A DNA stretch of 64,000 nt from Gracilinanus agilis (Eukaryota), in NCBI RefSeq assembly GCF_016433145.1, contig NC_058133.1, positions 389,697,456-389,761,455 on the forward strand, read 5' to 3'. Shown here piece by piece: positions 1-64,000 of this stretch. A model generated the notes under the pieces. It searched no databases. It was not told the origin of the DNA and was given only the letters and a program-made list of their open reading frames with translations. The position numbers were made by a program, and so were the translations under genes. Position 1 is the first letter of the stretch; every line of letters begins with the position of its first letter.

Positions 1-629
1 TCCAACCAAGGTCACAGTACGCATTTCAGGGATATGTATTGCCATATCCTGGGTCTGTTCAATAACATACAGTTTTTCTCTCATTTACACAGGGGTCAGT
101 GATGATGGGTTGGAGGATCTGGTCATTGCTCTCAGTTGTGTGGGAGGTTGCCAGTCTGCAATGAATCAAGACTGGGTTCTCACTGCATTTCTCTTGTTTT
201 TAATACCAACAGTTGCTATGCTCATCATATATGGCAAAAATTTTTTAGTGGCTAAACAGCAGGCTAGAAAGATTGAAAGTATCAACAGCCAAATGCAGGC
301 TTCTGCAGAGAGCTATAAGGATAGAGTAGCCAAAAGAGAGAAAGGCTGCTAAAACATTAGGGATTGCTATGGCTGTGTTTCTTGTCTGCTGGCTGCCATA
401 TTTCATTGATACGCTAATTGATGCTTATGTGAATTTCATAACTCCAGCTTATGTCTATGAGATCTTATTGTGGTTTATTTATTATAGTTCGGCTATGAAT
501 CCTTTGATCTATGCCTTCTTTTACCCTTGGTTTCGGAAAGCAATAAAGCTCATTGTGAGTGGCAGAATCTTGAGGAATGATTCTTCATCAATGAATTTAT
601 TTTCTGAAGAAGTGGAAATCCACAACTGA
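1..629 (+). pseudogene. TAAR9-like trace amine-associated receptor pseudogene, 3' part (TM4 to C-terminus; 5' end outside the window), with a 2-bp frameshift
   Basis: The frame starting at nt 2 reads [17 protein letters not shown]...[13 protein letters not shown]...YKDRVAKRE and is colinear with the gene at 13980. Here AAAA-GAGAGA-AAGG (332-345) replaces AAAA-GAGAGAGA-AAGG, giving TAA at 350-352. TM6-TM7 continue in another frame (369-629), where NSAMNP has become SSAMNP. Confidence 0.88.
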
Positions 630-1871
630 GAAAAATCTTGGCAAAGAATTCCAAGGTAATGATGATTAAAAATGAAAGGTAAAATAGAATCTCTTGGACA
701 GTTCAAGAAATGTAATCTACTTGTTTCTCAAATTCATAGAAAACTGCTTTCAAATGGTGATAATCCTGAGACATTTTTTACCTTCATATATACTCAGATG
801 TTATTTTCAAGTTAATATCAGAAGTAGATAGTGCTTATTGACAAGGTCAAATTTTTATAAAACTTTGTTATGAGTGAAGATGATCCAAGGATGGCAAAGA
901 CAGAAGCAGAGATTCAATATGCACCAAAATATCCATAGCAGCCTTTCTTGAGATGGCAAAGAACTGGGTACAATATCGATTTCCATTAATAAGGAAAGGA
1001 CTAATTTGAGAAATCATCATGTTTAATTTAAATTAAATTCATATTAAATAAGAAATGATGGAGAGGAGAAATTTGACAAATATAAGATTTGTATGAACTT
1101 ATGTACAATGAAATAGCAGAGGCAGAACAATATACAGGGGCAACTAGATGGCTTTGTGAAAAAAGGTTTAAGCTTTTGAGATGGGAGGTCCTGGGTTCAA
1201 ATGTATTCTCAGATACTTCTATTTCTTTGACTTTGGGCAATTTACTCTTCTGCCTTAAAACTAACAAATAGTATTAATTCTAAAATGGAAGTGAAGGTTT
1301 TAAAAAAAAGAAATCTAAATACAATGTCCCCCAAAATGTAAAACAAAATGTCATTAGATGGGATTAAAACTCTGACAAAAAGAAAAATGAGAGAAATCCC
1401 AGAGCACAGATAATGAAACCTAAGTCCTTCTTCTAAGCAAGGAGGTGAGAAATTGTGAGAGTAGAATTGTGGAAATTAAGTCTGATGTAGTTATTCTATT
1501 AGTGGTTTTTTTTTGTGGTTTGCTTAACTGTATTTTTGTATTACCAGGAAAGGTCCAGTTCTGTGTGGAGAGGTAAGGTGACATAAAAGGGATTTAATGA
1601 ACTGTAAGTGATATAAAAACAGAAAGCATTAATAAATCTTTGTGTTGAAGGGATTAAACATGTCATTATCCTCACATATACTCATTTGATAAGAAAATAG
1701 ATTAGAGTTGGGAAAGACTAAACTTTGTCCTTGTCCTTTTGCTTCTTTCTTCAAATAACTGAAATTTTACATTTTTTATACCTTTTCCATCAATGTTTGA
1801 GGCCAAATATAAAGGAAATAGCAGCAACTAGTATTTACATGAACACTTTAAGGTTTGTAGGGAGATTTACA

Positions 1872-2394
1872 TGTAAGGGTCTCAAAAGACAAAGGTCTGT
1901 TGACCCTTGATGTCAGGTGAGGTCCAGGGTCTGAAAAGGCAAAGGTCTGTTGACACCTGATGTTAGGTATGTCCAGGTCTGGCTAAGGCCTAGGATCCCT
2001 CAGTTTCCACATTTCCCAACAAAGTTGTTGATAGAATTTATAATCTTTTCCCAGTCTTCTTTCCCAGATCTTTTCTCCAGACATAAAAACATGTTTTATC
2101 AGCACCTGCTTCTCCTCTTTCTCAGTTCCCATTATGTACCCAGTTACCCTCACCTTTAGTTCCTTGCTCAAGGTTCATCTTTCAAGGATACCTTGTTTTG
2201 AGAAAGTTGCTTGGATTTCCATTAGAAAAATTCCTTATGGTTTCCGGCTTTATAAACTCATTCAATAAACTGCACTTGGTTGCCATCAGCCATTGAGGTC
2301 CTTCTGATCCCTGACTTTGACTTGACTCTTTTTTCCCCAGCCCTTACTTAGGGTACTCTTGGGCCCATTCATCCCCTCCCTCGGGGCATTTACA
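1872..2394 (+). mobile_element. Solo LTR, 523 bp, with a 6-bp TSD (ERV2/ERVK-like TSD length)
   Basis: TG...CA ends (TGTAAGGG...TTTACA). Flanks are TTTACA (1866-1871) and TTTATA (2395-2400). AATAAA near 2264. About 50-bp internal tandem repeat (aaaggtctgttgac...). The paralogous flanks near 15975 and 37605 lack it. Confidence 0.8.
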
Positions 2395-2930
2395 TTTATA
2401 GATATCTCTTTTTAATCATAGGAGGATTTTAGGATATGCGTATAATTGTTCCCATTTTTCAACTGTGGAAAATGAGGCAGACATAGGCTAACCAACTTGT
2501 CCAGGATGACACAGTCAGTGAGTATCTGAGGTTGAGTTTGAATGCAGTCCTTATTATTCAACAATCAATGCTGTCCTTATTTTGCCATCTAGTTGTCTGA
2601 AAACAGCAAATAATTACTGGAAACAACCCCAAAACAAAATATGTTGCAAATAATAAAATATTAAGACCAAAAATATACTAATCTCTATTTTCTGTGATTT
2701 TTAAATAAAACACTGTAAATTCTCTTTGATATTTTAGTGTATTTTGTTTCTTCTTTTAGAGGTTAAGTAAGGTCCCTACCTGCCTTCTTTTGGGCTTTGA
2801 ATGGGAGAGATAGCAAAAAGATAGCCCAGTTTCCGGTAAATCTATTTATATCACCTCTCTTCTAGTTATTTCTACATCTACACAATAGAGAAATTTTTTC
2901 CACAAAATTGTAAGATATGGGGTTATGTTG

Positions 2931-4057
2931 TGTTATGTAGAGATGGCTGCATGGAATCCCTGCAAAAATACAGGGACAGCCTCACCCACCTGGAACTTTG
3001 GGTGAGGCTGTCCCTGTATTTTTGCAGGGATTCCATGCAGCCATCTCTACTGTAGTACAGCGAGAGGGGGGGTCATGACAGTTTTTTCAAACTTTGACTG
3101 AGTTCTGAAATCAGTTAGGAGTTTAGAATCTTGAAGGAGAGTCTCAGTTGGTTCTGGGATCTCTTGGTGAGAGTGTCAGACCAGCTGAGCTGCTTCTTTG
3201 CCTATCTGTAGAATTGAAAATTGAGTCTAGCTTTGGAATATTTATTTAAGAATTGTTAGTTTAGATAAACCCTTTGTATCTCCATAACCTACCTCATTTC
3301 CTACCTTCCTTCCCTTACCTTAAATGTCTGTGGAGTGAATAAGGAGAGTAAATCAGAGAGTAGTTCAAATCTGTGAGGGGTTTAACTATAATTTGACAGT
3401 ATTTTATCTAGAGAAGTTAGTTAATCATCTTCTTATTCCCTTTAGATTTCAAAGATCACCTTGAGAGCTGAGTTAAGGCAGGACCTTGCTCAAACCCCAT
3501 CTCTGCCTCCCTTCTCCCACCTGAGGTTTCTTTAAGCAACTGTTAGGGCTACCATTAACCCCCTTTTCCTGACAATTCAACCTTAAAGACCATAAACCCT
3601 TTTGTGTTTCAACAGACCTGTTAGTTACTTTGTCAGTTAATTAGTAAGAGAGGGAAGAAGAGGGAAAGAACCAACATATACTCTGGGCTTGAAGGGAAGC
3701 CGGGTTTCCATCTTGAAGTAAGGTGTAACTTCAAAACAAGTCCCTTCCTGTGAAATTAACTAAAGCCTGTAGTTAATTTCAGTTCAGTCTATTTCCCTCA
3801 GTTTGTCTTTAGTCTAAGTCCTAGCCTATAAGCCCTGCTGTCTTTGCCTATTTAGATTAATTCCTTCTTTCCCTGAAGAATTTTGTTCCCTTCAGTTCTA
3901 TACTCCGTGACTTCAGCCTTATATTATATCCTGAATCTCCCTGTTCCAGTCTACCTGTAACCCATATTACTTACCTAGCAAGTCCCTGACAACCTCCCTT
4001 CAAAATCCCCTTTTACCACACACCTTTCCCAAATTCTCCCCATTACACTACATAACA
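2931..4057. mobile_element. 126-bp fully palindromic mini-element (58-bp arms, 10-nt loop), interrupted near its right end by an LTR
   Basis: 2937-2988 is the exact reverse complement of 2999-3050. After removing the LTR at 3051-4047 and one CTAC copy, the arms extend to TGTTAT (2931) and ATAACA (4052-4057). GTTG flanks both sides (2927-2930, 4058-4061). Confidence 0.8.
3051..4047. mobile_element. Solo LTR, about 1 kb, ERV1-like (family B, copy 1)
   Basis: TGTAGTA...CCCCATTACA ends with a 4-bp TSD CTAC (3047-3050, 4048-4051). Roughly 85% similar by eye to 5877-6869. Confidence 0.85.
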
Positions 4058-4300
4058 GTTGAATAGTAGATAAAGTGCCAGGTCAGGAATAAGAAAGACA
4101 TCTTTCTGAGTTCTAATCTGTCTCCCTATGCTTACTACCTATATGACCCAGGGCAAGTCATTTAACTATGTTTGCCTCAGTTTCTTCATCTCTAAAATGA
4201 ACTGGAGAAGAAAATATCAAACCACTCAGTATCTTTGCCTAGAAAACCCTAGCTGAGCTCATGATGACTCAGAAAAAACTGAAAGAACTCAACAACAAAA
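4058..4300 (+). mobile_element. MAR1/MIR-type CORE SINE; its head was split by the palindromic element
   Basis: CORE (gacccagggcaagtcatttaac...cctcagtttc) followed by an RTE-like tail (ctggagaagaaaat...aaaccactcagtatctttgcc...aacaacaa). Paralogous copies near 16530, 28790 and 38155. Confidence 0.7.
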
Positions 4301-5265
4301 CATACATACCAACAGATTGGTGGTTGTTTGGAAAATTTTCCAAATACTTCTTCCTTCCTGTCCCTGTTAGTGTCTGTGTCTTCCATTCATATGCTGAACA
4401 TTGGTTATTGTTCAGCCATTTCAAGTGGATGGAAATATATTTTAAACAATGAATTGGATTAAATGTGAAATATTTTCGTAACTTGTCTCTATGTTTCTAT
4501 ATCAATTTTTCTTCCTTCTTGCAACATTCCCTTAACTCTGAGTTGGGTTGTTCACATTAAAATGTTGTTTTTGAAAATGTGGTCTTTCTTTTATGCATGG
4601 AGGATGGCTCAAGCTAAAGGTTCTTCCATCATTTTAGAACCTGTCCTACTATACACCAATAAAACTCCACCAAATACCAAGATGTTCTTTAACCATTATG
4701 TAGATAGCAGTGTTGCAGAGATTTAAAAATAATAGTACTATGAACCTGTATTCTTAATTAACTTCAAATGAAAGCTAATAAAGAATTAAGCCAAAAAAAG
4801 CAAATATTGTCCTTTGCAAATTTTGTTAATGCATTAACATGGTCACCACTGCTTCTGAGCTCTGGGTTTTAGAATTCTAAATCCTGGCTTCCTTCTGCTC
4901 CTCTATGCAGCCTCTAAGCTGTCATTCCAGGTGGGGCAAGTACACCAATTATTACAAAACTACCACAAGGAGAGCCTATCATATGCTTGTATGCTGTGAC
5001 ATTTAGGGCCTCTCGGCCTTCTAGAGGGTTCAAGGACTTCTAGCCTTTGTCCTTGATGCCTTGTTCTTTCCCCAGGCAGCTTGCTGTGGGGCTTTCCCCC
5101 TATCTTTTCAGTCTTATATTTAAACACCTGATTGTATCAAGGTTCAGACTTTTAATAGGCGTAGCAACTCCCTGGCTTACCTCTGTGACACCTGCATCAT
5201 GTCTACTTCCTGAGGCTCTAAAATTCTATTTCAGACTTAAAAATTGTTACTTTTCAGGTCCCTTC

Positions 5266-7204
5266 TGTAACAGACCAAGGGGCCAAGCAAGACAGCATTT
5301 GATGGAACTCTGAGGATCCAGGAGAGTTGGCAGATGGGCTGAGGCTGAGAATTCTGGGAACTGAAAACCAAGGGACTCTCACTGTTCTCTGGGCCTTTTG
5401 GGAAGGAAAGGGAGGTGGGTGGCAGTATTTCCTTGAGACCCTGAATACCTCAAAAAGCCTAAATCTGAGATTTTACCAGGTCTTCTGCTACTATAGCCAA
5501 CCTTATTGATTCTCCATCTTCAGTGAACATCTGGGAAGACAAATATTGCAGTTTCCCCTGTGGCCTAGGAGCCAGAGACTCTGGTGGGAGGGAGTGGCCC
5601 TTGGGGGGCTAACTAAGCCTTGGTTGGGTTTAGTTATTGCTCTTCCCTATTTAGCCATTTATAACCTTTTAGGATAGGAGTTTTACTGGAGTCCTGAGTC
5701 AATTAACTAAGATTGAAAGTTACAGAAGAAATCTAGTTACTGCTCAACCCTGGAAGAGACTGAGAATAGATTATCAATAGTTTCATCATCATCCTCTTCC
5801 CCAAAATCTTTCCCCTTAATCCCTGACTACCTTGTTACTGAATAAACCCCAGTTGAGTTGTTTTAAGGCAGAGTTGTGTAGTATAGAGAGAGGGGGTCAT
5901 GATAGTTTTTTCAAGCTTTGGCTGAGTTCTGTAATCAGTTAGGGGTTTGGAATCTTGAGGGAGTAAAGTCAGTTGGTTTTGGGTTTCTCATGGAGAGGGT
6001 TCAGACCAGCTGAGGGCTTCCTTACCTATCTGTAGAATTGAAATTCAGCCTGGCTTTGAAATATTTATTTAAGAAATTGTTATTTAGATAAACCCTTTGT
6101 ATCTTCCTTCCCTATTTTATTTCCTACCTTCTCTCCCTTACCTTATATGTCTGTGGAGTTAATTAGGAGAGTAATTAGAGAGGAGTTCAAATCTGTGAAG
6201 GGTTTAACTATATTTTGATAGTATTAATATATAAAGAAACTAGTCAGTCATCATTTATTCCCTTTAGATATCAAGAGCATTTTGTAAGCTGAGTTAAAAG
6301 CAGGTCCTTACTCAGACTCCATCTCTGCCTCCCTTCCCCCCACCTGAGGTTCCTGAGACAACGGTTAGGGCTTCCTTTAATCCACCTTCCTGACAAATCA
6401 TCCTTTAAAGATAATAAACCCTTTTGTGTTTCAACAGACCTATTAGTATAATTTGTCAGTTAGTTATTAAGAGAGGGAAGAAGAGGGAAAGAACCAACAT
6501 ACTCTGGGTTGAAGGGAAGCCGGGGTATCCATCTTGGAGGAAGGTGTAACTTCATAACAAGTCCCTTCCTGTGAAATTGACTAAAGCTTGTGGTTAATTT
6601 CAGTTCAGTCCATTTCTCTTAGTTTGTCTCTGAGTCTAAGTCTCAGTCTGTAAAGCCTGCTGTCTTTGCCTGTTTAGTTTAATTTCTCCTCTCCCTGAAG
6701 ATCTCTGTTTCCCTTCTGTGTTATACTCCTGACTTCAGCCCTATTATATCCTGAATCTCCTTAATCCCAGCCTACCTGTAACCTAGATTACTCATCTAGC
6801 AAGTCCCTGACGACCTCCTTTCTAAATTCCCTTTTACCACACACCTTTCCTCAAATTATCCCCATAACAGTTGGAAGAGTGATTTCAAGGTGGGAGGCAG
6901 CATCATGTGGGTGGTGTGTGGAAGGAATACAAACTCCATATTGGTGGGCAGTCAGTTTGGGGTAGGGGAGGCTTGACCCCAAATAACCTGGTAATTAAGG
7001 GGAGTCATTTGGGTCAATTCAAATCCCAATATCCCCCTCTATCCTTTCTACCCGGGTGCATCCATTTTGGAGAACCTCCTTGTGTGCTATATTCTAAGAG
7101 TCTCCATAACAAGGAGGGGTGGAGTGAGTGGATTGATCCCATATCCAGTCAGCTAGAGGGGTTACCAGAACACACCCCATCTATTATCTAACCCCCTTCT
7201 TACA
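5266..7204 (+). mobile_element. Solo LTR, about 940 bp net, ERV1-like, containing a nested LTR
   Basis: TGTAA...TTACA ends with a 4-bp TSD CTTC (5262-5265, 7205-7208). AATAAA near 5841. The empty site is visible near 17640-17660. Confidence 0.85.
5877..6869. mobile_element. Solo LTR, 993 bp, ERV1-like (family B, copy 2), nested inside the LTR at 5266-7204
   Basis: TGTAGTA...CCCCATAACA ends with a 4-bp TSD GTTG (5873-5876, 6870-6873). Homologous to 3051-4047 along its whole length. Confidence 0.85.
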
Positions 7205-9391
7205 CTTCACAATGCCCTGCCCCCTCTCACAAATGAAGAAATATGGAGCAATGTAAAAAGTGGAGGTAAGGATATAACATTTCTGGAATTGGAGATAATG
7301 TGTGCAGCAACATTAATAAAAAAGAAGATGGAAAGATGTCTGTGGAAAACAGCAAAGCCTGTTTAAAGGGGCCATGGAGGACAGAAAGGTGAATAATTTA
7401 AAACAAGTCTGGAAAAACAGATTGAATCCAGGCTATGATTGACTTTAAATCACAAGGAAGAAAAAGAGTGAGCAGATGCAAAGCAGTATTTAAACCTCGA
7501 AGCTCAAAGAATATTATAGATATTGATGTGTGAAAGGACCATTGAAACTTTACACATTTGAAGTTTTTTTTTTCCATAGAAAGTAGAGTTAGAATCCCTG
7601 AAAAAGGAAAGATTTTTCCACATTCCACATTATGTTGGTGTAGACATGCAGATGTCACTAGCAAAAGAGAAATAGCCTTTCTCAGTCAGAGAAATTAGGT
7701 TATACTCAATGTTTGGAGAACACTGGATCTGCCAAAGCAGGCATGTGGGATACCAGACCAGAATACTCAAGCAGTATGCTATCTTCCCAGGGTGTGTATC
7801 TAGCAAAGGAGTTCCCACCCTTTCCCAGACTATATGGCCCTTAGCTTTCAGTAAACCTCTAGGCGTTCAACATGAAAATAAATAAATTACAGAGTAGACT
7901 GTGCTTATACAGCTAAAAATTAAAACAAGATCATTTTATTAATTTTTCATAGAGAAAATATATATGAAACAGATTTCTTTTTCATTAACATTACTAATTT
8001 TTGAAAAGTTCAATAAAACTACATATTCATTAATGTTTTCTATACATCCTTGACAAACTTCTCATATCCCCAAATATATGTGTACTCCAGATTAGTAACC
8101 TTTACTATGGAAGTGACAAGTAAAGTAATGTCCAAAATTTGCTAAACCTCACAACTATTGAACCAAATTCCATTGAATCAGCCAATCATCCTCAAATGTG
8201 CCATTAATGGGAATGTTTCCATTTCATTTGGGTATACATCTTCCCCAAGATGTCCATCCATCCACTCTTTTTCTCCTCCTTTAAAAAAAATTACAATGAC
8301 TTCATTTTTAATTCCTCTTAATTCTGGAGATTTACAATAGAAAGGAAAGTCAGAACTGAAAGTGAACTCAAAAGAAATTTAACATATGCCACGCCTAAAA
8401 AATTGTCTGTACAATGTCCCTTATAGGTAACATTTACTTGAAAATCTCTAATAACAAAAACAAACCACACAATCTTTCACAACCAAGCTACTGTCTCTAG
8501 TATGAAGCCACTTTACCCTTTTGAGAAACGGAAACTCTTGGTGATTTTTTTCCCCTTGCATGGAAAGTCAGTCTGGCTCTCTTCTTTTTTCAGAACTTAG
8601 TCTTGCTTCTTCCATCTGAGGTCCAACGTCTGATCTCTTTCCATTAGGAAATCCAGTAAATGAGACAATTATCTACAAAGTGTTATTGATGAGACTGTTT
8701 ACACACTATGTTGGTAGTTTTTTTATTCATGCTGTCCATCGGCTACATTCTTTTTTTTTCTTCCTCTTCCTACTTACAATAGTTCATTACAGACAGGCAC
8801 AGGGACTACTAACCTATTTCTGAACAAATGGAATATCAGTTCCTTTCATCTATTCCTTAATCCTCCTTATCATCTCTAATAATTCCTTATTTCTCTCACT
8901 ACAGAAGATGACATTATGGCTTATCTATATATTTGTACTCAGTTTTTGCTTAGTCTTTGAAGGTCTGGCTTCAGTACGATGCATTGGAGCAGAGCCGTGA
9001 CTATTGGCTCATAACAGTGATCCTCCTATTAGGGTGGTTGTGATTGGAGGATTGTTTTAGCTTTGAAGTTCTGAATTGTAGTAGCTCAGCCTCTCAGGTT
9101 CCTTAATAAGTCTAGCATCAATACTGTGAACCATCAGGAATGCATGCATGTGGGCACAATATATTGGCTAAAGAGAGGAAAACTAAGCAGTAAACAGAGC
9201 AGATCAAAGTTCTCCTACTGATCAGTAAGGTAATTGGGCATGGTTTTTAGCCAGGGAAAGACAGGGAGTTGCAGATTTAAAACCAAACAAACAAATAAAA
9301 AAACATTAAAGATATATAGAAGCAAAACGTATCCTTTAAAGACTTTAATTCCAAAAAGACATCTAGGTTTTTGTTTGGTCAACTAACATAG

Positions 9392-10298
9392 TGTAAGAAA
9401 TGAAGCAAGCCCTGGTATTTTGGACAAACTGCTTGAAATATTGGAGAAGGAGGAGCCCAAGTGACAGAAGAGCAGAGATTTCTGGGAGAGGGAACCCCAA
9501 CCAAGGGTCTTTTTGCAGGCTAGAGCTGAGGAGGACAGTCGTGAATCCAGGCTCTGTGATCCCTGAAGAGATATTTGGGTTTCCTGGTCTATATTAGGAG
9601 ACCTGCTTCCTGTGACATCTTGTTCCAGTGTTTCACTTGTACCATCTACAGAACTAAATGGAGTTTGGGGTTCCTGGACTTCCTCTGGGGAGCTGTTCCC
9701 TGAACCCACCTTTCTTGGGTTTTGCTCAGCAGTATCCCTCATAGATGAATAGCCAACATAGCTTTTAGGAATATAATTAGTGGGTTCAAGAAGGTGAAGT
9801 TTTGGTCCGGGGACACCTTGTCTCACCTTCACGTCTGCCTTAATGAAGGACCTTGGCATAGGGATTACCTACACCTCCCTTTCCTAATGTTACCTTACCT
9901 CAATCCCTATTGCCTTATTGTCCTAGATTAAACTCCCGAGATTTCTATATCTGATCTGCTTGATTCAATTGGAGGGAGGCTAACTCCGAAGGGATAGAGA
10001 AGAGAGTCAAGCTGATTTCCATTTTAAGTCTGACCTCCTGCTGGGAGAAAGGGGAAGTTTCTGTGTACCCCGACTGGCACCGACATCATTTTGGGGTGTC
10101 ATTCATTTCTCCTAGAGGGGACACTATTCCTTCAACCCCTCTATGCTGGTATGCCCTTCGAGGATCCCCTGTTTTCCAAGAGGATCCCCTTTTGTCAACC
10201 AGTAATAGAGGTGGCTGTGAGGGAAGAGGAGTCATTCACACTTGACTTGCTGGTCTTCAACTATACCCTCAATCCTCCTGAACACCCCAATTCTTACA
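9392..10298. mobile_element. Solo LTR, 907 bp
   Basis: Perfect 8-bp inverted ends TGTAAGAA...TTCTTACA. Flanks ATAG/ATAA (3 of 4 match). GC-richer than its surroundings and absent from the paralogous unit. Confidence 0.7.
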
Positions 10299-13200
10299 AT
10301 AAGTGCAGATTGTATTTATCATTTATTTATTATACATTTATCATTTCCTTCTAAATTCTGTGTCCTCATATTCCCAATCTTTCTTTTACCTTTCACTGTG
10401 ACTCCAGCCTTCATCTCAGACCGTTAGAAGCATCTAGAGTCAGGAAGACCTAACTTCAAATCCATTCTCAGAAACTCATTAGCATTATGATCCTGGGAAA
10501 GTCATTTAGCCTGTTAGCCTCAGTTTCCTCATTTATGTAAGAGAGATACTAAGAGTATCTTTCTATTAGAAATCTTGTGATAAAACGTGATAATATTTTT
10601 TATAAAATATGTTTAAACCTTAAATGCAATTGTATGTGCTCGTTTTTCAGTTAAAAATCTTGAAAATTCTTTCTGCCCTTGTGTCTGCTTTTCACTGACT
10701 ACCACTTACTCTTTGTGGTTGGACTTCTGTTCCTCACAACACTAGTGAAATTGTTTTCTTTAAAGTCACCAGGACCAGGTCATCAAATTAAATTGTCTTT
10801 TCTCAGTCTTTCACTTCTCCTCAGATTTTGACACTGATGACCATGCCATTATGCTCTTTATTTTCTCTTTCCTTGGATTTAGGAATAATATTCTACTGGC
10901 CTTTCTTTTACCTCTTTTTCTGCCTACTATAAAATCTTCTTATCCTCTTTATGACTCTCCTATCTGGGCTTTTCAAAGTGTCAGTACTGGGCCCTCTCAG
11001 TCTATTGCATCTCCAGAGTCAAGACTCTCCTGGAATTCTCACTCATTCTCACAACTTTAACTACCATCTAGAGCACCATCTAGGCAGATACTTTATATAT
11101 AATTTTTATCTCTATTCCTATCCTTTTCCTGGCATCTAGAACCACATTTTAACCTGAATGTCTCACCATCACCTCAATTTCAGTATATCCAAAATCTGTC
11201 TCAGTAACTAGGAACAAGTCACTTAATAATACTGAACTTCAGGTTTCTAAATTATAAAAATGAAATAAAAGGAATCATTTGTACTAAGTAATCTCTAAAG
11301 TTTCTTCCAAAACAAAGTTTATAATTTGGCAATTCCCCCTAAAACTATAGTAGATTTCACTATTTTTCTTCTGTGGTGCTTTCATGCGGGCTTCCCTGTT
11401 TATAGTATTGAGATTATTTTTTACTTATAGTTCTCTCATAGCTCAAATATCCATTTATGTCCAGACTTGGTTGATTCCACATGTATAGAAGGATGTATTT
11501 GTAAATGTTTGACAAGTGGTACTAAAAATATTTAAATGGATATTTATCAAGACATTTTAAAGCTAAATCTTCATTATTTACTTTTTCTTTATCAATTCCT
11601 TAATTCTAGATAATCTAAAAATAATAACTCAGGTACTTATTTATAGCATTGATTGATTTCTAAGGTGTAAATGCTCACACTGAAATTTTAAACAAAGATT
11701 CTCTTGCATTCAGTGGGTCTGATATGACAGAATTATTTTGTTACAATCAAATTATTCCTTTTTTGTGATTTTATTGTGAGTTTGACATGTCCATTTCCTT
11801 CTAATTCTTTCCTGGAGGTCTTTATTCTGACTGATATTTTTTAGCATTTTGATCTGTGTTCTTCTGGGCCCACCAACACATGAAGGTCCCTTGGTAACAA
11901 GAGATTGATTATCATAAGGAAGAAAATCACATGAAGAGCTTTGGTGGGATGGCACACCTTGAAAGCTAGAACTATACTGGTTTCAACTTGGTATCACCAG
12001 TTCCTGGCATCATGCCTTTTTTGTTAAATTACAGTCCAATTCAGCAAATATTTATTATGTACAAGTGAGAACATGAAACAGATATTGGAGATATTTAAGG
12101 GTAGAAGTAGAGGAAAAATCATGGCAGTTGTATTAGAGGAAGAAAGATGAACCAAGCAATAACTCCTCTGTGATTCTGAGCCTGAGAGTCTTAAATTGCC
12201 CTATAAACAGGAGACAAGAGTGTATTTTAAAAATAATTTTTAATGGAAGTTAAGATATCCAATGGTTGATCTTTTATTTGTTTGTTTATTATTTGCTTAT
12301 TTGATTTTAAGGATGTGATTCCTTCTCAGATGTAATTTAGAAAACATGACTTCAAAGGGACTATGTAACTCTGAAATTCAATAATTTGATAATTCCCTTT
12401 TCCCAAAATCAGAAGTATTTCTTCCTGTAGTCTGGTCTCTTTTTGCTCCACTCAAAAACTTCCTTTTTCATCTTTCATTCTACAATTTCATTTCTCCTCA
12501 GTTACAGGTGTCTTTGTAATAGTTTCTTGATTTCTAATATTCTCATAAATATTCTGGTAGCTATTTAGCAAAATGAATAAAGAATTAAAAGTAGAGTCAG
12601 GAATATAGAAATTCAAATACTGCCTCACATAATCACTGGTTATATAACCCATGGTAAATCATTAATTGCTCTCTGCCTCAGTTTATTTATCTATACAATG
12701 GAGATAATAATAGTTCTTTTTGCAAGGATCACTTGTGATCATATAAACACGTTTTGCTTACCTTTAAGTGTACATATTGTATCATCCTAGCTTTGTTTGC
12801 TGCGGTCATTTTCCTTGCTATTGCTGTTATACTCATATTTATACTTTATATACTTTTGCCAGTGAGGAAACAAGTTATAATTCAGTGTAGAATGTGTTGG
12901 GGGAAGTACGTCTCTGTCAGTTAGTGAAACAATTGTTTTCATCTCAAAATTTTTTCTTATTGAATACCCAAAACGAAACTCACAAGAAAATGGAATGGAA
13001 AGATACTATAAGGATTTATGTTGTCATTCTTTTTTTCTCAGAAATGTTTAATGCATGTAAATGGAAAATACAAAACATGTAAAAGAATTAACATTCTTTT
13101 TCAAATATTTTAAATCAAAAATATTTTTGCTTTCTTCAACCCGCTGTATACCAGAGACAGAGAATAATTTTATGTAGAAGTTATATTGCTATCATACAAA

Positions 13201-13408
13201 CATATTGATGATAAACCTCAGATGCCAGAGCTCTTGAGCCTTGAGTAATGACTTCCTTCTTAAAAGGTTAGGAGTCTTTTTCTTAGACATTGGTTATCAC
13301 ATATCAGAAATAGGACATAAAGCAGGTCTCTTGGAACTTGTCTGGTGCTTTATCCATGTTTCCATAATGGTTATCAAAATTAATAAGAAACCTAAACCCC
13401 TCTTTATG

Positions 13409-13540
13409 GTTCACACTTCATACCTTAGGGATTTCATTATAAAAGTTTGAGGGAGATTCATTTATTCTCTTTCCCCCTTTAAGTATACTTTATGATTGGC
13501 TGTTTCATGACTCCTTAGGGAACTATAACCTAATAAAAGA
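13409..13540 (+). promoter_or_regulatory. Candidate promoter module: 25-bp T-box-like/AGGGATT motif, O/E-like site CTCCTTAGGGAA and TAATAAAAGA
   Basis: GTTCACACTTCATACCTTAGGGATT at 13409-13433 and TAATAAAAGA at 13531-13540. The same arrangement occurs upstream of all five intact genes. Function is inferred. Confidence 0.45.
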
Positions 13541-13979
13541 GTCTTTTGACAACTTTCTCAACCAACACACAGATCATTATTTCTCAATTTTCCTACATGC
13601 TAACCAACACTAATGCCATTAGGAGTGTGAGAAAGTACCAACAAACTCTCAACCATTGGATTAAAGGACCAGTTGAAAAGGTAAATAATTAAAGATAATT
13701 TTTAAAATCACTAGTAAGTGGCATGTGTAATTAAAAGAAAATTTTCACTATTTTTAAATTTTGGTATATGTCAAAAGGACAAAGTCCATTTTTTCAGCCT
13801 CAAAATAATGAAGAAATTATGGATCATTATATGATGGCTTTTGACCTTATGTCAAAAGTAACTATATATATAACATAGTGACTGTAATATTTCTGTGTTG
13901 ACAACGTATTTTTATCTCTCCTCTCAAAATATGAAATTTTAGCAATATTCCATGTGCAAATGGACTGAAATCAAGGAAT

Positions 13980-15062
13980 ATGGAGTTACATGAAGATTCA
14001 CATAGGGAAGTAGGGATTGACCATTCCTCCCAACTTATAGCTGTGCAGTTCTGTTTTGAGAATGTGAATAAATCCTGCATCAAAACCACATACTCCCCCT
14101 TTCCTCGAATAATTCTCTATGTGGTCTTTGGCTTTGGGATTCTGCTGGCAGTATTTGGCAACTTGCTGGTCATCACTGCCATTCTTCACTTCAAGCAGCT
14201 GCACACACCTACAAACTTCCTCATTGCCTCCTTGGCCTGTGCTGACTTTTTGGTTGGACTCACTGTGATGCCCTTCAGCATGGTGAGGTCAGTGGAAAGT
14301 TGCTGGTACTTTGGGGAGAGTTTCTGTAAATTTCACACCTGTTTTGATGGATCATTTTGCTATTCTTCTCTCTTCCATTTGTGTTTCATCTCTATTGATA
14401 GATATATTGCTGTCACTGACCCTCTGATCTATCCAACCAAGTTCACAGTGCGCATTTCAGGGATATGTATTGCTCTCTCCTGGGGTTGTTCAATAACGTA
14501 TAGTTTTTCTCTCTTTTACACAGGGGTCACTGATGATGGGTTGGAGGATCTGGTCATTGCTCTCAGTTGTGTGGGAGGTTGCCAGGGTGCAATAAATCAA
14601 GACTGGGTTCTTGTTGGATTTCTTTTGTTCTTTATACCAACAATTGCTATGCTCACTATATATGGCAAAATTTTTTTAGTGGCTAAACAGCAGGCTAGAA
14701 AGATAGAAAGTAGTAGCAACCAAGCTCAGGCTTCTGCAGAGAGCTATAAAGAAAGAGTAGCCAAAAGAGAGAGAAAGGCTGCTAAAACATTGGGAATTGC
14801 TATGGCTGTGTTTCTTGTCTCCTGGCTGCCATATTTCATTGATATACTAATTGATGCTTATATGAATTTCATAACTCCAGCTTATGTCTATGAGATCTTA
14901 TTGTGGTTTGTTTATTATAATTCGGCTATGAATCCTTTGATCTATGCCTTCTTTTACCCTTGGTTTCGGAAAGCAATAAAGCTCATTGTGAGTGGCAGAA
15001 TCTTGAGGAATGATTCTTCATCAATGAATTTATTTTCTGAAGAAGTGGAAATCCACAACTGA
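13980..15062 (+). CDS. TAAR9: Trace amine-associated receptor 9-like (class A olfactory GPCR), 360 aa, single coding exon
   Basis: [24 protein letters not shown]3.32 (CFD123GSF), [21 protein letters not shown] and [11 protein letters not shown] are all present, with the TAAR9-type C-tail NLFSEEVE. Strong Kozak context AATATGG. One of several paralogs, so 1:1 orthology is not established. Confidence 0.93.
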
Positions 15063-18000
15063 GAAAAATCTTGGCAAAGAATTCCAAGGTAATGATGATT
15101 AAAAATGAAAGGTAAAATAGAATCTCTTGGACAGTTCAAGAAATGTAATCTACTTGTTTCTCAAATTCATAGAAAACTGCTTTCAAATGGTGATAATCCT
15201 GAGACATTTTTTATCTTCATATATATACTCAGAATTTATTTTCAAGTTAATATCACAAGTAGAGAATGCTTATTGACAAGGTCAAATTTTTATATGGTTG
15301 TTGATTATGAGTGAAGTTGATCCAAGGAGGTCACAGACAGAAGCAGAGAATCAATATGCACCAAATATTCATAACAGCCTTACTTGAGGTAGCAAAGGAC
15401 AGGGAACAATATTGATTCCCATTAATAAGGGAAGGAATGGAAGCCCCAAAAATGGAAATAAAAGGGTCACTACATATGACCTGGACTCTCAATAATTAAA
15501 ACATTAATAATAGGCCTATTAAACAGATAATCAAACATAACTTTGTCTTGTTAGCAAAGAAGTGAGAAATTACAAGGGTTTTCAAAGTCAGATGTACTTA
15601 TTCTATTAATGGGTTTTTTTGTATATTTCCTTAAGTTTTTTTCTTTGTTACCATTCAAGGTCCAATTCTGTGTGGAGAGGTGAGGTGAGATAAAAAGGTA
15701 TTAATAAAACTGTCAAAAATATAAAAATTGAAGGCATCAATAAATCTATGTGTGTTCAATGTAGTTAACTAGTTATTATCTTCAGCTATACTCATTTGAT
15801 AAGAAAAAAGATTAGAGTTAGGAAAGATTAAACTTTGTACTTGTCTTTTGCTTCTTTCTTCAAACAACTTTGAATTTTAATTTTTTTCTTTGTACTATTT
15901 TCATCAATGTTTGGGACCCAATATAAAGGAAATAGCAGCAGCTAGTATTTACATATGCATTTTAAGGTTTAGAGAGTGATTTACAAATATCTCTTTTTAA
16001 TACTAGTAGGCTTCTAGGATATGGACATTATTATCCCCATTTTTTAACAGAGGAAATTGTGGCAGAAACAAGCTATTTGACTTGTCTAGGATCACACAGT
16101 CAATGAATTTCTGAGGCTGAATTTGCATACTATTCTTATTACTCCAAGATGAATGCTATCTCAGTTTTGCTTCTCTAGTTGCCTCCAAATAGCAAATAAT
16201 GTATGAAAATTCCTAAAAATGAAATAGGTGGTAAATAATAAAATAGTAGGATCAACAGTATAGTTTCCTGAATTTTCTATGATTTTTATAATAAAAACAC
16301 TTAAAAATTCTCTTTGATGTTATAATGATTTGTGAGTATTTTTTTCCCCTAAATTCTAAGTCAGGGCTCTCGCTGCCTGCCTAAGGGATTTGAATGGGAG
16401 GAAATATGTAAAATAAACCAAAAAAACTCCAATTTCAGGCATAGTTACTTGTATTTCCTCTCTATGTAGTTATTTCTACTTCTAGAAAATAGAAAATTTA
16501 TTCTGCAAAATTTCAAGATTTAAATCAGGAGGAGCAGTGGATAGAGAACCACATCTGGAATTTGGACGTCTCATCTTCTTGAGTTCCAAGACTACCTGTG
16601 TGACCCTGGTCATTTAACTGTTTGCCTTAATATTCTCCTATGTAAAAGAAGGTGGAAAATGACAAATCATTCTGTATGTTTGCTTGCTAGGAAAATGCTA
16701 GATGAAATCATGTTGACTCAGACAAACTAAAACAGCTCAAGAAAAGCCACAAAACATAACTACCAACATATTGGTGGTAGGTTTGAAAAATTTTCCAAAT
16801 ACTCCTTTCCTTGTCTATGCCACTGCTCACATCTTCCATTTCTATGCTAAAAGTGTGTTGTGGTACAGACACTTCATGTTGTTTGAAATATATTTTAAAT
16901 AATAAACTTGACTTAAATGTAAAACATTTTTAGGAATTGTCTGTAAGTTTCTATTTCAATTTTTCTTCCTAAAGTGAGCATAAAACACTCCCTTACCTCT
17001 GTGTTGTGTTCTTCACATTAAAATATGTTGTTTTTGAAAATGTGGCCTTTCTTTCATACATGGAGAATGACTCAAACAAAGCAAATTGTTCTTTCATCAT
17101 TTTAGAAACTGTCCTCTGAGCACCAATAAACTCCTTCCCCAAATATCAAGATGTTCTTTAACCATCTTGTGGACAGCAGAGTTGTAGAGATTTAAAAATA
17201 GAAGTACCATGAATCTATATTCTGATTTAACTTGAAAAGAAAGCTGATAAAGGATTAATCCAATATAATGCAAACATTGCCCTTTGCAAATTTTGTTAAT
17301 GTACTGAAAGGGACACACGTTTTACAAGTAGAGTCCATGGTATGCTTGTATGCTGTGACATTTAGGGAGCTCTTGGTCATTTGTGGGGGAACGAGGGCTT
17401 CTAGCCTCTGGCCTTGATGCCTTTTCCTTTCCCCAGGCAGGCTGCTGGGAGGCTTTCCACAAAGCTCCTCTGCTTCCTATGCAATTACCTGATTGCATCA
17501 TGCTACAGACTTTTACCTCACATAACCACTGTCTATCCTTACCACCTCTCTCAGGCCAACTTCTGTGCCACCTGTTGTGCATAATATCTACTTCCTGGGG
17601 CTCCTAAATTGAATTTCAGACTCTAAAATTGCTCCTCTTCAGGTCCCCTCAAATGCCCTACCCCTCTCACAAAGGCAAGAAATAGGGAGCAATGTAAAAG
17701 GTGGAGGTAAGGATATAGCATTTTTGGAATTGGAGACAACATGTGCAGAAACATAAAGGCAGGAAATGGGAATATGTCTGAGAAAAACAGCAGAGCCAGT
17801 TCAGAGGGACCATGGAGGACAGAAAGGTGAATAATTTATAATGAGTTTGGAAAGGCTGCTTGGATCCAGGCTGTGAGGGGCTTAAAGTCACAAGTAAGAA
17901 AAAGAGTCAGCAGATGCACGTAGGAACTCAAACCTGGCTCAGGAGTTTGGAAGGTCAAAGAATATTACACAGAGATTGAGGAGGGAAAAGACTATTGAAA

Positions 18001-19664
18001 CCTTACCCATTTGAGGCTCTTTCCATAGAGAGTAGAGTTGGAATCTATTAAAAAGGATCTTTCTACATTCCACATGATATTGATGAATGTCCACAGATTT
18101 CACTAGCAAAGGAGAAATAGTCTTTCCTAGGTAGAGAAATGAAGCTACTCCTGGTGATTGGAGAACACTGGATCTGTAGAAGTTGTATTCTGGGATACAA
18201 GACAACAATCCATAAGCAGTATGATATTTTCCCAGGGTGAGTATCTAGGACAGAGATTCCCAAACTTTCCCACATTTTGTGGCTCTTAGATAGCTTGTAC
18301 CTTGCATATAAATCTAAAAACTAATACAAAATAGTTTTAATTAATTTTTATAGATAATATTTTGCAGCGAGTATGTTTTATTTTCATTAACACTACTAAT
18401 TTTTAAATAATTCAACAGAAAAACATCATTATTTAACAACATTCTCTTGACAACCTTGACAAATTTCTCATATCCCCATTAGTTTGTGTACTCCAGGTGG
18501 GGAACCTCTACTTTAGGATATGACAAGTAACCTTCAAAGATTTGCTAAACTTCAAAACTATCAAATCAAATTCCATTGAATCAGCCAATCATCTTCAAAT
18601 GTTCTATTAATCGAACTCTTTCTATTTTATATGGGTAAACATCTTGTCCAAGATGTCATTCTGTTCTATTCCTTTTCGCCCCCCTTTTTTAAGTAGACAA
18701 TGGACTTAATTTTTAATTCCAATTAATTCTGGTGATTCACAATAGAAAGAAAGGTCAGAACTGAAACAGAACTCAGAGGAGATTTAACACAAACCATTCC
18801 TAAATAAAATTGTCTGTACAATGCCCCTTTTTTAGCAGTATTTACTTGAAAATCTCTAAGAAGAAAAACCCCACACTCTCTCACAACCAAGCCACATTCT
18901 CTAGGAGGAAGCCACTACCCATTTGAGAGACTATAACTGTGGATGATCTTTCCCCTTTACTGAAAGTCAGTCTGAATCTTCTTTTTCCAGATCTTAGTCC
19001 TGTTTCTTCCATCTGAGGTTCAAAGTCTGATCCCTTTTCCACAGGAAAGCTAGTAAATGAGCCAATCATTCTCAAAGGTGCTGTTAATGAGAATGTTTCT
19101 ATCCTATATTGGTAGACATCTTGCTCTCAGTGTCGATCTGCTATATTCCTTTTCTTCCCTCCTCTTGCTACAGGCACAGGGACTAACCTCCTATTTCACT
19201 GAAAACTGAGACCATTGAACAAAAAGAATACCATCAGTTTTTCTCTTCTGTTCATCAATCCTCCTTGCCTTCATTAACAACTTTATTTCTCTCACCAAAG
19301 AAGATGACACTAAAGTCAATGCATCTATTTGCACTCAATCTCTCTTGTGTCCCATGATGTCTGGCTTAAGTGAGATTTACTCTAAAGTAGAGCCATGAGT
19401 TGTGGCTCATATCAGTGATCCTAGCTCTCAGGGAGGTTGAGGCTGGAGGATTACTTGAGCTTTGAAGCTGTCAGTTGCAGTAGCTAAGTCAGTCAGGTTC
19501 CTTAATAAGTCAGGCATCAATGTGGTGAACCACCAGGAATGTATGTGGAAAGGCTAGGGACCATATTGGCTAAAGTGAGGAAAATTAGGCAGTAAACTGA
19601 GTACATCAAAGTTCTCATACTGATCAGTAGCGGAATTGGACAGGGTTTTCAGCCAGAGAAAGGG

Positions 19665-21065
19665 CAGTGATTATGTACCTTTTAGAGAATGAGTGCCTGA
19701 CCCAGCTCCCATCTTACCCCCTCAGATGGAGTGCCATGCCATGCCTGCCCTGAGCCCCTGCCCACCCCCTTACCCTAGACAGGGGAGGGAGGAAGTATTC
19801 TTATTGGGCTGCTGGGCAGAGGAGCAAATAATGAGAGGCATATGTGGAGAGGGGGAGGAGAGTGGTCTGAGTGCTCTGCTCCCTTCCAGCTATGTGTCAC
19901 ACTGTGAGCAACACTCCCCTCAAACCAACTCCTCTCCAGTCCCACAATGAGAATCACCTCATCATAGACTCAATAGCCTGCCGTCTGCACCACACTCTCA
20001 AGCCTGTGAACTCCACCCCCAATGCCTTACCCCAAACAGGAGAGAGAGGAAGTACTCCCATTGGGCTGTTGGGCAGAAGGGTGGGTCATGTGAGAAATGT
20101 CTTTGGGTGTGTATAGAGGGGTAGGGGAACAGCTCTTTCCTGAGACCCTTGTTAATATGAGGGGGTTGTTCAGTTGTATATTGAAGATATAATAGCCTAT
20201 TACTAGGCTATAAATAGATTTAGTTGTTGAGAGTTGATGGTTGAGAGTTTGGTGGACCAGTAGTTGAAAAGACTTGACTGGGGATAAATCTTCTATAAAA
20301 ACCTATTTATTATATTTACTTCTATAGAAACAGTGATAGATAGCAAAAGGAAATTGGAGATAGTGAAAAAGTAGTTTAGGAACTGTAATTCTAAAATTAT
20401 CTTAACTAAAGCAACCCCCAAAATCTATCTTTCTTTGTGATCACTAAGAGTGATCTTTCTTATTCTACTCTAACTAAATTCCCATATATCTATCTTTCTG
20501 TCCTATACTAAATATGAACTTATAATCAGAGAGGAATCAGTTAGATTTCTTTTCATACTGCTCAGATGAAAAAAGCAGCTTTTAGAATCTTCATAAACTT
20601 TCTCCACTCAGATACACTCACTCTTTTCTGCCACCAACTGGGCTCAGCACTGGTACTGCACCCAATTCAATCCTTAATCTCTGGTTTCAAGAGATAAATT
20701 AATTAGAAATTTCTCACAAATCACAGAGCAGCCTCCTTAAACAACCTTCCTTATTCAGGATTGTTCAAAGATGAGCCTGTTGGTCCAACTGTCTTTCCCA
20801 AAGCTCCTGGAGAAAATTTTCTTCCCATGAGTCACCTTTGAGATTCCATTCTGGTTTAAAGAAATCCAACCCACTCAACCTCTCACTTATCCATCAATCA
20901 GTAACAATATTCTACTTCCTAATTAATTCTTAATTAACTAACAAATATTCTACTACACCCTCTGCCTATTGAGTAACAAACACTGGCAGGCAACTGCAGG
21001 TGTTCCAACAGAAAGGGGCTCTGCATGCACTTTTTGGCATGCATGTCATAGGTTCACCATCATGG
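19665..21065. mobile_element. Non-autonomous hAT-type DNA transposon, about 590 bp net, with a nested LTR
   Basis: Decayed TIRs cagtgattatgtacctttt... and ...cataggttcaccatcatgg, resembling CAGTGATGGCGAACCT. 8-bp flanks AGAAAGGG/AGATAAGG (6 of 8 match). Empty site near 9255. Confidence 0.65.
20150..20957. mobile_element. Solo LTR, 808 bp, ERV1-like, nested in the hAT element
   Basis: TGTTA...CTACA ends with a 4-bp TSD CCCT (20146-20149, 20958-20961). Confidence 0.75.
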
Positions 21066-21701
21066 AGATAAGGAGATGCAGGCTTAAAAAAAGTAAAAAT
21101 AAAAATGCATGAAACCAAAATAAAGCCTGAAAAACTTTCTTCCAAAATGATGTCTTACTGTTTTATTTTGTTAGCTAACATAGATACAAACTGTTTCCAT
21201 TAAGGTCACCAGTGACTTAATCACAAAATTAAATGGCCATTTCTCAGTCATTAAATTCTCTATGTAGACTTTGAGACTGATGATGATGCTATTATGCTTT
21301 TTATTTTCTCTTTCCTTGGATTCAGGAATAATATTCTACTGGCTTTTCTTTTACCTCTTTCTCCTTCTCTACTCATCCTCTTTATGACTCATCCATCTGG
21401 GCATTTCCAAGTGTCAGCATTGGGTCCTCTTAATCTATTCCCTCTCCAGAGTGAAGAGTCTCCTCTGGAATTCTCACTCATTCTCACAACTTCAACTACA
21501 ATCTAGAGTACCAACTAGGCAAATATCTTACATATCTTTATCTCTATGATTATCCTTTTTCTCACATCTAGAGCCAAATCTTAACTTGAATATTCCATTA
21601 TCACCTAACTTTAGCATGCCCCAAATCCATCTCACTGACAAGGAGCAAAGCACTTAATAATACTGGTCTTTCTTCAGTTTTCTTATCTATAAAAAGGAAG
21701 G

Positions 21702-21772
21702 AAAGGTTTTGAAATACATAGTTTATAGTCGCTTCCAAAAAGGTTTTGAAATACATAGTTTATAGTCGCTTC
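21702..21772. repeat. Direct duplication of a 34-bp unit (period 37)
   Basis: aaaggttttgaaatacatagtttatagtcgcttc occurs at 21702 and 21739. Confidence 0.9.
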
Positions 21773-21852
21773 TAAATCTCAGTCTGTGATCCTGCAAATC
21801 CTACTAAAGATATATTTGGGCTCATTATTTTTTCTCTGTGGCTCTGACTTTT

Positions 21853-22569
21853 TCCCCCCACATCATTTTATTTATTTTTTTCAAATATTTTTCCATGGTT
21901 ATATGAATCATGTTCTTGCCTACTCTTCTTCCCTCCCCCCTCCAAGAGTTAACAAGCATTTCCACTGGTTTATACATATCTTATTATTCCAAAACCATTT
22001 TCATATTATACATATTTATAACAGAGTAGTCTTTTAAAAAGCACAATGCCAAATCATATACCCATATAACTATGTGAAAAATCAAATGTTTTTCTTCTGC
22101 ATTTCTGCTCTAGGTGTGAATAGCATTCTTTTTTATAAGTTTCATGGGATTGTTTTTGCTCATTGAATTGCTATTAGTAGCAGAGGCCATTACATTTTAC
22201 CATCCCACAATTTTTCAGTGACTGTGTACTGTGTTCTCCAGGTTTAGCTCATTTCACTCCACATAAATTCAGGGAGGTCTATCCAGTTCTTATAGAAATC
22301 AAGTAGTTCATCATTGCTTATAGTACGATAGTATTCCTTCACCATCATATACCAAAATTTGTTCAGCCATTCCCCAATTGAGGGACAGCTCCTTCCCATT
22401 TTCTAATTTTTTGCCACCACAAGGAGCACAGATATAAATATTTTTGTACAAACATTGTTTTATCTCTTTGGGGGTACAAAACCAGTTCTGGTATAGGTGA
22501 ATCAAAGGGGTATGCAATCTTTTAAAATTCTTTGGGCATAATTCCAAATTGCCTTCCAGAATGATTGGA
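21853..22569 (-). mobile_element. 5'-truncated L1 (ORF2 C-terminus plus 3' UTR)
   Basis: The minus strand encodes frameshifted L1 ORF2 C-terminal motifs (LWNYA, PKEI, CPSIGEWLNK-like) followed by a marsupial L1 3' UTR and A-rich tail. Absent from the paralogous block near 11370. Confidence 0.8.
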
Positions 22570-24788
22570 TTATTTCACAATTTGTGGGACTGACTTTCAT
22601 GTGGGCTCAACTATTCATAGTCTTGAAGTTATTTTTGACTTTTCTTTCTCCCTTACCTCTAATATTCATTTAAGGCCAGATTCTGTTCATTCCACATGTA
22701 CAGAAGAGTATATTTGTAAATGTTTGATAAGTGGTACTCAAAAAATATTTACATATATATTTATCAAGACATTTTAAAGCTAAATGTGCATTATTTACTT
22801 TTTCTATATCAGTTCTTTAATTCTAACTAATCTAAAAATAATACCTCAGACATTATTCGCAGCATTAATTGATTTCTAAGGTGTAAATGCTTAAACTGGA
22901 ATTTTAAACAAAGATTCTCTTGCATTCGGTGGGTCTGAAATGACACAGTTATCATTTTCTATTACAATAAAATTATTTCTTTTTTATGATAATGTTGTGA
23001 GTTTGATATGTTCATCTCCTAATTCCTCTTTTGAAAAAAAGATTCGCAAGATCAGTAATGAAAAAGTTTCTGAGTAGGTTTGGTGCTTTTGGTTTCCTTG
23101 GGGTCTTTATTCTGACTGATATTTTTCACATTTTAATCTGTGTTCTCCTAGGGCAACCAACATATTAAGGTCCCTTGGTATCAAGAGACTGATTGTCATA
23201 AGGAAGAAAATCATATAGAGAGCTTTAGTGGGATGGTACACCTTGAAAGCAAGGACAATACCAGCTTCAACTTGGTATCACCAATTCTTGGCATCATGCC
23301 TCTTCTGTGTAATTACAATCCAATAGAGCAAATATTTTTTATGTACAAGTAAGAACATAGGATTGATATTGGAGATACTTAAGGGTAAAAGTGGAGGAAA
23401 AATCTTGGCAGTTGTATTAGAGGAAGAAAGATGAACCAAGAAATAACTCCTCTAAGATTGTGAGCCTGAGAGTCTTAAATTGCATTATAAACAGGAGACA
23501 AATAAGGGTGTATTTTAAAAATAATTTTTAATGGAAGCTAAGATACCTAATTGCTGGTCTTTTACTTGTTTCTTTATAATTTTCGTATTTGCTTTTAAGG
23601 AAGTGATTCCTTCTCAGATGTAATTTAGAAAATATGACTCCAAAGGGACAATCCAACTCTGCAATTCGATAATTTGATAATTCCCTTTCTCAAAATCAGA
23701 AGTATTTCTTCCTGTAGTCTGATCTCTTTTGCTCCACTCAAAAACTTCCTGCTTTATTTTTCATTCTACCATTTCATTTCTCCCTAGGTACAGGTGTATT
23801 TGTAAAAATTTCTTGATTTCTAATATTCTCACAAACATTCTGGTAGCTATTTAGCACCATGAATAAAGAATTAGAAGTGGAGTCAGGAAGATATAAATTC
23901 AAATACTGTCTCACATACTCACTAGTTATATAACCCAGTGCAAATCATTCATTGCTCTCTGCCTCAGTTTCTTTATCTATACAGTGGAGATAATAATAGT
24001 AAGTCCTTGTTGCAAAGATCAATTGTTATCACATAAACACTGTTTTGCTTACCTTTAAGTGCCTTTATTATATAATCCTAGCTTCAGTTGCTATTGTCAT
24101 TTTCGTTGCTATTGCTGTTAAACTTATATTTAGACTTTATAACTTTGCCAGTGAGGAAACAAGTTATAATTCAGTGTAGAATGTGTAGGGGGAAGTACGT
24201 CTTTGTCAGTTAGTGAAATAATTATCTTCATCTCAAAATTCTTTCTTATTGAATATCCAAAACAAAACTCACAAGAAAACGGAATGGAAAGACATTATAA
24301 GGATATTTGCTGTCTTTCTTTTTTTCTTCAGAAATATTTTATTTTTCCCTCAATACATGTAAATGAAAAATACAAAACATGTAAAAGAATTAACATTCTT
24401 TATCTAATATTGAATTAAAAATTTTCTCACTTTCTTCAACACCTCTGTCTACCAGAGACAGTGAACAACTTTATATAAATGTTTCATTGTTATCATACAA
24501 ATATATGCTGTCATTCAGAGATAAGCCACTTTATCAAATCACTTTATTGCATGCTGAGCAAACCTTCCTATCCTAACCATAGAAGATGATAGACCTCAGA
24601 TGCCAGAGCTCTTGAGCCTTGAGAAATGACTTCCTTCCTAAAAGGTTAGGGGTCTTTTTCTTAGACATTGATTATCACATATCAGAAACAGGACATAAAG
24701 CAGGTCTCCTGGAACTCAAGTCTGGTGCTTTATCCACGTTTCTATGCTGATTATCAAAATTATTAAGAAACCTAAACACCTTTTTATG

Positions 24789-24920
24789 GTTCACACTTCA
24801 CACCTTGGGGATTTCATTATAAAAGTTTGGGGGAGATTCATTTATTCTCTTACCTCTTTTAAGTACACTTTATGGTTGGCTGTTTCATGACTCCTTAGGG
24901 AACTATAACCTAATAAAAGA
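24789..24920 (+). promoter_or_regulatory. Candidate promoter module (second copy)
   Basis: GTTCACACTTCACACCTTGGGGATT at 24789-24813, containing tandem TCACAC units, and TAATAAAAGA at 24911-24920. Confidence 0.45.
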
Positions 24921-25319
24921 GTCTTTTGACAACTTTCTCAACCAATTTTCCTACGTGCTAACCAACACTAATACTATTAGGAGTGTGAGAAAGTACCAAC
25001 AAACTCTCAACCATTGGATTAAAGGACCAATTGAAAAGGTAAATAATTAAAGATAATTTTTAAAATCACTAGTAAGTGGCATGTGCAATTAAAAGAAAAT
25101 TTTCACCATGTTCTAAATTTTGGTATATGTCAAAAGGACAAAGTCAATTTTTTTGTCTCAAAATAATGAAGAAATTGTGGATCATTATGCAATGGCTTTT
25201 GACCTTATGTAACATGACAACTGTTAATATTTCTGTGTTGACAACATATTTTTATCTCCCCTCTCTAAATTTAAAAATTTAGTAACATTTCATGTGCAAA
25301 TGGACTGAGGTCAAGGAAT

Positions 25320-26402
25320 ATGGAGTTACATGAAGATTCACATAGGAAAGAAGGGATCAACAGTTCCTCCCAACTTATGGCTGTGCAGTTCTGTTTTGAG
25401 AATGTGAATAAATCCTGCATCAAAACCACATACTCCCCCTTTCCTCGAATGATTCTCTATGTGGTCTTTGGCTTTGGGATTCTGCTGGCAGTATTTGGCA
25501 ACTTGCTGGTCATCACTGCCATTCTTCACTTCAAGCAGCTGCACACACCTACAAACTTCCTCATTGCCTCCTTGGCCTGTGCTGACTTTTTGGTTGGACT
25601 CACTGTGATGCCCTTCAGCATGGTGAGGTCAGTGGAAAGTTGCTGGTACTTTGGGGAGAGTTTCTGTAAATTTCACACCTGTTTTGATGGATCATTTTGC
25701 TATTCTTCTCTCTTCCATTTGTGTTTCATCTCTATTGATAGATATATTGCTGTCACTGACCCTCTGATCTATCCAACCAAGTTCACAGTGCGCATTTCAG
25801 GGATATGTATTGCTCTCTCCTGGGGTTGTTCAATAACGTATAGTTTTTCTCTCTTTTACACAGGGGTCACTGATGATGGGTTGGAGGATCTGGTCATTGC
25901 TCTCAGTTGTGTGGGAGGTTGCCAGGGTGCAATAAATCAAGACTGGGTTCTTGTTGGATTTCTTTTGTTCTTTATACCAACAATTGCTATGCTCACTATA
26001 TATGGCAAAATTTTTTTAGTGGCTAAACAGCAGGCTAGAAAGATAGAAAGTAGTAGCAACCAAGCTCAGGCTTCTGCAGAGAGCTATAAAGAAAGAGTAG
26101 CCAAAAGAGAGAGAAAGGCTGCTAAAACATTGGGAATTGCTATGGCTGTGTTTCTTGTCTCCTGGCTGCCATATTTCATTGATATACTAATTGATGCTTA
26201 TATGAATTTCATAACTCCAGCTTATGTCTATGAGATCTTATTGTGGTTTGTTTATTATAATTCGGCTATGAATCCTTTGATCTATGCCTTCTTTTACCCT
26301 TGGTTTCGGAAAGCAATAAAGCTCATTGTGAGTGGCAGAATCTTGAGGAATGATTCTTCATCAATGAATTTATTTTCTGAAGAAGTGGAAATCCACAACT
26401 GA
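25320..26402 (+). CDS. TAAR9: Trace amine-associated receptor 9-like, 360 aa; 354 of 360 residues identical to the gene at 13980
   Basis: Intact ORF with all TAAR motifs. Differs from 13980-15062 only at residues 10, 11, 14, 15, 20 and 44. Confidence 0.93.
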
Positions 26403-27473
26403 GAAAAATCTTGGCAAAGAATTCCAAAGTAATGAGGATTAAAAATTAAAGGTAAAATTTACTTTCTGGTAAATTCAAGAAATATCAATTTTTTTCAAGT
26501 TAATGGAACATTGCAAATAATAATAGTCCTGAGACATTTCTTGCCATTATTATTATCAGAATTATATAGTGTTTAGTGACAATGTCAAATTTCTATACAT
26601 ATTTACCAAAAATTTTCATAGCAGTCTCCCTTGTCAGCGCAAAGACCTGGAAAAAAAAGTTGTTTTCATTACTTATTTAAGGATGAGGATGGGGTAATAT
26701 TTTGTTTATAAATTAAATGGAAAGTTATTTTTATAAGAAATGATGAATTAGAGGAAGTTGAAAAGCTTTGGAAGATTTTTATTGAAAAATATTTCTAATA
26801 CTGTATCATTTTATATCTAATATCTGTAACATTTCATTTCTTATCTAAACCTTATCCTCATTCCTTTGTCCTGATATTCATAGGAAAAGTCTTTGCATTC
26901 CCTGCCCCAGTGCATCTATAATTGGGATAATTAAGATTGAGAATGTAAGTTCCATTCTTTCTTTTAAACAGAACTGGTTCCAGCCATATGTGTCCAGGAA
27001 TGGCATGGACAAGAAATCCTTGATTTCTTCCATTAGTATGAATGACTGAGGTCAAAATTTAACCATATCTAATTCCATTTTCCATCTAGAGAACCAGGAA
27101 TATTAGAATCTTATAATGAGGAATATGACATTATGTGAGGATCAGAAAAGGGAAAATATTGGCCCACCCTCTCACTGAGTATTGACCAATTAGAGATATA
27201 TTATCTCTAGGGGAGGACTGAATAATAGCTTGTCAGAAGTATACTTAAATGAAAACTAAAAAAAATTTATAATGTGTCCTCTGGTTACCAAGAGAAATCT
27301 TAGACCATTGATTTATTGATAGTCTATCAGCTAATTAATGAATTTATTTTTCAGACCTGGAACTCTTTCTAGGAAATTTTACCCATTACAGTATGACGTA
27401 ATACACAGTGGAATATCAGAGTCAGAACAATATACACAATTATTCCAATAATGAAAATCAAAAAGTCACAAGA

Positions 27474-27659
27474 GAGGGGCAGCTGGGTAGCTCAGTGGAT
27501 TGAGAGCCAGGCCTAGAGATGGGAGGTCCTAGGTTCAAATCCGGCCTCAGACACTTCCCAGCTGTGTGACCCTGGGCAAGTCACTTGACCCCCATTGCCC
27601 ACCCTTACCGCTCTTCCACCTATAAGTCAATACACAGAAGTTAAGGGTTTAAAAAAAAA
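27474..27659 (+). mobile_element. Young SINE1_Mdo-like SINE with poly(A) tail and TSD
   Basis: ggggcagctgggtagctcagtggattgagagcc...gttcaaatccggcc...aagggtttaaaa, flanked by the TSD AAAAGTCACAAGA. Confidence 0.85.
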
Positions 27660-30600
27660 AAAAGTCACAAGACAGTACCCAAACTGAATAGCTGAAACAT
27701 TAATAATAGTCCCAGAGAATAGATAATGGAATATAATTCTCTCTTCTTAGCAATGAAGTAAGAAAGTATGAAGGTAGAATGTTGGGTAAAAGGTCAAGTG
27801 CAATGATTTTATTTGTGGGTTTTTTTTGTTGTTTTTTACGTGTGTGTGTTTATTTACTTAACTGTATTTCTTGGTCACCAGGAAGGGTTCCATTTTGGGT
27901 TGAGAAGGGAGTTGAGATAAAGAAGATAATGGAATTGTCAGTGATATAAAAACTGAAGGCATCAATAAATCTTTGTGTATTCAATGAAGGGATTAGACTA
28001 GCCATTTTCCTCATCTATAAAGCATTTGATAAGAAAATTAATTTAGATTTGGGAAGGACATTTCATTTATACTTTGCTTTTTTCTTCCAAATACTTAAAA
28101 TTTTGTATTTTTTCTTGTCTTTATACCATTTTTACTGATGTTTGGCACCCAAAATAAAGTAAATAGCAGGAGCTAGCATTTATATATTTGCAGAGAGCTT
28201 TAAAGATGTTATCTTTTTTTCCTCAATAGATATCTAGGATATAGGTGCTATTAATATTCCCATTTTTCAACTGAGGAAACTGAGGCAGAAATAGGTTAAG
28301 TGATTTGCTTAGTATCCAAGGCTGAGTTTTAATGGAGTTCTCCCTGTCTCCAAAACAAGAACTAGTGCTGTCTCCATTCTGCCTCCTAGTTGTCTCAAAA
28401 TAATAAGTAACTATTTAAAACTCTGCAAAAAATAAAATGGGTTACAAATAATAAAATAGTAGTACCAACAATGAATTATTCTCTATCTTCTCAGCTTTTT
28501 AAAATAAACACACTTTGTGAATTCTATTTTATGCTATAGTGTCTTATATATTGTATTCTTCTCCTAGAATGTAAACCCAATCTGTGGTTGGTTGCCTCAG
28601 GGTCTTGAATGAGAGAGAAAATATTAAAAAATAGTTCAGTTCCAGATAAATCTATTTGTATCATCTCTCTAATAGTTATTTTCACATTCACAAATGGAGA
28701 ATTGTTTCCTCAAAACTGAGACATATAAGTAAATATACAAAAATCCCCAACACAAAACACATACACACACACACACAAGTGCATAAAGAGCAGGCCCTAG
28801 AGTTGGGAAGACTCATCTTTCTGAGTTCATATCTGACCTCAGACACTCGTTTTGTGACCCTGGGCAAGTCATCTATTCCAGTTTGTCTTATCTTTCTCAT
28901 CTATGAAATGAGTAGGAGAAGGAGATGGCAAATCACTTCAGTATCTTTGCCAAGAAAATCAAAATCAGTAACTAGATTGAGACAGACAAAAGCAATACCA
29001 AACACTATTTGCATTGTCCCTCCCCAAACCACTACTATTTCTGTGCTGAAGGTTTGGTGTTCTTCAGTCATTTGCAGCCTTTGAAAGAAAGTCTATTTTA
29101 AACAATAAACTGGACTAAAATGTAAAATGCTCTTGAAAATCATCTCTATTTTTCACTACCTCAGTTTTTCTCCCTAAAGAAATCATGCAACATTTCCTCA
29201 TCTCTGACTAGGGCTATACACATTAGAATATGCTATTTTTGAAAATGTGGTCTTTCATAATTTGAAACTGTGATTCACCCAAAGTAAATTGTTCTTTCAT
29301 CTTTTTAGGACCTGTCCTACTACAAACCAATAAAACTGTCTCACCAAACATCAAGATGTTCCTTAGCAGCCATGTTAAAGAAAGTGGCTTGCTCCATTGT
29401 AGGCATTTAAGTATAAAAGTGTTATAATTTTTATGTTTAATTAACTAGAAAGGAAAACTAATCCATGATTCAGTCAATACAAGACAAATATTGTATTTTG
29501 CAAGTTTTGTTAATGTACTAGCAAAGACACCACTTTTACTCCAGGTTTTGGAACTCTAAATCCTACCTTTATTCTGCTGCTGTCTGCAGCCCCCAACATG
29601 GCATTCTAGATGTGACAAGTATCTTTATCACCACAGTACCACTCCAAGTAGAGACCTTGTCAAGCTTGTGTTATAACATTTAGGAAGCTCTTGATTCATG
29701 TCATTGGGCATTGATAACCTCCAGCCTCTGCCCTTGATACCCTTTCCTTTTCCCAGGCAGACTGAGGGGAGGTTTCCCCAAATCTCCTCAATCTCATATT
29801 CTGCATTAAAACAAATGATCTCATCATGATACAGACTTCTAGTACCTGGAGCCACTGCCTTGTCTTTCGCATCACCACACTCATGCTAACTTCCATCCCT
29901 CCTACTGTGCATCACGTCTACTTCTGGAGGCTTCTAAATTAGATTTTGGACCCTAAAATTGCTACTCTTCAAGTTCTCTCACAGTGCCCTGAACCCGCTG
30001 GAAAAGGCAAGAAAAAAAGAAGAATCTTTCCTCAAAGGTGAAATATTGTTTCTATCATGCTTCTCTCACTTCTAAACTCCTGCCATGGGTAGGAAGGTCT
30101 AGAGCAGAGATCACAATGGATATAATGGATAGTGGATTTCTATCTTTTTAGGAAGTAGATATGAGAACTAATACAGGTCTTAATAACTGACCTTTCATAT
30201 AATTGGTTAATGACTTGCTATGAAATAGTCGTTTGGTTTTTGCTTAACAAAAAATCCAGATGTTTCCTTTGAAACATTTGCCCCTCTGAAAACTGACAAT
30301 ATTAAAAAGCATTTCGAAAATAAGTCCTTGATACTAGGATCATTTTCCCTCAATAACCAAAATTGCCATATGATTGCTTGTTCTGTAGAAATAGGAGCTT
30401 TAGAAGAGTGTTTCAGTCTTACAAAGAAAATAGGAAGAGAAAACAAAATAGCTTCAGAGGAGAATTTGGTGATAGTGGAATATTCTGAAGGTTTTAACTT
30501 TTTAAGGAAAAAAAAAAAGAATTTCAGTATCTGTCACCATATTCACCTTCACAAATTCATCTTCACTAAAACACTGAAAATAAGCTAGGATTTCTGAAAT

Positions 30601-32084
30601 GAGATACCTAACTTCTATCACATTCTTACTACATTCATGGTTTTTTGCTAGTGCTTTTTGGTGTTTCTGAAGTAGATTTCTAATTTCTTAATTAATCTTC
30701 TCTTATTTTACATAAGTATTGATTAAACTCAAAAAGGTATATTTCAAGGTGATCTTTAAAATAATATTTCCTAGGGACACTAAAACTGTGTAGATACTTG
30801 TAGACACTAAAACTATTTGCAAATTAAATATAATATCTTGGGTTTTTTATATTTCAGAAAAGAAATCACCTAGCTCCCATTTTTCTAAAGATTCTTTGTT
30901 CTTCTTCAGTGGATCTTTTCATACTAGTAACAATGTGACATGATACTTTTATAAAGTAAATATTAAAATAAATTAGTTTTTGTAATAATTTATAATTTTA
31001 TATTTCTAGTTAAATAAATTTACATTTTTCTCACCCTTCATAAGTTACAATAATGATTCTTCTCTTTCTCAATCTCTCTCACCTATACCAAAGTCATGTT
31101 GAATATGAAACTGCAAAATATCATTTCCTACATGCCATTTAATGCAGAATGAATTATAGTGGTGTACAAGAAGAAATCTATACATCAGCTTTGAGAATTT
31201 TGCTTAAAGGAACCTTGAGGGAAAATTTGTGAGAAGGTTTCCCTCTTCCCACCCCCATCGTCTTACTGGGTTACTGATAAGGAGCAAATTTCAAAGCATT
31301 TTGTACTGCCACATGGTGCAAGAGAGATGGAGCATGCTATGAGAACTGCCATCAGAGAAAAGGGTGTGCTAGATGAAGATGATCAATTCTGGCACCTTTT
31401 ACTTCTCCAAAACAAGTCTCTCATTTGCTTAGTTTCCATATGAATTCCAGTGCAATGATTATCATCAATATTATACATTCTCAACATGAGTGAAACTTCA
31501 ACTTAAAAATGAAGTCCACCTAATACACTTTGCATTACAAACATTTATTCACATTACATAAATTACAAACTCCTTCAAAAGGAGTCCTCTGTAACAAAGT
31601 AAAATAGTTGAGTAAAATTAACTTTATTTAAAGTAACTAAAAATTAATATTGCAATGATTTCATCTAAAAGTGCATGTAACTTTTCAAATAGATTGCACC
31701 CTTTCATCTCTGTTTTAAAATGAACAGAAATCTATCTTTTCCTTTTTCTACCTCTACTCTCCAGGAAAAGAGACCAAAAATTTTCCTTTAATAAACAGCC
31801 AAACAAAACAAATTCTCTCAATGAATATATACACAGGTATATATGCGTAGTATTATGTACATATATCTGTATATGAGAAAATTAGGTTGTACAGTAGAAA
31901 AGGTACTAGGCCTGAAGTCAGGAAGACTCATCTTCCTGAGTTCAAATCTGACCTCAGATGCTTACTAGCTGTGACCCTGACCAAGTCATTTAATCCTGTT
32001 TGCCTCAGTTTCTTATCCATATAAAATGAGCTGGAGAAGGAAATTGCAAACTACTCCAGTATCTTTGCCAAGAAAATTTTAGTC

Positions 32085-32520
32085 ACAATCCTATCTAAAT
32101 CGATTTAGTCAGTGTCATAACTATCATACTATCAAAAAATTTTATTATAGAACTAGAAAAAATAATAACAAAATTCATATGGAAGAAAAAATAAGGTAAA
32201 GACTATCAAGGGAACTAATGGAAAAAAAAATGTGAAAGATGGTGACCTAAGTAGTATCAGACCTTAAACTGTACTCTAAAACAGTGATCATCAATACAAT
32301 CTGGTACTGGCTAAGAAATAGAAGGTTGGATCAGTAGAATAGATTATGAGTAAATAACTTCAGCAATCTAGTGTTTGTTAAATCCAAAGATCCCAACTTT
32401 GGGGACAAGAACTCAATATTTAACAAAAAATGCTGGGAAGATTGGAAAAGAATATGGCAAAAGTTAGGTTTAGATCAGTATCTCATATAATAGATCAAGA
32501 TATGGTCAAAATGGACATAC
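32085..32520 (+). mobile_element. Decayed L1 ORF2 fragment, continuing after 32893
   Basis: Recognisable ORF2 nucleotide motifs (gaactagaaaaaataataacaaaattcatatgg, caatctggtactggctaagaaatag, aaaaaatgctgggaa). A shorter uninterrupted paralog lies near 43620-43820. Confidence 0.75.
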
Positions 32521-32521
32521 G

Positions 32522-32893
32522 CTTCTTTTTATTTAGAATATTTTTCCATGATTACATGATTCATGATCCCCACCCTCCTGTTCAATCGTCCTCCTTCCCA
32601 AAGCCAACAAGCAGTTTCACTGGTGATACATATATCACTGTTCAAAACCTATTTCTATGTTATTCATATTTGCAATAGTCATCTTTTAACATAAAAGCAC
32701 TACATGATCGAGCAAATATTTTTCTAATGCATTTCTGCTCCCACAGTTCTTTCTCTGTATGTGGATAATGGTCTTTCTCACAAGTTCCTCTGAATTGTCC
32801 TGGATCATTGCATTGCTGCTAGTAGAAAAGTCTATTACATTCGATTGTGCCAGTGTATCAGTCTCTGTGTGCAATGTTCTTCTGGTTCTGTTC
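32522..32893 (-). mobile_element. L1 3' UTR fragment inserted into the older L1 piece
   Basis: Reverse-strand marsupial L1 3' end with approximate TSD tcaaaatgga. Confidence 0.75.
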
Positions 32894-33462
32894 AAAATGG
32901 ATACATGATTTAAACATAAAGAAAGACATTATAAGAAAATTTCAGTCACCACTGAAATAACTGAACAACAAGTAGAACAACAAATATCAGTATATAAACA
33001 TTAACATTTATACCCAAAGCACTGTACCCTAATTTGCAAATTTTGAAAGGCCTGGGTAAGAATTTCCCTGGGAATGTTTGACTTGATTAAAGTCAACACT
33101 GAAAGAAAACACTTATACCTAATATCCTAGATATTAAAGAAAGAATTTTTATTGATATTGTGACCTCTGACTTTTTATTGACTTTATAACTACACGTCCC
33201 ACTTGTGTGTAGATAATAGAGCAGCAGAAGGAACTGATATGGGTAGATGGGCTCTTTTGAGACTGTCAGGAATTATTTTTCTATATGCTTAAGGCAACAA
33301 AGGTGACAAAAATCACTATCATTTATACAGGTGACATCATTGAAGATCCATTCAGAGGTAAACTGTCAGGACTCTCTTGCTTTAAATGAGGGACTAAACA
33401 CTTGTTTTCAAAATAACTATCTAAATAATGATTACTGGAGGAAAAAGAAATCTATTCTCATA

Positions 33463-33598
33463 GTTCACACCTTATACTACAGGGATTCTAGCTCAGGGCC
33501 TTTCAGGGGTGGAGTTCCCCTGGCTGACTTTTAGAACTCAGAGGATTTAGGACAAAACTTCGATCTGACAAGATGGGGAAGGGGGTGTTAATAAAAGA
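33463..33598 (+). promoter_or_regulatory. Candidate promoter module with O/E-like sites (TTTCAGGGG, TTCCCCTGG)
   Basis: GTTCACACCTTATACTACAGGGATT at 33463-33487 includes a perfect TCACACCT T-box half-site. TAATAAAAGA at 33589-33598. Confidence 0.45.
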
Positions 33599-33949
33599 TG
33601 CCCCTCGAAATGGGCAAGAACAATTTATTGCTGTTTCCCTAAGAAAATTTCTCAGAAATACAGCTTAGAAGATCAAAAGACTATTTTTCTCAAATATTCA
33701 GGTCAAAGATAATTGCTTGTTTTTTGATAAATTATCAATGCTGCTCTCTGAGATATTTCCACAACTTCTGGGAATTGATAATTAAATTGGAAATGGTTCA
33801 TCTTGCTTTGAAAATGTAATTGGTATTTTTTTGTATAGACATTAACTTAAGGTATTATTTTCTAATAAAGCCATTGGATGTTTCAATGGTGAGCTCTGTG
33901 TGAGCACAAAAAAACTCCAGAAATACTGCAAGTTTGCAAGAGAAGAATC

Positions 33950-34993
33950 ATGAGTGAGAGCAATGGGATTCAGCCAGCAGCTGTGCAGCTCTGCTATGAA
34001 AATGTCAATGGCTCTTGCATTCAGACTCCCTACTCCCCAGTACTCCGAGTCATCCTCTACCTGACCTATGGCACAGGGGTTGTGCTGGCTGTCTTGGGAA
34101 ACCTTCTGGTCATGATTTCAATCCTTCACTTCAGGCAGCTGCATTCTCCAGCCAACTTCCTCATTGCCTCCTTGGCTTGTGCTGACTTTCTGGTGGGAGC
34201 CACTGTGATGCCCTTCAGCATGGTGAGGTCTGTGGAGAGTTGTTGGTACTTTGGCAACAGTTACTGTAAACTTCATACTACTTTTGATGTGGCATTTTGT
34301 TATACTTCCCTCTTTCACTTGTGCTTCATCTCTATTGATAGATATATTGCTGTCACTGACCCTCTAACTTATCCAACCAAGTTCACATTCTCTGTCTCTG
34401 GGCTATGTATAACCCTCTCCTGGACCTTTACGATGTCTTACAGTGGTTCTGTTTTTTACACAGGTGTCAATGATGATGGACTGGAGGAGTTAGTAAGTGC
34501 CCTCACTTGTGTGGGAGGCTGTCAGATTGCTGTGAACCAGAAATGGACCTTAATACATTTTCTGTTGTTTTTCACGCCCAGCCTCATTATGATCATTCTT
34601 TACTCTAAGATTTTTCTAGTAGCTAAAGTGCAGGCTAGAAAGATTGAAAGCACAGGTAGCACAGGGGAATCTTCATCTGCAGACAGTTACAAAGCCAGAG
34701 TGTCCAAGAGGGAGAGAAAAGCAGCCAAAACACTGGGCATAGCTGTGATTGCATTCATGATTTCATGGTTACCCTACTCGCTTGACTCAGTAATTGATCC
34801 TTTTCTTGGTTTCATCACCCCTGCCTATGTTTATGAGATTTGCTGTTGGTTTGCTTATTATAACTCAGCAGTGAATCCCCTGATTTATGGTTTCTTTTAC
34901 CCTTGGTTTCGAAAAGCTGTAAAACTCATTGTCACTGGCAAAGTCTTAGAAAATGGCTCTTCAAGCATGAATTTGTTTTCTGAACAAGAATGA
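33950..34993 (+). CDS. Trace amine-associated receptor, TAAR6/TAAR8 clade, 347 aa (His at 5.43)
   Basis: [25 protein letters not shown]113 (3.32), [34 protein letters not shown] and NSAVNPLIY. Mixes TAAR6- and TAAR8-type signatures, so no symbol is assigned. Confidence 0.92.
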
Positions 34994-35542
34994 AGGTTAA
35001 AATGAAGAAACTGGCTGTGAATGTCTCCTGGTATTTATACTTTTCTGAATTGTTATTTTTATTCGTTCAGAATTCTTAAATGACAGATATTAAATATAAT
35101 ACATTAGCAACACTTCCTAGCAATGCCAGAAACGTAAACCATTCTTTCCACTAGTCCAGTTCATAATGCTTTTCAGAGTTTTGGCAGTTGCATTTCTCTG
35201 TAACCTTAGTATTAAAAAATTGATGATAGATATTACAAGGGATTAATAGTTACTTTGGGCCTCAGCTCTAAAGAATTCCTTGGTTTGTTGGATCTTTCTC
35301 TCACTTACCTCTTTCATTCCACTAACTTCTCTTTACTTTTCTGATATGTATTCCCAAATCATTCTTCTTTTTTATTCCACTTTCTCTTTCCAAAATTTCC
35401 TAGTATTCTGTTAATCATCCTAGCTCTGACCACCTAATTCTTCCTATTTATCCAATTATCATTCATGTCTATTGGTTCTGATGTGTACCTCACTGCCCAC
35501 ATAGCAGGAAAGAGTATAATTCTCTTCCTCTCATTACACAAT

Positions 35543-35576
<34 letters not shown>

Positions 35577-35609
35577 AAGAGAGAGAGACAGAGAGAGAGA
35601 GACAGAGAG
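35543..35609. repeat. Compound (GA)n/(GACA)n microsatellite
   Basis: Direct reading of the sequence. The paralogous site near 46433 has only a short agagagag. Confidence 0.95.
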
Positions 35610-35903
35610 CACTGTTTAGTATTTCCTTGTGATACTAATTGAATAACACGAGGGTGGCTGCAGAGTTGGACCAAATTCCAGTGTGCAATGTATGGGAGAT
35701 TATTTCTAATACTGATTATTTTACTGATATTATTTCTGCTCTCTACCTGGAATGGCAGTGCCCCTCACCCCCATCCCCTACTACTTTGGCTCATCACCTT
35801 ATTTACAAAAAAAAAAAAATGGCTGGTTTTATATCTCTAGAGACTTTGCTTTTCATACAATAAAACTAAACAGAAACTGATTATTGATCCATTCATTTCT
35901 CAC

Positions 35904-36017
35904 TTCTTTTATACTTGGTTTTGGGAAGCAATAAAACTCATTGTGAGTGGCAGAATCTTCAGGAATGATTCTTCATCAATCCATTTGTTTTCTGAAGAAA
36001 CAGAAATACAGAACTGA
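35904..36017 (+). pseudogene. Orphan 3' remnant of a TAAR9-like gene (helix 8 and C-tail only)
   Basis: Reads [37 protein letters not shown], ungapped against [37 protein letters not shown]. It is followed by the full TAAR9-type downstream block but has no upstream CDS. Confidence 0.9.
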
Positions 36018-39000
36018 GAAAGATTTGGGCATAGAATTCCAAAGTAATGTGCATCAAAAATTAAAGGTAAAATAGAATCTCTGATGGGCAACTGAAGAAA
36101 TGTAATCAATTTCTTTTTCAAATTCATAAAAATTGCTTTTGAATGGTGTAAGTCATGAGACATTTCTTGTCATCATGCATTCACGTTATTTTCAAATTCA
36201 TATCAGAAGTAGATAGTGTTCACTGACAATGTTAAATTTTAATACAAGTTATGAGATGAGTGATATTCAGCCAACGAGGCCACAGATAGAAGCCAAGATT
36301 CAGTGTGAACCCAAATATTCATAGCAGCCTTTCTTGTCATGGCAAAGAACTGGAGACAATGTTAGTTCTCATTATTAAGAGAATGAAGTGGTGGGGGAAT
36401 CATTATATGTAAACTAAATTAAATTTTATTTGCCAAGAAAGGATGGATAGGCAGAATTAGGAAACATAAAATGATTTATGGGAACTGAAGCACAATGAAA
36501 TAGCAGAGGCAGAACAACATAAAGATGCAGATAAATGGCAGAGGAGAAAGAGAACCAGGCCAGGAGATGGGAGGTCCTGGTTTCTAATCTGTCCTCAGGT
36601 GCTTCCTAGTTGTGTGACCTTCCACAAATTACTCATCACCTATTGTCTAGTTCTTACCACTCTTTTACCTTCAAAAAATATGTAATACTATATAATCAGA
36701 ATTTGCTCCCTGGGACTCTAAATCCCAGCTTCCCAAGTTTCTTCTCATGTTACATACTAACAGAGGGAAGATATAAGTTTGGTGTAGCTCCACACTCTTT
36801 TTTTTCACTCTGATCACAGCTGGTGGAGGTGGGGTGAGTGCCAGGTAGGAGAATTTTTCACACGTGGTCATACTTAAGTTTTGTACTTTGTTCTTTTATT
36901 TCTTCTACTTCAAGTGATTTATATATATATGTATATATAAGATTAATAAATCTTATAAAATATAATATTTGTAGTTATTGGATATTAATTTTAATCTTGC
37001 AATACTGATTCCAAAATGGAAGGTAATGGTTAAAAAAATAAAAGATTAATATATACAGTGATTCCAACAATATAAATCAAAAGGTCACTAGATGCAAACC
37101 AAACTCTGAATAACTGAAAAATCAAAACTACTCCCAGAGAACAAATAATGAAAACATAATTTTCTCTTCTTAGCAAAGAGGTGAGAAGGGTAGAATGTTT
37201 TGGATACAAAGTCAGATGTATTTATTCTATTAGTGATTTTTTTTGTATATTTGCTTAACTTTTTCTTTCTTAGGAGGCATGGTCCAGTTCTGTGTGAAGA
37301 GGTGAGGTGAGGTAAAAGGGATTTTACAGAATTGCTAGAGATATAAAAACAGAAAGCATCAATAAACCTTTGTATGTTCAGTGAAGGGATTAAACTAGTT
37401 ATTATCCTCATCTATACTCATTTCATAAGAAAATAGATCAGGATTGGGAAAGATTGAACTTTGTACTTCTCCTTTGGTTCTTCCTTCAAATAACTTAAAT
37501 TTTTTATTTTTTCTTTAAACCATTTCTCTCAATGTTTGGGATCCAATATAAAGGAAATAGCAGCATCTAGTAATTACATAAGCACTTTAAGATTTGCAGG
37601 GTGACTTATAGATATCTTTTCAAAATCATAGTAGGGATTTGGGAGATGGGAATTATTATTTCCAGTTTTCAGTTGAGGAAACTGAGACAGCAAGCCAATT
37701 GACTTGTCCAGGATCACAGTCAATGAATAACCGAGGCTGAGTTTGAATATAGTTTGGTTTTTTTTTTTTTACTGCAAAATGAATGCTCTCTATTTTGTAT
37801 CAAGTTGCCTCAAAATAGTAAATCATTACTGAAAACTTCTAAAAGTGAAATAGGTTGTAATTAATAAAATAGTAGGACTAATGATATAATATTCTTTATT
37901 TTCTTTGATTTTTAAATAAAAACACTTTAAAAATTCTCTTTGATGTTATAATGATTTATGAGTTTTTTATTTCTTTTCCTCATTTGGAAGTTGGGGCTAT
38001 GCTTACCTTCCCAAGGGTTTTGAATGGGAGAGAAAATGTGAAAAAAAAAATAGTCTGATTTCAGGTAAATCTATTTGTATTGTCTGCCTAAGTAGTTATT
38101 TCTACTTCTACAAAATAAAGAATTTTTTTCCACAAAATTGTAGTACATACAATCAGGTAGAGCAGTGGAGAGTGCCAGGTCTGGATTAGGTAGTCTCCTC
38201 TTCCTGAATTGAAATCTGGCCCCAGACATTTACTAGCAATGTGACCCTGGGCAAGTCATTTAACTCTGTTTGCCTTAGAATCCTCATATGTAAAATGAGC
38301 TCGGGAGGGAAATGGCAAACCATTCAGTATCTTTGCAAAGAAAACCTTTAATGAGATCACGTTGGCTCAGAAAAAAACTAAACAACTCAACAAAAACAAC
38401 AAAACATAAATACCAACATATTTATGGTAGGTTTTAAAGATCTTCCAAATTCTTCTTTCCTTGTCCATGCCAGTGCCCATGTCTTTCATTTCTATGCTGA
38501 AAGTGCATTGTTGTTCATCCATTTCAAGTTGCTAGAAATATATTTAAAACAATAAACTGGATTTAAATGTAAAATGTTTTTGGAAATTGTGTGTATTTTT
38601 CTTCCTCAATTGAGATATGACATTACCTTACTTATGAGCTGGGCTCTTCACATTAGAATATGTTGATTTTGAAAATGTGACCTTTCTTTTACACATAGAG
38701 AATGACCCAAACAAAGCAAAATGGTTCTTTCATCATTTTAGAATCTATTCTGTTATGCACCAATAAAACTCCTTCCCCAAATATCAAGATGTTCTTCAAC
38801 CATTATGTGGAGAGATTTAAAAATAGAAGAACCATGAATCCATATTCTGAATTAGCGTGAAAAGAAAGCTAATAAAGGATTAAGCCAATATAATGCAAAC
38901 ATTGCCCTTTGCAAATTTTGTTAGTGTGCCAACATGGACACATATTTTACAAGTAGAGCTCATCATATGCTTGTATCTTTTGACATATAGGGAGCTCTTG

Positions 39001-39779
39001 GTCATTTGTGGGGGAATGAGGGCTTCTAGCCTCTGGCCTTGATGTCTTTTCCTTTCTCCAGGCAGGCTGCTAACAGGCTTTCCACAAATCTCCTCTGCCT
39101 CCTATGCAATTACCTGTAACCACTGTTAAGCCTTACCACCACCCTCAGGCTAACTTCTGTGCCACCTGCTGCATGTCATATCTACTTCCTAAGACTCCTA
39201 AATTGAATTTCATACTCTAAAATTGCTCCTCTTCTGGTCCCCTCAAATGCTCTGCCTCTCTCACAAAGGCAAGAAATAGGGAGCAATGTAAAATGTGGAG
39301 GTAAGGATATAGCATTTCTGGAATTGGAGACAACATGTGCAGAAGCATAAAGGCAGGAAATGGAAGGATGTCTGTGAAAAACAGCAGAGCCAGTTCAGAG
39401 GGACCATGGAGGACAGAAAGGTGAATAATTTATAATGAGTTTGGAAAGGCTGCTTGGATCCAGGCTGTGAGGGGCTTTAAATCACAAGTAAGAAAAAGAG
39501 TCAGCACATGCACACAGGAACTCATACCTGGCTCAGGAGTTTGGAAGGTCAAAGAATATGACACAGAGATTGAGGAGGGAAAAGACCATTGAAACTTTAC
39601 CCATTTGAGGCTCTTTAGAGTAGAGTTGGGATATATTAAAAAGGAACTTTCTACATTCCACATGATGTTATTGAATGCCCCCAGATTTCACTAGCAAAGG
39701 AGAGATCGTCCTTCCCAGGTAGAGAAATTAGGCTATACTTTGTGACTGAGAATAATGGATCTGCAGAAATAGTGTTTTG

Positions 39780-39978
39780 GGGTGGCACCTGGGTGGTTCA
39801 GTGGTTTGAGAGCCAGATCTAGAGACAGGAGGTCCTAGGTTCAAATCTGGCCTCAGAAACTTCCTAGATGTGATACCCTGGGTAAGTCTAACCCCAATTG
39901 TCAGGCTTACCAGCCTTCTGCCTTGGAACCAACATACACAGTATTGAATCTAAGATGAAAGGTAAGGGTTTAAAAATG
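39780..39978 (+). mobile_element. SINE1_Mdo-like SINE (older, full tail)
   Basis: Head, CORE and the tail cttctgccttggaacc...gaaaggtaagggttt. TSD agaaatagtgtt(t/g)tg. Empty site near 18180. Confidence 0.8.
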
Positions 39979-42122
39979 AGAAATAGTGTTGTGAGATACA
40001 AGACAAGAATACACAAGTAGTACGCTATCTTCCCAGGGTGGATATCTAGTATAAGAGTGCCAAAACTTTCCCAGACTTCATGGCCCTTAGATAGACTACA
40101 CTCAGCATATAAATCTAAAAACTAAAACAAAATAGTTTTAAAATTAATTTTCATAAACTACAGAACCTATTTTATTTTCCTTAACACAAATGATTTTTGA
40201 ATAATTCAGTAGAACAACATGATCATTTAACAACATTCTTTGGACATTTTTGAGAAACTTCTCATATCCCCAATAGTATATGTACTTCAGGTTGGGAACC
40301 TCTACTTTACCATATGATAATTAACCTCCAAAGATTTGCTAAACCTCAAAACTACTGAATTGAATTGCATTGAATCAGCCAATCATCTTCAAATGTGCCA
40401 TTAATGTAAATGTTTCTATTTTATATGGGTAGACAATCTTGCCCAAGATGTCCATCTGTTCCATTCCTTTTCTCTCCTATTTTTTTTAGGTGGATAAAAG
40501 ACTTAATTCTTAATTCCAATTAATCTGGAGATTTATAATAGAAAGGAATACTAGAACTGAAACAGAAATCAGAGGAAATTTAACAGAAACAATCCTTTAA
40601 TAAAATTGTCTTTTTATAATATTAATATTATTATATTATTGTTATATGTATTATTAATATATATTATAATATTAATATATTATAACTCCCTATAATAAAA
40701 AATAAAAAATAAAAAATGTCCCTTATGGGTGTTATTTACTTGAAAATCTCTAATAAGAAATAAATCAAAAGTCTCTCACAACCAAATGACTGTCTCTAGC
40801 AGAATGCTACCATCCTTTTGAGAAACTATGACTATTGGTGATCTTTTATCTTGCATGGAAAATCAGTGTGGCCCTCTTCCTTTTCCAGATCTTAATACTA
40901 TTTCTTCCATTTGAGGCTCAATTCCTGATCTTTTCTACAGGAAAGCCATTGAATGATCTAATCATCTTCAAAAGGGCTGTTGATGAGATTGTTTATATCT
41001 TATTTGGTAGACATTTTGTTCAAGATTTCCATCTGCTACATTCCTTTCTCTCAACAAATAAGATGACACTAAAGTTAATCCATCTATTTGCACTCAATCT
41101 CTCCTGAGTCCTGTAAGGTCTAGCTTCAGTAAGATACACTAAAGTAGTGACTCATAGCAGTGATTCTAGCTCTCAGAGAAGTTGAGGCTAGATTATTGCT
41201 TGAGCTTTGAAGTTCTGAATTGAGTAGCTAAGTCAATCAGGTTAGTTAATAAGTCTAGCATCAATATGATAAACCACCAGAAGTATGTATGGAGGGGCTT
41301 GGGACCATTTTGTCTAAGGAAAGGAAAACTAGGCAGTAAGCTGAGCAGATCAAAATTCTCATACAAATCAGGAGAATTGGACAGGATTTTCAGCCTGGGA
41401 GAGATGTGGCAAGTATCTTTATCATCACAATACCACTCCAAGTAGAGTCCTTGTCAAGTTTGTTTTAAAACATTTAAGGAGCATAGATGACCTCCAGCCT
41501 CTGCCCTTGATACCCTTTCCTTTTCCCAGGCAGAATGAGGGGAGGTTTCCCCAAAACTCCTCAATCTCATATTCTGCATTCAAACACATGATCTCATCAT
41601 GATACAGACTGCTAGTACCTGTAACCACTGCCTTGGCTTCCATATCACCACACACAAGTTAACTTCCATCCCACCTATTGTGCATCACGTCTACTTCTGG
41701 AAGCTTCTAAATTAGATTTTGGTCCCTAAAATTGCTACTCTTCAAGTTCTCTCACAGTGTCCTGGACGCACTGGAAAAGGCAAGAAAAAAAAAGAAGAAT
41801 CTTTCCTCAAAGGTGAAATATTGTTTCTATCATGCTCCTCTCACTTCTAAAATCCTGCCATGGGTAGGAAGGTCTAGAACAGAGACAACAATGAACCTTT
41901 TAGGAAGTCAAAATGAGAATAAATACAGTTCTTAATTAATAGTTCAGTCTCTTTTATCTATAGCAAAGCCATGTTGAATATGAAACAGCAAAATAGAATT
42001 TTCTGCATACCATTTAATGCAGAACGAATTAGAGTGGTATACAAGAAGAAATCTGTACATCAGCTCTGAGAATTTTGCTTACAAGAACCTTGAGGGCAAA
42101 ATTTGTGAGAAGTTTTCCCTCC

Positions 42123-42858
42123 TGCCAGGAGCCTGCCCAGCAGGCTAAGCTTTCCGTGGGCAGGACAGCTAAGAGGTTGAGAAGCAGTGAGAACAGCCAG
42201 AGACTCAGTAGGCTTGCAGAGAGTTGTTCTGGTCTGCCATCTGCAGACTAATTTTTATACTTTTTTCTTAAGATTACATCAATGCTGGCATGAATTCCAT
42301 TCCCACCATACATTTTTTTCTTAGATACAATGTATTAAGTCATACATTAACTTTGTTATTACCAGCTTTTCATTTTCCAGTAAAGTTCCATATTTTCCAA
42401 GCTGTGTTTGACATATCTCTTGGGCTACAGTAGTGGAAAAGTACAGGAGACACTTTCGCCATATATCATTCATTGTTCTTGATGAGAATGTGTATGAGAA
42501 TGAGAGATCTACATTGGGGTTTTAAAAACTTTAACATTAACTCACTATTTGCTGGTTTGTTTTGAAGTAACTTCTAGAGGAATTTCAGTATTTACTATAT
42601 GTAAAGGTGGGAATTTCCTAGGAGTTTGTAGGGGGCCTGTAAGGGCTCTAATAATAGCCTATAATGTTCTTCTGTATTTCCCTGGGGCTGAGTGGGGATA
42701 TTGGTTATAACAATTCCACTAAGGAGTGTTAATAAGAGAGAAGACATGCAGGGGAATCTTGAGTGGGGGAAACCATTCTCCCTAGAACCTCACTCTGCAG
42801 TTCTAGGACCCCATCTCTGACCTTGCCATTCAGAAGGGGTTTGATGGCCCTCTGTACA
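42123..42858. mobile_element. Solo LTR, 736 bp, ERV1-like
   Basis: TG...CA ends with a 4-bp TSD CTCC (42119-42122, 42859-42862). Empty site near 31243. Confidence 0.75.
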
Positions 42859-43497
42859 CTCCCCCCACCCCTATCATTAGTCTGGGTCATTGATAGGGAA
42901 CAAATTTCAAAACATATACTTCCACATGGTGCAAGCAAGAGAAATAGAGCGTGCTATGAGAACTGCCATCAAAGAAAAGGATGTGATAAATGAAGATGAT
43001 CAATTCTGGCACCTTTTACTTCTTCAAAACAAGTCTCTCATTTGCTTAGTTTCCATATGAATTCCAGTGCAATGATTATCATCAATATTAAACTTTTTCA
43101 ACATGAGTGAAACTTCAACTTAAAAATGAAGATTACCTAATCCATTTACTTTACATTTATTTAAATTGCATAAATTAAAAACTCCTTTATAAGGAGTCCT
43201 CTGTAATGAAGTAAAATAGGTGAGCAAAATTAATTTTATTTAAAATAAGTAAAAATTAATATTACAATGATTTCATCTAAAAGTGCATGTAACTTTTCAA
43301 ATAGAGAGCACCCTTTCATCTTTGTTTTAAAATGAACTGAAATCTATCCTCTCTTCCTTCTACCTCTATTCTCCAGGGAAAGAGACCAAAAATTTCTTTT
43401 AACAAATAGTCAAACAAAACAAATTTTCTCAATGCATATATACAGATGTTAGTTATATAGTTGTATATGTGTAGTATTAAATATATGTATATGTGTG

Positions 43498-43530
<33 letters not shown>

Positions 43531-44351
43531 CAGTATATGAGGAAATTAGGTTGTATAGTATAAAAGGTACTACACTAGTTAGGAAGACTCATCTTCCTGA
43601 GTTCCAGTCTGACCTCAGTAGATTTGATTTTGGGTAAATTACCTCAGCAAGCTAGTGTTTGATAAAACTCGAGGATAAGAACTCAATATTTGACAAAAAC
43701 TGCTGGGAATATTGGAAAAGAATATGGCAAAAATTAGGTTTAGAATAATGTCTCATACGAAAAACCAAGATATGGTCAAAATGGGTACATGATTTAAACT
43801 TAAAGAAAGACATTATAAGAAAATTTCAGTCACAACTGAAATGTCTGAACAACAAGAAGAACAACAAATATCAGTATATAAACATTCACATATATGCCCA
43901 ACTCTGAACTCTAAATTTGCAAAATTTTTGTGAATTTTCAAAGGCCTGTGTAAGAATTTCACAGGGAAAGTATGCCTTGGCTAAAGTCTACACTGAAAGA
44001 AGGCACTTATATCTAATATTATAGATATTAAAGTAAGAGTTTTTTATTGATATTGTGACCTCTGACTTTTTATTGACTTTGTAACTGCATTTCCCACTTG
44101 TCTGTAGTTAATAGAACATCTAAAGGAACTGATATGGGTAGATATTTGGAGATTGTCACGACTTATTTTTCTATTGCTTAATGCATCAGAGGTGACAAAA
44201 ATCACTATCATTTATACAGGTGACATCATTGAGGATCAATTCAGAGGTAAACTGTTAGGAGTCTCTTGCCTCAAATGAGAGACTAAACACTTGTTTTCAA
44301 AATAACTATCTAAATAATGATTACTGGAGGAAAAAGAAATCTATTCTCATA

Positions 44352-44487
44352 GTTCACACCTTATACTACAGGGATTCTAGCTCAGGGCCTTTCAGAGGTG
44401 GAGTTCCCCTGGCTGACTTTTAGAACTCAGAGGATTTAGGACATAACTTTGATCTGACAAGATGGGGAAGGGGATGTTAATAAAAGA
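44352..44487 (+). promoter_or_regulatory. Candidate promoter module
   Basis: GTTCACACCTTATACTACAGGGATT at 44352-44376 and TAATAAAAGA at 44478-44487. Confidence 0.45.
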
Positions 44488-44842
44488 TGTCCTTTGAAAT
44501 GGGCAACAACTGCACGATTTATTGTTGTTTCCCTAAGAAAGTTTCTCAGAAATACAGCTTAGAAGATCAAAAGACTATTTTCTCAAATATTTGGGTCAAA
44601 GATAATTGCTTGCTCTTTGATAAACTATCAATGCTGCTCTCTGAGATATTTCCACAACTTCTGGGGAATGATAATTAAATAGGAAATGGTTCATCTTGCT
44701 TTGAAAATGTAATTGGTATTTTTTTGTATAGACATTAACTTAAGGTATTATTTTCCAATAAAGCCATTGGATGTTTCAATGGTGAGCTCTGTGTGAGCAT
44801 AAAAGCACCCTAGAAATACTGCAAGTTTCCAAGAGAAGAATC

Positions 44843-45886
44843 ATGAGTGAGAGCAATGGGATTCAGCCAGCAGCTGTGCAGCTCTGCTATGAAAATGTCA
44901 ATGGCTCTTGCATTCAGACTCCCTACTCCCCAGTACTCCGAGTCATCCTCTACCTGGCCTTTGGCACTGGGGTTGTGCTGGCTGTCTTGGGAAACCTTCT
45001 GGTCATGATTTCAATCCTTCACTTCAGGCAGCTGCATTCTCCAGCCAACTTCCTCATTGCCTCCTTGGCTTGTGCTGACTTTCTGGTGGGAGCCACTGTG
45101 ATGCCCTTCAGCATGGTGAGGTCTGTGGAGAGTTGTTGGTACTTTGGCAACAGTTACTGTAAACTTCATACTACTTTTGATGCAGCATTTTGTTACACTT
45201 CCCTTTTTCACTTGAGCTTCATCTCTATTGATAGATATATTGCTGTCACTGACCCTCTCATCTATCCAACCAAGTTCACATTCTCTGTCTCTGGGCTGTG
45301 CATAGCTCTCTCCTGGACCATCACAATGACTTACAGTGGGTCTGTTTTTTACACAGGTGTCAATGATGATGGACTGGAGGAGTTAGTAAGTGCTCTCACT
45401 TGTGTGGGAGGCTGTCAGATTGCTGTGAATCAGAACTGGATCCTAATAGATTTTCTGTTGTTTGGTATACCCAGCCTCATTATGATTATTCTTTACTCTA
45501 AGATTTTTCTAGTAGCTAAAGTGCAGGCTAGAAAGATTGAAAGCACAGGTAGCACAGGGGAATCTTCATCTGCAGACAGTTACAAAGCCAGAGTGTCCAA
45601 GAGGGAGAGAAAAGCAGCCAAAACACTGGGCATAGCTGTGATTGCATTCATGATTTCATGGTTACCCTACACAATCGACTCATTAATTGATGCTTACCTT
45701 GGCTTCATCACCCCTGCCTATGTTTATGAGATTTGTTGTTGGTTTGCTTATTATAACTCAGCAGTGAATCCCCTGATTTATGGTTTCTTTTACCCTTGGT
45801 TTCGAAAGGCTATAAAACTCATCATCACTGGCAAAATCTTAGAGAATGGCTCTTCAAGCATGAATTTGTTTTCTGAACAAGAATGA
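44843..45886 (+). CDS. Trace amine-associated receptor, TAAR6/TAAR8 clade, 347 aa (Asp at both 3.32 and 5.43)
   Basis: Intact ORF with all TAAR motifs. D113 and D203 (NQNWILIDF) align with human TAAR6 D112/D202. Confidence 0.92.
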
Positions 45887-46662
45887 AGGTTAAAATGTGG
45901 AATTTTACTGTGAATGTCTTCTGATATTTATAATTTTCTGAATTATTTTTATTCATTCATAATTGCCAAGTGACTGATATTAAAATTAATAAACTAGCAA
46001 CACCTTTCAGAGAAGGTTAAAAAAGAGCTATTCTTTCCATTAGTCCAGGTCATAATGGTTTTCAGAGTTTTGGCAGTTGTATTTCTCTGTAACTTTAGTA
46101 TTAAAAAATTGATAACAAATGTTCAAAGGGTTCATACTTACTTAGTGCCTCAGCTCTAAACAATTCCTTGACTCATTGGGTCTCTCTCACTTATCTCTTC
46201 CATGTCACTAACTTCTATTTACTTTTCTGATGTGTTCTCTAACCATTCTTCTTCTTACTCTACTTTCTCTATCCAAATTTCCCAGTATCTTGTGAAACAT
46301 CCCAGCTTTAGCCCCCTGACTTTAGATTTGTTCAATTGTCATTTATGTCTGTTGGCTCCTATCTGTCCATGACTGCCCTCATAGCTTGGCAGACTCTGGA
46401 AAGAACCTGATTTTTTTTTTCTTACTGTTTAAAGAGAGAGAACACTAGTTAGTATTTCCCTGTGATACTAATTGAATAATATTAGGGTGGCTATTATAAG
46501 ATGCAGAGTTGGACTAAATTCCAGTGTGCAATGTATGGGAGATAATTTCTAATACTGATTATCTTACTGATATTATTTCTGCTCTCTACATGACTGTGAA
46601 TTATTAAAAAATTTTTCTTGTTTCTTGTTTTTTTTTTTTTTGGCAAAGCTTAGTCCAATATG

Positions 46663-46866
46663 TTTTTTTTTTTAAAACCTTTACCTTCCATCTTAGAATC
46701 AATATCGTATATTGGTCCCAAGGCAGAAGGGTGGTAACAACTAGACAGTGGTGATTAAGTGACTTGCCCAGAATCACACAAGTAGGAAGCATCTGAGGCC
46801 AGTTTTGAACCCAGATCCTCCTATCTCTGGACCTGGCCCTCAATCCACTGAGTCACTTAGTTCCCC
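46663..46866 (-). mobile_element. SINE1_Mdo-like SINE
   Basis: Reverse-strand head, CORE and tail, with TSD ttagtcca(a/g)tat. Confidence 0.75.
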
Positions 46867-47059
46867 ACTTTAGTCCAGTATTTTGCTAAGAAAACTCCAA
46901 ATGCGGTCCCAAATAATTGGACAGGATTGAAACAACTCAACAATAACAGAAAACAATTGTTTCAGTCTTTTCACTCAACACAGAGTACTTACTGTGTGTA
47001 AACAACATCCTGAGTGATACAGAAATAAAATAAATGGTCCCTTCCTTATAATTAAAAGT

Positions 47060-47401
47060 AAAGAGGTCAGCTAGGTACCTCAGTAGATTGAGAGTTAGGT
47101 CTAGTGACAGGAAGTCCTGGGTGCATATTTGACCTCAGATACTTTCTAGCTATGTGACCCTGCACAAGTCACTTGGGCTTATCCTTATTTCTCCCACTTC
47201 CATATCTTTGCTCATTCTATCCAGCTTTTCTTGGAATGCACTTCAATTGCCCCTACTCCCCAAACTACTGAAGTCTAATCCTTCCAGGTCTACTTCTGAC
47301 ACCACGTAATTCCAATAAGACCTAGCCCTTACCACTCTTCTGCCTTGGAAACAATGCATCATAGTGATTCTCAGTAGGAAGGTAATAGTTTAAATGTAAA
47401 A
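47060..47401 (+). mobile_element. SINE1_Mdo-like SINE carrying a ~145-bp foreign insert
   Basis: TSD ataattaaaagt (47048-47059, 47402-47413). SINE sequence stops at gtcactt (47174) and resumes at cctagcccttacc (47321). Confidence 0.75.
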
Positions 47402-47483
47402 ATAATTAAAAGTTGAGCACAAAAATATGTACCCAAGACAAGTTAAATGATCATATAGGAGACAACTCCAAGAGACCTTTGAC

Positions 47484-47514
<31 letters not shown>

Positions 47515-47926
47515 CCACTGCCAAGAAGGAATAGACAAATTCTGAATGCAAATTGAAGCATACTATTCTTTACTTTATTTTCTGTAAGAATTTTTCTCTA
47601 GTGAAAGCAACATATGTCCTGTTTTATAATATGACAATGGAAATATGTATTATATAATGATATATGCATAACCTATATTACCTGCATTCTTGGGGGAGGT
47701 TGGGAGGGATAGAGAGAACATGCATTGTAAAATGTCAAAAATGAATGTTGAAATATTGTTTTAATATATAATCTGGAGAAAATAAAATTTATTATTTTAA
47801 AAAATATATGGGAAAGAAGGATTCATTTATAAACTTTTCCCATGACTGCTTCCTTTCTTCATATGGCATATGAACATCTCTTTATAGAAGAAAACATCCT
47901 ATGACCATTTCCCCCCCTTTTTTGAT

Positions 47927-48124
47927 TTTTAAAACCCTTACTTCTGTCTTGGAACCAATTCTAAGTATCAGTTCCAAACCAGAAGAGCTGTAAGGGCTAC
48001 ACAATTGAGATTAAGTGACTTGCCCAGGGACACACAACTAGGGAATGTTTAAGGCCACATTTGAAGCTAGAATCTCTAGTTTCCAAGCATGGTTCTCTGT
48101 CCATTGAGCCACCTAGCTACCCCC
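47927..48124 (-). mobile_element. SINE1_Mdo-like SINE (older)
   Basis: Reverse-strand tail aaaacccttac...cttggaacc, CORE aagtgacttgcccaggg and head ccattgagccacctagctacccc. Confidence 0.7.
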
Positions 48125-50274
48125 ATTTGACCTTTTCTTTATATATCTCTTAGATTACAAGTTTCTCTCTAGTAAAAGCATTGCTGAATATCTACATCTC
48201 CAAAATACTCTCTTACAATTACATGTCATTTTAACCCATTAAATTCACATATTTAAAATTTTTTCATAGAAACTTAAAATGTAATTTATAGGATTAGCAC
48301 ATTATACAAGTTCCTTTTGTAGTTATCACTGGCATGAAGAAAAATCAATATTTGGGTAAATCTGAATAGGCTGCTAGCTCACCCAAATCATGACTGATGG
48401 CTCCCTTATCCCTTTAAACCTCCTGACTTCATTCGACAACCTTAGCAGAAAGCCTGTATAGATGTTGTACCATGGCTTATTAATGATAGTAATAACATAT
48501 TAGTACATTTGTAAATTTTGCAGACATTTCTTTAAAATCTATTTATTTGATAGATGCTGTGTGTCAGTCTCCTGAGCTACAAAGATTGGATAGATGTTAG
48601 ATAGATAAATTGAAGATGTTTGTGTGTATATATATATATATATATGTACTTACATATATACACATATGATTATTATATAGTCTATGTGGGAAGAAGTTAT
48701 GTACACCAATAACTATAACACAAAGAACAATGAAATAAGTGCAAACAGGCAATTGAGAAAAGAATCTATGAGAGTACGACCACAGATTTACAGTTGTGAG
48801 GTCATAGAGTCCAACACTTATTTTAAGGATTAAGAAACTAAGGCCTGCAGTGTTTAAATGACTTTTCCAGTGTCTTCACACAGCTAGTAAATATTTGAGG
48901 CAGAATTAGGACTCAAGTCTTCCTTAGTCCAAGTCCAGTGCTCTAGCCACTAAACTAGGCTCCCTTTCAAGTTTGGCTGAGGATGGAAGGAGGTGAAGAT
49001 TGCTTACACCCAGGATGGTGAGGAGGGAGAATGATTGGAATTACCTGAAGGATGAAATAGTATTGGAATTGGCCCTTGAAGGACTGGACTTCAGTACTTT
49101 GAGAAGGGAGGCAATTGAAGTACATTCCAAGAAAATCTGGGGAGAATGAGCAAAGATATGGAAGCAGGAGAAATAAGGATGAGCACAGAAATTGGTCGTA
49201 TATAATGTGTGCTCAGTGACAAAGAATATGTATTTGGAGACAGAGGATTTGGGTTCAAATCTTGCCTCTGTCAGGATCAGTATGACCTTGAATAAGTCAT
49301 TAAATTTATCTAGGTTTATTTTCCTCACCTGTGAATTGAAAACCCAACCCTAAATCTCTGATCCCATGACTAAACATACTGAAGCTTACCTAGAACACTG
49401 AGCTTGAGAAGGTGATGAGAAGTGGTATGAAATAGGGATGGAGATGTCCATTAGTGCCAGACTATTGAGGGTCTTAAATAACAGGTTCTATAGTTTGTAT
49501 ACTAAGCTAGAAGAAGCCACTGAGAACATCTGAGTAAAGGTAGGACATGAGAAAGATGTCCCCACATTTCCCACAAAAGTCTCCTTTTCACTAATACTAC
49601 CATGACTTTAGTTTAAGCTCTCATTAGCTTTCACCCAGACTACTGCAAAAGCTTCCTATGTAATCTCCTTTCTTGAAGGCACCCCCTCCTCCTATCTATC
49701 CTTCAAATAGCTTCAAAGGTTATTTCCCTTAAAAAGCAGGTCTTACTATTTCAGACAGCCCTTCCCCATGCCATGAATTCCAGTCTATCTCTGTTATCTC
49801 AAGGATCAGATCTACCCTCTTTTGGCATGCAGAACTCTTCACAACCAGTGTTTGTGCCTAAAGACAGCCCATGGTTGCAAAAGTAACTATTTGTCTGCTT
49901 GTGGTCATCTTTGGCTATTAGTAGGGTGTTTGCAAGTCAGGACCAGTAGCCTCCAACTCCACCAGGTAGTGACTAACTGTGACCTGGAATGCAAGGGAAA
50001 ATATAACAAGATACCATTATTAGAAACCACTTTTCCTCTAGAATGTTCTGGGTGATTGAATGAGCTGTGTCATGTGTATCGTATTCAGTAGGTGGCCCAG
50101 CCACCTGATGGTAGCAGGTCTGACCACACTAATCCTGGTCCTTGGTGTGAGAATAGATCAGAGTATATTCTGAGACCTCATTTGTGTGCTCTCTCTGTTC
50201 ATCAGATTAAGTGTCGATCAGAAAAAGGTGAATCTTTGTCCCAATAACAGCAAATAGTAGCATATGAGAGAAAT

Positions 50275-50513
50275 TTTTGCTGTTCAGTCATTTTTTGATC
50301 ATGTCCAACTCTTTGAGACTCCATTTGTGGTTTTTTGATCAAGATACTGGAGTGTTGGCCATTTCCTTCTCTAGCTCATTTTACAGATGAAAAAATGGAG
50401 GCAAAAAGGGTTAAGTGATTTGCTCAGAGTTACATAGCTAGTAAGTGTCAGAGACTGGAATTGAACTTGGGTCTTCCTAGCTCTAGGTCTGCACTCTATC
50501 CGCTGTACTGCCC
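50275..50513 (-). mobile_element. MAR1-type SINE
   Basis: Reverse-strand RTE-like tail (tgttcagtca...catgtccaactcttt...gatactggag) followed by CORE and head. Confidence 0.7.
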
Positions 50514-50578
50514 ATAGATCATTCTAATCAGAGATGATAAGAGGAAACCATAAATTTTCCTTCAGAAACTGGTAGATC

Positions 50579-50783
50579 AGGGCAGCCAGATGGCTCAGTG
50601 GACTGAGAACTAGATCTAGAGATGGGAAATCCTGGGTTCAAATCTTGATTCCAACATTTCCTAGTGGTGTGACCATGGCCAAGTCATTTAACCTCAATTG
50701 CCCAGCCCTTCCTTCTCTGCTGCTTTGGAATCAATACTATATACTAATTCTAAGACAGAAGGTAAAGGTTTAAAAGAAAAGAA
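50579..50783 (+). mobile_element. SINE1_Mdo-like SINE
   Basis: Head ggcagccagatggctcagtgg, tail gaaggtaaaggtttaaaa, decayed TSD. Confidence 0.7.
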
Positions 50784-51240
50784 AGAAATCTGTAGGTCTC
50801 TTCAACCACAGAAAACGTTCATCTTAGAGTGTTCTCTACCACCAAAACAATAGCAGAACCCAGCTTTCTAGGAAGGAAATAGGCTCCTCACGGCATTAAA
50901 TTTTATCACCACCTGAGCACAAAAGGAAAGTATTAAATGTTACAGCAGGTCACTTCCACTGAATCCCTGACTTGAGCACTTGTTTCCCATTCCTGGATAT
51001 ACTGGTTTAAGCCACATTACAATCACTGCCATGAGAATAATGAACAAGTACATGTCAAATCTTAAAATGGGTTCCCTACTGACAGGATGCTGTGGCAGAG
51101 ATGGAGGAAAGGTGTAAAAGTCTATCTGAGACGAGCCTTTCCTCAGGTACAAATATTGCATCTGATGGCGACAAAAAGAAAGTCCATTGCTGTGAGGATC
51201 AATATACATAGTATCATGCAGGTAAAAATGTGAATTTGGA

Positions 51241-51336
51241 TAGACTTTAGGAGACAGCAGAGGACAGAAGGACGTGGCATCCTGTGGTCCATAGGGTCAC
51301 AAAGAGTTAGACATAACTGACCAAATGAACAACAAA
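51241..51336 (+). mobile_element. RTE (BovB-clade) LINE 3' end
   Basis: gaggacagaaggacgtggcatcctgtggtccatagggtcacaaagagttagacataactga...aacaacaa matches the RTE/BovB 3' terminus pattern with a (CAA)n tail. Confidence 0.7.
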
Positions 51337-53985
51337 ATGGGTGAAAAACTGGGCCTTAGAATAAGCCTCTCACGCTTGCTACTGGGAGGTTGTTACTAAG
51401 AGATGTGGTTAAGGTTTAGTCACTAAAAAGTTTATAATCTTTAGAAGTGTCTGCTATAATGATTGATATATAAATTTAGTTTCTTGATTTTTTACAAGTT
51501 GCTGTGAATGATAAAATTTAGCATCAATAATAAAAAAGTAAGTTTGGACTCAACATGAATAATAAAAAATAAAATTCAAATTATCGAGTGAAAGAAACAG
51601 AAACAAGAGAACATTATTTAAAGCAACAGAAAAATTGTTTGAAGAATTACTGGTGTATGTCTACCTCCAGAAAAAGAACTGATAAAAATAAGACATATAT
51701 ATATGTTTTTGTCAAATGATGCCTTCTCTAATGTAGGGAAAGAGGGAGGAAGTTAACTGGGTATTTTAATGTAACAAATAAAAGATTTTTTTAAAAAAAT
51801 GAAGTTGAATCTTAGTCAGTTAGCTGGCACAGTAGATAGAGTGCTTGTTTAGATACAGGAAGACCTGAGTGGAAATCTTGCTTCATAACAACTTATTATC
51901 TATGTGACCCTAGGAAAGTCACTTAACTTTTATCAGCCTCAGTTTCTTCATCTGTAAAAAGAGAAAATTAAAGGGCTGGACTCAATGACATCTGAGATCT
52001 CTTCTAGTTCTAAGTCATGATGTAAATCTATGGCCCTATGATCTTTCTGAAAAATAAAGTTCAACCAGACTGGCTTTGACTTGTGTAGTGGGCATTTAGA
52101 ATGAAGTTCCCTAGATTTTAGCTATCATTGTTCTAAGGTTCTTAGAACTAAAAGTAGAACTAGTTTATATCATTCTTTCCTGTATTGAGTCATTTAGGAA
52201 CAAAGAGCACACACATCCATTGGCCAGAGCAGGGACTATTTTGGCCTCTCTTTAAGCACACTCCAGTGCTTAGCATCATGCTTGGCACCTAATAGGTATT
52301 TAATAAATGTTTGTTAACTTAACACTAGAGGGTGAGCAGTGAAGGGAGATTGGCCCCTATAGCAAGAATAAATGGCTCTCTTCTCCATCTCCACAACTGA
52401 TTGTTTCTTTGGACCTGGGTTATTCAAGATAGAGGCTGAGGCTTACCTGCGCTGGAGCTCCCAAAATTCAACTTCTGCCCCTGACATTCACTGGGAAGTC
52501 TTGGTGTTTTTCATTGGTTTGTGAGAAATTTTGTAAAGGCAGAATACCTTTCATCAAAACACTAGTAACATGTCATGACACTAAGTAACGCTTTAGATCT
52601 TTTGGAACAGGAGAGGTCCCTACCACAATCTCTGCAAAAATATTTTCATTTTTTTTCACATATGCTAGAACCAAGCTGGGTAAGGGTATTTTATTTATTC
52701 CTCCTTTTTCGTGCTTAGCCTAATTTTTCAGGGCTATTCATGTAAAGTGGGCAAATATCATTGAATTTCAGGCAGTTCTAATACCTTGCTATAACATTAC
52801 CTACCTCTGTACACATAGATACACAGCAAATACACACAACACCTATAGATAGGTGGACCCTGTTTTCATAGCCTTACTAAAGTCCTATTCCAGTGTCTTC
52901 GATGATAGAGTGGCCATTCTATTCTCTCCAAGGCTTTGCCTTATAATGTAATGTCAAAGACAAATTTGAAAGGCATCCAGATTGGTTTCAGTGGTGACCC
53001 CATTGATGAGAAATCTATCATGCAGGGATCTGCTTGGCTAAATTGACTCTACTCAATACATAGTCATTACCTTTTTTTCTACAGTAGAAAAATTCTACAG
53101 TTTCAGAGGAGTTATGCTCTGTATGGGTGTTCTGTCTCAATGAAATCATAGGTTACTGATATAGTGAAGTACAGAGAGCTGTTAGAATATGTGTATATAC
53201 ATATATATATATATATTTACACAAATATTTTTATTTTTTATACATATGTATGTATTTCACTCTTACTTCAAAGGGTCATTTTGTGATTTCATTTTTCACT
53301 TGTTTTATTGCTGATAGATATTTTCTTAACTTTAGACCTAAACTCCCTTTTTCAGTCCCAGTGATGGTTGGCAAAATCCATTTGACAATTAGAATTATTT
53401 GTGAACTGTGTTTATGAACTATTTTCAGAATTCTACTACAGTTCTTAGCATATTTCACTAGATGTTATATCTATTACTTCTGGGTTCCCTTTGTTATTTT
53501 TCTCTTCTTTTATGGTACTTTCCCTGCCAGCTCTGTTCTGGAGTTGGGTATTTAATTACTGCTTGACTCAGTTCCCTCATCTGTAAGATCAAGGAGTTAG
53601 AATCAATAGCTTCTACTGTTCCTTCAAGCCCTAATTCTGATAGCACAGTTCCTTGAAGTAAGCAGGAAAAATCATCTTTCCTACTATCTTTCTTTTTATG
53701 GGGATGATGTTATCATGTGCAAATTGATTGTTTTTTAAACATCTAAACATCAGCAGCCTGAAATATCAACTCTGTCCTGGATCTAAGATCTTGGTGTTTT
53801 TGTTTGTTTGTTTGTTTTTTCCCTTACTGTCATAGTATCCTAAGGCAAACAGATCCCATTTATAACAAAAAATGGCAAACAGTTCCCTGTGCCTATAATG
53901 CTCTTCCTCTTCCCCATCGCTTCTTGGAATAGCTAGACAAATTTAAGGCTCATTTCAAGGGCCATGTCATTCAAGAGTTTCTTTG

Positions 53986-54196
53986 GGAGGGAGCTGGGTA
54001 GCTCCGTGGATTGAGAGTCAGGCCTAGAGACAGGAGGTCCTAGGTTCAAATCCGGCCTCAGACACTTCCCAGCTATGTGACCCTGGGCAAGTCACTTGAC
54101 CCCCATTGCCAACCCTTACCACTCCAGCTATAATCCAATACACAGAAGTTAAGGGTTTTTAAAAAATTAAAATAAATTAAATTAAATTTTAAAAAA
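53986..54196 (+). mobile_element. Young SINE1_Mdo-like SINE
   Basis: Near-identical to 27474-27659. TSD AAGAGTTTCTTTG. Confidence 0.85.
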
Positions 54197-56206
54197 AAGA
54201 GTTTCTTTGCCCCAATTTCTCTCATAATTAGCTGCCTGTGGAAGAAATAAGAAGTCATAGACACAAAAAGAAATGTTTACCTAAGACACCAAGACAAATA
54301 TCACCCTAATATCAAGATTTCATTGTACAGGAGTCTATGGATGAACCAGGTTCCAAAGCCCATGACATGAATATGAGACTCTTGTCCTGGTGGACATTAG
54401 TCCCTTGCACCTGCCTGAGGGATTAGGCAGAACTGATTAAAGCTCCAGAGGAGTGGTTCAGGTTCTCTTTAGCCTTTTTTAGAGTGTCTTCAGGTTCTAA
54501 AGTTGCTTCTGGAACTTTTGGATTCCAGTTTTGGTATAGACGGATGATGTCAATGCCAATTCAGGATGCCTTAGGGAGAATAAGGCTCGAGAAGAATGCA
54601 ACTTAAGAGGAGCCACAGTTTCTATCATGCTTCTATCCCAACTTATTACACCAGAGAATTCATGGAATCCACCCTTGAGTGAAATCTGGGCCTCCCTTCT
54701 TGGTTGAGCTGAATTATCTCATTCCCAGTGGAAGAGTGCCTTCACTTTGTATTGTCTAGCATGTATACTCTAATGTTTACTTTCTCTGATTCTGTTTTAT
54801 ATCTCCTTGGATAAATGGGTATTTTTTTTATTTGTTTTTTTGTTCTTTTTCTTATTGCTCTATGTGCTCAGTGTAAAATTATTTGCTGGACCTGAAGATC
54901 TGAAGACCTCAATTCAAATCTAACCTTAGACATCAACTAGCTGTGTTCCTCTGGCCAACTCTAAATTTCTTTTTGCCTCAGTATCCACATCTGGAAAATT
55001 AAGATTATAATAGTACCTAACTCCTAATGTTATTGAAAGGATTAAATGACAAAAATATTTTTAAAGTACAATGTATACTTTCAAATGTTATATAAATGCA
55101 AGCTTTTGTTGTTGTTATTATTATTATCATCATCCTCATCATAACTAGATATCAGAGATATGAGACATAAATATGCTCATTCACAATTCTCTGTGATTCT
55201 CCAAAACTCTCTTCCCTGGCCAACACTGCCTATGTATCTTAGCTTGTTCTATTAGAATGTAAGATTCTCTAGGGCAGAGACTCTCAGATTTTAATTTATA
55301 ATTTCAGTCCTTAGTGTGATGTCTTGAATAAAGCAAGGGCTTAATAAGTGCTTTTTCATTTATTCACCCACCCACTTTTTGTCACTGGCAAGTATTACAT
55401 AGGCCTGAGAACCTTTGTTGTTGCTTTTGTCAGAATGGGAATCTTTTTTTTTTTTAAATTGATACATTTTCTTTTTACATTACAACCATTTAGAGGTCAT
55501 TCACATTCCATGAGGGGCCTTTGTAATGAAGAAAAACAGGTGAGTAAAGCAAATAATATGATGGTCTCATCTGTAACATTTCACATATGTTGTATGCTCC
55601 CACCTCTATTTTTAAAATGAACAGAAATATACTCTCTCTCCTCTCCACCTCTACTCTCATTGGGAAAAAAGAAAAGAACAATTTTTCTTTAATGTAAAAT
55701 ATGTGCAAAACAAACAAGACAAATTATCTCAATGTATTCAAAACATATATTTATTATACATGTGTTTGCATATGCCCATATGTGTCTCAATTTGAACCCT
55801 AATGAAATGAATTTGAGGAAAGGAATGGGCAAGAATTTTACATGATATACAGGCATGGATTGGCCATGGTTACTGGAAGCACTCATCATTAAAATCCTAG
55901 ATATTAGATATTAAAGTAGGAGATTTTATTCTTTTGATGACCTCTAAGAGCCATGCTTTCTACTTATTGCTAGTAAACAGAGCAACTAAAGGAACTGATG
56001 TTGGTAGATAGAATCTTTGTAAATCATCATGAATTACATTTTTATATCCTTAAGGTAGTGGAAATAACTGGTTTATATAGATCATTGAAGGTCAAGTCCC
56101 TGGAAAATTACCAGTAGAGGTCCCTGCCCTCAAATTATACAGTAAAAAGTTGTTTCCAGAATATCTTTCTCAAAGTAATTACTGAAGAAAAAAATGTATT
56201 CTAACA

Positions 56207-56346
56207 ATTCGCACCTTACACTACAGGGATTCTCTCTTAGGGCTTTTCGGGGGGTGGGATTCCATTAGCTGGCTTCCTTAGAGCATAAGGTGCTTGGGTC
56301 ATTAACTTTTATCTAGCAGGATGGGAAAGGAGATTTTAATAAAGGG
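56207..56346 (+). promoter_or_regulatory. Candidate promoter module (diverged copy)
   Basis: ATTCGCACCTTACACTACAGGGATT at 56207-56231 and TAATAAAGG from 56337. Confidence 0.4.
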
Positions 56347-56767
56347 TGTCCCCTGAATAGAGTAGCTAACTACATCACAATTCGTTGCAGTTTACAGAAA
56401 GAAATTTCTTAGAGATACTGGAACCGACAATCCTAAGGCAAGTTTCTTAAATCATCAGATAAGGCATAAATTATACTGATATAAATTGGCTATAGATTGA
56501 GTCAAAATAAATTACTTACTTGCTTTTTGGTTACAATTAAATATCTACTTGCTTACACTCATTATCTCCAACTTCTGGCTAAATAAAGTGATTGGAGAAT
56601 GATCATTAAAATAAAAAGATTACTCCTTCTTTGAGGGTATAACTGTTAATTCTTACAAGGACATCAAATTAACATGTTCTTTTTAAAATGCCATTGGAGA
56701 TTTCAGTGGTAAGCTCTCTGGTTGATCACAAAGCATATAAACACTGCATGGTACAGAGAAAAGAAGC

Positions 56768-57811
56768 ATGACCTACAACATTGGATCCCAGCCTACATCT
56801 GTGCAGCTCTGCTACGAGAACATCAACGGTTCTTGCATTCATTTCCCCTACTCCAAAGGACACCGAGTCATGCTCTACCTGGCCTTTGGCACTGGGATTG
56901 TGCTGGCTGTCTTGGGAAACCTTCTGGTCATGATTTCAATCCTTCACTTCAGGCAGCTGCACTCTCCAGCCAACTTCCTCATTGCCTCCTTGGCTTGTGC
57001 TGACTTTCTGGTGGGAGCCACTGTGATGCCCTTCAGCATGGTGAGGTCTGTGGAGGGTTGTTGGTACTTTGGCAACAGTTACTGTAAACTTCATACTACT
57101 TTTGATGCAGCATTTTGTTATACTTCCCTCTTTCACTTGTGCTTCATCTCTATTGATAGATATATTGCTGTCACTGACCCTCTCATCTATCCAACCAAGT
57201 TCACATTCTCTGTCTCTGGGCTATGTATAACTCTCTCCTGGACCATCACGATGACTTACAGTGGTTCTGTTTTTTACACAGGTGTCAATGATGATGGACT
57301 GGAGGAATTAGTAAGTGCTCTCACTTGTGTGGGTGGCTGTCCAAGTGTTGTGAATCAGAACTGGATCCTAATAGATTTTCTGTTGTTTGGTATACCCAGC
57401 CTCATTATGATTATTCTTTACTCTAAGATTTTTCTAGTAGCTAAAGTGCAGGCTAGAAAGATTGAAAGCACAGGTAGCTCTGGGGAATCTTCATCTGCAG
57501 ACAGTTACAAAGCCAGAGTGTCCAAGAGGGAGAGAAAAGCAGCCAAAACACTGGGCATCACAGTGATTGCATTTCTAATTTCATGGTTACCCTACTCAAT
57601 TGACTCAGTAATTGATGCTTACCTTGGCTTCATCACTCCTGCTTATGTTTATGAGATTTGCTCTTGGTTTGCTTATTATAACTCAGCTATGAATCCCTTA
57701 ATTTATGCTTTCTTTTACCCTTGGTTTCGAAAAGCTGTAAAACTCATTGTCACTGGCAAAATCTTACAGGATGGTTCTTCAACCATGAATTTATTTTCTG
57801 AACAAGAATAA
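56768..57811 (+). CDS. Trace amine-associated receptor, TAAR6/TAAR8 clade (most TAAR6-like of the three), 347 aa
   Basis: Intact ORF with D113 and D203. [22 protein letters not shown] and NSAMNP resemble TAAR6. N-terminus differs from the other two genes. Confidence 0.92.
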
Positions 57812-57987
57812 GGGTTAGAATAAGAAATCTTATAATGAATTTCTCCTGATAGTTATAGTTTTCTCAACATTTGTAATTGCCAATTAACTCTATTACTAAA
57901 CATAAAAAACTAGCAATTTTTAGATGAGAGGGGAAAAGATTCATTTTTTCCATTAGACTAAGTCATAATGCTTTTTAAAAAATTTTA

Positions 57988-58170
57988 GGGCAGCTGGGTA
58001 GCTCAGTGGATTGAGAGTCAGGCCTAGAGATGGGAGGTCCTAGGTTCAAATCCAGCCTCAGACACTTCCCAGCTGTGCGACGGTGGACAAGTCACTTGAC
58101 CCCCATTGCCCATCCTTACCACTCTTCCACCAAAGAGCCAATATACAGAAGTTAAGGGTTTAAAAAAAAA
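57988..58170 (+). mobile_element. Young SINE1_Mdo-like SINE
   Basis: Same subfamily tail (...caatatacagaagttaagggtttaaaa) as the copies at 27474 and 53986. Confidence 0.85.
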
Positions 58171-59725
58171 AGAATTTTTACTGTGACATATCTCTGATTC
58201 TACTATTTAAAATTGCCTCCTGATATTATATGAAACTAATATTAACCAAGTGCTTCAGCTCTATAAACTCTCCTGGGTTATTAAGTCTCTTTCACTTCTA
58301 AATTCCATTAACTTCTCATTTCTTGTTCTGATATGTAATCTTAAATGATTTCACATTTTCCAGTTCATTTTCATGCTCCAAAGTTTTCCTTCCTATTCTT
58401 AGAATTCTGTGAAATAATCTACCTCTGACCACCTACCCCACCTTTTATATTCAGGTGTCATTTGCATGTTTTGGTTCCTACCTGTTTGTGAATTCTCAAA
58501 TAACTTTACAATTTCTGGGATAAGCTTTGCCAGAGGGTTTTTTCTTAGGGATAGGCTTACACTAAGTTTGAGTGTATGATGTGTGAGGGATAGTATTCTA
58601 ACAGTAGCTGTCTTACTGTGTCTATTTCTGCCCTTTAGCTGGAATGTCAATCCCCCCTCACCTGCAAGGGCTCAACCATGCATTGCCTGTACTCTGAAAA
58701 CTGTTTTCTATTGATGCGGCTTCAAGCTACTTTCATGTACTCATTGATAAAACAAATTTTGCTTTTTACATGTCTGGAGTTTTTTTATTTCATATAATAA
58801 AAATATGCTTGATTATTAATATATTTCTACTTTAAATGGTTCTGAAATATTAAATATTTTCTTGGCTTGTTTTCACAAAGCTAAACAAATTATGTGTATA
58901 GTACCACTCAATAACCTGAGTAATTAAAAATACAGTAAATGGTCCCTTTCAAAATATTAAAATTGAGGAGACAAAGGAAAAGTTAAATAATCAAGCAAAA
59001 AGAAAGTATATATTTGTTATCTTTCTTCATGACTACTTTCTCTTCCCACATGGAATAAGATGCCCCTTTTCAGGAGAAGAATTGTGCATATCACAGTATA
59101 ATTTGTTGTGAATTCTGTTTAGATTCTAATCTCCTCTAAGACTAGATCATTGTTGAATACCTGAATCTCCCCAGAAGAGCCCTCCTATAGCTATGGATTG
59201 TGGTCAGCTATGAAAGTCACAGGCTTCTTTCCTCCCAAAACCTTTGATCAGAAGTCTACAGGTTTCCTTTTGTAGTTGTTGGTTGATATGAATTAAAGTT
59301 ATTGTTTAGGTGAATCTGACTGGGCCAGTACCTCCCTCAAATACATACTCAAGGTACCTTTCCCTTACTGCCCCCATGACTTTACTCAGCAATTTATTTT
59401 AGAAATTCACATAGATGTGGTACCATGGAGTAATAATTTTATGTTTATTATAAATGATAATAATAACATTGATTTGTTAACTTCACAATTTTTTTTGAAA
59501 ATTTACTTGTTTAATAGGTATTGTATTAGCCTTTAGAGGCACAAGGGTCTCTCCCCCTTTCTCTCTAAATATATACATATATTTATATACACATATACAT
59601 ATTCAGATTAAATATATGAGTCATAATGTACCTAGGAGGAGGCTATGCACACCAATAACTAAGATTTAAAAGGGGAATGAAAAAAATGCAAAGGAGAGAG
59701 TGAGATAAAAAAAATCATGAGAATA

Positions 59726-60085
59726 CTACTAGCAGCAATGCAATAATCCAGGACAACTCTGACGGACTTATAAGAAAGAAAACTAGCCACATTCAGAGGA
59801 AGAACTGTGGGAGCAGAAATATAGAAGAAAAACAACTGCTTGAACACATAGGTTGATACGGATGTGATTTGGGATGTAGACTCTAAACGACCACCCTAAT
59901 GCAACTATCAATAATATGGAAATAGGTCTTGATAAATGACACATGTAAAACCCAATGGAAATGCACTTTGGCTACAGTGTGTGTGTGTGTGTGGGGGGGG
60001 AGTTTTGAAGGGGAGAGAAAGAAAATGAATCATGTAACCATGGAAAAATTTTCTAAAATATTAAAAAAACTAAAAACAAAAAAAA
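59726..60085 (+). mobile_element. L1 3' UTR fragment with TSD
   Basis: Marsupial L1 3' UTR (ccaggacaactctga...gaagaactgtgggagcagaaa) with A-rich tail and TSD aaaaa(t)catgagaata. Confidence 0.8.
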
Positions 60086-60565
60086 CATGAGAATAGGATA
60101 ATAAATTTAGAGTTATGTGATATCATAGGTCATAGAGTACAACTTTTATTTTATGGATGAGGAATCTAAGGCCTAGAGATGTTAAATGATTTATCCCATG
60201 TCTTCATATAGCAAATATCTAAGGGAGAATTAGGACTGAAGTCTTCCTAAGTCCAAGTCCAGTGCTCTCTCCATTTTACCAGGTTCTCTTTCAACTTTGT
60301 CCAAGAGTGGGAGGTAGAGATTGCTCTGACCCAGAAAGGTGGGAAGGGGAAGTGTCTGGAATTTTTTAAAGGATGAAGTGGTGTTTGAATTGGATCTTGA
60401 AGGAAGACTTCGATAGTTTGAAAGAGAGGGAAGAGAGTCTTCCAAGAAAAACTAGGTAGAATGGGTAAAGACATGAAAATAGAACTAAGGATGAGGACAG
60501 AAACTGGTCAGAAGCAATGTGCCCTAATGACAAAGAACCTGTATTTGGAGTCAGAGGGTCTATAT

Positions 60566-60767
60566 CAGTGATTCCCAAAGTGGGCACCACCACCCCCTGG
60601 TGGGTGGGTGCTGCAGCGATCCAGGGGGGCAGTGATGGCCACAGGTGCATTTGGGGGCAGGGAATAACTGTAAGGGGGCAGTGATAGTACATAACAGAGG
60701 GCACTAAAATTTCACTAAATTTTTTCTGGAAAGGGGGTGGTAGGCCAAAGAAGTTTGGGAACCACTG
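60566..60767. mobile_element. 202-bp hAT (Charlie/Buster-type) MITE
   Basis: TIRs CAGTGATTCCCAAAGT / AGTTTGGGAACCACTG with a perfect 8-bp TSD GTCTATAT. Confidence 0.9.
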
Positions 60768-61220
60768 GTCTATATTCAAACCTTATCTCCATCACTATCT
60801 AATAGGTCGTTAGATTTCTGATAATCCCTGAGTTTCCATTCAGACTTAAATCTCTGACCTTATAATTAAATATACTGGTTTATCAAAAAGTCAGAGTCTG
60901 AGAAGATAAGTTGTAGGAGGCAGGGATAGAAATGTTCATCTGCTATCATTTTGTAGAGGACCTCACATATCAGTCTCTGGAATTAGTATGGTAAGCTAAG
61001 AGGAGCTACTGAGGATTTTTGAGTGAAGGAAGGACATCAGAAAGATGCCTCCACATTTCTAACAACAACAAAAACAAGAGCCTCATCATTCACAATACCA
61101 TAACTATAGTTCAAGTTAATAAAAGCTAATGGGAAAACTGAGAGAGTATGAGAGAAGCTAGTTATAAATCAATAATTCAACAAATATAACAACAACCAAA
61201 TGAATATATGATTTATACAT

Positions 61221-64000
61221 TGTTGATATGGAATCTAGAAACTCCAAACTTGTAGCCTAATAAGATCTGATGAACCCCAAGTTTTAGGACTAGCTTGTAA
61301 GTTGGAGACCCCAAAGCTTAGACTTATTTCCTGTTCCCCTGAGAATCCACCCTGAAGGGAATCTCAGGCTAGCAATTTCAGACTGAATAATGGACCCTAA
61401 GGTAAATGACAATCCCAGTTAGGTGGAGCTAAGCATATGCTAAGTGCCCTTTTTATCTTAAGTAGTCTTCCCCATAGTATCAGAGACCCTTTCTCCGGAA
61501 AGACCCATACCTGGGCAGGGACCACCCTTTTAGTATCTATGGTAGGTAGCCCATTCCCTTACACCCTAGCCTCTGACTATGATTCCTTTCCCAAGCTTGA
61601 TTGTATCCTGTCAGTATAGTTTGAACACTCCCATTTCTTTGTAGCTATGGTAATGTCAATCATCTTTCCCTGGCCCTGGATCTCCCCAAATGGTATATAG
61701 GTTCCCCCATTTCTTTTGGTCTTTGGAGTTGTCAATTCATTATGGTTGGCTCTCCCAGGGGTCAGTGTCCAGAGCAGTGGTTCCCAAACTTTTTTGGCCT
61801 ACTGCCCCCTTTCCAGAAAAAATATTACTTAGTGCCCTGGAAATTAATTTTTTTTATTTTAATAGCAATTAATAGGAAAGATATATGTATTAATGTTTCT
61901 ACATTTTCCGTAAAATATAGTAAAGAAAGGTGTAAATTAGAAACATTGAGCTTTGAAATTATGAAACTATTTATTGAACTCAGAATAGAATGTAATACAA
62001 AAAAAGTTAAAACCTGTGGCCATCGCTGCTTCCCTGGATTGCTGCAGCACCCACCAGGGGGTGGTGGCACCCACTTTGGGAATCACTGGTCCAGAGCATC
62101 CAGAGTTCAATCCTCAGACTCTGCATGGGTGTTAGGGTGCAGCTCTGTGTGGAGGCCTACAATACACTGAACCTCTTTTCTTGATTAAAGAGTGGTTTTT
62201 CTGACTGTTTAATAGTTCTGTGTTTTTTCCCATTCAACAAATGGAGGTTCCCCAGCAAGATTCCTAAGTCCCAACTGCCTCAGCCACCCTGCTAGTAAGG
62301 ACCCTAAGACGTGAGGTACCCATACAACCCATTTGGGGTTGAGTCAGGGGTCTGGTTAGCAGAGGGCCCAGGTAAGTGGCTCTCAGATAAAGGGCTAGGT
62401 CTTGTGTATTTGGGAGAGACCCACTCTTTAATTAAGGGGGCATTAAGCAGTGGTCTGCAGATTGCACAGAGCCACAAAATCCATAGCCTAGCTGGGGGCT
62501 GCTGGAATGGGGAAACAGTAAATCTGTGACCCCAGGTAGAGGTGGGGGCAGTTGGCAGCCCAAGGAACCACCTAGCAATACGGCCTCAAGGTATATCTTT
62601 TCAAAATACTGGTCTGATGCATGCAAATATTTAGATAAATGGCAGTTGTAGCAAAGTCCAAACACAAGGTAAGCTGGACAAAATGGAGTCTAGTTCAACC
62701 TGACTACAAGCTCCAAACTTGACTAGAATTTTGTGTGTGTGTGTTGGCGCATGTGTAAATGAGTGGAACAGTGTCTAGTGGGGTTTTGCTGATTGTATGT
62801 CTAATGTATTTCTTCTAAATGCTGGTGATATAAATGTTAGCAAATAATGTCTATGAAGTTTTCTTAACAGTTAATTCCTCCCAAAAACTGAAGAGGCGAG
62901 GTAAGAGCTGGCGATCTGGATATATGAATATCCAGCAGGAGGCAAAAGGAGGTCCAGAAATTCATAACGTTAAAATTCTAATCTTTTCTTTCCAGTTTTG
63001 GTATAATTAATGTGTGAAATATCAAGTACAGTTAATGTTTTAATAGTGTTGGTAATGAGATGCATTTTACTCTAAGTATTAACTTTGTTATTTGAGTGCT
63101 ATAATTTCACATTTTTGTCAAGCTATTATTTGTTTCCAAAGAGCAAGGTTTTTCTGATTAACATGTGTGTTCTGAAGTAAATAAAGTTCATTTTTGGTCA
63201 CTGTGTAGTTGTAAAAAGACAAGACATTGTTGGGAAACAGCTTTGCTTTAAATGGTAAGGAAACCCTGAATTTTTTTTTAAACTGACCAACAATTTTCCT
63301 CTGAAGGAGTGGCTTTAGCCTTGGGCCAAAGGCATTTGAGGCAAAGCTGAGAGAAACCTAATTTGGAGCCTAAGGTAAATTAGAGTAAAAAGATAAAGAG
63401 AAGGGAATTGGATAGGTATTCTGATTTAAAGGTAATTTTTAAGCTTTTCCTTAGTGATCCTAAGTTTTATGTTTGGCGAGAACATTTTATGGGTTTTACT
63501 TTTTGAAAAAAGTAAAAGGACCATGAACTATAGCCTGAGTTTTGGAGTTTTTAAGGTATATTTCCAGAGTGCAAACATTACAATAGATAAGATTTTGTTT
63601 TAAAAGACCAGTGAATCCTGATTCCTAGAGTGAATTAGCTTTAAGTTTTTTCTTTTTAAGTGGAGAGAACTAATTCGATTTGGCATTTCTTTATTTTGTG
63701 AGCATTATTTTTCTGATAGATGATCATTGGCACATGACCAATATTAGAGAAAGGAATTCCACACCTGGAAAAATTCCTAAAAAATTTCTAAAGATGCCCT
63801 GCATTTTATCACCCCAGCTCTGGAGATTGGATGAAGTGATTAGAACTTATTAAGGTTAAGTTTTCTGGACTGCTTGTTAAAAAGTAATTTATTTAGAAAC
63901 CCTAGAACACTGACTTTTATCTCAAGATGTTTCTTAGGAGCCAAAAGCCTGGACAAGATTTTCCTGCAGCCTAGAATCTGAAGGATTCCTGAAGAAGACT
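61221..64000 (+). mobile_element. Endogenous retrovirus 5' end: LTR 61221-62239, PBS 62242-62261, non-coding or decayed internal region running off the window
   Basis: Inverted ends TGTTGA...TCAACA. ATTAAA near 62185. The LTR is followed after 2 nt by TGGAGGTTCCCCAGCAAGAT, similar to tRNA-Thr (TGGAGGCCCCAGCGAGAT) and tRNA-Gln PBS sequences. No gag/pol ORF in the track. Confidence 0.75.
61775..62088. mobile_element. 314-bp hAT (Charlie/Buster-type) MITE inserted in the ERV LTR, inverted relative to 60566-60767
   Basis: TIRs CAGTGGTTCCCAAACT / ACTTTGGGAATCACTG with a perfect 8-bp TSD GTCCAGAG. Confidence 0.9.

Follow-up and report, generated by a model that had tools for sequence, protein, structure and literature searches.

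A short insertion between mammalian odour-receptor genes of the TAAR (trace-amine-associated receptor) group was confirmed to be a real, discrete and oddly built element of the integrase type: a perfect palindrome of 126 bp whose right arm is split by a solo LTR (LTR1). Most likely the palindrome is a one-off, folded-back retroviral end, and this is a likelier origin than a new kind of mobile element. More specifically, we propose, with a probability of about 0.45, that it is a single fold-back copy of one LTR-type end, placed at its site by an ERV1-class integrase. The window, i.e. the whole 64-kb stretch of DNA that was analyzed, is a tandem cluster of TAAR genes. Five of its six ATG-started ORFs of at least 150 aa are receptor-like, and the sixth lies inside the element labeled LTR4; the one TAAR-like ORF that was searched matched TAAR9 (E = 1e-185). 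The features of the region are listed in Table 1.

Table 1. Palindrome, inserted LTR and neighboring features, in window coordinates (TSD, target-site duplication)
Feature	Position	Strand	Remarks
Left TSD copy, GTTG	2927-2930		Host SINE sequence; corresponds to one position only (38157-38160) in a paralogous empty site
Left arm, 58 bp	2931-2988		Starts TGTTA, which fits TGTNR
Unpaired loop, 10 nt	2989-2998		
Right arm, first 52 bp	2999-3050		Reverse complement of 2937-2988; its final 4 bases double as the left TSD of LTR1
LTR1, solo LTR of 997 bp, ERV1 type by structure only	3051-4047	-	Splits the right arm, with 6 bp of arm left beyond it; TG…CA ends and 4-bp TSD
TSD of LTR1, CTAC	3047-3050 and 4048-4051		
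Right arm, final 6 bp	4052-4057		CA at end; reverse complement of 2931-2936
Right TSD copy, GTTG	4058-4061		
Host SINE, 5′ end hit by the insertion	4058-4300	+	Common to paralogous units; 12 further window matches at E<1e-3; aligned with 3 of them
LTR2, sister solo LTR, independent insertion	5877-6869	-	Comparison element; TSD GTTG (5873-5876 and 6870-6873)
Intact TAAR-like ORFs	13980-15062, 25320-26402, 33950-34993, 44843-45886, 56768-57811		

The preliminary description of this DNA had noted 52-bp arms without a mismatch around a 10-nt loop. This proved exact at the base level, the two stretches being reverse complements at 52 of 52 positions. Across LTR1 the outermost six bases of the two arms also pair (6/6). 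Removal of LTR1 thus yields a 126-bp element with arms of 58 bp (58/58 paired) that is flanked by GTTG on both sides, as had been proposed, and the empty site described below backs these boundaries. Judged by composition, the chance that 4052-4061 would fit the arm end as well as the TSD is ~2e-6. When folded as RNA, the palindrome reached -107.4 kcal/mol (z = -20), and none of 200 shuffled sequences was equally stable. The rest of the window contains 13 perfect arms of at least 12 bp (loop of up to 100), all of them 12-14 bp long and mostly AT repeats. An inner inverted repeat, TCCCTG-8-CAGGGA, which had also been pointed out, is present in the arm but does not exceed chance: a 6-bp stem was found in 8.35% of 2000 shuffles, and the fold of a single arm (z = -1.41) was matched by 15 of 200 shuffles. 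The arm has no CpG and a TG observed/expected ratio of 2.07, values that come from 58 bp only and bear a weak resemblance to host-aged or CpG-poor ERV DNA.

Aligned one at a time, the left and right flanks of the palindrome matched the same paralogous regions, around 38,150 and 16,520, and both GTTG copies mapped to one paralogous position. From anchor to anchor, with GTTG counted once, the length is 20 nt here and 20 and 19 nt in two paralogues. This demonstrates a clean insertion with a genuine 4-bp duplication. Sixteen symmetric boundaries were tried; only 2931/4057 yields a 4-bp TSD, and none gives a longer exact one. The target was the 5′ end of a SINE, which we take to be a CORE-SINE of the Mar1 type; a SINE of this type would point to a marsupial as the mammalian host. 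The paralogous flanks are K2P 0.21-0.31 apart (four comparisons), a loose upper bound only on the age of the insertion.

MITEs of the Tc1/mariner type are flanked by TA and those of the hAT type by 8-bp TSDs. The TA parse (2936/4052) leaves 12 extra nucleotides against the paralogues. The hAT parse (2938/4050) is without a TSD, and no exact TSD longer than 4 bp exists at any of the 16 boundaries. These parses bear out the earlier opinion that hAT and Tc1 readings do not fit.

Within 2919-2940 the flank matches the start of the element at 8 of 10 bases (a 7-bp direct repeat with 10-bp spacing); 191 of 63,980 window positions match equally well. In addition, six of the eight bases ahead of the left TSD differ from a paralogue (P ~0.002).

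Five LTR-like insertions in the first 1-10.4 kb of the window were delimited by hand, from sequence reading and self-BLAST gaps, and are called LTRs by structure only. They occupy 1872-2388, 3051-4047 (LTR1), 5266-7204 with 5877-6869 (LTR2) nested in it, and 9392-10298. Their lengths are 517-997 bp, all five begin with TGT, and their own perfect terminal repeats measure 2-8 bp. Four have 4-bp TSDs (CTAC, GTTG and CTTC exact, ATAG/ATAA with one mismatch); the TSD of 1872-2388 is 6 bp long. Four of the five 4-bp TSDs seen in this region (CTAC, GTTG twice and CTTC) fit the pattern S-W-W-S and ATAG/ATAA does not, which perhaps reflects a target preference of the integrase, the number of sites being tiny. 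Together with the palindrome, the five insertions lie within 8.5 kb (1872-10298), a local insertion hotspot; 1872-2388 and 5266-7204 at least are absent from the paralogous units. A 158-aa ORF on the minus strand (9383-9859) overlaps the element at 9392-10298 and is probably due to chance.

In such a hotspot a later strike of LTR1 on the palindrome is not extraordinary, its probability being at most 1-10% per 126 bp. According to passages of PMC3279379, integrase prefers cruciform DNA in vitro and integrates near the loop, whereas LTR1 sits at the base of the stem. A weak preference for palindromes is described for plant LTR elements in PMC6911290.

With its TG…CA ends, 4-bp TSD and intact target, the palindrome works like the product of an ERV1-type integrase. 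The preliminary description had ascribed integrase-type ends to it, and the empty site together with the boundary scan supports this, TSD included, for a discrete insertion. The palindrome resembles a solo LTR of the ERV1 (gamma/epsilon-like) class in its termini and in the length of its TSD. Furthermore, the right end of LTR2, read inward, has the same first seven bases as the palindrome, and both insertions are flanked by GTTG. The palindrome differs from such LTRs in length (126 bp versus 517-997 bp locally) and in its inverted repeat (58 bp versus 2-8 bp). Neither a poly(A) signal nor a TATA box was seen in 2931-3050, which contains no AATAAA. Since a U3-R-U5 structure takes several hundred base pairs, an element of 126 bp with no AATAAA is not an intact LTR. 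MADE1 (mariner) and MER53 (hAT), which we take to be palindromic MITEs of mammals, are likewise short, non-coding, almost wholly palindromic and able to form miRNA-like hairpins, but the TA or 8-bp TSD that goes with them is excluded for the palindrome.

As to known enzymes, passages of PMC12789967 give a 4-nt TSD for MLV, and passages of PMC4408412 describe in the Tasmanian devil an ERV1 family with 4-nt TSDs, the DNA transposons there being hATs; in PMC4408412 the strings 'Ginger' and 'palindrom' each have 0 occurrences. Membership in a Ginger-like group had been considered earlier and is not supported by the comparison. Passages of PMC2836005 describe Ginger1 as having TGTNR termini, TIRs of 40-270 bp and the TSD CCGG (75%) or CCGT/ACGG (24%), and Ginger2/Tdd as having TSDs of 4-5 bp, TIRs of about 50-180 bp and RTATAY as the preferred target. 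The palindrome shares with these groups its TGTNR terminus (TGTTA), a 4-bp TSD and an arm length (58 bp) within the TIR range. However, its TSD is GTTG and not CCGG or CCGT/ACGG as in Ginger1, and its target, T-GTTG-A, fits neither CCGG/CCGT nor RTATAY, the latter being a preference that is compared here with one site only. In the relevant passages of PMC2836005 and PMC5753468, the only vertebrate Ginger genes reported are the domesticated Gin-1 and Gin-2, and no Ginger repeats are reported from mammals. Ginger1/2 elements go with an autonomous partner that shares their TIRs and encodes a Gypsy-integrase-like transposase; neither a transposase nor such a partner was seen among the window's ORFs of at least 150 aa.

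The preliminary description had further reasoned that the palindrome predates an LTR about 15% diverged from its sister copy, and that identical arms next to so old an LTR call for repair or selection. BLAST identity between LTR1 and LTR2 is indeed 84.95% over the full length, but this figure includes gaps; 122 of 980 aligned sites are substituted (K2P 0.137), and there are 27 indel events besides. Moreover, this is the distance between two independent insertions that may stem from different source lineages, and it therefore cannot date LTR1. The relative order holds for the outer 10-bp terminal repeat, which is older than the LTR1 that split it.

If the age of LTR1 corresponded to half of the LTR1-LTR2 distance, the probability of 0 mismatches in 58 pairs would be 3.5e-4. 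The observed 0 mismatches cap the per-copy divergence at about 2.6%. Fourteen base pairs beyond the reach of short post-LTR repair (the outer 6 bp and the two TSDs) are all intact, for which P = 0.15 at the old age; this leans weakly towards a young LTR1, the same pairs having also served to find the element. CpG decay in LTR1 gave no signal (one CG/CA pair, 0 TG/CA pairs), and GC-to-AT polarity between LTR1 and LTR2 is symmetric (48 versus 46). Within the LTRs of this family lies an inverted repeat of 15 bp (spacer, 1 nt), which is paired at 14 of 15 positions in LTR1 (3751-3781) and at 11 of 15 in LTR2 (6572-6602), hinting that LTR1 is the younger of the two. A counter-sign is that LTR1 has TTTAA (3324) where LTR2 has TATAA (6147). 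The internal clocks for the age of LTR1 are uninformative or conflicting, and the paradox of an old LTR with identical arms is not established. The step from identical arms to repair or selection is weak for a further reason: as described in passages of 10.1101/2023.04.19.537475, a template switch can form a perfect stem in one step, even without prior similarity, the events described involving 28 and as many as 83 bases. Even with an old LTR1, one such switch would re-perfect the stem, so that selection on a hairpin RNA is not required.

No second copy of the palindrome was found in the 64-kb window, the best stray match being 16 bp (E = 0.24), and alignment of the palindrome to the masked window scored at the null level. 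No degenerate relatives were present among the 25 longest of 50 inverted repeats in the window. Neither 12 local alignments of the arm to nearby LTRs (best p = 0.047) nor 30 end-anchored tests against ten local LTR ends (best p = 0.045) gave anything significant after correction. A prokaryotic origin with ends of the IS3/IS481 type was also considered, but records of plasmids (72,556) and phages (50,697) contained no blastn match to the palindrome at E <= 1. None of 18 Rfam matches reached the gathering score, the top ones fitting in shape only, and no tRNA was detected in 1-12000. In the literature covered, which comprised main texts and few subscription papers, no marsupial palindrome that combines TG…CA ends with a TSD of 4 bp was found. 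Passages of PMC4408412, PMC8056902, PMC3403934 and PMC4255032 name hAT and mariner as DNA transposons, alongside ERV1/2 and SINEs, and between them describe two coelacanth MITE-like insertions with TSDs of 3 and 8 bp.

The fold-back origin that we prefer could be explained as follows. A retroviral (ERV1-class) integrase would insert LTR-ended DNA, and a polymerase reading ~68 nt inward from one end would loop back and copy 58 nt. The likelier route is post-integration: a host template switch would collapse an ordinary solo LTR and rejoin at its short terminal repeat (2-8 bp in the local LTRs), thereby keeping the TG…CA ends and the TSD. In the other, pre-integration route, snap-back cDNA would supply two identical att ends. 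LTR1 would have landed later, within the terminal 10 bp of the palindrome. The identity of the arms would then reflect a young or re-copied inverted copy and not selection, and the palindrome would be a rare by-product, functionless and unable to mobilise again. Its single occurrence in 64 kb is consistent with this.

The palindrome is similar to the template-switch hairpins described in passages of 10.1101/2023.04.19.537475 in having a perfect stem obtainable in one step, an arm within 28-83 bases and a short loop. The difference is that its template would be an insertion with integrase ends and that the copy stops exactly at the boundary of that insertion. Because of the P value of 3.5e-4 under an old LTR1, the fold-back model needs either a young LTR1 or later re-copying. 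Against it, a multi-copy family has a much better chance of being represented in a random window than has an accident that happened once, and the collapse must rejoin exactly at the far end of the LTR. No described case of either route, integrating snap-back cDNA included, was found in the literature searched, and the term 'self-priming' does not occur in the passages of PMC12789967.

A real possibility, if not a probable one, is that the palindrome belongs to an undescribed multi-copy, non-autonomous (MITE-like) palindromic family moved in trans by an integrase-type enzyme. Of the two drivers for such a family, an ERV1 integrase is rather unlikely and an unknown Ginger-like transposase more unlikely still. 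A perfect palindrome could extrude two hairpins with one att end each, and a 126-bp donor would then need no bending. The anatomy suits this reading equally well, being that of a textbook MITE (short, non-coding, nearly all terminal repeat, with a clean TSD). Any one window would also be far more apt to contain an element with many copies, and one of those copies would more readily be struck by an LTR. The single copy speaks against a family, although 64 kb is far too small for a test. The literature searched yielded no such family. For the Ginger variant, the TGTNR terminus and the 58-bp arm agree with passages of PMC2836005, whereas the target fits neither group described there and vertebrate Ginger amounts to domesticated Gin-1/Gin-2 in the passages of that paper and of PMC5753468. 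In its boldest form, which we also consider unlikely, the palindrome would be the first example seen of a mammalian family whose perfect palindromes of ~126 bp parasitise, as DNA, the integrase of endogenous retroviruses. Each strand would form a hairpin with one att end, so that integration with a 4-bp TSD would require neither reverse transcription nor bending.

It is improbable that a foreign fragment was picked up during the repair of a double-strand break and inverted through templated synthesis of the polymerase theta type, with TG…CA ends and a 4-bp duplication arising by coincidence. The 8/10 match between the left flank and the first ten bases of the element would suit such an event, and the changed bases ahead of the TSD (6/8) look like the outcome of re-templating at the junction; moreover, any palindrome with TG on the left automatically has CA on the right. 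However, the host sequence shows no net loss or gain (20 nt versus 20 and 19), and both the TGTNR start and the exact 4-bp TSD are as in the neighboring LTRs. Very improbable, in our judgment, is that selection on an RNA (miRNA or endo-siRNA) made by read-through from the promoter of LTR1 has preserved the perfect hairpin, a view that fits either origin. Being on the minus strand, LTR1 adjoins the stem with its 3′ end (poly(A) signal at 3246) and points into the hairpin, the stem is very stable (z = -20), and LTRs can provide promoters to new hairpins, as stated in passages of 10.1101/2023.04.19.537475. On the other hand, the 18 Rfam matches stay below the gathering score, six 15-mer motifs of the arm are absent from the main text of the literature searched, and LTR1 has TTTAA at the TATAA of LTR2. 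Nor does selection predict 58/58 pairing, since miRNA stems tolerate mismatches. Perfect inverted repeats are also a known class of artefact, but a fold-back in the library or assembly is hardly credible here: the arm resumes 6 bp from its end beyond a 997-bp LTR with its own TSD, the second TSD comes next, and the flanks are collinear with the paralogues, which rules out a fold-back read as the source.

If the palindrome represents a family, that family would either parasitise retroviral integrase as DNA or form a Ginger-like lineage that was active recently in mammals. It would then blur the class I/II boundary, and hairpin donors for integrase would have an example in nature. A one-off, by comparison, would show that a single step can turn a solo LTR or snap-back cDNA into a palindrome resembling a MITE, and both MITE-like elements and LTR-driven hairpin RNAs might originate in this way.

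Some observations concern the remainder of the window. Similarity is 87-93% between the TAAR-like coding regions in some pairs and 67-80% between the flanks of other paralogous units, suggesting mixed duplication ages or gene conversion among the units. The TAAR copy at 1-630 has a 2-base deletion near 334 in comparison with the intact paralogue at 14432-15062 (92.7% identity); this copy, located in the sole tandem unit with the LTR cluster, is a probable pseudogene. Finally, arms of 116 bp that are 73% complementary and 186 nt apart occur at 46757-47174; a short interspersed repeat present twice, in opposite orientations, is their probable source.
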